Source: Nanobdellota archaeon (GTDB taxonomy: Archaea > Nanobdellota > Nanobdellia > Woesearchaeales > SM23-78). Taken from it: a DNA stretch of 32,000 bases. Numbering within the stretch: position 1 is the first letter of the stretch; every line of letters starts with the position of its first letter. The translations under genes and the position numbers were made by a program. The notes under the pieces are model-generated. The model was not told where the DNA came from. It made no database searches and worked only from the letters and a program-made list of their open reading frames with translations. Location: contig JBBSWA010000031.1 of assembly GCA_038046485.1 (NCBI GenBank), positions 13,270-45,269 on the forward strand, written 5' to 3'. Positions 1-32,000 of the stretch are shown one piece after another.

Positions 1-120
1 CTCTTGGACGGTCATAGCGGTCTGGTCCTACCCGATCCCATTCCGAACTCGGAAGTCAAGCAGACCCACGTTCCAAGGAGTACTTCATTAACGTGCGGGA
101 AACTTGGATCGCTGTCCACC
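1..120 (+). rRNA. 5S ribosomal RNA, apparently complete; the 5' end lies within the first few nt of the window
   Basis: Contains the conserved 5S core 'cccgatcccattccgaactcggaagtcaag'. A terminal helix forms between tggacgg (5-11) and ctgtcca (112-118, one G-U pair). A T-run (ttttct, 121-126) follows immediately. Confidence 0.85.
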
Positions 121-126
121 TTTTCT

Positions 127-690
127 TTAACGAATTTTGATGATCCCCAATAACGCTTTTTTCTTCTGTCTAGGATTCTTGAATTTGTACAGATACTGAT
201 TAAGCCCTTTTCTCACGCTTCGAGCACAGTCGTGGAACTTTCTTGCTTTTTTAAGCTGGTTCGGATCGTATATGAGCAGTAAATCAATTTTCACCGCGTA
301 GTCTCTATCCAAGCGCGTGTGCTCGTAAAAATGCCAGATGATATCACCAAACTCTGTCTTATATCTGTAAGATTGAGGAATGATCAGTTTTCCCTTTTTG
401 ATCTCAATTGTCCCGGCTTGAATATCATAATCATATCCGGAAAACTCGTCGTGACACACCCCTTTGCGCTTTGGATCGTAACGATCGGTTCCTGTTTTTA
501 GTACGATATTTGCCAATTTATTTAAGGTTAACTTTGGATGATCACTTGAACCTAATGCACGAAGAATATACTTTCCATCTGGAAAACTCTTTTCAATCAC
601 CTTATCGACTTTCTTTCCAAGCTTAACATAATCTGGTTTTTTCTTAATGTGATACTTAGGAAGATGCATTTCTATAACTTTGATAGACAT
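127..690 (-). CDS. hypothetical protein with no recognisable motif
   Basis: Long ORF. The track start at 753 is a GTG only 31 nt from the divergent gene. The ATG at 690 (MSIKVIEMHLPK...) has an A/T-rich box about 30-40 nt upstream, so I prefer it. The alternative is 127..753. Confidence 0.5.
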   Translation of the reverse strand: MSIKVIEMHLPKYHIKKKPDYVKLGKKVDKVIEKSFPDGKYILRALGSSDHPKLTLNKLANIVLKTGTDRYDPKRKGVCHDEFSGYDYDIQAGTIEIKKGKLIIPQSYRYKTEFGDIIWHFYEHTRLDRDYAVKIDLLLIYDPNQLKKARKFHDCARSVRKGLNQYLYKFKNPRQKKKALLGIIKIR

Positions 691-784
691 ACTCTTCAAA
701 TAGGAATGGCTGTTTATCAATATTTTTATCTCTGACTGCACTCTTTTCCGCACTCTTTTTATAGTTTGAATTATCTACTTCACC

Positions 785-1195
785 ATGCCTACGCACATTT
801 CAGCCGTTGAAGTCATGGTTTCTGACTTGAAAAAGGCTGTGAAATGGTATCAGGAGGTGCTCGGGTTTAACGTTGTGCAACGAAGTATACCTTATAAGAC
901 TGCGCAACTAAGTCTATCTACTGATCCTGTTGTACTCGATATTGGACAGCCCAACTCGGAATGGGGGCCACAAGGCTATCGACTTGGACAAAGTATGATC
1001 GGACGCGTTACCGGTATTACTTTACAGACGGACAACATCGAACGCCTCTGGAAACACATCCAACGGAAGAAGGGTGTGATTACGGAACCCCCCAGAAAAC
1101 GGCCTTGGGGAGAGATTCGCATGCGACTTAGCGATCTGGATGGAAATGAGATTACGATTGTTGAAGTTCTGAAGAAGACTAAGAAGGCCAAATAG
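785..1195 (+). CDS. VOC / glyoxalase-bleomycin resistance family protein
   Basis: N-terminal 'VSDLKKAVKWYQEVLGFNVV' and C-terminal 'DLDGNEITIVE' match the paired beta-alpha-beta-beta-beta module signature. A ttttatag box lies at 757-764, about 25 nt upstream of the ATG. Confidence 0.75.
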   Translation: MPTHISAVEVMVSDLKKAVKWYQEVLGFNVVQRSIPYKTAQLSLSTDPVVLDIGQPNSEWGPQGYRLGQSMIGRVTGITLQTDNIERLWKHIQRKKGVITEPPRKRPWGEIRMRLSDLDGNEITIVEVLKKTKKAK

Positions 1196-1230
1196 GAGCA
1201 TTTAATAATTAATCTGAATCACTCTGATTG

Positions 1231-2337
1231 ATGAAACTGGATGATTTTAAACTAGAAAGGTACTTTGCTAGATATGAGTTTAATGTCCGCCACACCCTTT
1301 GTGCGTCTGACTGTGAAAGCTTTTCAATCCATGAACTTTTATCTAAAAAAGAACTTTCCAAGTTTCTTGCGTTGAGGCTAAATTATACTGAATCTCAAGG
1401 AAACCCTGAATTAAGGAAAGAAGTATCTAAGCTATACACTCAGGTGAAGCCTGAAAATATCATTGTATGCACACCTCAAGAAGGTATCTTCATTGCCATG
1501 AATACCTTATTAAGCTCTGGCGATAAAATCATCGTTCAATCCCCATGCTATCAGTCCTTGTTTGAGATTGCCAAAGGCATTGGTTGTGAAGTTGTTCTTT
1601 GGAACCCTTCTGAAAACGATAAGGGTTGGCGTTGGGATATAGGTTCTCTTAAGGAACAGGTGGATTCCAAAACAAAACTTATCGTGGTAAACAGCCCTCA
1701 TAATCCCACAGGTTATTTGTTTTCCAAACAAGAATACCAAGAGATCATGAAGATTGCCCAGCAGAAAGGTTGTTATGTTTTCTCCGATGAAATGTATCGC
1801 CTCTTAGAATATGATATAAAAGACCGGTTGCCCAGCGGATCGGATGTCTATAAAAAGTGCATTTCTCTCTCAGGTATGTCAAAGACCTTTGGAATGCCTG
1901 GATTGCGGATGGGTTGGCTTTCTGTGCGAGATAAAGAACTCTTTAATAGGATCATGTCTTTCAAAGATTACACTACCATCTGTAATGGTGCTTTAAACGA
2001 ACAGGTAACGATTGCTGCGTTAAGGAAGAAGGATAAAATTATCAAGAGAAACCTGAAGATCATAAAAGATAACTTGAAGCTTCTAGATGCGTTCTTTTCA
2101 AAGTATCAAGATAAATTTAGCTGGACAAGACCCAAAGCAGGATCCATTACTTTTGTTGAAATAAAGTCTAATACAAACTCCTATGATTTCTGCGAAAACG
2201 TCGTTAAAAAAGCAGGAGTCATGCTGCTTCCTAGTACAGAATACTCTTACGGGGATCGCCATTTTCGGATTGGTTTTGGAAGGAAGAACATGCCTCAAGC
2301 TCTTGCCGCTTTTGAAGAATATTTAAAAAGGTTTTAG
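1231..2337 (+). CDS. PLP-dependent aminotransferase, class I/II
   Basis: Motifs 'NSPHNPTG' and 'SLSGMSKTFGMPGLRMGW' (PLP-lysine in SKTF). ATG at 1231; the track start at 1228 is TTG. Confidence 0.85.
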   Translation: MKLDDFKLERYFARYEFNVRHTLCASDCESFSIHELLSKKELSKFLALRLNYTESQGNPELRKEVSKLYTQVKPENIIVCTPQEGIFIAMNTLLSSGDKIIVQSPCYQSLFEIAKGIGCEVVLWNPSENDKGWRWDIGSLKEQVDSKTKLIVVNSPHNPTGYLFSKQEYQEIMKIAQQKGCYVFSDEMYRLLEYDIKDRLPSGSDVYKKCISLSGMSKTFGMPGLRMGWLSVRDKELFNRIMSFKDYTTICNGALNEQVTIAALRKKDKIIKRNLKIIKDNLKLLDAFFSKYQDKFSWTRPKAGSITFVEIKSNTNSYDFCENVVKKAGVMLLPSTEYSYGDRHFRIGFGRKNMPQALAAFEEYLKRF

Positions 2338-2795
2338 ATTAAGAATAAGACTCCAAAACCAACCAATAATCCTAGAATCACTCCAGCTGCTACGTCTTCT
2401 ATATAATGGCGCTTGAGATAGACTCGAGAGATGCAGACGGCAAATGTGAGTATGGCCAAAAAAAATTGCACGTAAAACCCAGTGAAATAAGACCCTAACA
2501 CGACGAGTAAACCCGCACTTCTTGCTGCGTGTAGACTCGGGAAGGATTCTTCGTCGACTTGAACTACTTTATTGATCGGCCAGATTTGGTCAAACCTTTT
2601 CTTCGGATCGAAATCCGGGCGATGCTTCTTGTAAAAAAACTTGATACTCAAGCCGATTGCAGTTGTAATTAAGATCATGAGGAATAGCTTAATGGATAAT
2701 TGCTCTTGCCCATTTAGGTAGGTGAATAGAGCTAAGACTAGAGAAAAAAAAATTGTTCCTAAACTACTGATGTGGCGAACGAACTTTTTGATCAT
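2334..2795 (-). CDS. PAP2-family membrane phosphatase (phosphatidic acid / undecaprenyl-diphosphate phosphatase type)
   Basis: All three PAP2 motifs are present: K(x6)RP 'KFFYKKHRP', 'PSLH', and 'SRVYLKRHYIEDV' (SRx5Hx3D). Multiple TM helices. Start overlaps the upstream gene (ATGA). Confidence 0.8.
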   Translation of the reverse strand: MIKKFVRHISSLGTIFFSLVLALFTYLNGQEQLSIKLFLMILITTAIGLSIKFFYKKHRPDFDPKKRFDQIWPINKVVQVDEESFPSLHAARSAGLLVVLGSYFTGFYVQFFLAILTFAVCISRVYLKRHYIEDVAAGVILGLLVGFGVLFLI

Positions 2796-3682
2796 TTTGC
2801 CCTCCAGACAATCTTTGCTATAAAAAAGCCTTCAGTTTGTGTTTTATGCGGCCATAACCTTCTGCATTTGCTTAGTTCTGGATTAAGCTTTTCCCCAAAG
2901 ACCTCCGTAAGACCTGGATCGCCAATTTCCAACTCTACTTTTTCTAGCTTTAGTTCAGGGTATTTTTTCAACAACCAGTCGATGTTCATTTCGTTTTCTT
3001 CGGGTTCTAATGTGCAGGTGGAATAGACCAAGACGCCGTCTTTCTTCAACACCTTGACAGCGGCTTTTAAGAGCTCCTTTTGTAATCGTGCACGCTCTTT
3101 AATCCCATCAATGGTTTTCTTCCCAAACCAATCCTTATCTGTGATGAAATTACCTGAACAGGGTGCATCGAGCAAAATCTTGTCAAACTTCATCTTGAAA
3201 TCCGGAATGAAACGAGCATCTTTCTTGTAAATGATCGAATTGGTAACCCCACAACGCTCCAAGTTGTTGCGCACTGAAACTAGGCGGTGCACATTCTCAT
3301 CCAATGCCATGATTACTCCTTTGTTTTTCATGTATTGCCCTATCTGAGTTGTTTTACTCCCTGGAGCTGCTGCCATGTCGAGCACGGTTTCGCCGGGTTT
3401 CGGATTTAAGACTTTGACAGGCAACTGGCTTGCCGCTTCTTGAAGGTAATAATACCCGATTAAGTATTCAGGTGTGGCACCCATGGAGAACTCGGCTTCG
3501 TACCAATACCCCCACTCCAAAAAAGGTATTTTTTCAAGCTTAACCCCTTCCTTTTTTAGACGCTTCACGATTTCCTCTTCCTGAATCTTTAACGTATTCA
3601 CTCGCAACGAAGGCCTTATTTCGATTGTCTCTGGATCAAAGTCAGCGCCGAGCTGCTTATACCGGTTCAGGAAGAAGTTCAT
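2792..3682 (-). CDS. NOL1/NOP2/Sun-family RNA cytosine-C5 methyltransferase
   Basis: SAM motif 'VLDMAAAPGSKTTQI' and catalytic Cys motifs 'LLDAPCSGNF' and 'YSTCTLEPEENE'. Confidence 0.85.
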   Translation of the reverse strand: MNFFLNRYKQLGADFDPETIEIRPSLRVNTLKIQEEEIVKRLKKEGVKLEKIPFLEWGYWYEAEFSMGATPEYLIGYYYLQEAASQLPVKVLNPKPGETVLDMAAAPGSKTTQIGQYMKNKGVIMALDENVHRLVSVRNNLERCGVTNSIIYKKDARFIPDFKMKFDKILLDAPCSGNFITDKDWFGKKTIDGIKERARLQKELLKAAVKVLKKDGVLVYSTCTLEPEENEMNIDWLLKKYPELKLEKVELEIGDPGLTEVFGEKLNPELSKCRRLWPHKTQTEGFFIAKIVWRAK

Positions 3683-3723
3683 GAGTAACGAGAGGAGAGC
3701 TTAGTATTAAAGGCTTATGGCAT

Positions 3724-3987
3724 TTATTGCAAGTATTCCTGGATTTCTTCCCTTTTCTTATGGTTTAGAGAAACGTGCAATCCGTACGAAGTTGGCTTTG
3801 GAACTAGAATTCCTTCTTGAATTAACTCTTCGATTGCTTCTTTTACACTGCCTTTGAAGTGACTCGGTAGACCTTTTCGAAGATTTTCAATGGCTGTATG
3901 CCGACCACCGATGTAACCATGATGGAAAAGTTTCTTAACGATAAAGCCTTTGAGTTGCTTTTTTTCCATTTCACTTGCGTCTATCAC
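3724..3987 (-). CDS. small hypothetical protein, possibly winged-helix-like
   Basis: 87-aa ORF, divergent from 4126. 'VKEAIEELIQEGILVPKPTSYGLHVSLN' resembles a wHTH recognition helix plus wing. Weak assignment. Confidence 0.45.
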   Translation of the reverse strand: MIDASEMEKKQLKGFIVKKLFHHGYIGGRHTAIENLRKGLPSHFKGSVKEAIEELIQEGILVPKPTSYGLHVSLNHKKREEIQEYLQ

Positions 3988-4062
3988 CTTTATTATAAAT
4001 CCGTGCGTCGGATTTTCGTATTTTTTCCGAGAAAAACAGAGGTTTTACGGGAAAAGCAAGTT

Positions 4063-4083
4063 CTTTTCGGCAAGCTCGAAAAT
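4063..4083. promoter_or_regulatory. inverted repeat cTTTTCG-N7-CGAAAAt abutting a TATA-like box; candidate operator
   Basis: cttttcg (4063-4069) and cgaaaat (4077-4083) are reverse complements. The box 'gctataaatag' (4085-4095) follows. Further TTTTCG copies lie at 4012-4018 and 4108-4114 (reverse). Confidence 0.3.
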
Positions 4084-4125
4084 TGCTATAAATAGTGTTA
4101 GTGATAACGAAAAGTATAAATACTA

Positions 4126-4458
4126 ATGATGTTTACTAGAATCATGGAAAAATCGGTTTTCATCCAAACCTTTGGGGACTATCCTTTGATTCGGATCTTA
4201 GACTTTTTGATCTACTCCCGAGACTTTGACTACCCCATCACCGAGATTGCCAAGAACTCCGGCGTGAACTTTCAGACACTGAAAAAGTTGTGGCCTCGAT
4301 TGGAAAAAGAGAAAATGGTGATTGCCACTCGGAAACTCGGAGGGGGCCAACTCTACAAGATCAACATACAGAATGTGGTTGTGAAGAAACTGATTGAGTT
4401 CAATGAGTTTTTGTGCTGGGGGAATGTAGGGGAGAAGAAGATAGTTGTTAATAAGTGA
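4126..4458 (+). CDS. winged-helix DNA-binding protein (putative transcription regulator)
   Basis: 'YPITEIAKNSGVNFQTLKKLWPRLEKEKMVIATRKLGGGQLYKIN' has an HTH plus beta-wing pattern. An alternative start at 4144 (MEKSV...) would be leaderless relative to the box at 4114-4121. Confidence 0.6.
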   Translation: MMFTRIMEKSVFIQTFGDYPLIRILDFLIYSRDFDYPITEIAKNSGVNFQTLKKLWPRLEKEKMVIATRKLGGGQLYKINIQNVVVKKLIEFNEFLCWGNVGEKKIVVNK

Positions 4459-4464
4459 ATATAG

Positions 4465-4553
4465 AGGACTTTGAATAACCCTGCATATAGTGTTCAAAGT
4501 CCTAATAGAGCGCTTTGAATCATTTTCGGAAATACAGTTATTCAAAGCTCTCT
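4465..4553. terminator. two tandem related palindromes in a convergent intergenic region; possible bidirectional terminator hairpins
   Basis: Hairpin 1: aggactttgaa (4465-4475) / ttcaaagtcct (4493-4503), 11/11 bp. Hairpin 2: agagcgctttgaat (4507-4520) / attcaaagctctct (4540-4553), near-perfect. Both stems share a CTTTGAA/TTCAAAG core. Confidence 0.4.
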
Positions 4554-4564
4554 ATAATCTATTC

Positions 4565-5713
4565 TTAATTATATAAAGGAATCAATACGCCATGCACACC
4601 GTTTGCGATGACCCTTGCTTTCCCTGTGTAGTTCTCCATTTCTTCTATTATATCATCGTTAAATGAATCATCTGCGGTTTTACCTGCAGGACCACATGCA
4701 GTCACTTGAGCTCGGTTCATAAAACGGTACGTCCCATGGAACAAACGGAACGGTGCATAAGGCTGGAAATACTCCAACTTTCCTAATGGCACTGTGATCG
4801 GCAAATTGTTTGACAGCCTATGTTGCAAGATAAGACCATAAGGCCTTTTTACATCGCAAACAGGTTTATTCCTTGAGCTGTTCTTAAGTTCTAGTGGATG
4901 TACTCCTTTAAGGTCAACAACCATCCCTTCTTCACCTGTTGCACCGATTAGATCGGGGAATACTAAGTGTTTCAAACCTCTTACATTATCTAAAAGCGAA
5001 AAAGACCGTGCTTCCTCTAATAACTTGAATGCCTTTATCTGGTAAAAAGAAAGAGGTTCCAAACCAAATTCGACTTGATAAGCCCATTCTCGCGAAACAA
5101 GACCTGAATTTACGATTTTGCTGTACATCTCTACAAGTTTATCCAACTCTTTAGAATTAGAAAGTTCTGAAGTTCGATGAAATGATTTATCCCAATTTCC
5201 ATCTGATTTTAATTTCGGTGTATGTGTGTAAAAATCCCCTCGGCCTTCCCCTCCAGAGTCTATATCAAAATAATCTACAAAAAGAGTCCTTTCCTCCCAT
5301 TTTGAGAAAGGATGCAGTAACATGGTCCCTCTCATCCTTGATTGTGATTGCTCCTGAACCAAGAAATGAAGTTTGGACGTATATGCACCGGAATCGTCTA
5401 CCATGAAGGCGTTCATTTCCGGCGTTTTCATTTCTCTTTCCATTTCTTTTATTGCTTTTTCAAGATCTGTAAAAGAATTTATGTTTTGGAGGGTAGGGAC
5501 TGCACCTACACACCCTCTCCAATCGGTCTTGTGCGATCCTCGTACGATGATGGGCTTTCTTAGCTTTTCAAACTCGCTTTTTATGGAACTTACATCTTGA
5601 CCTGCATATAAGAACGCAGAGCGCGGAATGGGGATTTTTAAGCCGCGTTCCAAGAACAGGCGTGTTGCTTCTAGTTTACTTCCTCCTCGATTGATCAGTG
5701 CATCGGTTAGCAT
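4565..5713 (-). CDS. hypothetical protein with a divergent PEP/pyruvate-binding (PPDK N-terminal, ATP-grasp-like) N-terminus
   Basis: 'NRGGSKLEATRLFLERGLKIPIPRSAF' and 'PIIVRGSHKTDWRGCVGAVPTLQNINSFTDLEKAIKEM' resemble the GGKxxNL...G..VP and VRSS...SFAG...T.LNV blocks of PF01326-type domains. No phosphohistidine swivel motif seen. A gtttaaaaac box lies about 26 nt upstream of the ATG. Confidence 0.55.
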   Translation of the reverse strand: MLTDALINRGGSKLEATRLFLERGLKIPIPRSAFLYAGQDVSSIKSEFEKLRKPIIVRGSHKTDWRGCVGAVPTLQNINSFTDLEKAIKEMEREMKTPEMNAFMVDDSGAYTSKLHFLVQEQSQSRMRGTMLLHPFSKWEERTLFVDYFDIDSGGEGRGDFYTHTPKLKSDGNWDKSFHRTSELSNSKELDKLVEMYSKIVNSGLVSREWAYQVEFGLEPLSFYQIKAFKLLEEARSFSLLDNVRGLKHLVFPDLIGATGEEGMVVDLKGVHPLELKNSSRNKPVCDVKRPYGLILQHRLSNNLPITVPLGKLEYFQPYAPFRLFHGTYRFMNRAQVTACGPAGKTADDSFNDDIIEEMENYTGKARVIANGVHGVLIPLYN

Positions 5714-5856
5714 TCAATAAAGAATTAGATATTGTTTAAAAACCTTATTCCTTATAAAACTTAAACTCTAATTCAGAATGGAAACAACTCTGCGTTCGTC
5801 TCGCCGTTGAAAATCATGTGTAACAAGACCATGCGAATGATCAAAAAGCACAGCAA

Positions 5857-6447
5857 CTATTCCTTTCCAGCTAGAGCAAGCGAGGCACCCATTGCCTGTG
5901 AATATGGCACTACGCGATCCAATCGAGCGTGAAACTGCCTTTTCTTAAGACATCCTCTCTGATCTAACTTAGCTAGATCATACCAATCTTCCATGGTTGT
6001 TGTTGAGTTTATAGGAACAGTTCCTTCTCCATTTTTCCACTCGACTCTGTTCCTTTCTACAGTGAACACGCCTGTTTTGTAAGAATCCCGGGCTACCTCT
6101 TGATGGCGCACAAACATACAAGGATCTTCTCCAGTGTATGCTGGAACACTTCCCCCAATATTTGGTAAAACATTTAGTGGCACAAATCCTAACAGGACTC
6201 CACACATGCTTTCTAAAGAAGGATCTTTCAGACGTTTGACGAGTTCCCGTGTTGTCATCCTTCTAAGCTTTCTTGAGTTTGCAGCTGCTTCCGTCTCTAC
6301 AGCTTGCTTTACTTTTTGGTTAAAGGCTCTATAGGTTCTTCTATAAACCCTTACAGCTTCCAACACCACTTCTCCTAAAGGTCGATCAGGTGTGCACACA
6401 ATCGTATAATTATTGTTGCACAGAACAATGCCCCCTGCACTCATCAT
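5857..6447 (-). CDS. hypothetical protein (orphan)
   Basis: 196-aa ORF with no motif recognised. Hand-counted 60-nt lines inside it are GC-richer than the flanks. An atataaat box (6474-6481) lies about 27-30 nt upstream of the ATG. Confidence 0.5.
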   Translation of the reverse strand: MMSAGGIVLCNNNYTIVCTPDRPLGEVVLEAVRVYRRTYRAFNQKVKQAVETEAAANSRKLRRMTTRELVKRLKDPSLESMCGVLLGFVPLNVLPNIGGSVPAYTGEDPCMFVRHQEVARDSYKTGVFTVERNRVEWKNGEGTVPINSTTTMEDWYDLAKLDQRGCLKKRQFHARLDRVVPYSQAMGASLALAGKE

Positions 6448-6653
6448 TAAAACATCGGTATCGTGGGTCTAGGATATAAATTTTTCTATGACGACAATGA
6501 GTTAAATGGAGCTCCGATAGTTTTATAAAGACCCTGGGGTTCCACCGACTTAGTATATAATACAAAAGCCTGACAAGGAACCCTTGCCAGTACGATTAAG
6601 ATATTACGTTCTTTCTCGTACAGTAAGTTAGCGGTTTTTCAGGCTCGAAGACA

Positions 6654-6777
6654 TTTGTTTAGCGTCTTCGAAACGCTTGATTTCAAACTTAAAGGTCCTG
6701 CTTCCCCGAGGGGGCATCCCCCGCAACGGACATGTAGAGACACTCTAAGGCGTTTCGACTTGAGGACGCTAAACAAA
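6654..6777 (+). promoter_or_regulatory. structured RNA element in the 5' leader of the uL3 operon
   Basis: Long-range helix: 6654-6666 pairs with 6765-6777 (13 bp) and 6668-6676 with 6750-6758 (9 bp). Inner pairs: 6688-6694/6743-6749 and 6695-6698/6728-6731. The core is CCCC-gag-GGGGG-cat-CCCCC (about 6704-6722), where the G-run can pair with either C-run. Confidence 0.45.
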
Positions 6778-6794
6778 CAACTAAGAGTTGAACA

Positions 6795-7778
6795 ATGCCT
6801 AAAGCGAAAAGACCTCGATTCGGAAGCATGGGAGTTTGGCCTAGAAAACGGGCTAACCGACCCTATGCACGCGTTCGAAGCTGGGCTAAAAAACCCACGG
6901 CAAGCTTCCTTGGTTTTCCAGGTTACAAGGCAGGTATGACCCACATCATTGTCACGGACACACGCAAGAACAGCATCACCAAGGGCCTTGAAATTTCCAT
7001 TCCCGCTACCGTCATTGAATGCCCCCCCATGCGCATCCTTCAACTCCGATTCTACCATAATACTTACGAAGGCCAAAATCCTGCCACCCAATTCTTCTTC
7101 AAAAGCGAACCTGAAGTTCAACGAAAAATTAATGTTCCTAAAAAAGCAGCCATTGCTGCTGACCTTGACAAGATCAAACTCGAAAGCTATACGGAGATGC
7201 GCGTTGTTGTTTACACTCAACCTAAACTTATTGGCTTGAAAAAGAAGCCTGAAGTCTTTGAACTCGCCCTTGGCGGAAAAATGGCCGATCAACTTGCTTT
7301 TGTGAAACAACACCTCGACAAGGACATTCTTGTAAAAGATATCTTCCAAGAAGGACATCTCTTAGACATCCATGCCGTTACCCGAGGAAAGGGATACCAA
7401 GGAAGCATCAAACGATTTGGAATCGGCCTTAAAATGCACAAGACTGAAAAAGGCATTCGAAGAGTCGGTACACTTGGAGGCTGGCAGGGACATGCACACT
7501 TCATTCACCGCGTAGCACATCCTGGACAAATGGGATACCACCAGCGCGTTCAGTATAATCTTCAAATCCTAAAAATCAGTGATAAACCTGAAGAGATCAA
7601 TCCCAAAGGTGGATGGCCTCATTATGGAGTTGTTACTAGTACTTATTTAGTTATCAAAGGCAGTATTCCTGGGGCTAAAAAAAGAATGGTCTTAATGACT
7701 CAAGCCATCCGCCCCACAAGGGACATTCCTCTTCCTACTATTGAACACATCAGCTTACAGAGTAAACAAGGACGATAA
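6795..7778 (+). CDS. rpl3: 50S ribosomal protein uL3
   Basis: 'PRFGSMGVWPRKRA' and 'GKGYQGSIKRFG' motifs. First gene of the canonical archaeal L3-L4-L23-L2 order. Confidence 0.95.
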   Translation: MPKAKRPRFGSMGVWPRKRANRPYARVRSWAKKPTASFLGFPGYKAGMTHIIVTDTRKNSITKGLEISIPATVIECPPMRILQLRFYHNTYEGQNPATQFFFKSEPEVQRKINVPKKAAIAADLDKIKLESYTEMRVVVYTQPKLIGLKKKPEVFELALGGKMADQLAFVKQHLDKDILVKDIFQEGHLLDIHAVTRGKGYQGSIKRFGIGLKMHKTEKGIRRVGTLGGWQGHAHFIHRVAHPGQMGYHQRVQYNLQILKISDKPEEINPKGGWPHYGVVTSTYLVIKGSIPGAKKRMVLMTQAIRPTRDIPLPTIEHISLQSKQGR

Positions 7779-7780
7779 AC

Positions 7781-8743
7781 ATGAAACTCAAAATCTTAAG
7801 CATCGGCGGAACAGAAGTCGGCAAGAAAGACTTACCTGAACAGTTCCTTGAGCCTGTTCGTGCTGATCTTATCCAACGTGCTGTCTTAGCCATTCATAGT
7901 CATGAGCGTCAACCTTACGGTGCCTTCCCCGAAGCTGGAAAACAAGCCAGTGCCTTCTTATCCAAACGACGAAGAAACTTCAAAGGAACGTACGGACGAG
8001 GACAATCCAGAACTCCTCGAAAGGTTCTTTCCCGAAATGGTACTCAATTCAACTTTGTTGGTGCGAACGCACCTGGAACCGTCAAAGGACGACAGGCTCA
8101 TCCCCCCAAAGCAGGCCGAATCTGGGATCAGAAAATCAATCGGCAAGAGCGGCAAAAAGCCATTCGAAGCGCCATGGCTGCAACCATGATCATTGGACTT
8201 GTTGAAAAGCGAGGTCATCACTTACCTAAAGATTACCCCTTCCTAATCGAAAGCAAGATTGAAACCATTCAAAGTACTAAAGAGGCTGTTCAGGCCTTAC
8301 ATAAACTCGGACTTACCGCTGAATTGGAACGCTGTGGTGAGAGAAGGGTTCGCGCCGGAAAAGGAAAGCTGCGTGGTCGAAAATACAAAACCCGAAAAGG
8401 ACCTCTTCTTGTCATCCAAGGAAAAACATCCCTCTTACAAGCTGCTCGTAATATCCCTGGTGTAGACATTGTTGACATCCAAAACTTGAATGCCAGCTTG
8501 CTTGCTCCCGGTACACACTATGGGCGCTTGACCTTGTTCACGGAAGGCGCCATCGAATACCTTGCTCAAAACAAACTATTCACCCGATATTCTGTCAAGC
8601 AAGTTCAAGTCCATAAGAAAAATGAAGTTCCTCAAAAAACAAACGTACAGTCAGGACCCGCTGTGGCGGGAGAAAAAAAGACTCCTAAAAAAGACACTAA
8701 AAAGGTTAAAGCACCTGCCAAAAAAGAGGTTAGCAAGAAATGA
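7781..8743 (+). CDS. rpl4: 50S ribosomal protein uL4, with a Lys-rich C-terminal extension
   Basis: 'RQPYGAFPEAGKQASA...GRGQSRTPRK' is typical of archaeal L4. Position in operon. About 60 extra K/P/E-rich residues at the C-terminus. Confidence 0.93.
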   Translation: MKLKILSIGGTEVGKKDLPEQFLEPVRADLIQRAVLAIHSHERQPYGAFPEAGKQASAFLSKRRRNFKGTYGRGQSRTPRKVLSRNGTQFNFVGANAPGTVKGRQAHPPKAGRIWDQKINRQERQKAIRSAMAATMIIGLVEKRGHHLPKDYPFLIESKIETIQSTKEAVQALHKLGLTAELERCGERRVRAGKGKLRGRKYKTRKGPLLVIQGKTSLLQAARNIPGVDIVDIQNLNASLLAPGTHYGRLTLFTEGAIEYLAQNKLFTRYSVKQVQVHKKNEVPQKTNVQSGPAVAGEKKTPKKDTKKVKAPAKKEVSKK

Positions 8744-8988
8744 TCCTCAAATATCCGCTTAGCACCGAACAAGCCTTGAGCAAGATGGACTCTGAAAATA
8801 AGTTGGTTTTCATCGTCGATCGAAAGGCAACGAAGCCTGAAATCAAGGCGGAACTCGAAAAGCTCCTCCAAGTTAAAGTAAAAAAAATCAATACACTCAT
8901 TAATCAGGATGGCGATAAAAAGGCCTACGTTCGATTTGCACAAACAAGCCGCGCCATTGATGTTGCTACTAAACTAGGATTGATGTAA
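8740..8988 (+). CDS. rpl23: 50S ribosomal protein uL23
   Basis: Operon position, ATGA overlap with uL4, and 'KLVFIVDRKATKPEIKAELEKLLQVKV'. Confidence 0.92.
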   Translation: MILKYPLSTEQALSKMDSENKLVFIVDRKATKPEIKAELEKLLQVKVKKINTLINQDGDKKAYVRFAQTSRAIDVATKLGLM

Positions 8989-9020
8989 AAGATGATGTAA
9001 AAAGAAAAAAAGGATGAATA

Positions 9021-9728
9021 ATGGGAAAGAATATCACGCAGCAGAAAAGGGGAAAGGGAAGCCCAGTCTATAAGAAACCTAGCTTCCGCTTTGCTGGAAA
9101 AATTGAATACAAGCGGGGGAATTCCTATGAAGTCCAAGACATCATCAAATGCCCGATTCATACTGCTCCTTTAGCTCAAGTCAAGTATGACTCAGGTGAA
9201 GAAGGCCACTTAATTGCCCCAGAAGGCATGCGTGTTGGCGATCACAAGACCCTTGGACAAGATCAAGTTGAAATCGGAAATGTTCTTGCCCTCAAAGATA
9301 TTCCTGAAGGAGTAACCATCTTTAACATCGAGAGTAGACCTGGAGATGGCGGAAAATTCGTACGTGCGAGCGGTCTTTCTGCGCGCATTGTAGGAAAAAG
9401 TGAAGGTGAAGTACGCGTATTACTCCCCAGTCGCGTTGAAAAAGTATTCAACCCCGATTGCCGAGCCACCATTGGAACCATCGCTGGAAGCGGAAGACCT
9501 GAAAAGCCCTTCCTCAAAGCAGGCAATAAATTCCATCTAACTCAAGCTAAACATCAATACTGGCCAAGCGTAAGTGGAACGAGCAAGAACGCCGTTGCAC
9601 ATCCTTATGGAAAAGGCCGAAGCAGCAAGAAGGGTAGACCCACGATTGCTCCAGCCCACGCACCACCTGGACGAAAGGTCGGTAAGATCAGACCTCGACA
9701 AACTGGAAGAGGAGGCAAGAAGAGCTAA
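9021..9728 (+). CDS. rpl2: 50S ribosomal protein uL2
   Basis: 'GDGGKFVRASG', 'NAVAHPYGKGRS' and 'PGRKVG' motifs. Confidence 0.95.
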   Translation: MGKNITQQKRGKGSPVYKKPSFRFAGKIEYKRGNSYEVQDIIKCPIHTAPLAQVKYDSGEEGHLIAPEGMRVGDHKTLGQDQVEIGNVLALKDIPEGVTIFNIESRPGDGGKFVRASGLSARIVGKSEGEVRVLLPSRVEKVFNPDCRATIGTIAGSGRPEKPFLKAGNKFHLTQAKHQYWPSVSGTSKNAVAHPYGKGRSSKKGRPTIAPAHAPPGRKVGKIRPRQTGRGGKKS

Positions 9729-10108
9729 TGGCAAAAAAAATATTCCTCTACCGAGGAAAAACCCTCGAAGAATTGCAGCAGCTCACCGAGAAAGAACTCT
9801 CGTTACTTTTGCCCTCCCGACAGCGACGCAACTTACGCCGAGGCTTAACTGACTTAAAGAAAAAACTCTGGAAAAAGATAGAAGCCAAAGACCAAGTCAA
9901 AACTCATATTCGTGACATGATCGTTATGCCCAGCATGATTGGAAAAACCATCAAGATCCATAGTGGAAAAGAATGGATCCCTGTTTTCCTTGAAGCTGAC
10001 ATGATCGGCTCTTACTTTGGAGAACTCGTCCTTACTCGTAAAAAAGTAAATCACAGTGCACCTGGAATTGGAGCAACCAAGAGCAGTGCGCACACCGCGG
10101 TGAAATAA
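9728..10108 (+). CDS. rps19: 30S ribosomal protein uS19
   Basis: 'GKTIKIHSGKEWIPVFLEADMIGSYFGE...HSAPGIGAT'. Operon position. Confidence 0.93.
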   Translation: MAKKIFLYRGKTLEELQQLTEKELSLLLPSRQRRNLRRGLTDLKKKLWKKIEAKDQVKTHIRDMIVMPSMIGKTIKIHSGKEWIPVFLEADMIGSYFGELVLTRKKVNHSAPGIGATKSSAHTAVK

Positions 10109-10603
10109 ATGACTCAATACAAATGCGCCTACGAACACTATGCTTTGGATAAGCATGCTAAAGCCATCGGAAGAGATTTACCCATCTCTGTTCGTGCCTC
10201 CTCTGAGATTTGCAAGCAACTCCGATTCAAACCTCTTGAAAGGGCCAAGCGCATCTTACAACAAGCCATCGATATGGAAAAACCCATTCCCTTCAACCGT
10301 TTCACTCAAGGAGCTGGACACAAGGCCGGCATGAAAGGGGGTAAATACCCCATTAAAGCCTGTACGCATATTTTACGCATCCTTGAAAGCGCTGAAGCCA
10401 ATGCCCACAGCAAGGGTTTAGCTAAAGACTTAAAAGTCATCCATGTTATCCCTCAAAAGGCAGGCAAGTCTTTCCACTACGGACGTCAAAGCCGACGAAA
10501 GTTCAAACGCACTCACATTGAAGTTGTACTGGGCGAATACAAAAAAGAAGAAGCAAAACCCCGACCCCAAAAAAATGAAGCTAAAACAGAGGCCAAGAAA
10601 TGA
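10109..10603 (+). CDS. rpl22: 50S ribosomal protein uL22
   Basis: 'AIGRDLPISVRASSEICKQLRFKPLERAKRILQQAI'. Operon position. K/E-rich tail. Confidence 0.92.
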   Translation: MTQYKCAYEHYALDKHAKAIGRDLPISVRASSEICKQLRFKPLERAKRILQQAIDMEKPIPFNRFTQGAGHKAGMKGGKYPIKACTHILRILESAEANAHSKGLAKDLKVIHVIPQKAGKSFHYGRQSRRKFKRTHIEVVLGEYKKEEAKPRPQKNEAKTEAKK

Positions 10604-11412
10604 TCGAACGTAAATTCGTTTCCCAAAATATGAAAGAACACCAAATCAAGGAGTATGTACGTCAGAGCCTGCAAAAGAGTGGACTCTCAGATGTTAAAGT
10701 ACAACGTACTCCTTTAGGTGAGCGCATCCTTATTTCGGCGAGCAGACCAGGTCTTGTTGTTGGACGAGGTGGAGCCAACATTGCTAATTTAACAAGGGAC
10801 CTCAAACAAAAGTTCAAACTCGAAAATCCTCAGATTGAAATTGAAGAAATTGGCATCTTAGGACTTGATCCTTTTATCGTAGCTGAAATGATTGCTTCCT
10901 CATTGGAGCGCTTTGGACCCTTGCGATTCAAAGGAATTGGACATCGTGCCATGACGGATGTTATGAACGCAGGTGCTATGGGTGTAGAAATCTTCATTTC
11001 CGGAAAAATCCCTAGCAGTCGAGCTAAAACGTGGCGGTTTTACAATGGTTACCTCAAAAAGTGCGGCGAGATTGCCACAACCGGCGTTAAAACGGCGTAT
11101 GCCAGTGCTTTCCTCAAAACAGGTGTTGCTGGTGTTAAAGTGAGCATCATGCCTCCTGATACAAAATTACCTGATCGAATCACCATCCGAGAAATCGGAG
11201 CGGGCGTTGAAGAAGTTAAGAATGACGGCTCTGTAAAATCTGAAATTGAAAAAGAAACTGGAGAGGCGGTTATCGATGCAAAAGAAGAAGGCCAGGAAGA
11301 CAAAGAATCTAAAGAATCCAAGGAAAAGAAAGCAAAACCGAAAAAAGAAGCTAAATCCAAAGCACCTAAAAAAGAAGTTAAAAAGCCTAAGAAAGCCGAG
11401 GAAGCCAAATGA
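10600..11412 (+). CDS. rps3: 30S ribosomal protein uS3, with a long K/E-rich tail
   Basis: KH-domain block 'RTPLGERILISASRPGLVVGRGGANI'. Operon position. About 60-aa EK-rich C-terminus. Confidence 0.93.
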   Translation: MIERKFVSQNMKEHQIKEYVRQSLQKSGLSDVKVQRTPLGERILISASRPGLVVGRGGANIANLTRDLKQKFKLENPQIEIEEIGILGLDPFIVAEMIASSLERFGPLRFKGIGHRAMTDVMNAGAMGVEIFISGKIPSSRAKTWRFYNGYLKKCGEIATTGVKTAYASAFLKTGVAGVKVSIMPPDTKLPDRITIREIGAGVEEVKNDGSVKSEIEKETGEAVIDAKEEGQEDKESKESKEKKAKPKKEAKSKAPKKEVKKPKKAEEAK

Positions 11413-11588
11413 AGTACAAAGCGCTTAAGGCCCTAACTAAAGAAGATTTAGAGAAGAAGCACATGGAAGTTCAAATTGAATTGATGAAACTCAATGCTCA
11501 AGTCGCAACCGGAGCGAATCCTAAAAATCCCGGCCAGATTCGAGTACTCAAAAAAACCATAGCGAGGATACAAACAGCCCAAAAATGA
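11409..11588 (+). CDS. rpl29: 50S ribosomal protein uL29 (59 aa; below the ORF-track size cutoff)
   Basis: My own translation is MKYKALKALTKEDLEKKHMEVQIELMKLNAQVATGANPKNPGQIRVLKKTIARIQTAQK. ATGA overlaps with uS3 (11409-11412) and SUI1 (11585-11588). This is the expected slot after uS3. Confidence 0.88.
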   Translation: MKYKALKALTKEDLEKKHMEVQIELMKLNAQVATGANPKNPGQIRVLKKTIARIQTAQK

Positions 11589-11896
11589 GTGACGTATGCA
11601 ATACGTGCGGACTGCCTAAAGAACTTTGCGTATGTGAAACCATCGCAAAGGAAAGCCAAAGGATTGTCATCCGGACGATCAAGAAAAAGTTTGGCAAAGT
11701 ATACACGATCATTGAAGGCATCAATGTCACAGAGATCAACATCAAAGACCTCACGAAAAAGCTCAAAAGCAAGTTTTCGTGCGGAGGAACCTGCAAAACA
11801 GGAGTCATCGAACTTCAGGGCAATCACCTGCGAAGCGCCAAGGAAGAGATGATTCAGCTTGGGTTTAGCCCAGGTGCCATCGAAGTTCAGGGATGA
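11585..11896 (+). CDS. translation initiation factor aSUI1 / eIF1 family
   Basis: N-terminal CxxC...CxC knuckle 'CNTCGLPKELCVC' plus the SUI1 fold block 'KFGKVYTIIEGI...KLKSKFSCGGT...IELQGNH'. Confidence 0.88.
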   Translation: MSDVCNTCGLPKELCVCETIAKESQRIVIRTIKKKFGKVYTIIEGINVTEINIKDLTKKLKSKFSCGGTCKTGVIELQGNHLRSAKEEMIQLGFSPGAIEVQG

Positions 11897-11900
11897 ACTT

Positions 11901-12137
11901 ATGAAAGCCCATGCAGAAGAATACATCGGAAGCATGCTTGAAGTTGTGCAGAGTCCCAACTCAAGCCTTACCGGATTACACGGAAAGGTCATCAACGAGA
12001 CCAAGTACACATTTGTTATTGAAACAGACAAAAAGGAGAAACGAATCATGAAGAAAGGCAACACCTTCCACATCAACGGAAAAGAAGTTCAAGGTAGCTT
12101 GATCACTAAACGACCTGAAGAGAGGCTCAAACTATGA
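11901..12137 (+). CDS. rnp1: RNase P protein component 1 (Rpp29/Pop4 family)
   Basis: 'GLHGKVINETKYTFVIETDKKEKRIMKKGNTFHINGKEVQGSLITKRPEERLK' matches the Rpp29 Sm-like barrel. Canonical slot before uS17. I prefer the ATG at 11901 over the overlapping track start at 11859. Confidence 0.8.
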   Translation: MKAHAEEYIGSMLEVVQSPNSSLTGLHGKVINETKYTFVIETDKKEKRIMKKGNTFHINGKEVQGSLITKRPEERLKL

Positions 12138-12568
12138 AACAAAATATCGGTATTTCGGTCACTGCACCTTCAACTGCGTGTACGGATCGAAACTGTCCCT
12201 TCCACGGAGATGTGCGCGTGCACGGTCGTCAATTTGTAGGTAAGGTTATTAGTGATAAGATGACCAAGACCGTTACCGTCCAATGGGAACGACGCAAATA
12301 CTGGCCTAAATACGAGCGAACAGAAATGCTCCTTAGCAGCGTCAAAGCTCATAATCCCCCCTGTGTAAATGCCAAGACCAATCAGATCGTACGCATCATG
12401 GAAACAAGGCCTCTTAGCAAGACCAAGAACTTTGCCGTTGTTCAGATCATCGGCGAACACCAAGCGGTTCACGGAGAAGACATGACTGTAAAAAAGATTG
12501 AAGAAAAGAAGGGAAAAGAAACAAAGAAAGAAGTAAAAAAAGAAACAAAGAAGGATTCAGAGGGGTAA
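12134..12568 (+). CDS. rps17: 30S ribosomal protein uS17, with a K/E-rich tail
   Basis: 'CTDRNCPFHGDVRVHGRQFVGKVISDKMTKTVTV'. Operon position. Confidence 0.93.
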   Translation: MKQNIGISVTAPSTACTDRNCPFHGDVRVHGRQFVGKVISDKMTKTVTVQWERRKYWPKYERTEMLLSSVKAHNPPCVNAKTNQIVRIMETRPLSKTKNFAVVQIIGEHQAVHGEDMTVKKIEEKKGKETKKEVKKETKKDSEG

Positions 12569-12571
12569 ATC

Positions 12572-12973
12572 ATGAAAGCCATCAAAGCCAAAGTTAGCCA
12601 CGGACTTCAAGTCGGAAGCTATGTTGAAACGTGTGACAACTCAGGCGCCAAGCTCATCAAAATCACCAATGTTCGACGCATGAAAACCGTAAAAGGGCGA
12701 AGAGCCGGAGCGGGCGTTGGCGATCTACTCATGGGTGCTGTTAAGCGAGGAAAGCCTGACATGCGAAAGCAAGTTGTCTTTGCTGTTCTGGTTCGGCAAA
12801 AGAAAGAATACCGCAGACTCGACGGAACACGCATCAAATTCGAAGACAACGCAGTTGTCGTACTCAAAGACGAAGATGGCAACCCCAAAGGCACTATCTT
12901 CAAAGGTCCTATTGCTAAAGAATCCTGCGAGCGCTGGCCGGGCGTTGCGAAACTTGCGAGGATGATTGTATGA
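12572..12973 (+). CDS. rpl14: 50S ribosomal protein uL14
   Basis: 'VGSYVETCDNSGAK' and 'IRFEDNA'-like 'IKFEDNAVVVL'. Confidence 0.95.
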   Translation: MKAIKAKVSHGLQVGSYVETCDNSGAKLIKITNVRRMKTVKGRRAGAGVGDLLMGAVKRGKPDMRKQVVFAVLVRQKKEYRRLDGTRIKFEDNAVVVLKDEDGNPKGTIFKGPIAKESCERWPGVAKLARMIV

Positions 12974-13377
12974 AACGATGGATCGCTAGTTGGAAACGAA
13001 GCGTACAACCTCGTAAACAACGTAAATACCGGTATAATGCGATTAAGCAGGTCAAAGGAAAATTCCTGTCCGGTCATTTAAATAAATCCCTTCAAGAAAA
13101 GTACAAGCGGCGCAGTTTGCGTCTACGAAAGGGCGACAAAGTAAAGATCATGCGCGGACACTACAAAGGACAAGAAGGTAAAATTGAACACATCAACCTT
13201 CGAGAATCCTTTGTTTATGTTACTAAGATCGAAGTATCCAAAAAAGATGGTAGTAAAGTAAGAGCTCCCATTCATGCCTCCAATATACTCATCCTTGATA
13301 TTGACACCAGTGATAAATACCGAATGGAAAAATTGAATACAAATGCAAAAGCAAATGCAAAAATAAAAACGGAGTAA
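12970..13377 (+). CDS. rpl24: 50S ribosomal protein uL24
   Basis: KOW motif 'LRKGDKVKIMRGHYKGQEGKI'. ATGA overlap with uL14. Confidence 0.92.
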   Translation: MKRWIASWKRSVQPRKQRKYRYNAIKQVKGKFLSGHLNKSLQEKYKRRSLRLRKGDKVKIMRGHYKGQEGKIEHINLRESFVYVTKIEVSKKDGSKVRAPIHASNILILDIDTSDKYRMEKLNTNAKANAKIKTE

Positions 13378-13381
13378 AAAA

Positions 13382-14053
13382 ATGCACCTCAAACGAATTA
13401 CGGCACCAAGAACATGGGACTTACCTAGAAAGAAAACGGTCTGGGTAACAACACCTAACCCTGGAAAACAACGCGACCTATGCTTACCCCTCGACTTTGT
13501 TTTGCGCGATGTACTTGGAAAGGCCCGCACCAAAAAAGAAGTCAACTACATTGTCACCTTTGAAGAAGTCCTTGTCAATGGCAAGCGAAGAAAGGACCGA
13601 AGATACCCTCTTGGCTTCCTAGACATCTTAACCTTCCCCAAGTTAGATGAACATTACATGCTTTTGATTAACAAGCAAAACAAGCTTTACATACAAAAAT
13701 TGAATGCCAAAGAAGCGGAGAGTCGCTTGTGCAAACTCACCAACAAAACCATTACAACTAAAGGTATCCAACTCAACTTCCTTGATGGAACAAACCTCCT
13801 TGTAAAAAAGGATGGCTATAAGACGGGAGATACCCTTGTTTTAGCTACCAAGGACAACAAAGTGATTGACCATTTGAAACTAGAAAATGGTGCCTCAGTC
13901 CTATTGTACAAAGGAAAGCATGCTGGAACCGTTACGCACATTGAAAACATTGAACAAGATAAACTTTACTTCAAAAGTGATAAACAGACTCATCAAACCA
14001 ACAAGGCCTATGCTGTTGTCATCGGCAAAGATAAACCGGTGATTAAAATATAA
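13382..14053 (+). CDS. rps4e: 30S ribosomal protein eS4
   Basis: 'MHLKRITAPRTWDLPRKK' N-terminus. Archaeal/eukaryal-specific protein in its canonical slot. Confidence 0.93.
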   Translation: MHLKRITAPRTWDLPRKKTVWVTTPNPGKQRDLCLPLDFVLRDVLGKARTKKEVNYIVTFEEVLVNGKRRKDRRYPLGFLDILTFPKLDEHYMLLINKQNKLYIQKLNAKEAESRLCKLTNKTITTKGIQLNFLDGTNLLVKKDGYKTGDTLVLATKDNKVIDHLKLENGASVLLYKGKHAGTVTHIENIEQDKLYFKSDKQTHQTNKAYAVVIGKDKPVIKI

Positions 14054-14062
14054 GGTGCCTCT

Positions 14063-14602
14063 ATGCAACAAGTAACCCAAACCAAAGTGAATCCGATGAA
14101 GGTCATTCGCATAGAGAAACTCACGCTCAATATCGGTGCAGGTACTGACCCGGCTCGATTGACCAAAGGCGTTCAACTCCTCACGAATATTGCTGGAAAA
14201 CCTCCTGTTAAAACCATCACTCAAAAAAGAATTGCAAACTGGGGCATCCGACCTGGCTTGCCTATTGGATGTAAAATCACCCTTCGTGGAGCTGAAGCTG
14301 CCGAATTGCTCCCCCGTTTACTTGCCGCAAAAGACAATGAACTGAATGAGACTTGCTTTGATGGCCATGGTAATGTTGCCTTTGGCATTCATGAATACAT
14401 CAACATTCCTGGCGTAAAGTATGATCCTAACATTGGAATTACTGGACTTCAAGCCTGTATTACCTTAGAAAGACCTGGTTATCGTATCAAACGAAGAAAG
14501 ATTTCCAAACGAAAAATTAACCCCGTTCATGGTATTACCCATGAACAAGCTGTCCAATACTTTAAAGAAAACTACAAGGTCCAAGTACGAGGAGAAGAAT
14601 AA
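14063..14602 (+). CDS. rpl5: 50S ribosomal protein uL5
   Basis: '[11 protein letters not shown]' and '[24 protein letters not shown]'. Confidence 0.94.
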
Positions 14603-14838
14603 TGACAACGAGCCATCACGAAAAAGTCATGAACCAAATCAAGGATAAGCCTGCTAAAGTTAAGAAATACTTGAAACACAATCTTCCTAAAACACGAAGC
14701 AATGGACGCAGCTTGCACCGTTGCACACGTTGTGGAAGAACCGGCAATGGCGGAAACATCAACAGCTACGGACTTAACCTATGCAGATGCTGTTTTAGAG
14801 ATATTGCTTCACATATCGGATTCAAAAAATATAGCTAG
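14602..14838 (+). CDS. rps14: 30S ribosomal protein uS14 (zinc type), with an N-terminal extension
   Basis: 'CTRCGRTG...[22 protein letters not shown]' CxxC...CxxC module. At 78 aa it is longer than the roughly 50-60 aa usual for archaeal S14. Confidence 0.9.
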
Positions 14839-14850
14839 AGGAAAACCAAC

Positions 14851-15243
14851 ATGAGCCTAAACGACCCACTCGCCAATGTCTTAAGCTTCATACAGCTCTA
14901 TGAACGAAAGGGCAAACGCGAGGTACTCACCAAAAACAACAACAAACTCATCAAAAAAGTCCTTGTCATCTTACAAGACAAGGGTTATATTGGAAGCTTT
15001 GAAGAGATTCAGAATGCTAAAGGAGGCTTGCTCAAAATCCACTTATTGGGTAATGTCAATAAGATCGGTGTCATCAAGCCTCGATTCAAAGTACAACTCA
15101 CTGACTTTGAAAAATATGAAAAACGATACTTACCTGCGAAAGACTTTGGCATTATCATCCTCACCACAAATAAAGGCCTTATGACTCACATTGAGGCCAA
15201 AGAAAAAAAGATTGGAGGCAGGCTCGTTAGTTACTGCTACTAA
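14851..15243 (+). CDS. rps8: 30S ribosomal protein uS8
   Basis: 'MSLNDPLANVLSFIQ' N-terminus. Operon position. Confidence 0.94.
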   Translation: MSLNDPLANVLSFIQLYERKGKREVLTKNNNKLIKKVLVILQDKGYIGSFEEIQNAKGGLLKIHLLGNVNKIGVIKPRFKVQLTDFEKYEKRYLPAKDFGIIILTTNKGLMTHIEAKEKKIGGRLVSYCY

Positions 15244-15247
15244 GACC

Positions 15248-15796
15248 ATGAGTGACAAAATCATTGACGAATTGGACATCCAGCAGGGTATTACCGTTAG
15301 CTTTACCAATAACGTATTTATCATCAAAGGCCCTAAGGGAGAGGTTCAGCGTCCCTTTTACAGCACGGAGATTAAGACTACAGTTCAAAACAATAAGGTC
15401 CGATTTGAACCCACTCACAAATATACCCAGGACCATAAACGCATGATCAATACCTACAAGGCTCACCTCAAAAACAACTTCAAAGGCGTAACCCAAGGTC
15501 ATGTCTATCACTTGAAAATCTGTTCAGGTCACTTCCCCATGAATGTTACGATGAAAGGACAAACCCTTGAAGTCAAAAACCTTTTTGGAGAAGCCGTTCC
15601 TCGCACGTTAATCATCACTGAAGGGGTTTCAGCTAAAGTTGAAGGTGACAAAATCACTGTTCAAGGCATTGACAAAGAAAAAACAGCACAAGCCGCTGCG
15701 AGCATTGAACAACTCACTCGAAGACCTGGCTTTGATAAACGCGTCTTCCAAGATGGTATTTACCTGCTTGATAAAGATGGAAAGGAGTTACTATGA
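15248..15796 (+). CDS. rpl6: 50S ribosomal protein uL6
   Basis: Two-domain L6 pattern ('ITVSFTNNVFIIKGPKGEV...', 'ITVQGIDKEKTAQAAASIEQLTR'). ATG at 15248, just after the uS8 stop; the track start at 15191 overlaps uS8. Confidence 0.92.
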   Translation: MSDKIIDELDIQQGITVSFTNNVFIIKGPKGEVQRPFYSTEIKTTVQNNKVRFEPTHKYTQDHKRMINTYKAHLKNNFKGVTQGHVYHLKICSGHFPMNVTMKGQTLEVKNLFGEAVPRTLIITEGVSAKVEGDKITVQGIDKEKTAQAAASIEQLTRRPGFDKRVFQDGIYLLDKDGKELL

Positions 15797-16398
15797 AAAA
15801 AACAAACCCATCCAAATCTGCTAGTCTCCAAGAATTGCTTGCCTTGCGCAAACAAATCAAGACCGATAAACCTGATTTCATCCGACAAGACTATCACAAA
15901 AAGCTACGACTTGCTAAAAACTGGCGAAAACCCAAAGGACTTCACAGCAAGGTACGAGAAAACCGAAGGGGTTATGTCAGTAGGCTTAAACGGGGCTATG
16001 GTTCGCCTGTAGCCGTTAAAGGATTGCATCATAGTGGACTTGAACCCATCCTTGTTACGCACTTGGGCCAACTTAAGAAGATGGATAAAGCAAAGCAAGG
16101 CATTGTCTTTTCCGGTAAACTTGGTGCGCATAAGAAAATAACCCTCATCCAAGAAGCTGAAAAAGCCGGCATCAAAGTACTCAACTTAGATCCTGTTAAA
16201 TACAAAGTTAAGGTTACTGAACGCCTCAAGGAACGGCAACAGTTCCACCAAAAATACGAGGAAAAGAAAGAACAAGCCAAAAAGGTCCTTGATAAAAAAG
16301 TAGAAGCTGACAAAAAAGAAGAAAAGATTGTTGACGACAAAGAAAAGAAAGAGAACGAACGAAGAGAAGCTGAAAAAGTGCTAACCCAAAAGAAGTGA
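15793..16398 (+). CDS. rpl32e: 50S ribosomal protein eL32, with about 70 aa of K/E-rich C-terminal extension
   Basis: 'FIRQDYHKKLRLAKNWRKPKGLHSKVR' core. Canonical slot after uL6. Confidence 0.92.
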   Translation: MKKTNPSKSASLQELLALRKQIKTDKPDFIRQDYHKKLRLAKNWRKPKGLHSKVRENRRGYVSRLKRGYGSPVAVKGLHHSGLEPILVTHLGQLKKMDKAKQGIVFSGKLGAHKKITLIQEAEKAGIKVLNLDPVKYKVKVTERLKERQQFHQKYEEKKEQAKKVLDKKVEADKKEEKIVDDKEKKENERREAEKVLTQKK

Positions 16399-16402
16399 AA
16401 CC

Positions 16403-16867
16403 ATGCAACTAACCGTACAACGTAGACTCGCAAGCCAAGTGCTTAATGTAGGTCCTAAGCGCATTTGCTTTGATTCTGCCCAACTCAATGACATCAAAGA
16501 AGCCATCACCAAAGCCGATATTCGAGGCTTGATCAGTCATGGCGCGATTACTCGAATTCCAACCAAAGGCATATCCAAAGGAAGAACTCGACATAATAAA
16601 GCCCAGAAAAGAAAGGGTCTACGTAAAGGACCAGGTAGTCGAAAGGGAGGCATGCATGCTCGCTTGCCTAAGAAAGGAGCCTGGATGAATAAGGTACGCA
16701 TTCAGCGAAGGTTCCTGCAAGAACTCAAAGAGAAAAAGTTCATTAATCCTTCCATTTTCCGAGAGCTTTACTACAAATCCAAAGGTGGATACTTTAGAAG
16801 CAAACGACACATTAAATTGTACTTAGATGAACACAACCTTGTAAAGGAGGCCGGCAATGAAAAATAA
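16403..16867 (+). CDS. rpl19e: 50S ribosomal protein eL19
   Basis: 'LTVQRRLASQVLNVGPKRICFD...IRGLISHGAI'. Canonical slot. Confidence 0.93.
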   Translation: MQLTVQRRLASQVLNVGPKRICFDSAQLNDIKEAITKADIRGLISHGAITRIPTKGISKGRTRHNKAQKRKGLRKGPGSRKGGMHARLPKKGAWMNKVRIQRRFLQELKEKKFINPSIFRELYYKSKGGYFRSKRHIKLYLDEHNLVKEAGNEK

Positions 16868-17411
16868 CCAAGCTCCCATTGTGGCCTACCATCGTAAAAA
16901 AAGTGGGAAAACCAACTATAAGAAGCGCTTAAAACTCCTCCTGGGTGAGAAACCTAGGTTGGTCATCCGAAAATCCAACAAGAACATGATCGGACAGATC
17001 GTTGAATACCATCCGGATGGTGATAAAGTCTTGTTAACCATCACTTCCCAAGAACTTGTTAAACTAGGCTGGAAATATGGACGCAAGAATATCCCTGCTA
17101 GCTATTTAACTGGACTACTCCTTGGAAAAAAGGCAAAAGACAAGAAAGTCAAAGAAGCCATCCTTGATATGGGCCTTCAAACCTCGATCAATGGCGGAAG
17201 AATTTATGCTTTCCTTAAAGGAGTCGTCGAAGGAGGCATCCAAGTTCCCCACAATGAAAAAATCCTACCCAGCAATGAACGCATTGCAGGCCAACATGTC
17301 ATTCAATACATGAGCAAAGCCCAAGGAAACCAATTTGCCCAGTACAAGAAGGAGAGTTCCACTTTAGACAAAGCATTTAACGAAATCAAACAAAAAATAA
17401 TTGGAAAGTGA
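16857..17411 (+). CDS. rpl18: 50S ribosomal protein uL18
   Basis: 'GKTNYKKRLKLLLGEKPRLVIRKSNKNMIGQIVEY'. Operon position. Confidence 0.93.
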   Translation: MKNNQAPIVAYHRKKSGKTNYKKRLKLLLGEKPRLVIRKSNKNMIGQIVEYHPDGDKVLLTITSQELVKLGWKYGRKNIPASYLTGLLLGKKAKDKKVKEAILDMGLQTSINGGRIYAFLKGVVEGGIQVPHNEKILPSNERIAGQHVIQYMSKAQGNQFAQYKKESSTLDKAFNEIKQKIIGK

Positions 17412-17415
17412 TATC

Positions 17416-18174
17416 ATGGCTGAACGCAAGAATCAAGGAAGAGACCAACGAAACCGTAATGAACCTAAGTTAGAAGACTGGAAACCCAAGACCAGTATTG
17501 GAGTTAAAGTTAAGAATAAGGAAATTACGCAAGTTGACCAGATCCTTGACCATGGCTATGTTATCATGGAAGCTAGCATTGTAGACTCCTTACTTCCTAC
17601 TGAATCTGAACTCCTCCTCATCGGACAAAGCAAAGGAAAATTCGGTGGCGGACAACGACGAATCTTTAGACAAACTCAGAAGAAAACCCGAGAAGGAAAT
17701 AAACCTAAGTTCTCAACCCTCGCTGCAGTTGGAGATAAAAACGGTCACATCGGCATGGGCATTGGAAAATCAAAAGAGACTGTTCCTGCACGAGAAAAAG
17801 CGGTTCGAAATGCCAAATTAGGTCTTTTCAAGATTGCAAGAGGATGCGGAAGTTGGGAATGCCAATGCAAAGAACCTCATAGTATTCCTTTTGCAGTTCT
17901 GGGCCGATGCGGTTCGGTTCGCGTAAAACTCATGCCTGCTCCTAAAGGAAAGGGCCTCTGCTGCCATCCTGAAGTTGCTAAAGTACTCAAGCTCGCTGGT
18001 ATTCAAGATGTCTGGAGCAAAACCTTTGGACAAACCAAAAATCGCGTCAACTTAGTATCTGCCTTGGAAGCTGCTCTTAGAAAACTAACCACTACTAAAG
18101 TTTTATCTCAATACGAAAAAACCCTTGGAATAACCCGTGGAAGCAAAGAGGTACCTCATGTCCCCAGTATCTAA
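17416..18174 (+). CDS. rps5: 30S ribosomal protein uS5
   Basis: 'AAVGDKNGHIGMGIGKSKETVPA..' and the C-terminal S5 domain. ATG at 17416, after the uL18 stop; the track start at 17401 is TTG. Confidence 0.92.
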   Translation: MAERKNQGRDQRNRNEPKLEDWKPKTSIGVKVKNKEITQVDQILDHGYVIMEASIVDSLLPTESELLLIGQSKGKFGGGQRRIFRQTQKKTREGNKPKFSTLAAVGDKNGHIGMGIGKSKETVPAREKAVRNAKLGLFKIARGCGSWECQCKEPHSIPFAVLGRCGSVRVKLMPAPKGKGLCCHPEVAKVLKLAGIQDVWSKTFGQTKNRVNLVSALEAALRKLTTTKVLSQYEKTLGITRGSKEVPHVPSI

Positions 18175-18583
18175 ACCTAAAGAAGCTGGAAAAAATGCAA
18201 CTCATAAAGAGCCTACAGAAGGCGGCAGATTGGCTGCTGTTTTGCTTCGAGGGCTCATCAACACTAAGCACGATATTCGTCAAGCCCTTGTTATTTTGCG
18301 GCTTCGCAAGAAACATGTTTGCGTAGTCTTGTCAGATACCGCTACCAATCGAGGCATGCTTGAGCATTGTAAAGACTACATCACCTGGGGTGAAGTCGAT
18401 GATGTTACTGTTAAAGAATTGGATAGCAAACGTGCCAAAAAAGACGGAAAGGTTGTACACTATCACTTAAACTCTCCTCGCGGAGGATTTGAACGCGGGG
18501 GCATTAAGAAGACGTACGCCCAAGGCGGCGCTTTAGGATATCGAGCCCATAAAATTGGTGATTTGATCCGGAAGATGGTATAA
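18158..18583 (+). CDS. rpl30: 50S ribosomal protein uL30
   Basis: 'LAAVLLRGLINTKHDIRQALVILRLRKKHVCVVL'. The ATG at 18158 is preceded by agagg; the track start at 18137 is GTG. Confidence 0.9.
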   Translation: MSPVSKPKEAGKNATHKEPTEGGRLAAVLLRGLINTKHDIRQALVILRLRKKHVCVVLSDTATNRGMLEHCKDYITWGEVDDVTVKELDSKRAKKDGKVVHYHLNSPRGGFERGGIKKTYAQGGALGYRAHKIGDLIRKMV

Positions 18584-18584
18584 C

Positions 18585-19079
18585 ATGGTACACAACAAAC
18601 GAGCTAAGGATACTAGACAACGTGGCAACCACACTCACGGCTGGGGTAGCAAGAAAAAGCACCGAGGTTCCGGACATCGAGGTGGAAAAGGAAACGCTGG
18701 ATCTGGAAAGAAAGCAGACCAGAAAAAACCCAGCTACTGGGCAGATAAAAATTTCCAAGGCAAACACGGCTTTCACAGTCATTCCCAAGCTTTGCTTCAA
18801 AACCCCATCAACTTAGATGACTTACAGATTCGACTGAATACCCTTGTAACTCAAGGTAAAGCAAAGAAGCACGGAGATAGCTATGAGATTAACCTCAATG
18901 AATTAGGCTATAACAAGCTGCTTGCTTCTGGAAAAGTCGCTCATAAGTTTAAAATTACCGTGGATCATGCCTCTTCAAAAGCTGTTTCCAAAGTTCAAGA
19001 AAAGGGCGGAGAAGTTATGGTCTTAAAAGTAAAGGAAGTAAAAGAAGTAAAAAAAGAAGTGAAGAGTGAGAAGGAATGA
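18585..19079 (+). CDS. rpl15: 50S ribosomal protein uL15, with a K/E/V-rich tail
   Basis: 'HRGSGHRGGKGNAGSGKK' Gly/Lys loop. Canonical slot before secY. Confidence 0.93.
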   Translation: MVHNKRAKDTRQRGNHTHGWGSKKKHRGSGHRGGKGNAGSGKKADQKKPSYWADKNFQGKHGFHSHSQALLQNPINLDDLQIRLNTLVTQGKAKKHGDSYEINLNELGYNKLLASGKVAHKFKITVDHASSKAVSKVQEKGGEVMVLKVKEVKEVKKEVKSEKE

Positions 19080-19420
19080 ACCAATTTTTCCAAGAAGAAC
19101 GCATCTCTATTTGGACAGGAGAGTCCAATCGATATTTTTTTTCTGTGCCTGCCGAAGCTCGGCCTGATTTCAATGCCTTAGGTAGTGCCTTACAAGAAGT
19201 TCTTGAAGATAGAGGACCTGGTTATCACACTTCTTTGGAGGTGTCTTATGGCTCTCTTCGCTTAAACAATCTTGATTTTGATGTTCGAATGAGCTATGAT
19301 TCTAGGTTGTCCGCATTGGAAGTACGAGTTACTGCAAACCCTTCCCTTACAGTCCTAGACTGCTCTTGCCTAATAACTGATATTAATGGAATCATCCCCT
19401 TACTCAGAAGTGAACCATGA
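19076..19420 (+). CDS. hypothetical acidic, lysine-free protein inserted between uL15 and SecY
   Basis: The 114-aa ORF exactly fills the gap. ATGA overlaps on both sides (19076-19079 with the uL15 stop, 19417-20 with the secY start). No motif recognised. Confidence 0.6.
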   Translation: MNQFFQEERISIWTGESNRYFFSVPAEARPDFNALGSALQEVLEDRGPGYHTSLEVSYGSLRLNNLDFDVRMSYDSRLSALEVRVTANPSLTVLDCSCLITDINGIIPLLRSEP

Positions 19421-20787
19421 GCTTTTTTGATGCGATACTTCAAAACCTACCCGAAGTTGCAGGGCCTGAACAGAAGAAGTTAGGCTTTAAAGAAAAATTC
19501 AAATGGACCCTTATTACTCTTGTTTTGTTCTATGTGCTCGGCCTTGTTCCCTTATACGGCCTTGGATCTAACGCATTGCAGCAGTTCGAGTTCTTATCCA
19601 TTATCTTAGGGGCGAGCTTTGGAAGCATTATTAGCCTAGGTATCGGTCCTATTGTCACCGGAAGCATTGTTTTACAATTGCTAAATGGATCCGGTATCTT
19701 GAAGTTTGACTTAACTTCGCATGAAGGAAAAGCACGATTCCAAGGCATTCAAAAACTACTTAGCATCTTTTTCATTCTCTTTGAAGCCGGTATTTACGTA
19801 GGCATGGGCGGACTTCAACCTGCTGCAGGCATCCCCGCTTTGTTCCTGGTCTTCCAACTCTTCTTAGGAGGCATGATTATCTTATTCATGGATGAAATTG
19901 TGAGTAAATGGGGCTTTGGATCAGGTATTAGCTTATTTATTGCAGCTGGCGTGAGTCAAAGTGTGTTAATCCGGGCTTTGAACCCCTTTGCAAGTCCTAC
20001 TAATCCAACGATTGCAGCAGGAGCGATTCCTGCTATCTTCCAATCCTTAGCCCGTGGAGACCCGATGACTTCTGTTAGACTCCTAGCCAGCATTGCTGCT
20101 ACCGTTGTTGTCTTTATGATTGTTGTCTATGTTCAAAGCATGAAAGTAGAAATTCCCTTATCTTTTGGAAGGGTACGCGGTCATGGCATCCGATGGCCCT
20201 TGAACTTTATGTACACCAGCAACATCCCTGTTATTTTAGTGGCTGCACTGATTGCTAACGTTCAGTTATTAGGCAGCTTGCTGCAAAACTGGGGATATCC
20301 CCTCTTTGGACACTTCAGTGGGGGACAAGCCATCTCTGGCTTTGCTTTCTGGCTCAATCCGCCTAATGTACTTGAACAGATTCTTACTGGCAGCATTTCC
20401 GTACTCACCTTCCTCCATGCTCTTGTCTATATCTTTGTTTTAATGGGCGGCAGCGTACTCTTTAGTTATTTTTGGGTTCAAACCAGCGGGATGGATGCCC
20501 GGAGCCAAGCTGAACAAATGTTGAAATCAGGACTGCAAGTACCTGGCTTTAGAAAAGATGCCCGTGTATTGGAGCGATTGCTAGAACGATACATCGGACC
20601 TTTGACGTTTATGGGTGGCTGTGCCGTTGGGCTACTTGCTGCCCTTGCGGATATTTCCGGTGCTCTTACTTCCGGAACAGGTTTATTGTTGACAGTTATG
20701 ATCGTCTATAAACTGTATGAAGATATTGCAAGACAGCACATGATGGACATGAACCCCATGATGCGGCAGTTCATGGGTGGGTCGTAG
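19417..20787 (+). CDS. secY: preprotein translocase subunit SecY
   Basis: 10-TM protein with typical N-terminus 'LPEVAGPEQKKLGFKEKFKWTL' and 'FGSGISLFIAAGV'. Canonical position after uL15. Confidence 0.95.
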   Translation: MSFFDAILQNLPEVAGPEQKKLGFKEKFKWTLITLVLFYVLGLVPLYGLGSNALQQFEFLSIILGASFGSIISLGIGPIVTGSIVLQLLNGSGILKFDLTSHEGKARFQGIQKLLSIFFILFEAGIYVGMGGLQPAAGIPALFLVFQLFLGGMIILFMDEIVSKWGFGSGISLFIAAGVSQSVLIRALNPFASPTNPTIAAGAIPAIFQSLARGDPMTSVRLLASIAATVVVFMIVVYVQSMKVEIPLSFGRVRGHGIRWPLNFMYTSNIPVILVAALIANVQLLGSLLQNWGYPLFGHFSGGQAISGFAFWLNPPNVLEQILTGSISVLTFLHALVYIFVLMGGSVLFSYFWVQTSGMDARSQAEQMLKSGLQVPGFRKDARVLERLLERYIGPLTFMGGCAVGLLAALADISGALTSGTGLLLTVMIVYKLYEDIARQHMMDMNPMMRQFMGGS

Positions 20788-20793
20788 GTATCC

Positions 20794-21300
20794 ATGCCTT
20801 CCTTTACCTCCCCTAACAAAGAACCTCTGGAAAAACTATTTGTTTCTGTTCGAGCTATTCTGGAAAACAATAAACTCCTTACTCTAAGCACGTACGATAA
20901 AAAGCTAAAACAACCCTGTGTTTGTTCTGCATATTATTGCTTTGACAAAGAGCTTAATCTTTACATCTGGACAGATCCGAAGAGTGAACATGGTCGGAAT
21001 ATTGAACAGAATTCAAACGTTGCTGTAAATATAGCTGATACAGCTCAACCCTTGGGAGGGCTTTTGCAAGGCTTGCAGATCACAGCTAAGGCAAAACAAG
21101 TTACTGCTAAGGAACTTCTTGTTATCGGTGCACTTTATATGAAACGATTTCCTAAGGTATCTGCATGGGTGAAAAAAGCAATTGATTTTCATACGAAAGG
21201 ATTTCAAAGTCGGCTTTACAAGATTCAATCCCACAAAATTAAGATCTTTGATGAGAAAACCTTTGGAAAAGAAGAATATCAGGAACTTATCTTTCGATAA
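20794..21300 (+). CDS. pyridoxamine 5'-phosphate oxidase-like (split-barrel FMN-binding) family protein
   Basis: The pattern 'LLTLSTYDKK..QPCVCSAYYCFDKELNLYIWTDPKSEHGRNIEQNSNVAVNI...LQITAKAKQV' fits the PNPOx-like / general-stress-26 fold profile. By-eye call only. Confidence 0.5.
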   Translation: MPSFTSPNKEPLEKLFVSVRAILENNKLLTLSTYDKKLKQPCVCSAYYCFDKELNLYIWTDPKSEHGRNIEQNSNVAVNIADTAQPLGGLLQGLQITAKAKQVTAKELLVIGALYMKRFPKVSAWVKKAIDFHTKGFQSRLYKIQSHKIKIFDEKTFGKEEYQELIFR

Positions 21301-21341
21301 AAGAGAGAACCTTTAAATAACGCCTGTCTCATAAACTTTTC

Positions 21342-22178
21342 ATGATCAATCTTTCTTCGTGGAGAACATGGATTGTCTTTGCGGTTACGCTCATGGTTGT
21401 GACTTGGGCCTTGTATTTGATCTATGTGGTTGATACCATGGCCTCTAAACAAGCTAGTCTCTCTCAACCAGTGCCTAAGCTGGAAGTGGAGAAGACCGAG
21501 CAGCAGTGCTTCCAACGCATCCAAGAACCCATTCCTTCTCTTCTTAATCATCCTACGCTGGTTAAAGGAATACCTACTATGGAATTTCAAGGTCACTTGG
21601 TTCCAATCCTTATCACTCCCACCCGATATGCTGCGCTAAACATGGATACGTACCAAAGTCTGGTTCAGGAATCCATCACTAAAGGCTTTCCTTCTTGTGT
21701 GAAAGAGGTCGGTGGCTATACAATCGAAAATCTCCAAGTTCAGACTAATTTTGATGCGGAAGGACCCCTAACAATCAACCTGCAATACAAGGTTCGTTGG
21801 GAGAACAAGATCCTTAAAGAAGGACGTGCTGCTCTTATGGTTTATTTTAGCCCCAAACACCTCTTTGAGTTTGTTCACTCTTACGTGGAGATCCAACGAA
21901 CCACTCCAGCCATTCGGCTTTCTGATTTAGAAGCCCTTGCACAGAAACACGGCATTTCCCTTGAACTTTACGGATTTGGTGATACTGTGGTTGCGAAGCT
22001 TCAAGATCTTCGAACGGCTTCAACTGCTGGTGAAGGGGTACCTCCTCATTTCATTTACTTGGCCATGCAGTTTCCCTGGCAAGAGCCCATTTCAGGAGCA
22101 GAACTACTCTCCTTTGATAAAATCAAGACTTCCAGTCCAATTGCCTTTAGACAAGGATCCTTTTGGATTGTAAAATAA
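21342..22178 (+). CDS. hypothetical membrane-anchored protein
   Basis: 278-aa ORF with a single N-terminal TM helix 'WRTWIVFAVTLMVVTWALYLIYVV'. No motif recognised. Confidence 0.55.
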   Translation: MINLSSWRTWIVFAVTLMVVTWALYLIYVVDTMASKQASLSQPVPKLEVEKTEQQCFQRIQEPIPSLLNHPTLVKGIPTMEFQGHLVPILITPTRYAALNMDTYQSLVQESITKGFPSCVKEVGGYTIENLQVQTNFDAEGPLTINLQYKVRWENKILKEGRAALMVYFSPKHLFEFVHSYVEIQRTTPAIRLSDLEALAQKHGISLELYGFGDTVVAKLQDLRTASTAGEGVPPHFIYLAMQFPWQEPISGAELLSFDKIKTSSPIAFRQGSFWIVK

Positions 22179-22294
22179 AGAAACATAATCAGGAGCACAT
22201 ATAATTCATATGAAATAGTATGTGTTCCTGTATATAATAAAGTACAACAAATATTAAGAATTATTGCACTTTATTACACAATAAAAGAAAAAAA

Positions 22295-22525
22295 TTATTG
22301 CGGAGAAATAATGGTGATGGTGTCCCCGCGGATAAAGACGGTTCCGAGTTTGCGCTTGAGTTCGTTGTCCACTCTTTCTTCTGCATCGTCTAGAACCACA
22401 TTAATATGAATGTCAAATGCCTTTAACATGCCTGTATATTGGCGGCTGTTCTTTAATTCAACAATGACCCTTTTATTGCGACTCTTATTTAACGCGTCCA
22501 ATGGACGACTTTCCATATTTTCCAT
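22295..22525 (-). CDS. archaeal Sm-like (LSm / SmAP) protein
   Basis: Sm1 'RVIVELKNSRQYTGMLKAFDIHINVVLDDAEE' and Sm2 'LGTVFIRGDTITIISP'. A tttataaa box (22571-22578) lies upstream. Confidence 0.9.
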   Translation of the reverse strand: MENMESRPLDALNKSRNKRVIVELKNSRQYTGMLKAFDIHINVVLDDAEERVDNELKRKLGTVFIRGDTITIISPQ

Positions 22526-22584
22526 GCTATCACCTAAAAAATAAACTTACTCTTCGTATTCGCCGATGCTTTATAAATGTTTTG

Positions 22585-22934
22585 ATCATTTATCGTCTAT
22601 GTTCAAGCCCGTAATTGGTTTACAGTTTGCAAATTTTGCTTATTTTGAGGCATTTTTCATTATGGCGTAATGCGCTTTAATACGTGACGTTTAGCCCTTC
22701 GTGGGAAAGAAAATCAAGATCGATAACTGTGTTATGATGCAGTTGTCGAGCAAAAACTGTAAACTTATTTCGTGCTTATACGCTTTGTCGACGGTGAATG
22801 TCATTCCAGACCCGAAATTCGTTTACAAATACAACCAGCATAGAAAGGGGTATGTCCTTTTTAAACTTTAAAAATGACTTATATACTGCAGAAGTGTAAA
22901 CGAATTTCGGACTTATACAATCATTTATCGTCTA
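22585..22934. mobile_element. MITE-like non-coding element: 15-bp direct repeats flanking about 320 bp with imperfect 24-bp terminal inverted repeats and internal copies of the same motif
   Basis: Direct repeat atcatttatcgtcta at 22585-22599 and 22920-22934. Termini 22601-22624 and 22895-22918 are reverse complements in 19/24 positions by hand alignment. Internal copies at 22758-22781 (+) and 22804-22827 (-). 22812-22827 is a perfect 16-nt complement of 22895-22910. Confidence 0.35.
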
Positions 22935-22945
22935 GAAATGAGCGA

Positions 22946-23311
22946 TTATGCACACCATCTCGCTCCGCTGGAGCTTGTGCCACAGGGAAATTGATAGTCC
23001 TCGTTATCCCCGTCATGATCATTCCAACGCCAGGGATGATAATAATAGGAGGGCCTTCCATATCCGTATCCATAGTAACTCGAATAGGGCGATCGGTAGC
23101 CTAAACGGGGTCTTGAATAACTGGAATAAGAATAGGGGTGCCACTGCCAGTAACCACTTGATTGATAACGATAGGGGTAATCCCAACTGTTATAGCGGTT
23201 GTAATTGTTGTAGTAATTATACGAGTCGCCGTTGTACGAGTACATGGCTGAGGCAAAGGGTAGTAAAGCGAGTAACACTAAAGCCAAAACTATCCCTTGT
23301 GAGGTTTTCAT
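22946..23311 (-). CDS. secreted tyrosine-rich low-complexity protein
   Basis: Signal peptide 'MKTSQGIVLALVLLALLPFASA', then a Y/S/N/G/P/W-rich region (24 Tyr in about 99 residues by hand count) ending 'CGTSSSGARWCA'. I prefer the ATG at 23311; the track start at 23356 is a GTG inside the promoter-like repeat. Confidence 0.6.
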   Translation of the reverse strand: MKTSQGIVLALVLLALLPFASAMYSYNGDSYNYYNNYNRYNSWDYPYRYQSSGYWQWHPYSYSSYSRPRLGYRSPYSSYYGYGYGRPSYYYHPWRWNDHDGDNEDYQFPCGTSSSGARWCA

Positions 23312-23335
23312 AGAATGGGGGAATACGAAGAACTT

Positions 23336-23436
23336 TTTAAACGTTCTGAATTTCACCTTATTAAAAACCCAATATTGGGTGAAATTCTGACGTGATCAAG
23401 AACTGCTTATCATATCTTTTTGGCAGTTCTTGACAG
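23336..23436. repeat. left copy of the inverted promoter/operator-like module
   Basis: Blocks 23336-23352, 23383-23410 and 23426-23436 match the reverse complement of 29499-29515 (17/17), 29441-29468 (27/28) and 29382-29392 (11/11). Block 1 contains TTTAAAAA. Confidence 0.8.
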
Positions 23437-23475
23437 TTTATCCTTAAGGATATCTGAGATGTTTGATATTCATTC

Positions 23476-23866
23476 TTAAGAATAACCATACGGGTTCCAA
23501 TACGAACCCCCATACCTGGTTTGAGGGTAGGCATATACCTCCTGATTGGAGTATGTGTCTACGACGTTATGAATATCCTGTACTTGGTACACCTTATGGT
23601 GTACGGTTCTTAAAATATGATTGCGCTCATGCGTAAAATAACGGTTGATGGGCTGTACATCGTACACGTCTTTCTGAGATACATCTGTATTTAGCGTGTT
23701 AGAAGGTCCATAACTAGGGGAGTTATAGACTCCGTAGTTGAGTTGATTATAAGGCGCATAATAATAGAGAGGTAGGATATCCATATCCTAGAAACTGATA
23801 AGCTCCTACGAGGCTTACGGCTAACAGTGCAATGAGACTGAATACAATCAAAGAGATGATTTTCAT
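23476..23866 (-). pseudogene. second secreted Tyr-rich protein, split by a 1-nt frame discontinuity (pseudogene, assembly indel or recoding)
   Basis: The ATG at 23866 encodes the signal peptide MKIISLIVFSLIALLAVSLVGAYQFLGYGYP... and stops after 38 codons. The Tyr-rich 102-aa ORF (23476-23784) continues in the +1 frame from within the GGATATGGATAT repeat. A gtttttaaac box lies about 26 nt upstream of 23866. Confidence 0.45.
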
Positions 23867-23905
23867 ATCCTGGGGAGGGGTATCTGGTTTTTAAACATTC
23901 GCCCC

Positions 23906-24379
23906 CTATTCTGAGATCTCGACACCCACCTTAGCCTCAGAAACCAGCTTTATATAGTCCTTGGTTGAAATGGCCATGGAGTCGGTAACCAGACCCACGT
24001 TGAAGTTGATTTCTTCGTTTTCCAATAGGGATTTATCGATGTATAATGGAAGGCTTAGTAGGTTTCCAAAGGGAGGAACACTGCCTGGCTCGCAGCCTGT
24101 TTTTTCTAAAAGTTCTTCTGGGTTTGCAAAACGAACCTTTTTTGCACCTAACAGATTACGGATTTTGTTTGAATCAAGCCTTTTGGCGGCGGATAAGACA
24201 CACATGATGAACTCTTCATCTACCTTAAGTACCATGGCCTTGGCACCGGTTTTGACATCCACCCCGCGGATCTTAGCTGCTTCTTCTGACGTACGAACGG
24301 GAGCATGGTGGAACTCTTTGAAGGGGACGTTATTCTGCTGGAATAAAGAACGGATCTTATCCAGGGTTTCTTGTGACAT
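23906..24379 (-). CDS. YbaK/EbsC/ProX-type aminoacyl-tRNA deacylase domain protein
   Basis: 'GAKAMVLKVDEE' and 'GCEPGSVPPFGNL' motifs typical of the YbaK / prolyl-tRNA editing domain family. Confidence 0.75.
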   Translation of the reverse strand: MSQETLDKIRSLFQQNNVPFKEFHHAPVRTSEEAAKIRGVDVKTGAKAMVLKVDEEFIMCVLSAAKRLDSNKIRNLLGAKKVRFANPEELLEKTGCEPGSVPPFGNLLSLPLYIDKSLLENEEINFNVGLVTDSMAISTKDYIKLVSEAKVGVEISE

Positions 24380-24409
24380 CTTATTTGGAGAATTACTTCA
24401 TTTATCAAA

Positions 24410-25018
24410 TTAATGCTTTCTTAAAGCCAAAATACTAAGTATTAAACCGGCCAACGCGATTGCATTAAACCAATATTGATACGAATTTTTTTCAGGGAAT
24501 ACAAATTTCTCTTGATCTTTAGGACAACCAAATGAGCCACTCTTGGATAGGCGCGTGACTCTCTCTGCAATTTTCACTGAGTTATTATCGGAATCGCCAT
24601 GGTTCATTCCTTCCATATTACATTCAAATGTGACATCAAACGGCACACTTTCAATCGAACCGAAAAGATGGTATGCAATCGGAATGGCTTTGCTGAAGTA
24701 AATCGTATTCTTGTAAGAACCTGGACTTCCATACACTGCTTGAATACTCCATTCCTGTCTTTCGTTTCCAGCGATCACTTCCACTTTCAACGACTTCTCC
24801 AAGCCTTCCATCGGAATTTCTGATAGGTTTCCACTCTGATTCTTGACTTCCTTCACCCTCAAATCAATTCCTGACTTGTCTTCCACAACCACAGGCTCAT
24901 TTAGAGAACCGATGACAAAAGAATAGGTTTTATTCCCGATCTTAAAGACTTGATGCTCATGTGCCGTAACGAGAGATACAAACAAAAGAAATAAGATGAT
25001 CCCTTGAAGCCATTTCAT
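24410..25018 (-). CDS. secreted, C-terminally membrane-anchored protein with a His-rich mature N-terminus
   Basis: Signal peptide 'MKWLQGIILFLLFVSLVTA', followed directly by 'HEHQV'. C-terminal TM plus basic tail 'YWFNAIALAGLILSILALRKH'. The architecture, not clear sequence similarity, recalls YcnI/DUF1775 metal-binding proteins. Confidence 0.55.
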   Translation of the reverse strand: MKWLQGIILFLLFVSLVTAHEHQVFKIGNKTYSFVIGSLNEPVVVEDKSGIDLRVKEVKNQSGNLSEIPMEGLEKSLKVEVIAGNERQEWSIQAVYGSPGSYKNTIYFSKAIPIAYHLFGSIESVPFDVTFECNMEGMNHGDSDNNSVKIAERVTRLSKSGSFGCPKDQEKFVFPEKNSYQYWFNAIALAGLILSILALRKH

Positions 25019-25073
25019 GGAGTTCAGCTCTCTTCCCCTCTTTAAAAAGAATTAGGGACAAAAGACGAACGAT

Positions 25074-27146
25074 TTACTTCTTCCAATGTAGCCCAGCATA
25101 GAATGAACGACCTGGTGCCGGCTCATAGTAACGGCCATTGTTTGGATCCACATCCACTTGAGTTGAGCCGCTGAAGCGAGCATCTGTCAGGTTTTTGCCT
25201 TCCAAGAATAGACCAAAACCTTTGAATTTAACTTCTCCGCTTACATTCAATGCCGTATGCCCTTTATTGGTTACTGTATTTGGGCTATCTAAGAAATAAC
25301 TATCTAGTACGGAATCCACACTGGGTGCTATCTCGAACCCACTACTGTCATAGCGTACTTCTGCATGAAGTACCTGGTTGGGTGCGCCGGGAAGCTTGTT
25401 GTCCTCAAATATAGAATGATCCACAAAATGGAAATCACTGAGTGTGTATGCTGCGCGCATTCCTAGATGGTCTCCTTCGCGAGCTATGTTTTCTGCGATG
25501 CGCACACCTACCCCCAATTCTAATCCACTATGCCGTGATTTAGGAGCATTTACATAACTGGGAATGGTGAATGGAGCGCCTGGGAAGGGCTGAAGATTCA
25601 CATTTAGGAGTTCATTTGCCCAATCTGATCTGTATACTGCGGCGTCTAATGTTATGTGCTCTCCGATTTGTCCACGTGTACCCAGTTCAAACTGCCAAGC
25701 ACTTTGCGCTTTCAGCGGTAAAAAACCTTGTTCTGCCCCGAAACTGGTGAGTTCGAGTGTTAACGGAGATTCATAGGAACGACTGGCATTGCCAAATACC
25801 TGTGCCTTTTTCGCAACGCGCCACACAAAGCCTACTTTGGGCTGGATGGCTTGATAGGTTCTTGCATCTGAGCTGTCCCCCTCACTTGGAAATCGATCCT
25901 CAAACATCCGTCTTGAAGAATCAAACCGTGCGCCGGTTACGAGTGTGAAGTTGCTTGTGAGATCCCATTGATTTTCAGCATATATTCCTAGGTTGGTGGT
26001 GTCTGCTCGAAAGTCACCCGTTAGCTCTCCTTTTTTACCCGCGTCATTTACAAAACGATGTTCTGTGTTTCCGCCCAGCTGAGGAGCAAAGCCGATCACG
26101 AAGCGATCTTTTTTACCATTGAATTTGTAAGCAAGATCGGCGCCGATTGTATGCTGACTCTGCCTTAAGACCTGAAAGATGGGATGTTCCACTTCTCGAT
26201 TATGCCCATACAGCGTGACAGCAACGACATTCTGATCATTGATGCGATGATTTACTGTGAAAGCCACGTGGGCGAAATCATAATTGCGCCCCCACTGTTG
26301 CTCTACATTCGTTGGATCTGCCATTTGAGGATTTGATTTAAACTCTTGGAGCGTGAGTGCACCTGGAAGTTCTTCGGTGACATGCGCGTAAGCTATATCG
26401 AGACGTGTATCTGTTTTTTGAGTTGGTCTCCAAACGAGATTTGAAAAGAGCCTTTGTCTACCTTGTTCACTGTGCTTTCGATATCCACCTAGCTCTGTAT
26501 CTGAAAGACTTATGTAGTAGCCCATATGTCCGTTGTCGTTTCCTGAAGAAAATTGACCCTTGAACAACCCATTTGAGCCTGCGCCTAAACGAAGCTGTAG
26601 CGGGGAAGCCGTAGCACCGGTTTCTGTGACAAAGTTAATGGCACCACCCATGGTGTTTCCCCCAAGGCGCAATGCATTTGCTCCTTTCCATACTTCCACA
26701 CGATTGGTGGCTGAAGGATCCCAACTTTCAAAGTCACTGAATCCATCTGCATCTCCATACGGAACGCCATTGAATAACACATTTGTTCCACGATGATGGA
26801 AGTTATTGCGCCCCCCACTACCACGGATAGAGACCTGACTTTCATCGGCACCTGTTCTGGATGGAGCAAAAACCCCTGGCGTAAATGCAAGGACATCTTC
26901 CAAGTTGTGAGCACGTGTTCTTTGAATGTCTTCTGAAGTAACTTCTGTTACACTCCCTGGGACTTGATCTAATTCTGATTTGGAGTGTTCGATTACTGTT
27001 ACAGTAAGATTTACTGCTGGAATTTTAGAATCTGTACTTTCAGCTGCAACTTGCTGAGGTTCTTCTTTTGGTCCAGTGTAGGCCCCACTTGGACGCACAA
27101 GAGATCCAGCAAGCAACGCTGGAAACAAGATGTTTCTTAATTTCAT
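25074..27146 (-). CDS. TonB-dependent receptor (bacterial outer-membrane plug plus 22-strand beta-barrel family)
   Basis: Signal peptide. Plug blocks 'VPGSVTEVTSEDIQRTRAHNLEDVLAFTPGV', 'VSIRGSGG', 'VLFNGVPYGD' and 'RVEVWKGANALRLGGNTMGGAINFVT'. Barrel-end block 'GKNLTDARF...YYEPAPGRSFYAGLHWKK'. Confidence 0.88.
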   Translation of the reverse strand: MKLRNILFPALLAGSLVRPSGAYTGPKEEPQQVAAESTDSKIPAVNLTVTVIEHSKSELDQVPGSVTEVTSEDIQRTRAHNLEDVLAFTPGVFAPSRTGADESQVSIRGSGGRNNFHHRGTNVLFNGVPYGDADGFSDFESWDPSATNRVEVWKGANALRLGGNTMGGAINFVTETGATASPLQLRLGAGSNGLFKGQFSSGNDNGHMGYYISLSDTELGGYRKHSEQGRQRLFSNLVWRPTQKTDTRLDIAYAHVTEELPGALTLQEFKSNPQMADPTNVEQQWGRNYDFAHVAFTVNHRINDQNVVAVTLYGHNREVEHPIFQVLRQSQHTIGADLAYKFNGKKDRFVIGFAPQLGGNTEHRFVNDAGKKGELTGDFRADTTNLGIYAENQWDLTSNFTLVTGARFDSSRRMFEDRFPSEGDSSDARTYQAIQPKVGFVWRVAKKAQVFGNASRSYESPLTLELTSFGAEQGFLPLKAQSAWQFELGTRGQIGEHITLDAAVYRSDWANELLNVNLQPFPGAPFTIPSYVNAPKSRHSGLELGVGVRIAENIAREGDHLGMRAAYTLSDFHFVDHSIFEDNKLPGAPNQVLHAEVRYDSSGFEIAPSVDSVLDSYFLDSPNTVTNKGHTALNVSGEVKFKGFGLFLEGKNLTDARFSGSTQVDVDPNNGRYYEPAPGRSFYAGLHWKK

Positions 27147-27198
27147 ATTTTATTGAATAAAGCAAGTTACTTATATATCCTTAGGGACGAAAAACGAA

Positions 27199-27720
27199 CT
27201 ATTCTTCCCAAGTGTCCACAAATTTATCCACTAACTTATCCAAGAAGCTTTCTTTATACGCAATGAGGATCTTTACTACTTCATCCTTGTCTTTTAATTC
27301 GTATGTTTTTTCCCTTCCTTTCTTGCGGGAAACAATCACGTTTTGTTTTTCAAGTACGTTCAGATAGGTGGTAATTGTGGAAGGAAACTTACCGAGCTCC
27401 TTTACGAGCTCTTTATGGTTTACCCCTTTATCTGTTAATAGCTTTAAGACGATTCGTCGATAAGCCCCTTGTTGTAAAACTCCTAATAAATTACGCTCGT
27501 AGTCGTTCAACCCCAAAGGGAAAAGGCGCTTATTTCCCCTGCTTTTTTCAACCTTGATCAGGTTTTTCTTTTCCAGGTATCTTAAATGGTATTCTAGATT
27601 GCCTGTTCCTCTGTTATATAATCGATATAAAGCCCTGAAATGGATGCCTGGGAACTGCTCGATTAAAGAATAAATCTTCTTTCTGGTCTCTAACAGCAAA
27701 GCGTCCTCTTTTTGCTTCAT
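27199..27720 (-). CDS. transcription regulator with two tandem winged-helix domains (ArsR/archaeal wHTH type)
   Basis: Two wHTH units: 'IYSLIEQFPGIHFRALYRLYNRGTGNLEYHLRYLEKKNLIKVE' and 'RIVLKLLTDKGVNHKELVKELGKFPSTITTYLNVLEKQNVIVSRKKGREKTYEL'. Confidence 0.75.
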   Translation of the reverse strand: MKQKEDALLLETRKKIYSLIEQFPGIHFRALYRLYNRGTGNLEYHLRYLEKKNLIKVEKSRGNKRLFPLGLNDYERNLLGVLQQGAYRRIVLKLLTDKGVNHKELVKELGKFPSTITTYLNVLEKQNVIVSRKKGREKTYELKDKDEVVKILIAYKESFLDKLVDKFVDTWEE

Positions 27721-27980
27721 CTTAAAATCCCAAGAGCGAACAACACGAGAATGACTAAGCTAAGGGCATGGGTGAAGACCTCCACGGATGCTGAGCCCCA
27801 TACGATTATATTCATCGCCAAAACCACTTCCTTGATTGCGAAAATCAAGAACGCTGCGCAGATGAACAAGAACTTCCTGTTTTTATTCCGCTGATAGACC
27901 AAAGAGGCCAAGCCGAACAAGGATAGAGACAAGGCTGCTGTTACAAAATGCAAGAGATGATGCCATGAAATTACTTCCAT
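27717..27980 (-). CDS. small 3-TM membrane protein, translationally coupled to the wHTH regulator
   Basis: 87 aa with three hydrophobic helices. ATGA overlap with the downstream regulator gene at 27717-27720. Confidence 0.6.
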   Translation of the reverse strand: MEVISWHHLLHFVTAALSLSLFGLASLVYQRNKNRKFLFICAAFLIFAIKEVVLAMNIIVWGSASVEVFTHALSLVILVLFALGILR

Positions 27981-28015
27981 TACGTTAGAAAATCCATTTG
28001 GTTTTATAAATTTGA

Positions 28016-29329
28016 CTACATCTCATCCATTCGGATTTGTTGATAAGGCTTTTTATACACTTTTTCAAAGATCACTTTTCTTTCTAAGATCATCACGGCT
28101 ATGAATAAGACGGACATCAAGCCAAGCTGCACCCAGGCAAACTCCTTTAAGGAACCGTGGAACAAAAGGATAAAGACCAAGTCACACATGAAGGCGAGCC
28201 ACAATAAGGCAATGTTGTCATACTCTTCTTTTGCTAGCTTATATGAATAGACTAGATTGATGATGGACAATAACGTGAAAGCCAGGGTCCCTGCGAAGAG
28301 AATTTCTGAACCTCCAAAACTCGAGCCGAAAACCGCTGTGACAATCCACTTGGGAAACAGAAGAAAAATCAACAGCAGCACCCCAGATGAGATCAAGTGG
28401 TAACGTAAGATGGACTTGAAATACGGTGCTGTTTCCGCACTTGTGCTAAATGCTTCTACAACTTTTGGAAAGAATACGCTTGCAAGTGATATGGAAATCA
28501 TGAAGGGGATCTTAAAAAGCATAGACAATGCAAGATAATTGCCTGCTAGCTCACTTGAAAGGTAGTGTTTTGCAAAAATCACATCTAGATACAACAGAAT
28601 GGAAAGGGCAAGAGAAACGCAGCATACTGGCCAAGCATACCTCAAGATTTCATGACGCTTTACTTGATATAGCTTGATGCGCTTCCATTTCATAAGTGGC
28701 TTTAATGCAATCAGATATGCGCCTACGGTTCCTAGAACGAATGCCGCTATGGCCCCATTTGTCTTAAATCCTATGAAGAACAAACCTACTACTAGCAAAA
28801 GCCTAAACAAGGGATCGAAAAACTTGAGTAGACTCAACTGGAAAAACTCTTGCAAGCCTCTCAAGGTGCCGTTCACGACCGGCTCTATTGTCGCTAGGAT
28901 GATTCCTGCTCCGAGCCAGAACACCGTTCCTTCATTTTTCATATGAAAAAAAGAACTCACCCATCCATTAAATAGAAAGAGGAGCAATGCAATGACTATC
29001 CCTACTGAGAAAAATACTTTAAACGCTGAAATGGAAAGATACATGATCATTTCCACCTGGCTTCTTGTTCGGTAATAGGAGATGAATTTGGTAATGACCA
29101 TTTCACTTACAAGTCCTGCAATGGCTACCGCAAGAATGATTGAGGTTATGACTCCTACTGTTCCGTACTCTTCTGGACCCAATTTCCTTGAAGTAATCAC
29201 ATGAAATACTAAGTTAAAGAGACTTCCAGCTAGAGTCATTAAGCCCAGCATTGCTGTCGTCTTAAACAGGTCTAGGTCCCACTCTTTAGACCGAGACTTC
29301 CACCAGAACCAAGACTTAAACGGATCCAT
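28016..29329 (-). CDS. MOP-superfamily polysaccharide/oligosaccharide flippase (Wzx-like)
   Basis: 437 aa with about 12-14 TM helices. Overall pattern of 'polysaccharide biosynthesis protein' type transporters. No catalytic motif expected. Confidence 0.65.
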   Translation of the reverse strand: MDPFKSWFWWKSRSKEWDLDLFKTTAMLGLMTLAGSLFNLVFHVITSRKLGPEEYGTVGVITSIILAVAIAGLVSEMVITKFISYYRTRSQVEMIMYLSISAFKVFFSVGIVIALLLFLFNGWVSSFFHMKNEGTVFWLGAGIILATIEPVVNGTLRGLQEFFQLSLLKFFDPLFRLLLVVGLFFIGFKTNGAIAAFVLGTVGAYLIALKPLMKWKRIKLYQVKRHEILRYAWPVCCVSLALSILLYLDVIFAKHYLSSELAGNYLALSMLFKIPFMISISLASVFFPKVVEAFSTSAETAPYFKSILRYHLISSGVLLLIFLLFPKWIVTAVFGSSFGGSEILFAGTLAFTLLSIINLVYSYKLAKEEYDNIALLWLAFMCDLVFILLFHGSLKEFAWVQLGLMSVLFIAVMILERKVIFEKVYKKPYQQIRMDEM

Positions 29330-29381
29330 CCTTCACCTATCCTGAGCTAAAGAAAGAGGCTTATAAAGCTTTCTTAGTAAC

Positions 29382-29515
29382 CTGTCAAGAACCCCCAATA
29401 TAGCTCGACGATATGCCGTTTTGCGGCATGTTACTTATTTATAAGCGGTTCTTGATCACGTCAGAATTCTATCTAATTTACTTATTTTAGATAGATGGAA
29501 TTCAGAACGTTTAAA
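29382..29515. repeat. right copy of the inverted promoter/operator-like module
   Basis: See the left copy. Block order is mirrored: 29382-29392, 29441-29468, 29499-29515. Block 1 contains TTTAAATA, 24 nt before the ATG at 29540. Extra hairpin atgccg-ttttg-cggcat within the longer b2-b3 spacer. Confidence 0.8.
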
Positions 29516-29539
29516 TAAGGTGTTTCTATTATATGTTTC

Positions 29540-29674
29540 ATGAGCGAACTCGATAAAATCCGCAAGAAACTCGAGAAAGAGTTTGAAGAGAAGATTGAGG
29601 TCGATGAAGAAAGCGACCATCCCATTCATGAAAAGTACACGAAACCCAAAAAAGCGAAGTGGACGAAAGAATAA
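29540..29674 (+). CDS. 44-aa K/E-rich ORF at the leaderless position of the duplicated promoter; either a separate micro-protein or the frameshifted N-terminus of the next gene
   Basis: My own translation is MSELDKIRKKLEKEFEEKIEVDEESDHPIHEKYTKPKKAKWTKE. It overlaps the 5' part of ORF 29583-30254 in another frame. An A6 run lies at 29648-29653. Confidence 0.35.
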   Translation: MSELDKIRKKLEKEFEEKIEVDEESDHPIHEKYTKPKKAKWTKE

Positions 29675-30254
29675 GTTGGTTCCTAAGCGAACTTCGCCTA
29701 CTGTTCTTCAAGCCTTAGAGCTCATTCCTAACCAGATCACTTTTTTACGACTGTTGCTCTTATTCCCACTATGGTACACGGCGCTCTTTAACTATAGAAC
29801 TTCCTTTGTCTTTTTTTTCCTTCTTGCCGGGGCCACGGATATTTTGGATGGTTATTTAGCGCGTAAGCTCAACCAAGTCACACATTTTGGTGCGGCATTT
29901 GACAGCTTGGTGGATAACTTGATTGGGCTATCCATGGTCTTTTGGGCGTATCTATGGCTGCCTGAGCTGATCCAAGACCACCTCGTACTCATCATCTGGA
30001 TTTTCATCCTGCTTGCCGTCAACCTGAGTTTACAGCTGTGGACCTATCACCGATTCCTTCCTTTGCATCTTTACTCTGGAAAGTTGGAATTGATTTTGAT
30101 TTACTTGTTCTTTGCCCATGCTGTCCTCTATGGGTATTCTAACTTATTCCTATCTATTTGCGTGATTGTCGGAGTCGTTACACTCATTGAAGAAATCATC
30201 ATCACGTTGCAACGCAGAACCATGCATGAAGGAACTAAGACTGTGTTTCATTGA
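29583..30254 (+). CDS. CDP-alcohol phosphatidyltransferase family protein (archaeal phospholipid head-group synthase type)
   Basis: Perfect D(x2)DG(x2)AR(x8)G(x3)D(x3)D motif in 'DILDGYLARKLNQVTHFGAAFDSLVD'. Multiple TM helices. Start uncertain: TTG 29583, ATG 29604 (preceded by gaggt) or ATG 29628. Confidence 0.82.
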   Translation: MKRRLRSMKKATIPFMKSTRNPKKRSGRKNKLVPKRTSPTVLQALELIPNQITFLRLLLLFPLWYTALFNYRTSFVFFFLLAGATDILDGYLARKLNQVTHFGAAFDSLVDNLIGLSMVFWAYLWLPELIQDHLVLIIWIFILLAVNLSLQLWTYHRFLPLHLYSGKLELILIYLFFAHAVLYGYSNLFLSICVIVGVVTLIEEIIITLQRRTMHEGTKTVFH

Positions 30255-30257
30255 ACT

Positions 30258-30749
30258 TTATCGTTTAGAGGGTATTTGGCTTACTTGATTCAAACGTATG
30301 GCTTGAATTTTTAATCTTTCTCGTTTGTCTAAAAACTTATCTTTGAACATATCCACCGTACCTTTAATCTCTTCCAAGACAAAAACAGGTTTACCCATCT
30401 GATAAGCAAAAGTCACTTCCATTAAGGTTCCACTTCCGCCACCTAGCACCAAAAGCGCATCTGTATTCTTTACAAAAACGAGTTCTCTAGACATGCGCGG
30501 AAGATTCGTATTAAGGGCTTGGAAACCTAATTTTTTTGCTTCCTTTTCTTCTCTTTTGTCACAGACGAAACATGTCGGCTTCTTTACCTTAGCTATTTCT
30601 TTACACATTTCCATAGGCAATGATTCTGGATCAAAACAGATCAACACGTCGAGTTCGTTTTTCAATAATTCTTTCCCTACTTCATGAGCTATCTCGATCT
30701 CTTCCTTTGTTAATTGGAATGCGGATCCGACAACGCCGAGTTTTATCAT
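30258..30749 (-). CDS. LOG / TIGR00725-like Rossmann-fold nucleotide-binding protein
   Basis: 'LLVLGGGSGTLMEVTFA' matches the PGGxGTxxE signature of the LOG (lysine-decarboxylase-like) superfamily. The start lies 1 nt after the upstream gene's stop. Confidence 0.65.
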   Translation of the reverse strand: MIKLGVVGSAFQLTKEEIEIAHEVGKELLKNELDVLICFDPESLPMEMCKEIAKVKKPTCFVCDKREEKEAKKLGFQALNTNLPRMSRELVFVKNTDALLVLGGGSGTLMEVTFAYQMGKPVFVLEEIKGTVDMFKDKFLDKRERLKIQAIRLNQVSQIPSKR

Positions 30750-30750
30750 T

Positions 30751-31590
30751 TTATGCTCTTCCTTTTCCTTTGTACATGGACTCCAACTCCTTAACTAATT
30801 CAACCACTCTTGGCAATTTATCTCCAGCGTGCGGGCTAAAGTAATCTCTCATGTCTACATTTAAGCTTCTCCCTAAGTATGAATTAGGACGGGCCATCTC
30901 TAAAAACAGGTTTGGTGAAGTTTGTTCTGTTTTTATGCCTTGCCTTTTGAATCCTCCTAAAAATTCATCCATATCTCTGTTGTACAGCGATCGGTACATC
31001 GTCTCTAGAAATTCAGATGCCGATACATCTCTATTGTTTGCACGAATCGGCTGGACAAAATCGTCTAGGTGCCAGACAGCATCAAAGCCAGATACATCCC
31101 TTGCGCTTCTGGATCGAAGGCCTAATTTACCCAATTTTTTTGGAGCATGCCTCCCCATGAGCTCTAAAACAGCAACATCGAGACCGTATGCGCTCTTTAC
31201 TTCTTCTATTGACCTTCCTGTGAAAGCAACGCTATCTAAGAATATCTTGTAAGCCTCTTGCTGTTTCGAACTTAACAGTGGGAAATGCTTTCGATGACCT
31301 TTTGTTTTCCACTCTATCACATTTGCCACTCTGGAAATGTCTACTGGAACTACTTCTTCGCCTTTTAAGATATCTTGGTACAACTCTTGCTCAGGTGTTA
31401 TGAACAGAACAGGACAACCCGCTCTTTCTTTTTCCTCTTGAACGATTTTTGCTACTCTCTTGAGATCTACTCTAGCATCTTGAAATTCATGCGAAACGTC
31501 AACATAAGGGCAAAGGGTACTAATAAGCTCTTTAGACAAATCCAAGAATCGATTCGTGTTTTGAACTCTTGGAATGATCTCAGAAGTCAC
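30751..31590 (-). CDS. hypothetical protein (orphan), GTG start
   Basis: 279-aa ORF with no motif recognised. Co-directional and adjacent to the LOG-like gene. The GTG start lies 10 nt after the stop of an SD-preceded micro-ORF. Confidence 0.55.
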   Translation of the reverse strand: MTSEIIPRVQNTNRFLDLSKELISTLCPYVDVSHEFQDARVDLKRVAKIVQEEKERAGCPVLFITPEQELYQDILKGEEVVPVDISRVANVIEWKTKGHRKHFPLLSSKQQEAYKIFLDSVAFTGRSIEEVKSAYGLDVAVLELMGRHAPKKLGKLGLRSRSARDVSGFDAVWHLDDFVQPIRANNRDVSASEFLETMYRSLYNRDMDEFLGGFKRQGIKTEQTSPNLFLEMARPNSYLGRSLNVDMRDYFSPHAGDKLPRVVELVKELESMYKGKGRA

Positions 31591-31600
31591 CCAGAAAACG

Positions 31601-31663
31601 TTAGAGCTCGGACTGCTTGAAGTAAAGGCCCTCAGCGCGTGGTTGCGCAGTTTCAGTTGTCAT
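31601..31663 (-). CDS. 20-codon micro-ORF (MTTETAQPRAEGLYFKQSEL) with a strong Shine-Dalgarno site; candidate leader peptide or uORF
   Basis: On the minus strand, caAGGAGGAttcaacATG. This is the strongest SD-like site I noticed in the window. The stop TAA lies 10 nt before the GTG of the 279-aa ORF, in a different frame. Confidence 0.3.
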   Translation of the reverse strand: MTTETAQPRAEGLYFKQSEL

Positions 31664-31790
31664 GTTGAATCCTCCTTGTGGTTTCTGTACACCTATGTAT
31701 TGAGTGAGAGCTCAACCTTAATATATATTATTGTATAATATTCAAATAATATGCATTAAATATATAAATAACCGTAGATTATACCATATT

Positions 31791-32000
31791 ATGAAGGATA
31801 TTACCCCTAAAATTGTTGAGCTGTTTCATCAAGGTTATGCGACGCCGCAGATCGCTCGCATTGCGAAAAAACTAGGCCAACCGGCGACGACCATTCATTA
31901 TAACATTAAGAAACTTGAGAAAGAAGCCATCAAAGCCTACAAGGCTGTCTTTGACTACAAAAAAATCGGACAAGGATTTTGCACCTGCTGTGTTGCATAA
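31791..32000 (+). CDS. Lrp/AsnC-type HTH protein; short form, or truncated by a stop at the window edge
   Basis: 'ATPQIARIAKKLGQPATTIHYNIKKLEKEAIKAYKAVFDYKKIG' is an HTH_AsnC pattern. I prefer the ATG at 31791 (MKDITPK...) over the track start at 31731. A TAA lies at 31998-32000, before any RAM/ligand domain. Confidence 0.6.
   Translation: MKDITPKIVELFHQGYATPQIARIAKKLGQPATTIHYNIKKLEKEAIKAYKAVFDYKKIGQGFCTCCVA

Follow-up and report, generated by a model that had tools for sequence, protein, structure and literature searches.

Between the genes for ribosomal protein uL15 and for SecY, in a small genus of archaea, we found an additional ORF of 114 aa that fills the junction exactly, and comparison with relatives indicates that this ORF is a translated protein gene and not a spacer. 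The reading that we hold to be probable is that of a clade-restricted passenger gene, inserted once, which would relay ribosomes from uL15 to secY by termination-reinitiation, the relay being the constant on which selection acts. The layout of the junctions, the homologues in the slot and their phylogenetic distribution, the conserved frame, the relative rates and the predicted fold are results of the analysis; we infer how the coupling works, that the relay is under selection and whatever function the protein may have. The case contributes a short series of states from a single genus, in which the slot is empty, occupied by a full-length gene, occupied by a drifting one, or collapsed to a relay.

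An additional ORF in the uL15-secY junction

The window, by which we mean the whole stretch of DNA analysed (32,000 nucleotides; C31:13270-45269), belongs to a 1.53-Mb assembly in 80 contigs that is 89.9% complete. By the names that close uL15 relatives bear, the organism belongs to the Nanoarchaeia/Woesearchaeota group (DPANN). The canonical gene order in DPANN archaea runs ...L18-S5-L30-L15-secY (PMC10833476). In the window, all on the forward strand, the uL15 gene (18585-19079; 164 aa with a Lys/Glu-rich tail; PF00828, E 1.9e-12) is followed by the additional ORF, hereafter the slot ORF (19076-19420; 114 aa), whose product is predicted to be a soluble beta-alpha-beta-beta-beta-beta-alpha domain, and then by secY (19417-20787; 456 aa; PF00344, E 2.9e-65; NF006341, 366 bits). 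The family matches bear out the flanks as uL15 and SecY, as a sequence-only reading of this DNA had named them, and both coordinates and sequence agree with its description of a 114-aa ORF that fills the junction exactly with ATGA at either side. At the left junction (GAAGGAATGAACC) the overlap at 19076-19079 holds the slot-ORF ATG (19076-19078) and the uL15 TGA (19077-19079), and at the right junction (GTGAACCATGAGC; the same site in another excerpt, AGTGAACCATGAGC) the overlap at 19417-19420 holds the secY ATG (19417-19419) and the slot-ORF TGA (19418-19420). The slot ORF is therefore co-directional with both neighbours and shares a 4-nt stop/start overlap with each, starting on the upstream stop and ending on the downstream start as a bridge ORF does. 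Three groundwater samples from Hainich, assembled independently, also yielded the DNA of the locus, differing at 0-1 positions over 1.8-6.3 kb, so that the insert is not an assembly artefact, and the same near-identity indicates no population variation at the slot.

Both starts are preceded by motifs resembling an SD sequence, and these lie inside upstream coding sequence. An SD-like GTGAG (19066-19070) stands 5 nt ahead of the slot-ORF ATG within the last uL15 codons, embedded in those that encode the terminal KSEKE. In this genome the 5-mers of the GGAGGTGA type are the most enriched ahead of starts, GTGAG is enriched 2.6x, and GGTGA and GTGAA are among the top-enriched 5-mers upstream of starts. 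GTGAA or GGTGA is also found just ahead of secY in several members of the genus, so some independent initiation at secY is possible and secY may not need the coupling. The 3' end (G)GTGAAnnATGA is present in the window genome (G000) and in two relatives, G001 and L045, that have no long ORF, and the SD-like motif within it accounts for the conserved endings of the slot products in EP or EL before the stop. In L048 and L049, two relatives in which secY overlaps uL15 directly, AGTGAAA occupies the matching place in the uL15 tail, right ahead of secY itself.

Homologues in the same slot and constraint on the protein

An exhaustive HMMER search over 1.84 billion representative proteins returned a single true homologue, P0002 (108 aa, 57% identity, E 1.6e-25), encoded on a 1,033-bp ENA contig (ERZ27296333) on which uL15 (164 aa) occupies 12-506, P0002 occupies 503-829 and the next gene runs from 826. 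By these coordinates P0002 has the same 4-nt overlaps on both sides as the window ORF; the downstream gene is cut at 69 aa and is assumed to be secY from its position only. The other matches, P0003-P0005, which are repeat proteins of 670-3099 aa (5-6 stretches; E 2e-7 to 3e-4), were judged to be repeat-inflated compositional matches. A neighbourhood survey of all uL15 proteins at least 65% identical to that of the window covered L046 (85-86% uL15 identity), L047 (88%), L045 (88-89%) and L048 and L049 (67-68%), and it added P0126 (122 aa; L046:2577-2945, Logan SRR32573209), which lies between uL15 and secY with ATGA at both ends. At 29-30% identity to the slot ORF (in-frame tblastn E 9e-7; hhalign E 5.9e-5), P0126 is, judging by the alignments, a divergent yet genuine homologue. 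It shares the motif (R/H)Y-x-SS/SV...E-x-x-PD-x-x-A-x-x-x-AL, the strands (S/T)LR(L/I)...F-x-V...Y and the C-terminal LLP/PLL...EP. In L047 (JGI), a partial non-SecY ORF starts from the uL15 ATGA and continues for 27 codons until the contig ends ahead of secY, and the search of related genomes for an ORF in the same slot thus yielded two full-length members and a partial one. Queried with the single protein, 40 relatives, the congeneric reference genomes G001 and G002 among them, gave no match; a three-sequence profile run over 400 genomes of the order gave two matches at E ~0.01, which is chance level, and contigs of JGI metagenomes and of GTDB genomes, scanned by pattern, produced no further homologues.

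The sequence-only reading had allowed that, if the reading frame were not conserved in relatives or substitution were neutral, the ORF would merely be an expanded spacer. The window ORF, P0002 and P0126 are all open, and their indels are multiples of three and in frame only. All significant similarity between the slot ORFs of the window genome and of L046 is in frame, with no frame-shifted similarity found in this pair. Such frame-shifted homology would have pointed to openness without sequence constraint. Under a Markov model (4th-order, 3-periodic) for which the genome's long ORFs served as training set, the slot ORF scores +0.087 bits/codon in its own frame and -0.26 to -0.93 in the five others. 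This puts it at the 10th percentile among windows of real genes and at about the 95th among long shadow ORFs (5% score as high), and the L046 ORF shows a matching pattern. This score, at the low end for real genes, and the orphan status of the product in all curated family libraries would suit a non-coding spacer that is open by chance, a reading to which we give hardly any credence, given that an open and correctly phased 112-codon frame has a chance of about 3e-4 at this base composition (~1e-3 x 1/3), that three full-length homologues are open in different organisms with the indel pattern just described, and that one of them is recognised at the protein level with the E-value reported above. 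The homologues in the same slot effectively refute the spacer reading, and to judge from them the slot ORF is a translated protein gene, as the sequence-only reading had supposed, with a conserved frame and confined to this lineage.

How strongly the protein is constrained is a separate matter, for which the dN/dS values rest on the pair G000-L046, two of the three full-length homologues. In this pair uL15 has dN 0.10, dS 1.45 and omega 0.07, SecY has dN 0.07, dS 1.80 and omega 0.04, and the slot ORF has dN 0.92, dS 2.1 and omega of about 0.45-0.6, with dS near saturation; its nonsynonymous rate is ~10x that of uL15. The neutral substitution under which the gene would have been a mere spacer is not what this comparison gives, since dN is below dS (0.92 against ~1.5-2.1; omega ~0.5 when set against the dS of 1.45-1.8 in the flanking genes, a weak estimate so near to saturation), but the constraint is far looser than on uL15 or SecY. 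Between G000 and the organism of the ERZ contig, the slot ORF is 57% identical and uL15 65%, and at a comparable depth, that of G000 and G002, synonymous sites are saturated (dS 1.5-3.1); an identity of 57% across a saturated split is impossible for unconstrained sequence. The rates are nevertheless discordant, with 29% identity to the near relative L046 against 57% to the distant ERZ organism, and this discordance needs lineage-specific relaxation or allele exchange. Read from these alignments, constraint on the protein is uneven: G000 and ERZ have kept it, in L046 and L047 it is relaxed, and G001, L045 and G002 have lost it.

Collapsed slots and a probable translational relay

The polarity of these states comes from an IQ-TREE tree built from one 164-aa protein, uL15. 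L048 and L049, with the direct overlap, are basal in it, and the derived clade (support 96/96) consists of G002 and ERZ on one side and of G000, G001, L045, L046 and L047 on the other. Since each half of the derived clade has members with full-length homologous ORFs, the long gene was already present in the clade's ancestor, as an insertion into a direct overlap. In three members the slot is short: uL15 and secY are separated by 31 nt in G001 and in L045 (GCA_041643055.1) and by 40 nt in G002, and each of these gaps is a stop-free ORF from the uL15 ATGA to the secY ATGA, with the products MIFRPAIALGEP in G001, MILCPSHDPGEL in L045 and MISLLTQTSLPANSP in G002 (identical in two more JGI contigs), each followed by its stop. 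These mini-ORFs have 12, 12 and 15 codons in that order, and slot-ORF lengths across the derived clade are consequently 12, 12, 15, 108, 114 and 122 aa, and at least 27 aa in L047. Over this whole range ATGA is kept at the uL15 end in 7/7 slot-bearing members and at the secY end in all 6/6 whose contig reaches secY, so that the stop/start overlaps, which the sequence-only reading had said to imply coupling, are retained in every member of the derived clade. The mini-ORFs of different lineages are unlike each other except at their ends, and those of G001 and L045 are identical at 27/39 positions in DNA. On this evidence the mini-ORFs are what in-frame deletions have left of the long gene. There were two such deletions or more, one in the line of G002 and one or two in G001 and L045, whose mini-ORFs may come from one shared event.

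The junctions outside the genus look different. In about 40 loci, measured with secY and uL15 as anchors, the uL15 stop outside the genus is TAA, TAG or TGA, and secY begins at -25 to +147 nt, with one case of 375 nt of AT-rich non-coding DNA ahead of it. A bridging ORF is present in 0 of more than 25 spacers outside the genus, and 11 spacers from the sister genus, 1-147 nt long, are unbridged as well, with lengths that fall into all three residue classes mod 3.

Coupling by termination-reinitiation is established for ATGA overlaps in bacteria and archaea alike (Huber et al. 2019, PMC6728339), and in the six gene pairs tested in a later study it was almost abolished at intergenic distances of ~20 nt (Huber et al. 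2023, PMC10666635). If gaps of that size nearly abolish coupling, then slots of 31-40 nt or of 337 nt would uncouple secY unless they are translated. We hypothesise that the ancestral state in this small genus of groundwater archaea of the Woesearchaeales type (DPANN) was a 4-nt overlap of uL15 and secY, into which a young single-copy gene would have been inserted once. Ribosomes ending uL15 at UGA would re-initiate at the overlapping AUG, translate the passenger, terminate at the UGA that overlaps the secY AUG and re-initiate there, so that the 337 extra bases would not break the coupling of secY to the ribosomal-protein operon. The passenger product would be under moderate purifying selection in some lineages and relaxed in others, and it would be dispensable, at least two lineages having presumably deleted nearly all of it in frame and kept relays of 12-15 codons. 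The unbroken translated bridge would then be the invariant, selected property of the slot and the protein an accessory passenger. That mini-ORFs of 12-15 codons still join stop to start makes the chain of translation seem to matter more than the protein. Independent in-frame collapses are only two or three in number, an outcome whose probability by chance we put at roughly 0.04, and with so few events selection on the relay has only modest statistical backing. Pairs coupled by termination-reinitiation (TeRe) have the same 4-nt ATGA overlap between co-directional genes, which the slot shows twice in series, likewise with SD-like motifs inside the upstream coding sequence; what it would add is a dispensable middle cistron of 12-122 codons that keeps both overlaps, and here the coupling itself is read from the sequence.

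A more radical version of this scheme holds that the peptide is only a by-product, the ORF being nothing but a relay whose frame is kept open for the sake of secY, so that conservation and fold are incidental. It would explain why the ORFs of G001, L045 and G002 collapsed in frame to 12-15 codons without losing either ATGA, and the omega of ~0.5 between G000 and L046, the low though positive coding score and the failure of homologues to keep the composition of the window product (see below) all fit it, as does the existence of similar bridge ORFs in the mycobacterial MIRUs (PMC3184786). We still consider it unlikely, because a free peptide would have been randomised as the mini-ORFs were, and the 57% identity of G000 and ERZ at saturated depth, the confident AlphaFold2 (AF2) prediction of a mixed alpha/beta domain whose order of elements is common to a homologue only 29% identical, and the mostly hydrophobic or structural (Pro, Gly) nature of the positions common to the three homologues speak against that. 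On whether the slot product drifts freely and only the open frame is conserved, the observations point both ways: the mini-ORFs and L046 (omega ~0.5) fit drift, and G000 and ERZ keep 57% identity and a predicted fold.

A related and more speculative possibility, which we think has less in its favour still, is that the uL15/secY overlap acts as a forced-translation slot in which this family was born de novo, all stages of its life cycle being visible in one genus. DNA landing in the overlap would survive only as an open frame phased to both overlaps, would be translated at ribosomal-protein levels from day one, and the family of 108-122 aa would have been shaped in this way into a benign folded domain. 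The stages would be the absent, the full-length constrained, the full-length drifting and the collapsed slot with its 12-15-codon relay.

The inserted DNA is bracketed by a 7-bp direct repeat, TGAACCA, with its left copy at 19077-19083 and its right copy at 19411-19417. The right copy shares bases with the SD-like GTGAA (19410-19414) and ends on the A of the secY ATG. The repeat could be a target-site or microhomology trace, or chance. Together with the filled and empty-like sites among relatives, it is the argument for the remnant of a small mobile element of the MITE or MIRU kind, which would have landed in the ATGA overlap by transposition and would carry an ORF by design. MIRUs are repeats of 40-100 bp present in about 40-50 copies, and their ORF ends overlap the flanking stop and start, so that translation crosses the insert (Supply et al. 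1997 via PMC3184786). The slot resembles them as extra DNA in a polycistron with an ORF bridging its neighbours, but differs in being single-copy and 337 bp long, in its predicted folded domain and in a protein that is conserved between two lineages. A mobile element is very improbable: only the locus itself matches in the assembly, where other DNA matches are no better than 19-29 nt, profile matches elsewhere in 400 genomes of the order do not rise above chance, terminal inverted repeats are lacking and neither RNA nor DNA is unusually structured (folding z-score -0.24), and the right repeat copy is also present in G001, without a long ORF, within the SD/start region of secY. Duplication from elsewhere in the genome was likewise rejected, with no second copy found in the 1.53-Mb assembly, and an RNA element was rejected too, Rfam giving sub-threshold noise only.

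On the passenger reading, the most conserved junction of the archaeal ribosomal-protein operon could take a new cistron as long as the overlap chain stays, and the decay of the passenger would leave a mini-ORF and not a plain spacer. The genus offers a natural test case of how strictly archaeal secY expression depends on termination-reinitiation coupling, and equally of the birth and death of orphan genes inside essential operons of reduced-genome DPANN archaea.

The slot protein and its predicted fold

The sequence-only reading had described the product as free of lysine and acidic among Lys-rich operon neighbours, and for the window the counts agree: the product has K 0, R 9, D 7, E 9 and H 1, that is, 16 D/E against 9 R, and uL18, uS5, uL30 and uL15 have 12-18% Lys, with a genome mean of 7.8% over 887 long ORFs. 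These traits belong to the species and not to the family. Each of the two homologues contains 4 Lys, and their net charges are -2 and +1, against 0 and -7 for the window product, so that the slot family as a whole is merely Lys-poor and Arg-rich; the composition was dropped as a clue to function, since the homologues do not keep it. The absence of a recognisable motif was borne out, with no match in Pfam, NCBIfam, PHROGs, PDB or Rfam. A Pfam match to LRR_4 (E 0.038) fell below the cut-off, nothing came above cut-off when Pfam, NCBIfam and PHROGs were run on the homologues too, and a PDB sequence-profile search returned only TPR/OGT matches at E of at least 0.13. Across Pfam, NCBIfam and the PDB profiles there was no significant homology to a known ribosomal protein or to SecE, Sec61beta or SecG, and by eye the product has neither a signal peptide nor a transmembrane segment. 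A catalytic-looking conserved polar cluster was not found in it either.

AlphaFold2, run from the three-sequence alignment, gave a confident mixed alpha/beta domain (pLDDT 75.4, pTM 0.67) with the elements E17-23, H32-44, E53-57, E60-64, E68-75, E80-87 and H97-110, and the slot product is accordingly best described, as a prediction, as a soluble beta-alpha-beta4-alpha domain of ~110 aa with no known relatives. P0126, folded alone, reached pLDDT 53.5, with an order of elements that matches from the first helix onward. Most positions invariant in the three homologues hold hydrophobic residues of the core or Pro/Gly; E27-x-x-P30-D31 and R62 are invariant as well. Foldseek found no match with E < 1e-3 against the PDB and viral models (BFVD); the best matches, 3dpt, 2mj7, 5wi2 and 1wqa (TM 0.42-0.55, identity 9-16%, all E > 1e-3), are a COR domain, an adaptin appendage, a KA1 domain and a PGM domain 4. 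The two-layer beta-alpha-beta4-alpha sandwiches of KA1, PGM domain 4 and the adaptin-appendage platform share their order of elements with the slot product, with one antiparallel sheet packed by helices, and at E > 1e-3 this likeness is one of generic topology that supports no functional inference.

A folded soluble domain, as predicted, with 4-nt overlaps to both neighbours is what one might expect of a lineage-specific factor of the ribosome (on its exit-tunnel side) or of the SecYEG translocon, made in step with uL15 and SecY, and such overlaps are reported to be enriched among subunits of heteromeric complexes (PMC10666635). We regard this role as quite improbable. A ribosomal or Sec subunit would be present throughout the lineage of its partners, and the full-length gene is missing in 5/9 genus-level lineages, both congeneric reference genomes included, with 12-15 codons or nothing remaining in these five, and in 40 other genomes of the order; this repeated loss makes the role less likely. 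The protein also evolves very fast, ~10x uL15 at nonsynonymous sites, its conserved charged or polar surface residues are only E27-x-x-P30-D31 and R62, and it resembles no component of the ribosome or the Sec system. With no pointer to a new component of the ribosome or translocon, the immediate biological impact of the gene is modest.

A full-text literature search found no description of a gene in the uL15-secY slot, and the slot protein represents a very small family that is new and whose fold is predicted with confidence. Other non-ribosomal passengers of the S10-spc cluster, namely aIF1/SUI1, RNase P Rpp29, SecY and Adk, are ancient and widely conserved. The slot gene resembles them as a non-ribosomal gene within the ribosomal-protein superoperon that would be co-translated with it, and differs from them in occurring in part of one genus, in evolving fast and in having been lost repeatedly.

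Coding and signalling roles of the uL15 tail

The last codons of uL15 encode K-S-E-K-E/A, and the underlying DNA is conserved genus-wide as AGTGA(G/A)AAGG(A/C)ATGA (window 19040-19079; homologous positions in the congener locus L004, in L033 and in the loci of close uL15 relatives, L045-L049). The next cistron takes both its Shine-Dalgarno-like site and its start from this same stretch, so the start signal downstream imposes a partial constraint on the low-complexity K/E tail of uL15. A 141-aa uL15 variant (P0006), 99% identical and located on a 32,337-bp contig, has the ending ...SIFQEKC in place of the K/E tail; this suggests that, in some strain or assembly, the reading frame shifts close to the 3' end of uL15, immediately upstream of the slot between uL15 and secY.

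The junction looks different in another family of the same taxonomic order, at locus L032 (contig C18 of genome G031, about 1126-1500), where uL15 ends in TAA and is separated from secY by a very AT-rich gap of 375 nt that holds no ORF. There, secY is evidently uncoupled from uL15 and probably has its own promoter.

Borders of the insert and matches to its ORF

The inserted DNA, which carries the 114-aa slot ORF (window 19076-19420, plus strand), is flanked on both sides by a 7-bp direct repeat, TGAACCA (window 19077-19083 and 19411-19417). The right copy overlaps the Shine-Dalgarno-like GTGAA, takes in the A of the secY start codon ATG, and is found too in the congeneric reference genome G001, which lacks the long ORF. 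The repeat may be a trace of the original insertion, left by microhomology or target duplication, or may have arisen by chance.

The HMMER matches P0003, P0004 and P0005 are giant repeat proteins of 670-3099 aa, which match the slot ORF over 5-6 repeated stretches with E-values of 2e-7 to 3e-4 (for example, 'YTSLQLNNLGNPVISYYD...LKLAVC' repeats against 'HTSLEVSYGSLRLNNLDFDVRMSYD'). These are probably compositional matches that arise from beta-strand repeats.

Genes after secY and other small overlapping ORFs

The gene after secY in the window is not adenylate kinase: a PNPOx-like split-barrel protein gene (PF01243, E 8e-10) begins 6 nt after secY and is followed by a 278-aa orphan (window 20794-22178). 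The congener locus L004 yielded no match to this PNPOx-like protein, and at L046, which has a 122-aa homologue of the slot ORF, a 279-aa ORF directly follows secY.

Across the whole genome (G000), 11 small ORFs, none longer than 130 codons, have ATGA overlaps at both ends. They include three more plus-strand mini-ORFs, of 14 codons (C3:13595), 3 codons (C45:1690) and 8 codons (C65:23694), each lying between long open frames and overlapping the upstream stop and the downstream start through ATGA. Such ORFs are possibly further relays, joining an upstream stop to a downstream start.

Follow-up and report, generated by a model that had tools for sequence, protein, structure and literature searches.

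The window, i.e. the whole stretch of 32,000 nucleotides of DNA analysed here, taken from a MAG, contains between positions 23336 and 29515 three sequence blocks that recur in inverted orientation on either side of a segment of about 6 kb. Block b1 (TTTAAACGTTCTGAATT) is identical at 17/17 positions between 23336-23352 and 29499-29515, b2 at 27/28 between 23383-23410 and 29441-29468, and b3 (GTTCTTGACAG) at 11/11 between 23426-23436 and 29382-29392. This three-block repeat, first described in a sequence-only reading of the DNA, is real, and its blocks, the 30-nt spacers between b1 and b2, and the 24-nt distance to an ATG all have the coordinates given there. A repeat search returned the arms 23336-23410 and 29441-29515 (75 nt, 79%) and a second pair of arms at 23420-23440 and 29378-29398; the longest perfect stretch, up to 21 nt, is within b2. 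The b2 28-mer has two matches with up to three mismatches (0.00 expected), and b1 has two exact matches (0.25 expected with three mismatches allowed). On its own b3 is not significant (GTTCTTGAC with at most one mismatch, 13 matches versus 9.2 expected), and it is meaningful only as the pairing partner of TCAAGAAC in b2.

Both copies adjoin promoters of the archaeal leaderless type, as had been proposed, with TTTAAAWA occupying positions -30 to -23 relative to the ATG, a geometry that is conserved in relatives. At the left copy, the inferred TATA box TTTAAAAA (23334-23341, minus strand) of the gene for a Tyr-rich secreted protein (22946-23311, minus strand) lies 24 nt from the ATG at 23311, and TTTAAA followed by 24 nt and ATG is also present at the orthologous empty site in the related locus L006. 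At the right copy, the TATA box TTTAAATA (29510-29517, plus strand) of a conserved 44-aa ORF (29540-29674, plus strand) is identified from the promoters of relatives: GTTTAAATA plus 24 nt plus ATG is kept in L008, L010, L011 and L012, all without the element there, and L006 has the variant GCTTAAATAAA in its place. The ORF is conserved at 82-95% and overlaps the start of a CDP-alcohol phosphatidyltransferase gene (29628-30254). The 24-nt distance to the plus-strand ATG at 29540 had been read correctly, but this ATG opens the 44-aa ORF and not the phosphatidyltransferase gene. Just past the right end of the right copy lies a TATA-like box, GCTTTATAAGCC (29361-29367, minus strand), of a flippase gene (28016-29329, minus strand); it is recognised from the block AAGCTTTATAAGCC...GGATG, the flippase promoter kept in L006, L008 and L010. 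TTTAAA and its 24-nt spacing, previously counted as part of the repeat, belong to older promoters, being present in relatives without the repeat.

The left copy comprises 96 nt (23341-23436; its top strand is the plus strand of the window), as delimited by comparison with L006 and by a covariance model described below. It begins with ACGTTCTGAATT and finishes with the b3 sequence. Outside its left end is TTTAA (23336-23340), a target-adjacent motif according to the flanks of the family and the L006 empty site, which is also contained in the TATA box that serves the minus-strand gene. The first hairpin, H1 (23341-23393), formed by b1, the spacer of 30 nt and the beginning of b2, has its foot at element nucleotide 1 and one bulge; as single-stranded DNA it folds with z = -6.7, and its arm duplex of -10.6 kcal/mol is equalled in 1/200 shuffles. 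The second hairpin, hp2 (23396-23433), has an 11-bp perfect stem, TCAAGAAC(TGC)...(GCA)GTTCTTGA, formed by the end of b2 and b3; its extension pairs covary across the family, and it is followed by a CAG tail (23434-23436) that is the right end.

The right copy comprises 129 nt (29382-29510; top strand the minus strand of the window) by the match to the same model, and beyond it the homology with relatives is regained at the TATA box in one direction and at the flippase promoter in the other. Its TTTAA flank (29511-29515) overlaps the TATA box of the 44-aa ORF. H1 (29458-29510) folds with z = -5.1, and its arm duplex of -10.7 kcal/mol is equalled in 0/200 shuffles. The interior of hp2 (29385-29455), 55 nt as in the L006 copy, holds a small hairpin of its own, CATGCCG/CGGCATG; the CAG tail is at 29382-29384. 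The two b1-b2 spacers are both palindromic and differ in sequence. The earlier suggestion that what they conserve is structure, not sequence, is borne out, for they are the inner part of a covarying hairpin. Their equal length of 30 nt holds for the window copies and is no property of the family, since the spacer measures 26/28 nt in L013/L018 and is replaced by a 5-nt loop in the L006 copy.

Copies and empty sites in related DNA show the extent of the element. A breakpoint scan finds TTTAA|AGTTTATCC in L006 where the window carries a 94-nt insertion, and L008 has GGTTTATAATG|TTTATAAAGG where L006 bears a 104-nt copy at a different locus, with a 2-nt discrepancy remaining in each comparison. 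BLAST homology between the window and L006 ends at 23341 and resumes at 23477. Compared with the L006 empty site the insertion is clean, with neither target duplication nor terminal inverted repeats. It replaces the native sequence at the BRE position (GATAAA(A)C/G) with CAGAACG. Copies also occupy non-orthologous sites, between an ATPase gene and mazE in L006 (9186-9291) and upstream of a THUMP methyltransferase gene in L013 (3934-4075) and L018. At this last site, orthologous between L013 and L018, the ends of the element are about 93-95% identical and the flanking DNA 69-77%, which hints at either selection for a host function or repeated site-specific insertion.

Metagenome contigs were scanned with the pattern TCAAGAACN{20,50}GTTCTTGACAGNTT, which yielded 77 loci and about 40 distinct sequences with the full architecture; members are about 95-180 nt long. 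An identical 125-nt element with different flanks occurs in L023, L055 and L095, and several copies may lie on one contig, e.g. in L034, where a stretch of 1.3 kb between the genes for aIF1A and aIF2-beta holds at least four. Such identical elements with different flanks set the boundary of the family at its fixed right end, ...GACAG. The left flank (n = 39) has T at -5 in 33/39, T at -4 in 28/39, G/T/A at -3, A at -2 in 32/39 and A/T at -1; the window subfamily adjoins TTTAA(A). Canonical members carry inner hairpins with CTTTAG or TCTATGA loops, which the window copies do not have, and the latter may be decayed and immobile.

Six metagenome members, and no sequence of the window, went into a covariance model (R1). 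It matched the window over its full length at 23341-23436 on the plus strand (36.5 bits, E 3e-6) and at 29382-29510 on the minus strand (27.0 bits, E 8e-4 in 471 kb), and for both copies the boundaries of the match are exactly those predicted beforehand. On the model-fitted alignment, from which the pair counts are taken, 94.6% of cells are paired, versus 78.3% in shuffles and 33-48% in slid controls. Compensatory changes occur in 24/32 pairs, a number reached in 0/500 shuffles, and in 14/15 pairs of helix 1. The single-strand folds have z values of -4.3 to -6.7.

From these data it is very likely that the two modules are copies, now diverged, of a single family of short mobile elements that carry no genes, are non-autonomous and belong to the IS200/IS605 kind (single-strand, Y1/HUH transposase), similar to the palindrome-associated elements called PATEs. 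The family is new and of a known kind. On its top strand a member consists of the flank TT[G/T/A]A[A/T], the left end, the long hairpin H1 with its foot at nucleotide 1 (in the window b1, the spacer and the first half of b2), a linker of 2-3 nt, a second hairpin and the CAG end. In the second hairpin, a TCAAGAAC/GTTCTTGA clamp (second half of b2 and b3), whose invariance is partly a product of the search pattern, surrounds a variable inner hairpin. The conserved blocks represent hairpin feet and element ends, and the differing palindromic spacers covarying inner stems. Each copy appears to have been inserted at the upstream edge of an already existing archaeal promoter. As the flank motif is also an archaeal TATA box, insertion on its upstream side would keep the promoter working and would be tolerated. 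Such tolerance would explain why the left ends lie against the TATA boxes of outward-facing leaderless genes and, these two genes being divergent, why the copies are mutually inverted. Mobilisation would presumably be carried out in trans by a Y1 transposase that recognises the hairpins in a single-stranded intermediate.

A candidate source of such a transposase is seen in related DNA. An IS200-type element with a Y1_Tnp gene in L006/L013 has the right-end hairpin ACGCCCCGTCCCTTTAGGGCGG, which matches that of the family member L064 at 21/22 bases (0/500 shuffles equally good), and its own right end likewise has a GAAC...GTTC clamp. In both L006 and L013, two similar small hairpins are situated between tnpA and the left end, and in L013, whose genome may differ from that of the window, a copy of the window type is 6 kb from the Y1 transposase gene. 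The cognate transposase can only be inferred, because no transposase gene was found in the window, nor by tblastn in the flanking sequence available for the 77 metagenome loci. Since H1 begins at nucleotide 1, the distance from the left cleavage site to the hairpin would be of the IS608 type only provided that recognition involves the inner hairpin.

The similarity of the two copies could also be read as a shared cis-regulatory module, in which one transcription factor, e.g. the local HVO_0163-type wHTH protein (27199-27720), binds a putative b2/b3 site in front of BRE/TATA, so that the Tyr-rich protein gene is controlled together with the operon of the 44-aa ORF and CDP-alcohol phosphatidyltransferase. 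Both copies are directly upstream of the TATA boxes of leaderless genes, b1, b2 and b3 are perfectly kept between them while the interiors differ, the element ends outconserve the flanking DNA in L013/L018, and the replacement of the BRE-position sequence makes some effect on promoter strength plausible. Common descent of a multi-copy element, however, accounts for the similarity without such a module. Elsewhere, neither the position nor the orientation of members is constant with respect to gene starts, the orthologous promoters of relatives keep this TATA box and spacing although the module is absent there, and the conserved blocks are paired hairpin feet with compensatory changes rather than a palindromic operator of the protein-binding type. 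We regard co-regulation as unlikely. A structured non-coding RNA gene, with the hairpins as RNA helices, would agree with the compact size, with the conserved single-stranded linker and tail and with two to four helices whose covariation is very strong. Where a PATE belongs to a TnpB-bearing element, it can code for a guide (omega) RNA terminating at the right end (PMC10055086). Covariation alone, however, cannot separate single-stranded DNA from RNA, no Rfam family is matched even at E ≤ 1, and no TnpB gene was seen. Moreover, the conserved left-end motif is outside the paired region and resembles a target site, the right end and that of the Y1-transposase element are homologous, and identical copies with different flanks, tandem clusters and clean empty sites occur. 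Action as RNA is therefore quite improbable.

The sequence-only reading had also considered the 6 kb between the copies as a unit, either as an invertible switch or as a delivered island. For inversion of 23437-29381, the repeats have the appropriate orientation and the perfect stretch within b2. Inversion would, however, part both promoters from their genes, and relatives without the repeats show the same gene orientation. L001 and L098, which span both copies, and the partial contigs L002 and L003, which span the right copy, are colinear with the window at 99.99-100% identity and in a single orientation, contrary to this proposal, and no invertase or recombinase gene is present in or near the segment; a DNA switch is very improbable. 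If a composite element or genomic island had brought in the TonB-dependent receptor and its neighbours, with the repeats as its two ends, this would fit a segment whose middle varies between relatives and a receptor region with a GC content of 46.5% versus about 41%. What varies is the 202-aa gene together with the TonB receptor gene and, in some relatives, the wHTH and 87-aa genes, and this variable slot is located between tRNA_edit and the flippase gene, 1-4 kb from either repeat. The 102-aa gene, tRNA_edit and the flippase gene, which adjoin the repeats from within the segment, are syntenic core genes and have the same order and orientation in L006, L008 and L010, where the repeats are absent, and each repeat is a complete small element with its own left and right end, not the end of a larger one. 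Delivery as an island is thus hardly credible; the variation of the middle is independent of the repeats, and the 6 kb are regular chromosomal DNA, variable in the middle, rather than cargo.

Among known systems, the REP/REPIN-RAYT and BIME sequences (PMC3116915, PMC2817692, PMC3733652) are likewise extragenic palindromes that are short, structured and variable in a compensatory manner. Copies of the present family stand in tandem or in clusters in L033, L034, L018 and L008, and the association of similar small hairpins with the Y1 transposase gene in L006 and L013 recalls REP-RAYT pairs. REP/RAYT systems, in contrast, are described in bacteria, and the family has no GTAG tag but CGTC, CCTC or TGTC at the hairpin feet, partly base-paired. 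Classical MITEs, such as the Sulfolobus SM elements, are also small, non-coding, multi-copy and intergenic. They have terminal inverted repeats and usually target-site duplications, and the family has neither. Archaeal upstream activating or operator sites share with the window copies a position immediately upstream of TATA boxes, but here the whole of a dispersed structured repeat is present.

IS608 and an IS605-type element of Sulfolobus islandicus have the target motifs TTAC (PMC3201880) and TTTAA (PMC11043419), respectively. Together with ISDra2 (TTGAT) they share with the family, and with TTTAA in the window, a 4-5-nt motif on the left side only. As in these elements, subterminal hairpins are present at both ends and are mutually similar within one element, and the foot of the right hairpin is about 11 nt from the right end in canonical members versus 10 nt in IS608. 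Unlike them, the element has neither tnpA nor tnpB, and guide/cleavage-site pairing of the IS608 type is not assignable in the family. The closest likeness is to PATEs of Haloquadratum walsbyi, for which no inverted terminal repeats, near-terminal palindromes, no target duplication and a length too short to code are the descriptive criteria (PMC3119063), and to the PATE-like elements of Geobacillus (PMC10055086); the window family agrees with all of these. It also has a short conserved oligonucleotide on the target side, palindromes similar to the ones that an IS200/IS605-type element with a transposase gene has in related genomes, and small hairpin repeats in or beside its palindromes, comparable to the SMR-A elements that insert into PATE palindromes (PMC3119063). 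It differs from the haloarchaeal PATEs in its host, a DPANN ('Nanoarchaeota') archaeon from groundwater, and in the loss of the canonical inner hairpins from the window copies. The related autonomous element is of the IS200 type (tnpA only), with similar but not identical ends. Further differences are that the outer stems of the family zip left-end nucleotide 1 to the linker, that the invariant clamp enclosing the right-end hairpin is 8 bp long, and that left-end hairpin units multiply in tandem.

The two modules at 23341-23436 (plus strand, 96 nt) and 29382-29510 (minus strand, 129 nt) are two copies of a dispersed, structured element that has neither terminal inverted repeats nor target-site duplications and is inserted beside TTTAA, the flank found at both copies; each is too short for a transposase gene. 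The three blocks described in the sequence-only reading are present as reported: b1 (23336-23352 vs 29499-29515, 17/17), b2 (23383-23410 vs 29441-29468, 27/28) and b3 (23426-23436 vs 29382-29392, 11/11), with 30-nt spacers between b1 and b2 that contain the described palindromes. A repeat search of the window returned one inverted pair of 75 nt at 79% and another of 21 nt. The b2 28-mer occurs twice in the window at up to three mismatches (0.00 expected), and b1 occurs twice with three mismatches allowed (0.25 expected), while b3 by itself is not above chance there (as a 9-mer at one mismatch, 13 matches against 9.2 expected). Only two copies were found by a pattern scan of the 32 kb, and an nhmmer profile of the first three copies detected no further ones in the window or in L008 and L010, two contigs of relatives.

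TTTAAAWA lies at -30 to -23 from each of the two ATGs, which we take to be the geometry of an archaeal leaderless promoter, and the boxes are regarded here as putative promoters. The distance of 24 nt between TTTAAA and ATG, noted earlier at both copies, is correct, but the relatives have the same arrangement without the element, so that both the TTTAAA of b1 and the 24 nt are part of the target rather than of the repeat. The left copy faces the gene of a 121-aa Tyr-rich secreted protein with a signal-peptide-like N-terminus (22946-23311, minus strand, ATG at 23311). In the orthologous gene of the relative's contig L006, the ATG, 24 nt and TTTAAA are directly adjoined by GTTTATCCTTAA, in which the next gene has its stop codon; in the window the same flanks are separated by a 94-nt insertion (breakpoint scan 26/28), and BLAST homology between the two ends at 23341 and starts again at 23477. 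The right copy faces a 44-aa ORF (29540-29674, plus strand). Upstream of this ORF, L008, L010, L011 and L012 have GTTTAAATA, 24 nt and the ATG, the box coming after the end of a 178-234-aa gene missing from the window, and L006 has the variant box GCTTAAATAAA; the homology of the relatives with the window starts at this TATA box. L006 itself contains a copy that, compared with the empty site of L008, is a 104-nt insertion (31/32). In both empty-site comparisons the insertion is clean and lacks a target-site duplication, with a junction ambiguity of 1-2 nt and a remaining 2-nt discrepancy in each. The element's ends, ACGTTCTGAATT... and ...GTTCTTGACAG, show no reverse-complement match, and terminal inverted repeats are thus absent.

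Copies of the window type occur at other sites as well. L006 carries the module at neither of the window sites and has one copy elsewhere (9186-9291), with a PIN/T2SSE ATPase gene on one side and mazE on the other. In L013, a contig from the same groundwater series, a copy whose 17-mer b1 is identical lies upstream of the gene of a THUMP methyltransferase, where TTTAAA, 24 nt and an ATG are again found, and the contig L018 has a copy at the orthologous site that is enlarged by nested small hairpins. The insertions in L006, L013 and L018 likewise show neither target duplication nor terminal inverted repeats. The end next to the TATA box, about 24 nt from the start codon, is the same one in each of the five window-type copies examined. 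Between L013 (3929-4090) and L018 (9685-10010), the element ends at the THUMP-gene promoter are about 93-95% identical and the flanking DNA 69-77%. In a third lineage (L017, 1-89), TTTAAA is found at the THUMP site without an adjoining element. Judged from these contigs, the pattern may reflect selection, repeated site-specific insertion or excision.

The gene content of the window is archaeal, with an LSm gene (22295-22525), an HVO_0163-type wHTH gene (27199-27720, minus strand), a ribosomal-protein/SecY block and a 5S rRNA. All of the genes between the repeats lie on the minus strand: those of a 102-aa Tyr-rich ORF (23476-23784), tRNA_edit (YbaK-like), a membrane protein of 202 aa, a TonB-dependent receptor, the wHTH protein, a membrane protein of 87 aa and a Polysacc_synt flippase. 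Contigs of relatives were reached through homologues (58-87% identity) of the CDP-alcohol phosphatidyltransferase gene (29628-30254, plus strand), and their gene order is LSm, two small Tyr-rich genes, tRNA_edit, a variable slot and the flippase, followed by the divergent 44-aa ORF and phosphatidyltransferase gene. The two small, very tyrosine-rich proteins (22946-23311 and 23476-23784) have no Pfam match, and their genes adjoin the LSm gene in every relative examined.

The sequence-only reading had proposed that the repeats might be the termini of a composite element that delivered the segment between them as an island. The genes adjoining both repeats on the inner side are core genes, which contradicts this proposal: L006, L008 and L010, which lack the repeats at these positions, keep the 102-aa gene, tRNA_edit and the flippase in synteny. 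It had also suggested that the repeats serve the inversion of the 6-kb segment. A single orientation is seen in the window and in four near-identical assemblies from four different samples (L001, L002, L003 and L098), which are colinear with it at 99.99-100% identity and two of which (L001 and L098) span both copies, and no recombinase domain was found. Judged from these assemblies and relatives, the segment is neither a repeat-bounded island nor a switch, and a false lead is removed.

Variation within the segment is located in a hot spot between tRNA_edit and the flippase (window 24380-28015; L006 1807-3540; L008 2191-5340; L010 7902-7912). The slot contains the 202-aa, TonB receptor, wHTH and 87-aa genes in the window, genes for CopC, a 219-aa protein, a wHTH protein and DUF5985 in L008, and two small genes and an IS200-type Y1_Tnp gene in L006; it is empty in L010. 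The TonB-dependent receptor (25074-27146, minus strand; MEK6963470.1, with the same product name at NCBI) is complete, with Plug and beta-barrel, and has a GC content of 46.5% against about 41% in its surroundings. Its host is a DPANN archaeon that lacks an outer membrane. The receptor gene and archaeal genes lie on one continuous stretch both in the window and in three of the four additional assemblies, and the receptor is therefore not a chimera. The 178-234-aa gene, of unknown function, lies between the flippase and the 44-aa ORF in most relatives (L008 6655-7587; L010 9138-9880) and is missing in the window (29376-29539) and in L006, where repeat or hairpin sequence is found in its place.

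A genome-collection scan with the 19-mer TTCTGACGTGATCAAGAAC gave just two matches, both in bacterial contigs and judged to be chance, and a degenerate b2 pattern had zero matches in a first metagenome scan and in a viral scan, which indicates that b2 is specific to a subfamily. A second metagenome scan, with the pattern TCAAGAACN{20,50}GTTCTTGACAGNTT, yielded 77 loci, which after removal of coincidences in coding sequence comprise about 40 distinct sequences of one architecture. On the top strand, the left end A[T/C][G/A]T... directly follows the flank; a long hairpin, H1, has its foot from nucleotide 1 and closes just 5' of a 2-3-nt linker; and a second hairpin consists of TCAAGAAC, 2-4 covarying pairs, an inner hairpin and GTTCTTGA, followed by a CAG tail. 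The left flank is TT[G/T/A]A[A/T] (T at -5 in 33/39 and at -4 in 28/39, never C at -3, A at -2 in 32/39, A or T at -1 in 33/39); no comparable signal was scored in the right flank, apart from the TT set by the search pattern. Within single members, H1 and the second hairpin tend to share one loop type (CTTTAG or TCTATGA) in their inner hairpins. One 125-nt element is identical in L023, L055 and L095 with different flanks, the elements of L064 and L094 are nearly identical with different flanks, and the identity between such same-sequence elements ends directly after GACAG. The contig L034, whose host is archaeal, carries at least four copies within 1.3 kb, with the aIF1A gene on one side and the aIF2-beta gene on the other. 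Family members have no fixed relation to gene starts, which bears indirectly on the reading as a transcription-factor operator, since a regulon motif would recur at a fixed upstream position. Another repeat unit (...ATGTACCACCCTTACAATGGTGTAAATTTCGGGGATAAGGTCAAATGAA...) is present twice in L085 (5114-5207 and 6120-6214), with the same terminal TCAAGAAC...GTTCTTGACAG clamp and a different left part, which may point to another subfamily or to a chimera.

MAFFT with RNAalifold recovered only the invariant clamp, the outer stem of the second hairpin, because the bulge positions vary between subfamilies, and was replaced by a hand-written structure and a covariance model, R1, built from six metagenome members only. 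In 471 kb, R1 matches the window at 23341-23436 on the plus strand (36.5 bits, E 3e-6) and 29382-29510 on the minus strand (27.0 bits, E 8e-4), and L006 at 9186-9291 (31.2 bits); each match is full length and coincides exactly with the boundaries already derived from empty sites and flanks. In the model-fitted alignment of the 38 best R1 matches, 94.6% of cells pair, against 78.3% in shuffles. Changes on both sides, counted over 37 distinct members, are seen in 24 of the 32 pairs (0/500 shuffles have as many) and in 14 of the 15 pairs of the H1 foot, and pairing falls to 33-48% when partners are slid by 1-3 columns. The invariance of the clamp is partly due to the search pattern, and the pairs extending it covary (CG/TA/AT; next AT/CG/GC; next CG/AT and others). 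For single sequences, the duplex energies of the H1 arms, which comprise 26 distinct 12-mers, are better than at least 198/200 shuffles in 32 of 40 members, and the two hairpins fold with z = -4.3 to -6.7. Rfam 15 gave no match at E ≤ 1, either for the window region or for nine loci of family members, and within the window its gathering thresholds were passed by the 5S rRNA alone. By eye, a hammerhead ribozyme was dismissed (the core is CUGANCA rather than CUGANGA, and GAAA is missing), as were a C/D-box sRNA (RUGAUGA missing) and an integron attC site (RYYYAAC/GTTRRRY cores missing).

The absence of both terminal inverted repeats and target-site duplication sets the element apart from a classical MITE. 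PATEs lack inverted terminal repeats and target duplications, have near-terminal palindromes, are too short to code, and have palindromes that resemble those of IS605-type elements and frequently receive nested insertions of small repeats (PMC3119063). The present family is similar in being multi-copy, of non-coding length and without such repeats or duplications, with palindromes near both termini, small repeats nested in them, and a short conserved target motif at the left end only. The insertion motif of IS605-type elements in Sulfolobus islandicus is TTTAA (PMC11043419), and the right cleavage site of IS608 lies 10 nt past the hairpin foot (PMC3201880), compared with 11 nt in canonical members of this family. 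In an IS200/IS605 element the two ends are alike, as the two inner hairpins here tend to be in loop type. REP/REPIN-RAYT systems are a looser analogy, for the small-hairpin arrays: there, palindromes of 20-40 nt carry an unpaired, conserved tag, GTAG (or CGTC), and REPs flank a RAYT gene present in one copy. Here, mini-hairpins of the H1-foot type occur in arrays and between the left end and the Y1 gene, and the GTAG tag is absent. The CGTC-tagged REPs that have been described (PMC3733652) are likewise a looser analogy.

An IS200-type element is found in L006 (about 2765-3533) and L013 (about 9657-10427), with 91% identity between the two and a 152-aa Y1_Tnp protein only (Y1_Tnp match 4.6e-28). 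Its ends were set by comparison of these two insertion contexts: on the left, TTTAT is followed by AGCCGGAG... or AGCCGGAGCCC..., and on the right it terminates with ...GTAGTTCACAA or ...GGGCGGRGTAGTTCACAA. The right end reads GAACT ... ACGCCCCGTCC(C/A)TTTAGGGCGG(A/G)G ... AGTTCACAA; its hairpin in L013 agrees with that of the family member L064 in 21/22 bases, which 0/500 shuffles equal, and is enclosed by the same GAAC/GTTC clamp. At the left end are two small hairpins of the H1-foot type, along with a GGCTTTAGCC hairpin. The IS200-type element and the family differ in their terminal nucleotides (GTAGTTCACAA vs GTTCTTGACAG), and the inner hairpin matched at the right end of L064 is missing from the window copies. 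The module's terminal sequences are absent from the flanks of the L006 Y1_Tnp gene, with only the hairpin type and the right-end hairpin in common. One Y1_Tnp gene lies 6 kb from the window-type copy on L013, possibly in a genome other than that of the window, and another is in L006; no transposase gene was found in the window, nor, with tblastn and a Y1 transposase query, in the 77 metagenome loci. The hairpin similarities support the view that the family may be mobilised by this Y1 transposase clade. Homologues of the transposase at 65-70% identity are very numerous in metagenomes, bacterial ones included.

The copies would have spread by single-strand, Y1-mediated 'peel and paste', and insertions might be tolerated only on the upstream side of a TATA box. 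Such tolerance would account for the same end being at the TATA box in 5/5 window-type copies and for the inverted arrangement of the two window copies. An alternative, which we consider rather unlikely, is that the window-type subfamily uses TTTAA(A), the archaeal TATA box, as a target-adjacent motif and thereby homes to the BRE/TATA junction, replaces the BRE and is retained by the host as a structured promoter-upstream module, possibly a binding platform, or else an insulator or terminator where genes are tightly packed. This, too, would explain the 5/5 orientation, as well as the outer stems that are perfectly kept between the window copies despite the loss of the canonical, transposase-type inner hairpins, and the conservation of the L013 and L018 ends (about 93-95% against about 72% in the flanks). 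The lost inner hairpins with perfect outer parts, this conservation and the 2-nt discrepancies leave room for exaptation of what we regard primarily as an inserted element.

This family of structured, non-autonomous elements is defined with exact ends and a tested covariance model, its hosts are DPANN and other uncultured archaea of groundwater and sediment, and a description of it was not found in the literature. Such genomes are small and densely packed (38-nt intergenic regions in relatives), and elements landing exactly at the BRE/TATA junction could make promoters stronger or weaker and fill intergenic space with hairpin arrays. The many natural variants of the left and right ends with compensatory changes constitute a substrate set for hairpin recognition by an archaeal Y1 transposase, and the family may serve as an annotation marker for intergenic repeats in such MAGs.

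Small perfect hairpins with stems of 8-10 bp and loops of 3-5 nt (CAGAAAnnn/nnnTTTCTG) form arrays in L008 (6720-6990), L006 (4985-5029, 2950-2995), L013 (3990-4040, 9850-9895), L018 (9745-9900), L033 (939-1064) and L022. They are found in intergenic regions, inside element copies and between the left end of the IS200-type element and tnpA, look like collapsed or tandemly multiplied left hairpin feet of the element, and behave in a REP/BIME-like manner, in archaea. An unrelated second pair of adjacent hairpins without an R1 match, 4465-4503 and 4512-4548, directly follows a small gene (4126-4458) and has the arms AGGACTTTGAA/TTCAAAGTCCT and GCTTTGAAT/ATTCAAAGC.

The 44-aa ORF begins MSELDKIRKKLEKEFEEK... 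and overlaps the start (ATG 29628) of the phosphatidyltransferase gene by 47 nt in the +1 frame, with an A6 run (CCCAAAAAAGCG) within the overlap. The same two-ORF layout occurs in independent assemblies and in relatives, which argues against a frameshift or sequencing error at 29540-29674. Across six lineages the ORF has 82-95% identity, compared with 69-87% for the enzyme, and on this comparison it could be either a real micro-protein or a coupling or +1-frameshift device.

Follow-up and report, generated by a model that had tools for sequence, protein, structure and literature searches.

We report that a gene for a bacterial TonB-dependent receptor was probably inserted into an archaeal locus, where a promoter element is duplicated, a reading to which we assign a probability of about 0.8. 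Receptors of this family are generally taken as a hallmark of diderm bacteria, and when databases list them for Archaea the entries are usually dismissed as contamination. We know of no TonB/ExbBD, BamA or outer membrane in the organisms concerned here, and the literature searched yielded no account of such receptors from DPANN or any other archaea. In the present case integration is demonstrable from the junctions, the empty sites, a flanking duplication, host-like codons and an archaeal-type promoter, and the locus therefore offers a concrete and testable example of the reach of inter-domain transfer into DPANN genomes. It also illustrates how a foreign gene may gain host expression signals through duplication of a local promoter element, and poses the question of what role a plug-barrel protein could have in a cell for which no outer membrane, no barrel-assembly machine and no TonB is known.

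The features on which the analysis rests are listed below, with positions counted in the window, i.e. the whole stretch of 32,000 nucleotides that was analysed.

24410..25018, minus strand: 202-aa exported beta-sandwich protein, the downstream neighbour (family alignment, AF2 model with pLDDT 92.3, context)
25041..25048, minus strand: TATA-like box of the 202-aa gene, TTTTTAAA, centred 26 nt before its ATG (position conserved in loci L012 and L021)
25052..25089, minus strand: downstream direct-repeat copy, comprising the last codons of the receptor (H-W-K-K) with the stop, a T-rich tract and GTCCCTAA
25074..27146, minus strand: TonB-dependent receptor gene, 690 aa, MEK6963470.1, with a YncD/PqqU-like fold (ORF, Pfam, AlphaFold2, Foldseek)
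25077..26597, minus strand: beta-barrel, aa ~184-690 (PF00593 and AF2 strand pattern)
26640..26969, minus strand: Plug domain, aa 60-169 (PF07715, E 1.9e-22)
26991..27011, minus strand: TonB-box-like NLTVTVI, aa 46-52 (alignment with the family and YncD/PqqU)
27081..27146, minus strand: predicted Sec signal peptide, aa 1-22, MKLRNILFPALLAGSLVRPSGA followed by Y (inspection of the translation)
27171..27178, minus strand: TATA-like box of the receptor gene, ATATATAA, centred 28 nt before the ATG (sequence; placement like that in other window genes)
27181..27215, minus strand: upstream direct-repeat copy, comprising the last codons of the HTH gene with the stop, a T-rich tract and GTCCCTAA
27199..27720, minus strand: winged-helix regulator, MEK6963471.1, the upstream neighbour (HVO_0163 N-terminal HTH and ArsR/HTH_5 type)

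Archaeal context and assembly linkage

The contig is archaeal, of the Woesearchaeota-type DPANN. The preliminary description of this DNA took it to be archaeal, and the gene set of the window confirms this (S4e, L32e, L5e/L18, LSM, RNase P p29, SUI1 and a SecY with a Sec61-type plug); no Pfam match to TonB, ExbB or ExbD was obtained among the called genes of the window and of a further 7.2 kb upstream. The source is a groundwater archaeon (Woesearchaeota) with tiny cells, and the only Rfam match in the window is a 5S rRNA.

Misassembly had been named as one outcome that would overturn the observation, and linkage, judged at assembly level, was unbroken at both borders of the gene. Three independent assemblies (the NCBI contig, the ENA assembly and a Logan contig) reproduce both receptor junctions; the ENA contig (13.3 kb, 99.985% identical) also holds SecY and LSM, the Logan contig (9.1 kb, 100% identical) is present in 3 runs, and both share the gene order flippase-HTH-receptor-202aa-tRNA_edit. 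Two SNPs separate the assemblies, both of them outside the receptor. Nominal contig coverage is low (4-6x); within a single assembly, the contig bearing the receptor and that bearing the r-protein operon have an equal value (cov_4).

The receptor reading frame

The 690-aa ORF is a full TonB-dependent receptor. It runs from ATG to stop without interruption, and its assignment to the plug and barrel families was upheld by profile HMMs, with Pfam Plug (PF07715) scoring 80.2 bits against a cut-off of 23.9 and TonB_dep_Rec_b-barrel (PF00593) matching aa 276-653 (E 7.8e-36), above its curated cut-off. The earlier statement that the gene is full length and free of frameshifts holds for the frame, which is open, but a CarboxypepD_reg domain of ~70 aa, N-terminal in the closest relatives, is absent. 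This domain is also lacking in a minority of bacterial members, e.g. P0016 and P0041, two sequences which were rejected as archaeal relatives given the 73-76% GC of their contigs.

Inspection of the translation agrees with the signal peptide proposed previously, in that a Sec-type N-terminus is formed by MKLR, a hydrophobic stretch of 13 residues (NILFPALLAGSLV) and RPSGA before Y, and the protein is predicted to be exported by Sec. This signal peptide is dissimilar to the N-termini of the bacterial relatives, with which the N-terminus does not align. The AF2 model of the receptor (pLDDT 84.2, pTM 0.85; aa 1-55 with pLDDT <50) displays an unbroken strand ladder from aa 184 to 689, as for a 22-stranded barrel enclosing a plug, and matches PqqU, FecA, FhuA and FoxA in Foldseek with TM 0.72-0.87. 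The NLTVTVI segment aligns with the family motif xVTVxE, in which V51 is invariant among 16 sequences, as well as with the N-terminal VSA region of YncD/PqqU, and the lock-region residues R108, E487 and E543 are kept.

The C-terminal GLHWKK had been singled out as atypical. The ending is real, with a conserved W at position -3 and Lys instead of an aromatic as the last residue, but bacterial homologues also end in RWRR, RWKR or RWSM, so that an aromatic end does not strictly define this family. For the same reason we rejected the non-aromatic last residue as an archaeal peculiarity; duplication at the junction explains it better.

Insertion site

The receptor was absent from all of the 80 Woesearchaeota-type SecY loci examined (80/80), syntenic ones included. 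Two relatives preserve the empty site. At L012 a 46-nt spacer separates the HTH gene from a 203-aa orthologue of the downstream neighbour, without a receptor, and at L021, which belongs to a Candidatus Nanoarchaeia MAG whose SecY is 94% identical to that of the window organism, the whole neighbourhood is syntenic and the receptor is absent. The foreign segment corresponds to exactly one ORF with spacers of 52-55 nt; apart from the receptor ORF the insert contains nothing but a 34-nt leader, and no transposase or integrase was found in the receptor neighbourhood. As a side observation, some Woesearchaeal SecY loci are mislabelled in public MAGs as Alphaproteobacteria or Pirellulales.

Direct repeats flank the insert and occur as a single copy in the empty sites, as expected of a target-site duplication, L012 and L021 each holding one copy of an element homologous to the downstream repeat. 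The repeat core (27181-27203) matches ungapped at 20/23 positions and has two copies only in the window, and a gapped local alignment of 37 nt reached a score of 34, compared with a mean of 15 and a maximum of 30 among shuffled sequences (0/2000 attaining 34). The copies have diverged by indels as well as by these substitutions. The core doubles as a conserved promoter or terminator element, and the arrangement might not be a classical target-site duplication; because of this second role, the similarity between the repeats is not a clock. Synonymous divergence from the two empty-site relatives was also rejected as uninformative for dating the insertion, given that fourfold-degenerate sites are saturated in both comparisons (p 0.49-0.74).

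What had been put forward as a candidate inter-domain transfer is supported by the junctions in independent assemblies, the empty sites, the duplicated target and the exclusively bacterial relatives, and we consider it a genuine, lineage-specific transfer into a Woesearchaeota-type DPANN archaeon. The receptor gene was inserted between the winged-helix regulator and the exported protein with an N-terminal His, a pair which in relatives makes up, with a CopC/CopD membrane protein, a copper-uptake-like cassette. At insertion a target stretch of 23-37 nt became duplicated, covering the regulator's 3' end, the T-tract and the conserved GTCCCTAA, as a result of which GTCCCTAA and then a TATA-like box precede both the receptor and the downstream gene. 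The same duplication is probably also the source of the receptor's last codons (a WKK-stop derived from WEE-stop), and this would account for the lack of an aromatic residue at the end.

Expression signals and copper-type neighbours

The archaeal-style box reported upstream of the receptor was found as described (ATATATAA at 27171-27178), AT-rich boxes centred 24-35 nt upstream being present in other window genes, and no Shine-Dalgarno motif is visible before the receptor ATG. The suggestion that the expression signals are of host type is supported. The TATA-like box is preceded by a copy of the promoter element of the neighbouring gene. The upstream GTCCCTAA lies directly before the receptor TATA box and the downstream one before that of the 202-aa gene, and in both cases the distance from GTCCCTAA to the ATG is 33-34 nt. 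No further promoter copies of GTCCCTAA were detected in the window, in the 7 kb upstream or in L021; its interpretation as a wider regulon motif was rejected, the one extra match in L021 being located within a coding region. The receptor gene is probably expressed. Transcription would start from its own archaeal promoter and yield a leaderless or short-leader mRNA, and the adjacent regulator probably controls the gene jointly with the copper-type cassette.

The regulator scored 45.7 bits against an NCBIfam metalloregulator subfamily, under the curated cut-off of 55, and its 3' end is 3 codons short of its orthologues in L012 and L021, which end in ...ETWQ(L/V)S(M/I)F. The 202-aa protein belongs to a family with two invariant Cys and a near-invariant His as the first mature residue, and has a C-terminal membrane anchor (AF2 helix at aa 180-201). 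It gave no Pfam match at E <= 1 and no PDB sequence match, and its model gave nothing at E <= 0.001 in Foldseek, where the best matches were the copper proteins P19 (E 0.015) and CrdA. A CopC gene adjoins the gene of this family in L021 (CopC domain, E 3.7e-21), L013 and L015, and distant homologues adjoin CopC, Zip and FUR genes. In the window organism the CopC/CopD gene is missing at the locus and the receptor is found instead. Genomic context links the 202-aa neighbour to copper, supporting a likeness to the copper-binding YcnI proteins in the way it works, not membership among them.

Base composition

The GC content of about 52% attributed to the receptor was not reproduced, since the gene has 46.3% GC and host genes average 42.5% (z = 1.3). 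Only codon positions 1 and 2 contribute to the surplus, so a GC anomaly was rejected as a sign of foreignness. At the third position the receptor (GC3 0.373) does not exceed the host (0.423 +/- 0.058, z = -0.85), and the comparison of codons and oligonucleotides that had been recommended returned a host-like signature by codon-usage log-likelihood (z = -1.1), dinucleotide distance (z = 1.0) and tetranucleotide correlation (z = -1.5). Four sampled genes of bacterial homologues, with GC3 of 0.70-0.98, are far further from the host signature. The host-like GC3 is evidence for integration.

Bacterial relatives and sequence divergence

A homologue search covering 5.8 billion proteins, assemblies from the same aquifer included, returned 2048 matches, and among these 5.8 billion no protein other than the receptor itself was >53% identical to it. 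All detectable relatives are bacterial, the named ones mostly Acidobacteriota, plus Gemmataceae and similar groups. The closest share 47-53% identity across 93-100% of the receptor, which is about equidistant (~50% identical) from each bacterial clade. An established archaeal clade of such proteins, which would have argued against a transfer, was not found: the sole archaeal entry among the best 120 of the 2048 matches is the receptor itself. A scan of GTDB genomes with the receptor gave no relative, implying that the source genome is not a species representative. The receptor is thus a singleton: Archaea offer no second copy and its relatives reach at most 53% identity, which allows neither donor nor date to be fixed.

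The receptor keeps 95% of the conserved family positions and 108 of 116 near-invariant columns, with radical changes at the invariant sites L112G, D328R, R532V, W605E, G638E and Y658F. Unique residues occupy 8 of 173 conserved columns (4.6%) against a pooled rate of 0.66%, and such changes are roughly threefold more numerous than in long-branch bacterial members; no other of the 120 sequences has as many changes at family-invariant positions. Unique substitutions in the receptor show no depletion at conserved positions (hi/lo ratio 1.68 vs 0.38), and its terminal branch is the longest in a tree built by neighbour-joining only (0.407 vs a median of 0.107). When neutral drift was simulated up to 4.6% change at conserved sites, the ORF stayed open in 16% of cases in a model with substitutions only, and indels would lower this survival further. 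Some family members, e.g. P0113 and P0120, appear to be low-GC by amino-acid composition.

Alternative origins and fates of the receptor gene

It is extremely improbable that the assembler or the binning joined a bacterial receptor to archaeal DNA. Coverage is low (cov 4-6) and misbinned contigs are frequent in the clade, as the bacterial labels of SecY loci attest, but the junctions are identical in the NCBI contig, the ENA assembly and the Logan contigs of 3 runs, both flanks of the single-ORF segment and its short spacers are syntenic with a related archaeon, a duplicated target brackets the gene behind an archaeal-type promoter, and GC3 and oligonucleotide signature are host-like, unlike those of the bacterial homologues. 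That the receptor belongs to an old archaeal clade, inherited vertically, of plug-barrel proteins acting outside any outer membrane is close to refuted. The long branch and the even distance to all bacterial clades would suit such an origin, but the query is alone as an archaeon among the best 120 matches, the gene is absent from the 80 Woesearchaeota-type loci, and the empty sites together with the flanking duplication point to gain. Returning to the insertion of a bacterial gene, which we prefer, its product may be a recent passenger from an unsampled low-GC donor, functionless, drifting and soon to be lost. We regard this fate as a real possibility, though not as the expected one. It agrees with a singleton missing from the two nearest relatives, with the excess of changes at invariant positions and their lack of depletion at conserved sites, with a 45-kb contig without TonB/ExbBD, with an open ORF that fits short neutral drift (P ~0.16) and with the occurrence of low-GC-looking family members. 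Yet it needs a donor whose GC3 was ~0.37-0.39 and whose oligonucleotide signature resembled that of the host, far from the sampled homologues, and the search that included same-aquifer assemblies offers nothing above 53% identity. Moreover, the divergence of the repeats suggests more time than neutral drift of an open ORF allows, the simulation overstates survival by omitting indels, and neither the TonB-box-like segment nor the plug has been lost, while 95% of conserved positions are kept. That the receptor has been maintained by selection, now or until recently, in a low-GC genome and under altered constraint could go either way.

If functional, the receptor most likely works without TonB in association with the envelope, either binding a metal or cofactor ligand or serving as a gated pore for it. 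Canonical use, namely TonB-powered ligand import across an outer membrane or a layer like it, with TonB/ExbBD and barrel assembly encoded elsewhere, is very unlikely here. The retention of the TonB-box-like motif, plug, barrel, R108, E487 and E543 is in its favour, as is the fact that the envelope of Woesearchaeota has to our knowledge never been imaged; against it, the 45 kb examined contain no TonB/ExbBD or Omp85, no report of such systems in DPANN was found in the literature searched, and a single recent gain that is absent from close relatives cannot belong to an ancestral envelope system. We give as little credit to the idea that the archaeon lives on a diderm donor bacterium and exports the receptor to enter or disturb the outer membrane of this partner, diverting a metal or cofactor. 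A bacterial origin combined with an export signal would fit, as would the location of the receptor in a metal-acquisition cassette that lost its CopC/CopD importer and the many bacterial-type genes of DPANN, for which hosts among bacteria have been put forward as a possibility still open (PMC8204110). However, there is no direct evidence for it and no delivery system was identified, the insertion signal lacks its final aromatic, and the hosts of cultivated DPANN are all archaeal (PMC11291902). A domesticated receptor under the promoter element of a copper-acquisition cassette bereft of its usual CopC/CopD importer, acting without TonB in an outer envelope layer not yet described or in a diderm bacterial partner's outer membrane and capturing a metal or cofactor chelate, is an unlikely conjunction; if true, Archaea would have their first functional plug-barrel transporter, and a symbiosis between archaeon and bacterium would gain indirect evidence. 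More generally, an expressed and selected receptor would bear on the envelope and partner biology of uncultivated Woesearchaeota, and one that is neither would cleanly capture a dead-on-arrival transfer that has yet to decay.

Comparison with known systems

Among solved structures, the best match to the receptor is Escherichia coli YncD/PqqU, a TonB-dependent importer of pyrroloquinoline quinone (PQQ), both by sequence (6v81, 9c4o; E 1e-38) and by fold (E 2.9e-54, TM 0.83/0.87, rmsd 2.7 A). The two proteins are alike in size class, in the combination of plug and barrel and in the lack of an N-terminal extension, but are only 24% identical, and the present host is an archaeon, for which neither TonB nor an outer membrane is known. 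PQQ is coordinated in PqqU by K274, R304, R365, R536, Q84 and Y99, and Arg and Glu replace K274 in PqqU homologues (PMC12124388). In the receptor R304 is kept (R317), K274, Y99, Q84 and R536 correspond to R287, F116, D101 and P525, respectively, and R365 falls in an unaligned stretch. With the ligand residues thus mixed and a score of 176.5 bits against the cut-off of 1200 for the NF041535 equivalog, identification as PqqU was rejected. The copper receptor OprC/NosA (6z8q), compared in view of the copper-type genes nearby, was discarded as well, for it has the same superfamily fold but ranks 33rd or lower at 15-16% identity, and no evidence of the Cys/Met/His copper site of OprC was found in the receptor.

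The insertion site, but not the receptor, has an analogue in the ycnKJI copper uptake genes of Bacillus subtilis, which encode the regulator YcnK, the CopC/CopD fusion YcnJ and the anchored Cu-binding YcnI (PMC8424229, PMC12154828). The L021 locus similarly displays, in one orientation, a regulator, an anchored exported protein with an N-terminal His and a CopC protein with multiple TM segments, although its regulator is of the HVO_0163/ArsR type and not YcnK. The 202-aa family has YcnI-like traits in its N-terminal His, C-terminal anchor and CopC/CopD adjacency; its identification as YcnI is unsupported, with no DUF1775 Pfam match and no YcnI among the fold matches.

By sequence, the closest relatives of the receptor are uncharacterised CarboxypepD_reg-Plug-barrel proteins of Acidobacteriota and allied groups, which bear the JGI name 'iron complex outermembrane receptor protein'. 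The receptor differs from them in its unrelated signal peptide and in a KK end instead of R-Y/F, and has in common with them the TonB-box region and the C-terminal GLxW motif. The contexts of the bacterial relatives are metal-related, comprising a ModA-like ABC importer with CusB/CzcA in one case and CbiX with ArsR and ACR3 in another.

An intact receptor gene in an archaeal neighbourhood

The preliminary description proposed an intact bacterial-type TonB-dependent receptor within archaeal DNA. The reading frame is indeed complete, and profile searches recover both expected domains:

25074-27146, minus strand: receptor ORF, 690 codons, uninterrupted (ORF call)
Receptor aa 60-169: Plug domain (Pfam, E 1.9e-22, above the curated cut-off)
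Receptor aa 276-653: TonB_dep_Rec beta-barrel (Pfam, E 7.8e-36, above the curated cut-off)
4-120, plus strand: 5S rRNA gene (Rfam RF00001, 77.7 bits), the sole Rfam match in the window

The N-terminus is, by inspection, a Sec-type signal, as had been proposed, and the TonB-box-like NLTVTVI (aa 46-52) lines up with a VTV motif conserved in the family. An AlphaFold2 model built from 53 aligned homologues reached a pLDDT of 84.2 and a pTM of 0.85, with disorder limited to aa 1-55 and the plug loop 111-115. An identical sequence is deposited as MEK6963470.1 ('MAG: TonB-dependent receptor [Nanoarchaeota archaeon]').

The archaeal nature of the contig was confirmed: S4e, L32e, L5e/L18, LSM, RNase P p29 and SUI1 are encoded around the receptor, together with a SecY bearing a Sec61-type plug. 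A SecY scan places the host among Woesearchaeota / Nanoarchaeia MAGs (best matches 91-94% identical), and contig names assign the samples to groundwater well H51 at Hainich. Some public MAGs (L065, L070 and many of L016-L095) bear the label 'Alphaproteobacteria bacterium', 'Pirellulales bacterium' or 'uncultured Methanosarcinales archaeon' although their SecY loci are 64-91% identical to that of the host, which indicates that this Woesearchaeota-type clade includes mislabelled or misbinned records.

A 45-kb NCBI contig has the order flippase, winged-helix (HTH) regulator, receptor, 202-aa gene and tRNA_edit. A 13,339-bp ENA contig assembled from another replicate repeats it with two mismatches, neither in the receptor, and a Logan contig of 9,125 bp, recovered in three runs, is identical; the ENA contig is independently archaeal because it carries SecY and LSM too. 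As far as assemblies can tell, the locus is not an assembly artefact. Both ENA replicate assemblies break within window positions ~18702-19070, upstream of SecY, where the NCBI contig is continuous (the R2 contig begins at 18702; the R1 end, ~19070, is estimated from its size), and this break does not affect the receptor junctions.

Precisely one ORF, between spacers of 52 and 55 nt, makes up the foreign segment. The GC anomaly initially described (about 52%) was not borne out: the receptor has 46.3% GC against a host gene mean of 42.5% (sd 2.9), and the excess is confined to codon positions 1 and 2, thus reflecting amino-acid composition. Its GC3 is 0.373, where host genes average 0.423 (z = -0.85). 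Compared with the remainder of the window, the receptor stays inside the host-segment range in both dinucleotide distance (z = 1.0) and tetranucleotide correlation (z = -1.5); four bacterial homologue genes (GC3 0.70-0.98) lie far outside it.

Bacterial relatives, empty sites and an insertion scar

Every other detectable relative is bacterial, the best being 47-53% identical, and those named are mostly Acidobacteriota (Terriglobia, Blastocatellia, Pyrinomonadaceae, Thermoanaerobaculia) plus one Gemmataceae. Most of them begin with an additional domain, CarboxypepD_reg, that is absent from the N-terminus of the archaeal receptor. A neighbour-joining tree built from 120 sequences gives the archaeal receptor the longest terminal branch (0.407 vs a median of 0.107) and groups it as sister of a high-GC clade (P0026, P0030, P0038, P0044 and others). 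One receptor of this clade lies immediately 5' of a ModA-like ABC importer and adjoins CusB/CzcA genes. On its 5.46-Mb high-GC bacterial contig (L009, 8001-12747) it overlaps the start of the gene for the ModA-like binding protein, after which come genes for a permease and a TOBE-domain ATPase; upstream are a multicopper oxidase gene and efflux genes of CusB/CzcA type. This context hints at an oxyanion or metal as substrate of the family.

Two related archaeal contigs carry the site without the receptor. The 930-bp contig L012 encodes an orthologue of the 202-aa gene (71% identical), separated by a 46-nt spacer from the 3' end of the upstream gene, an HTH orthologue ending in ...ILIAYRESFLDQLVDKFAETWQLSMF and stop. 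The closest species-representative genome, L021 (DATDWO010000071.1, SecY 94% identical), retains tRNA_edit, the 202-aa orthologue, HTH, a small membrane ORF, the flippase and a CDP-alcohol transferase, and the receptor is absent from this syntenic neighbourhood; all 80 SecY loci collected lack it.

An imperfect direct repeat, the top repeat family of the region, flanks the receptor (25052-25074 and 27181-27203, 20/23 in the ungapped core); no third copy of the core occurs within the 32 kb, and a single element of the empty sites is homologous to both copies. A gapped local alignment that scores 34 (shuffles: mean 15, maximum 30; other gene 3' ends: at most 19) lengthens the repeat to ~37 nt, reaching the final codons of both genes (ACACTTGG--GAAG--AATAG... 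vs ACA-TTGGAAGAAGTAAATCG...), so that the receptor H-W-K-K-stop was plausibly copied from the T-W-E-E-stop region of the regulator. Drawn from a gapped alignment, this derivation is suggestive only; it would account for the missing aromatic residue at the receptor C-terminus. The GLHWKK ending noted previously is real; it is not atypical, since bacterial homologues end in RWRR, RWKR or RWSM. At 27199-27215 the HTH gene ends in ...DTWEE and stop, and its L012 and L021 orthologues in ...ETWQ(L/V)S(M/I)F; the insertion seems to have cut the regulator by three codons, and in both copies of the repeat the former coding end persists behind the stop codon. The first half of the repeat contains a T-tract that resembles an archaeal terminator, presumably of the preceding gene.

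The receptor was inserted with duplication of its target sequence. On the topology ((window, L012), L021) a single gain is the simplest history, although two losses via recombination between the repeats may account for the same distribution. Saturation at synonymous sites, seen when the window is compared with either empty-site relative (p 0.49-0.74), prevents dating of the gain. The proposed inter-domain transfer is real, and the empty sites and the scar make it unusually well documented.

The insertion-site genes and the promoter element

The upstream gene encodes a winged-helix regulator of HVO_0163-N plus ArsR/HTH_5 type, which matches an NCBIfam metalloregulator subfamily at E 4e-12 but, with 45.7 bits, falls short of the cut-off of 55. 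Further ORFs lie nearby:

27717-27980, minus strand: 87-aa three-helix membrane ORF, 4-nt overlap with the HTH start; L021 counterpart at 6431-6703
22946-23356 and 23476-23784, minus strand: two exported low-complexity ORFs, extremely Tyr/Ser/Asn/Gly-rich (e.g. ...YSYNGDSYNYYNNYNRYNSWDYPYRY...)

The membrane ORF, whose sole domain match is a weak DUF5985, probably forms an operon with the regulator. The low-complexity ORFs have no Pfam match; one has an L021 orthologue (2707-3069), and a Logan assembly break (22889/22890) lies just upstream of their region.

The 202-aa protein is one of ~67 members, a Kaiserbacteria entry among them, of an uncharacterised family with a near-invariant His as first residue past the signal peptide, two invariant Cys and, in most members, a C-terminal membrane helix. 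Its predicted fold is a beta-sandwich (pLDDT 92), and its best structural matches, below significance, are the copper proteins P19 (E 0.015) and CrdA. In L021 a 533-aa CopC-domain protein (E 3.7e-21) with a multi-pass membrane part follows the 202-aa orthologue, its CopC/CopD-like gene (3601-5202) sitting before tRNA_edit, and distant homologues are followed by ~900-aa CopC proteins, with Zip and FUR close by. At the window locus this gene is missing, the 202-aa gene and tRNA_edit being ~30 nt apart (24380-24409); the window lineage carries the receptor. Upstream of window position 1 (L005, 13754-14524 and 20338-20849) the contig encodes a cupredoxin/COX2-domain protein, a copper protein, so that copper supply is of importance to the host, as well as archaeal PheRS alpha and beta, a MazE/ParE toxin-antitoxin pair and a 430-aa protein with a faint dockerin match.

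In the promoter of the 202-aa gene a GTCCCTAA element lies directly 5' of a TATA-like box, conserved in 3/3 lineages, with 33-34 nt from element end to ATG. The receptor shares this arrangement: the element reads cgtccctaa and is followed by the archaeal-style box reported previously, in ggATATATAAg, with 34 nt from element to ATG. AT-rich boxes centred 24-35 nt 5' of ATGs are frequent in the window and fit archaeal transcripts with a short leader or none. A search for GTCCCTAA in other promoters found no further copy, which argues for a local promoter/operator element duplicated by the insertion rather than a genome-wide motif. Direct support extends to the intact predicted fold, the host-like composition and a host-type promoter sharing an element with the neighbouring gene; the receptor would be transcribed from this promoter, putatively co-regulated with the copper-type cassette through the neighbouring winged-helix protein, and probably exported by Sec.

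Maintenance or drift

The receptor retains 108 of 116 near-invariant columns, with six radical substitutions (L112G, D328R, R532V, W605E, G638E, Y658F), and its deviation count at these columns is the highest of the 120 sequences. Among 173 columns with conservation of at least 90%, 8 (4.6%) hold a residue unique to it, vs a pooled 0.66% in the others and one to three such residues in bacterial receptors of similarly long branch. A wholly neutral terminal branch would have changed about one third of the conserved positions, so most of the branch evolved under ordinary receptor constraint. Maintenance by selection under altered constraint is given a probability of about 0.5. That the gene is a drifting passenger is a somewhat less probable explanation: in substitution-only simulations 16% of sequences stay stop-free after drift giving 4.6% amino-acid change (~0.022 substitutions per nt), so that a short neutral episode is compatible with an open frame. 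Such an episode is far too brief to shift GC3, and a passenger therefore needs a donor with GC3 of ~0.37 and a host-like signature, for which no sampled relative qualifies; nor does any protein in the collection, including assemblies of the same aquifer, exceed 53% identity.

Function and comparison with known systems

The statement that TonB, ExbB and ExbD are absent from the window extends to the 45 kb examined, where Omp85 was likewise not found; canonical TonB-driven import is on this ground very improbable. More speculatively, the receptor may act as a TonB-independent binder or pore, or in the outer membrane of a bacterial partner. The searchable literature holds no report of TonB-dependent receptors in DPANN; many bacterial-type proteins have been described in Woesearchaeota, and bacterial hosts for some DPANN left open (Castelle et al. 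2021).

The CopC context in L021 and around the distant homologues gives the locus a resemblance to the ycnKJI copper-uptake operon of B. subtilis (PMC8424229, PMC12154828); equivalence of the 202-aa protein to YcnI is not demonstrable, with no Pfam match and no significant structural match. Structural matches of the receptor model rank PqqU (9c4o; E 2.9e-54, TM 0.83/0.87, 24% identity) and YncD (6v81) before FecA and FhuA, and a PDB sequence search is concordant (E 1e-38). Identity with PqqU was rejected, the NCBIfam equivalog score being 176 bits vs a cut-off of 1200. The likeness is thus one of fold only: PQQ-ligand residues are partly retained (R304 as R317, K274 as R287, Y99 as F116), whereas Q84 and R536 are replaced by D101 and P525. 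The receptor is a known kind of protein in an unexpected host.
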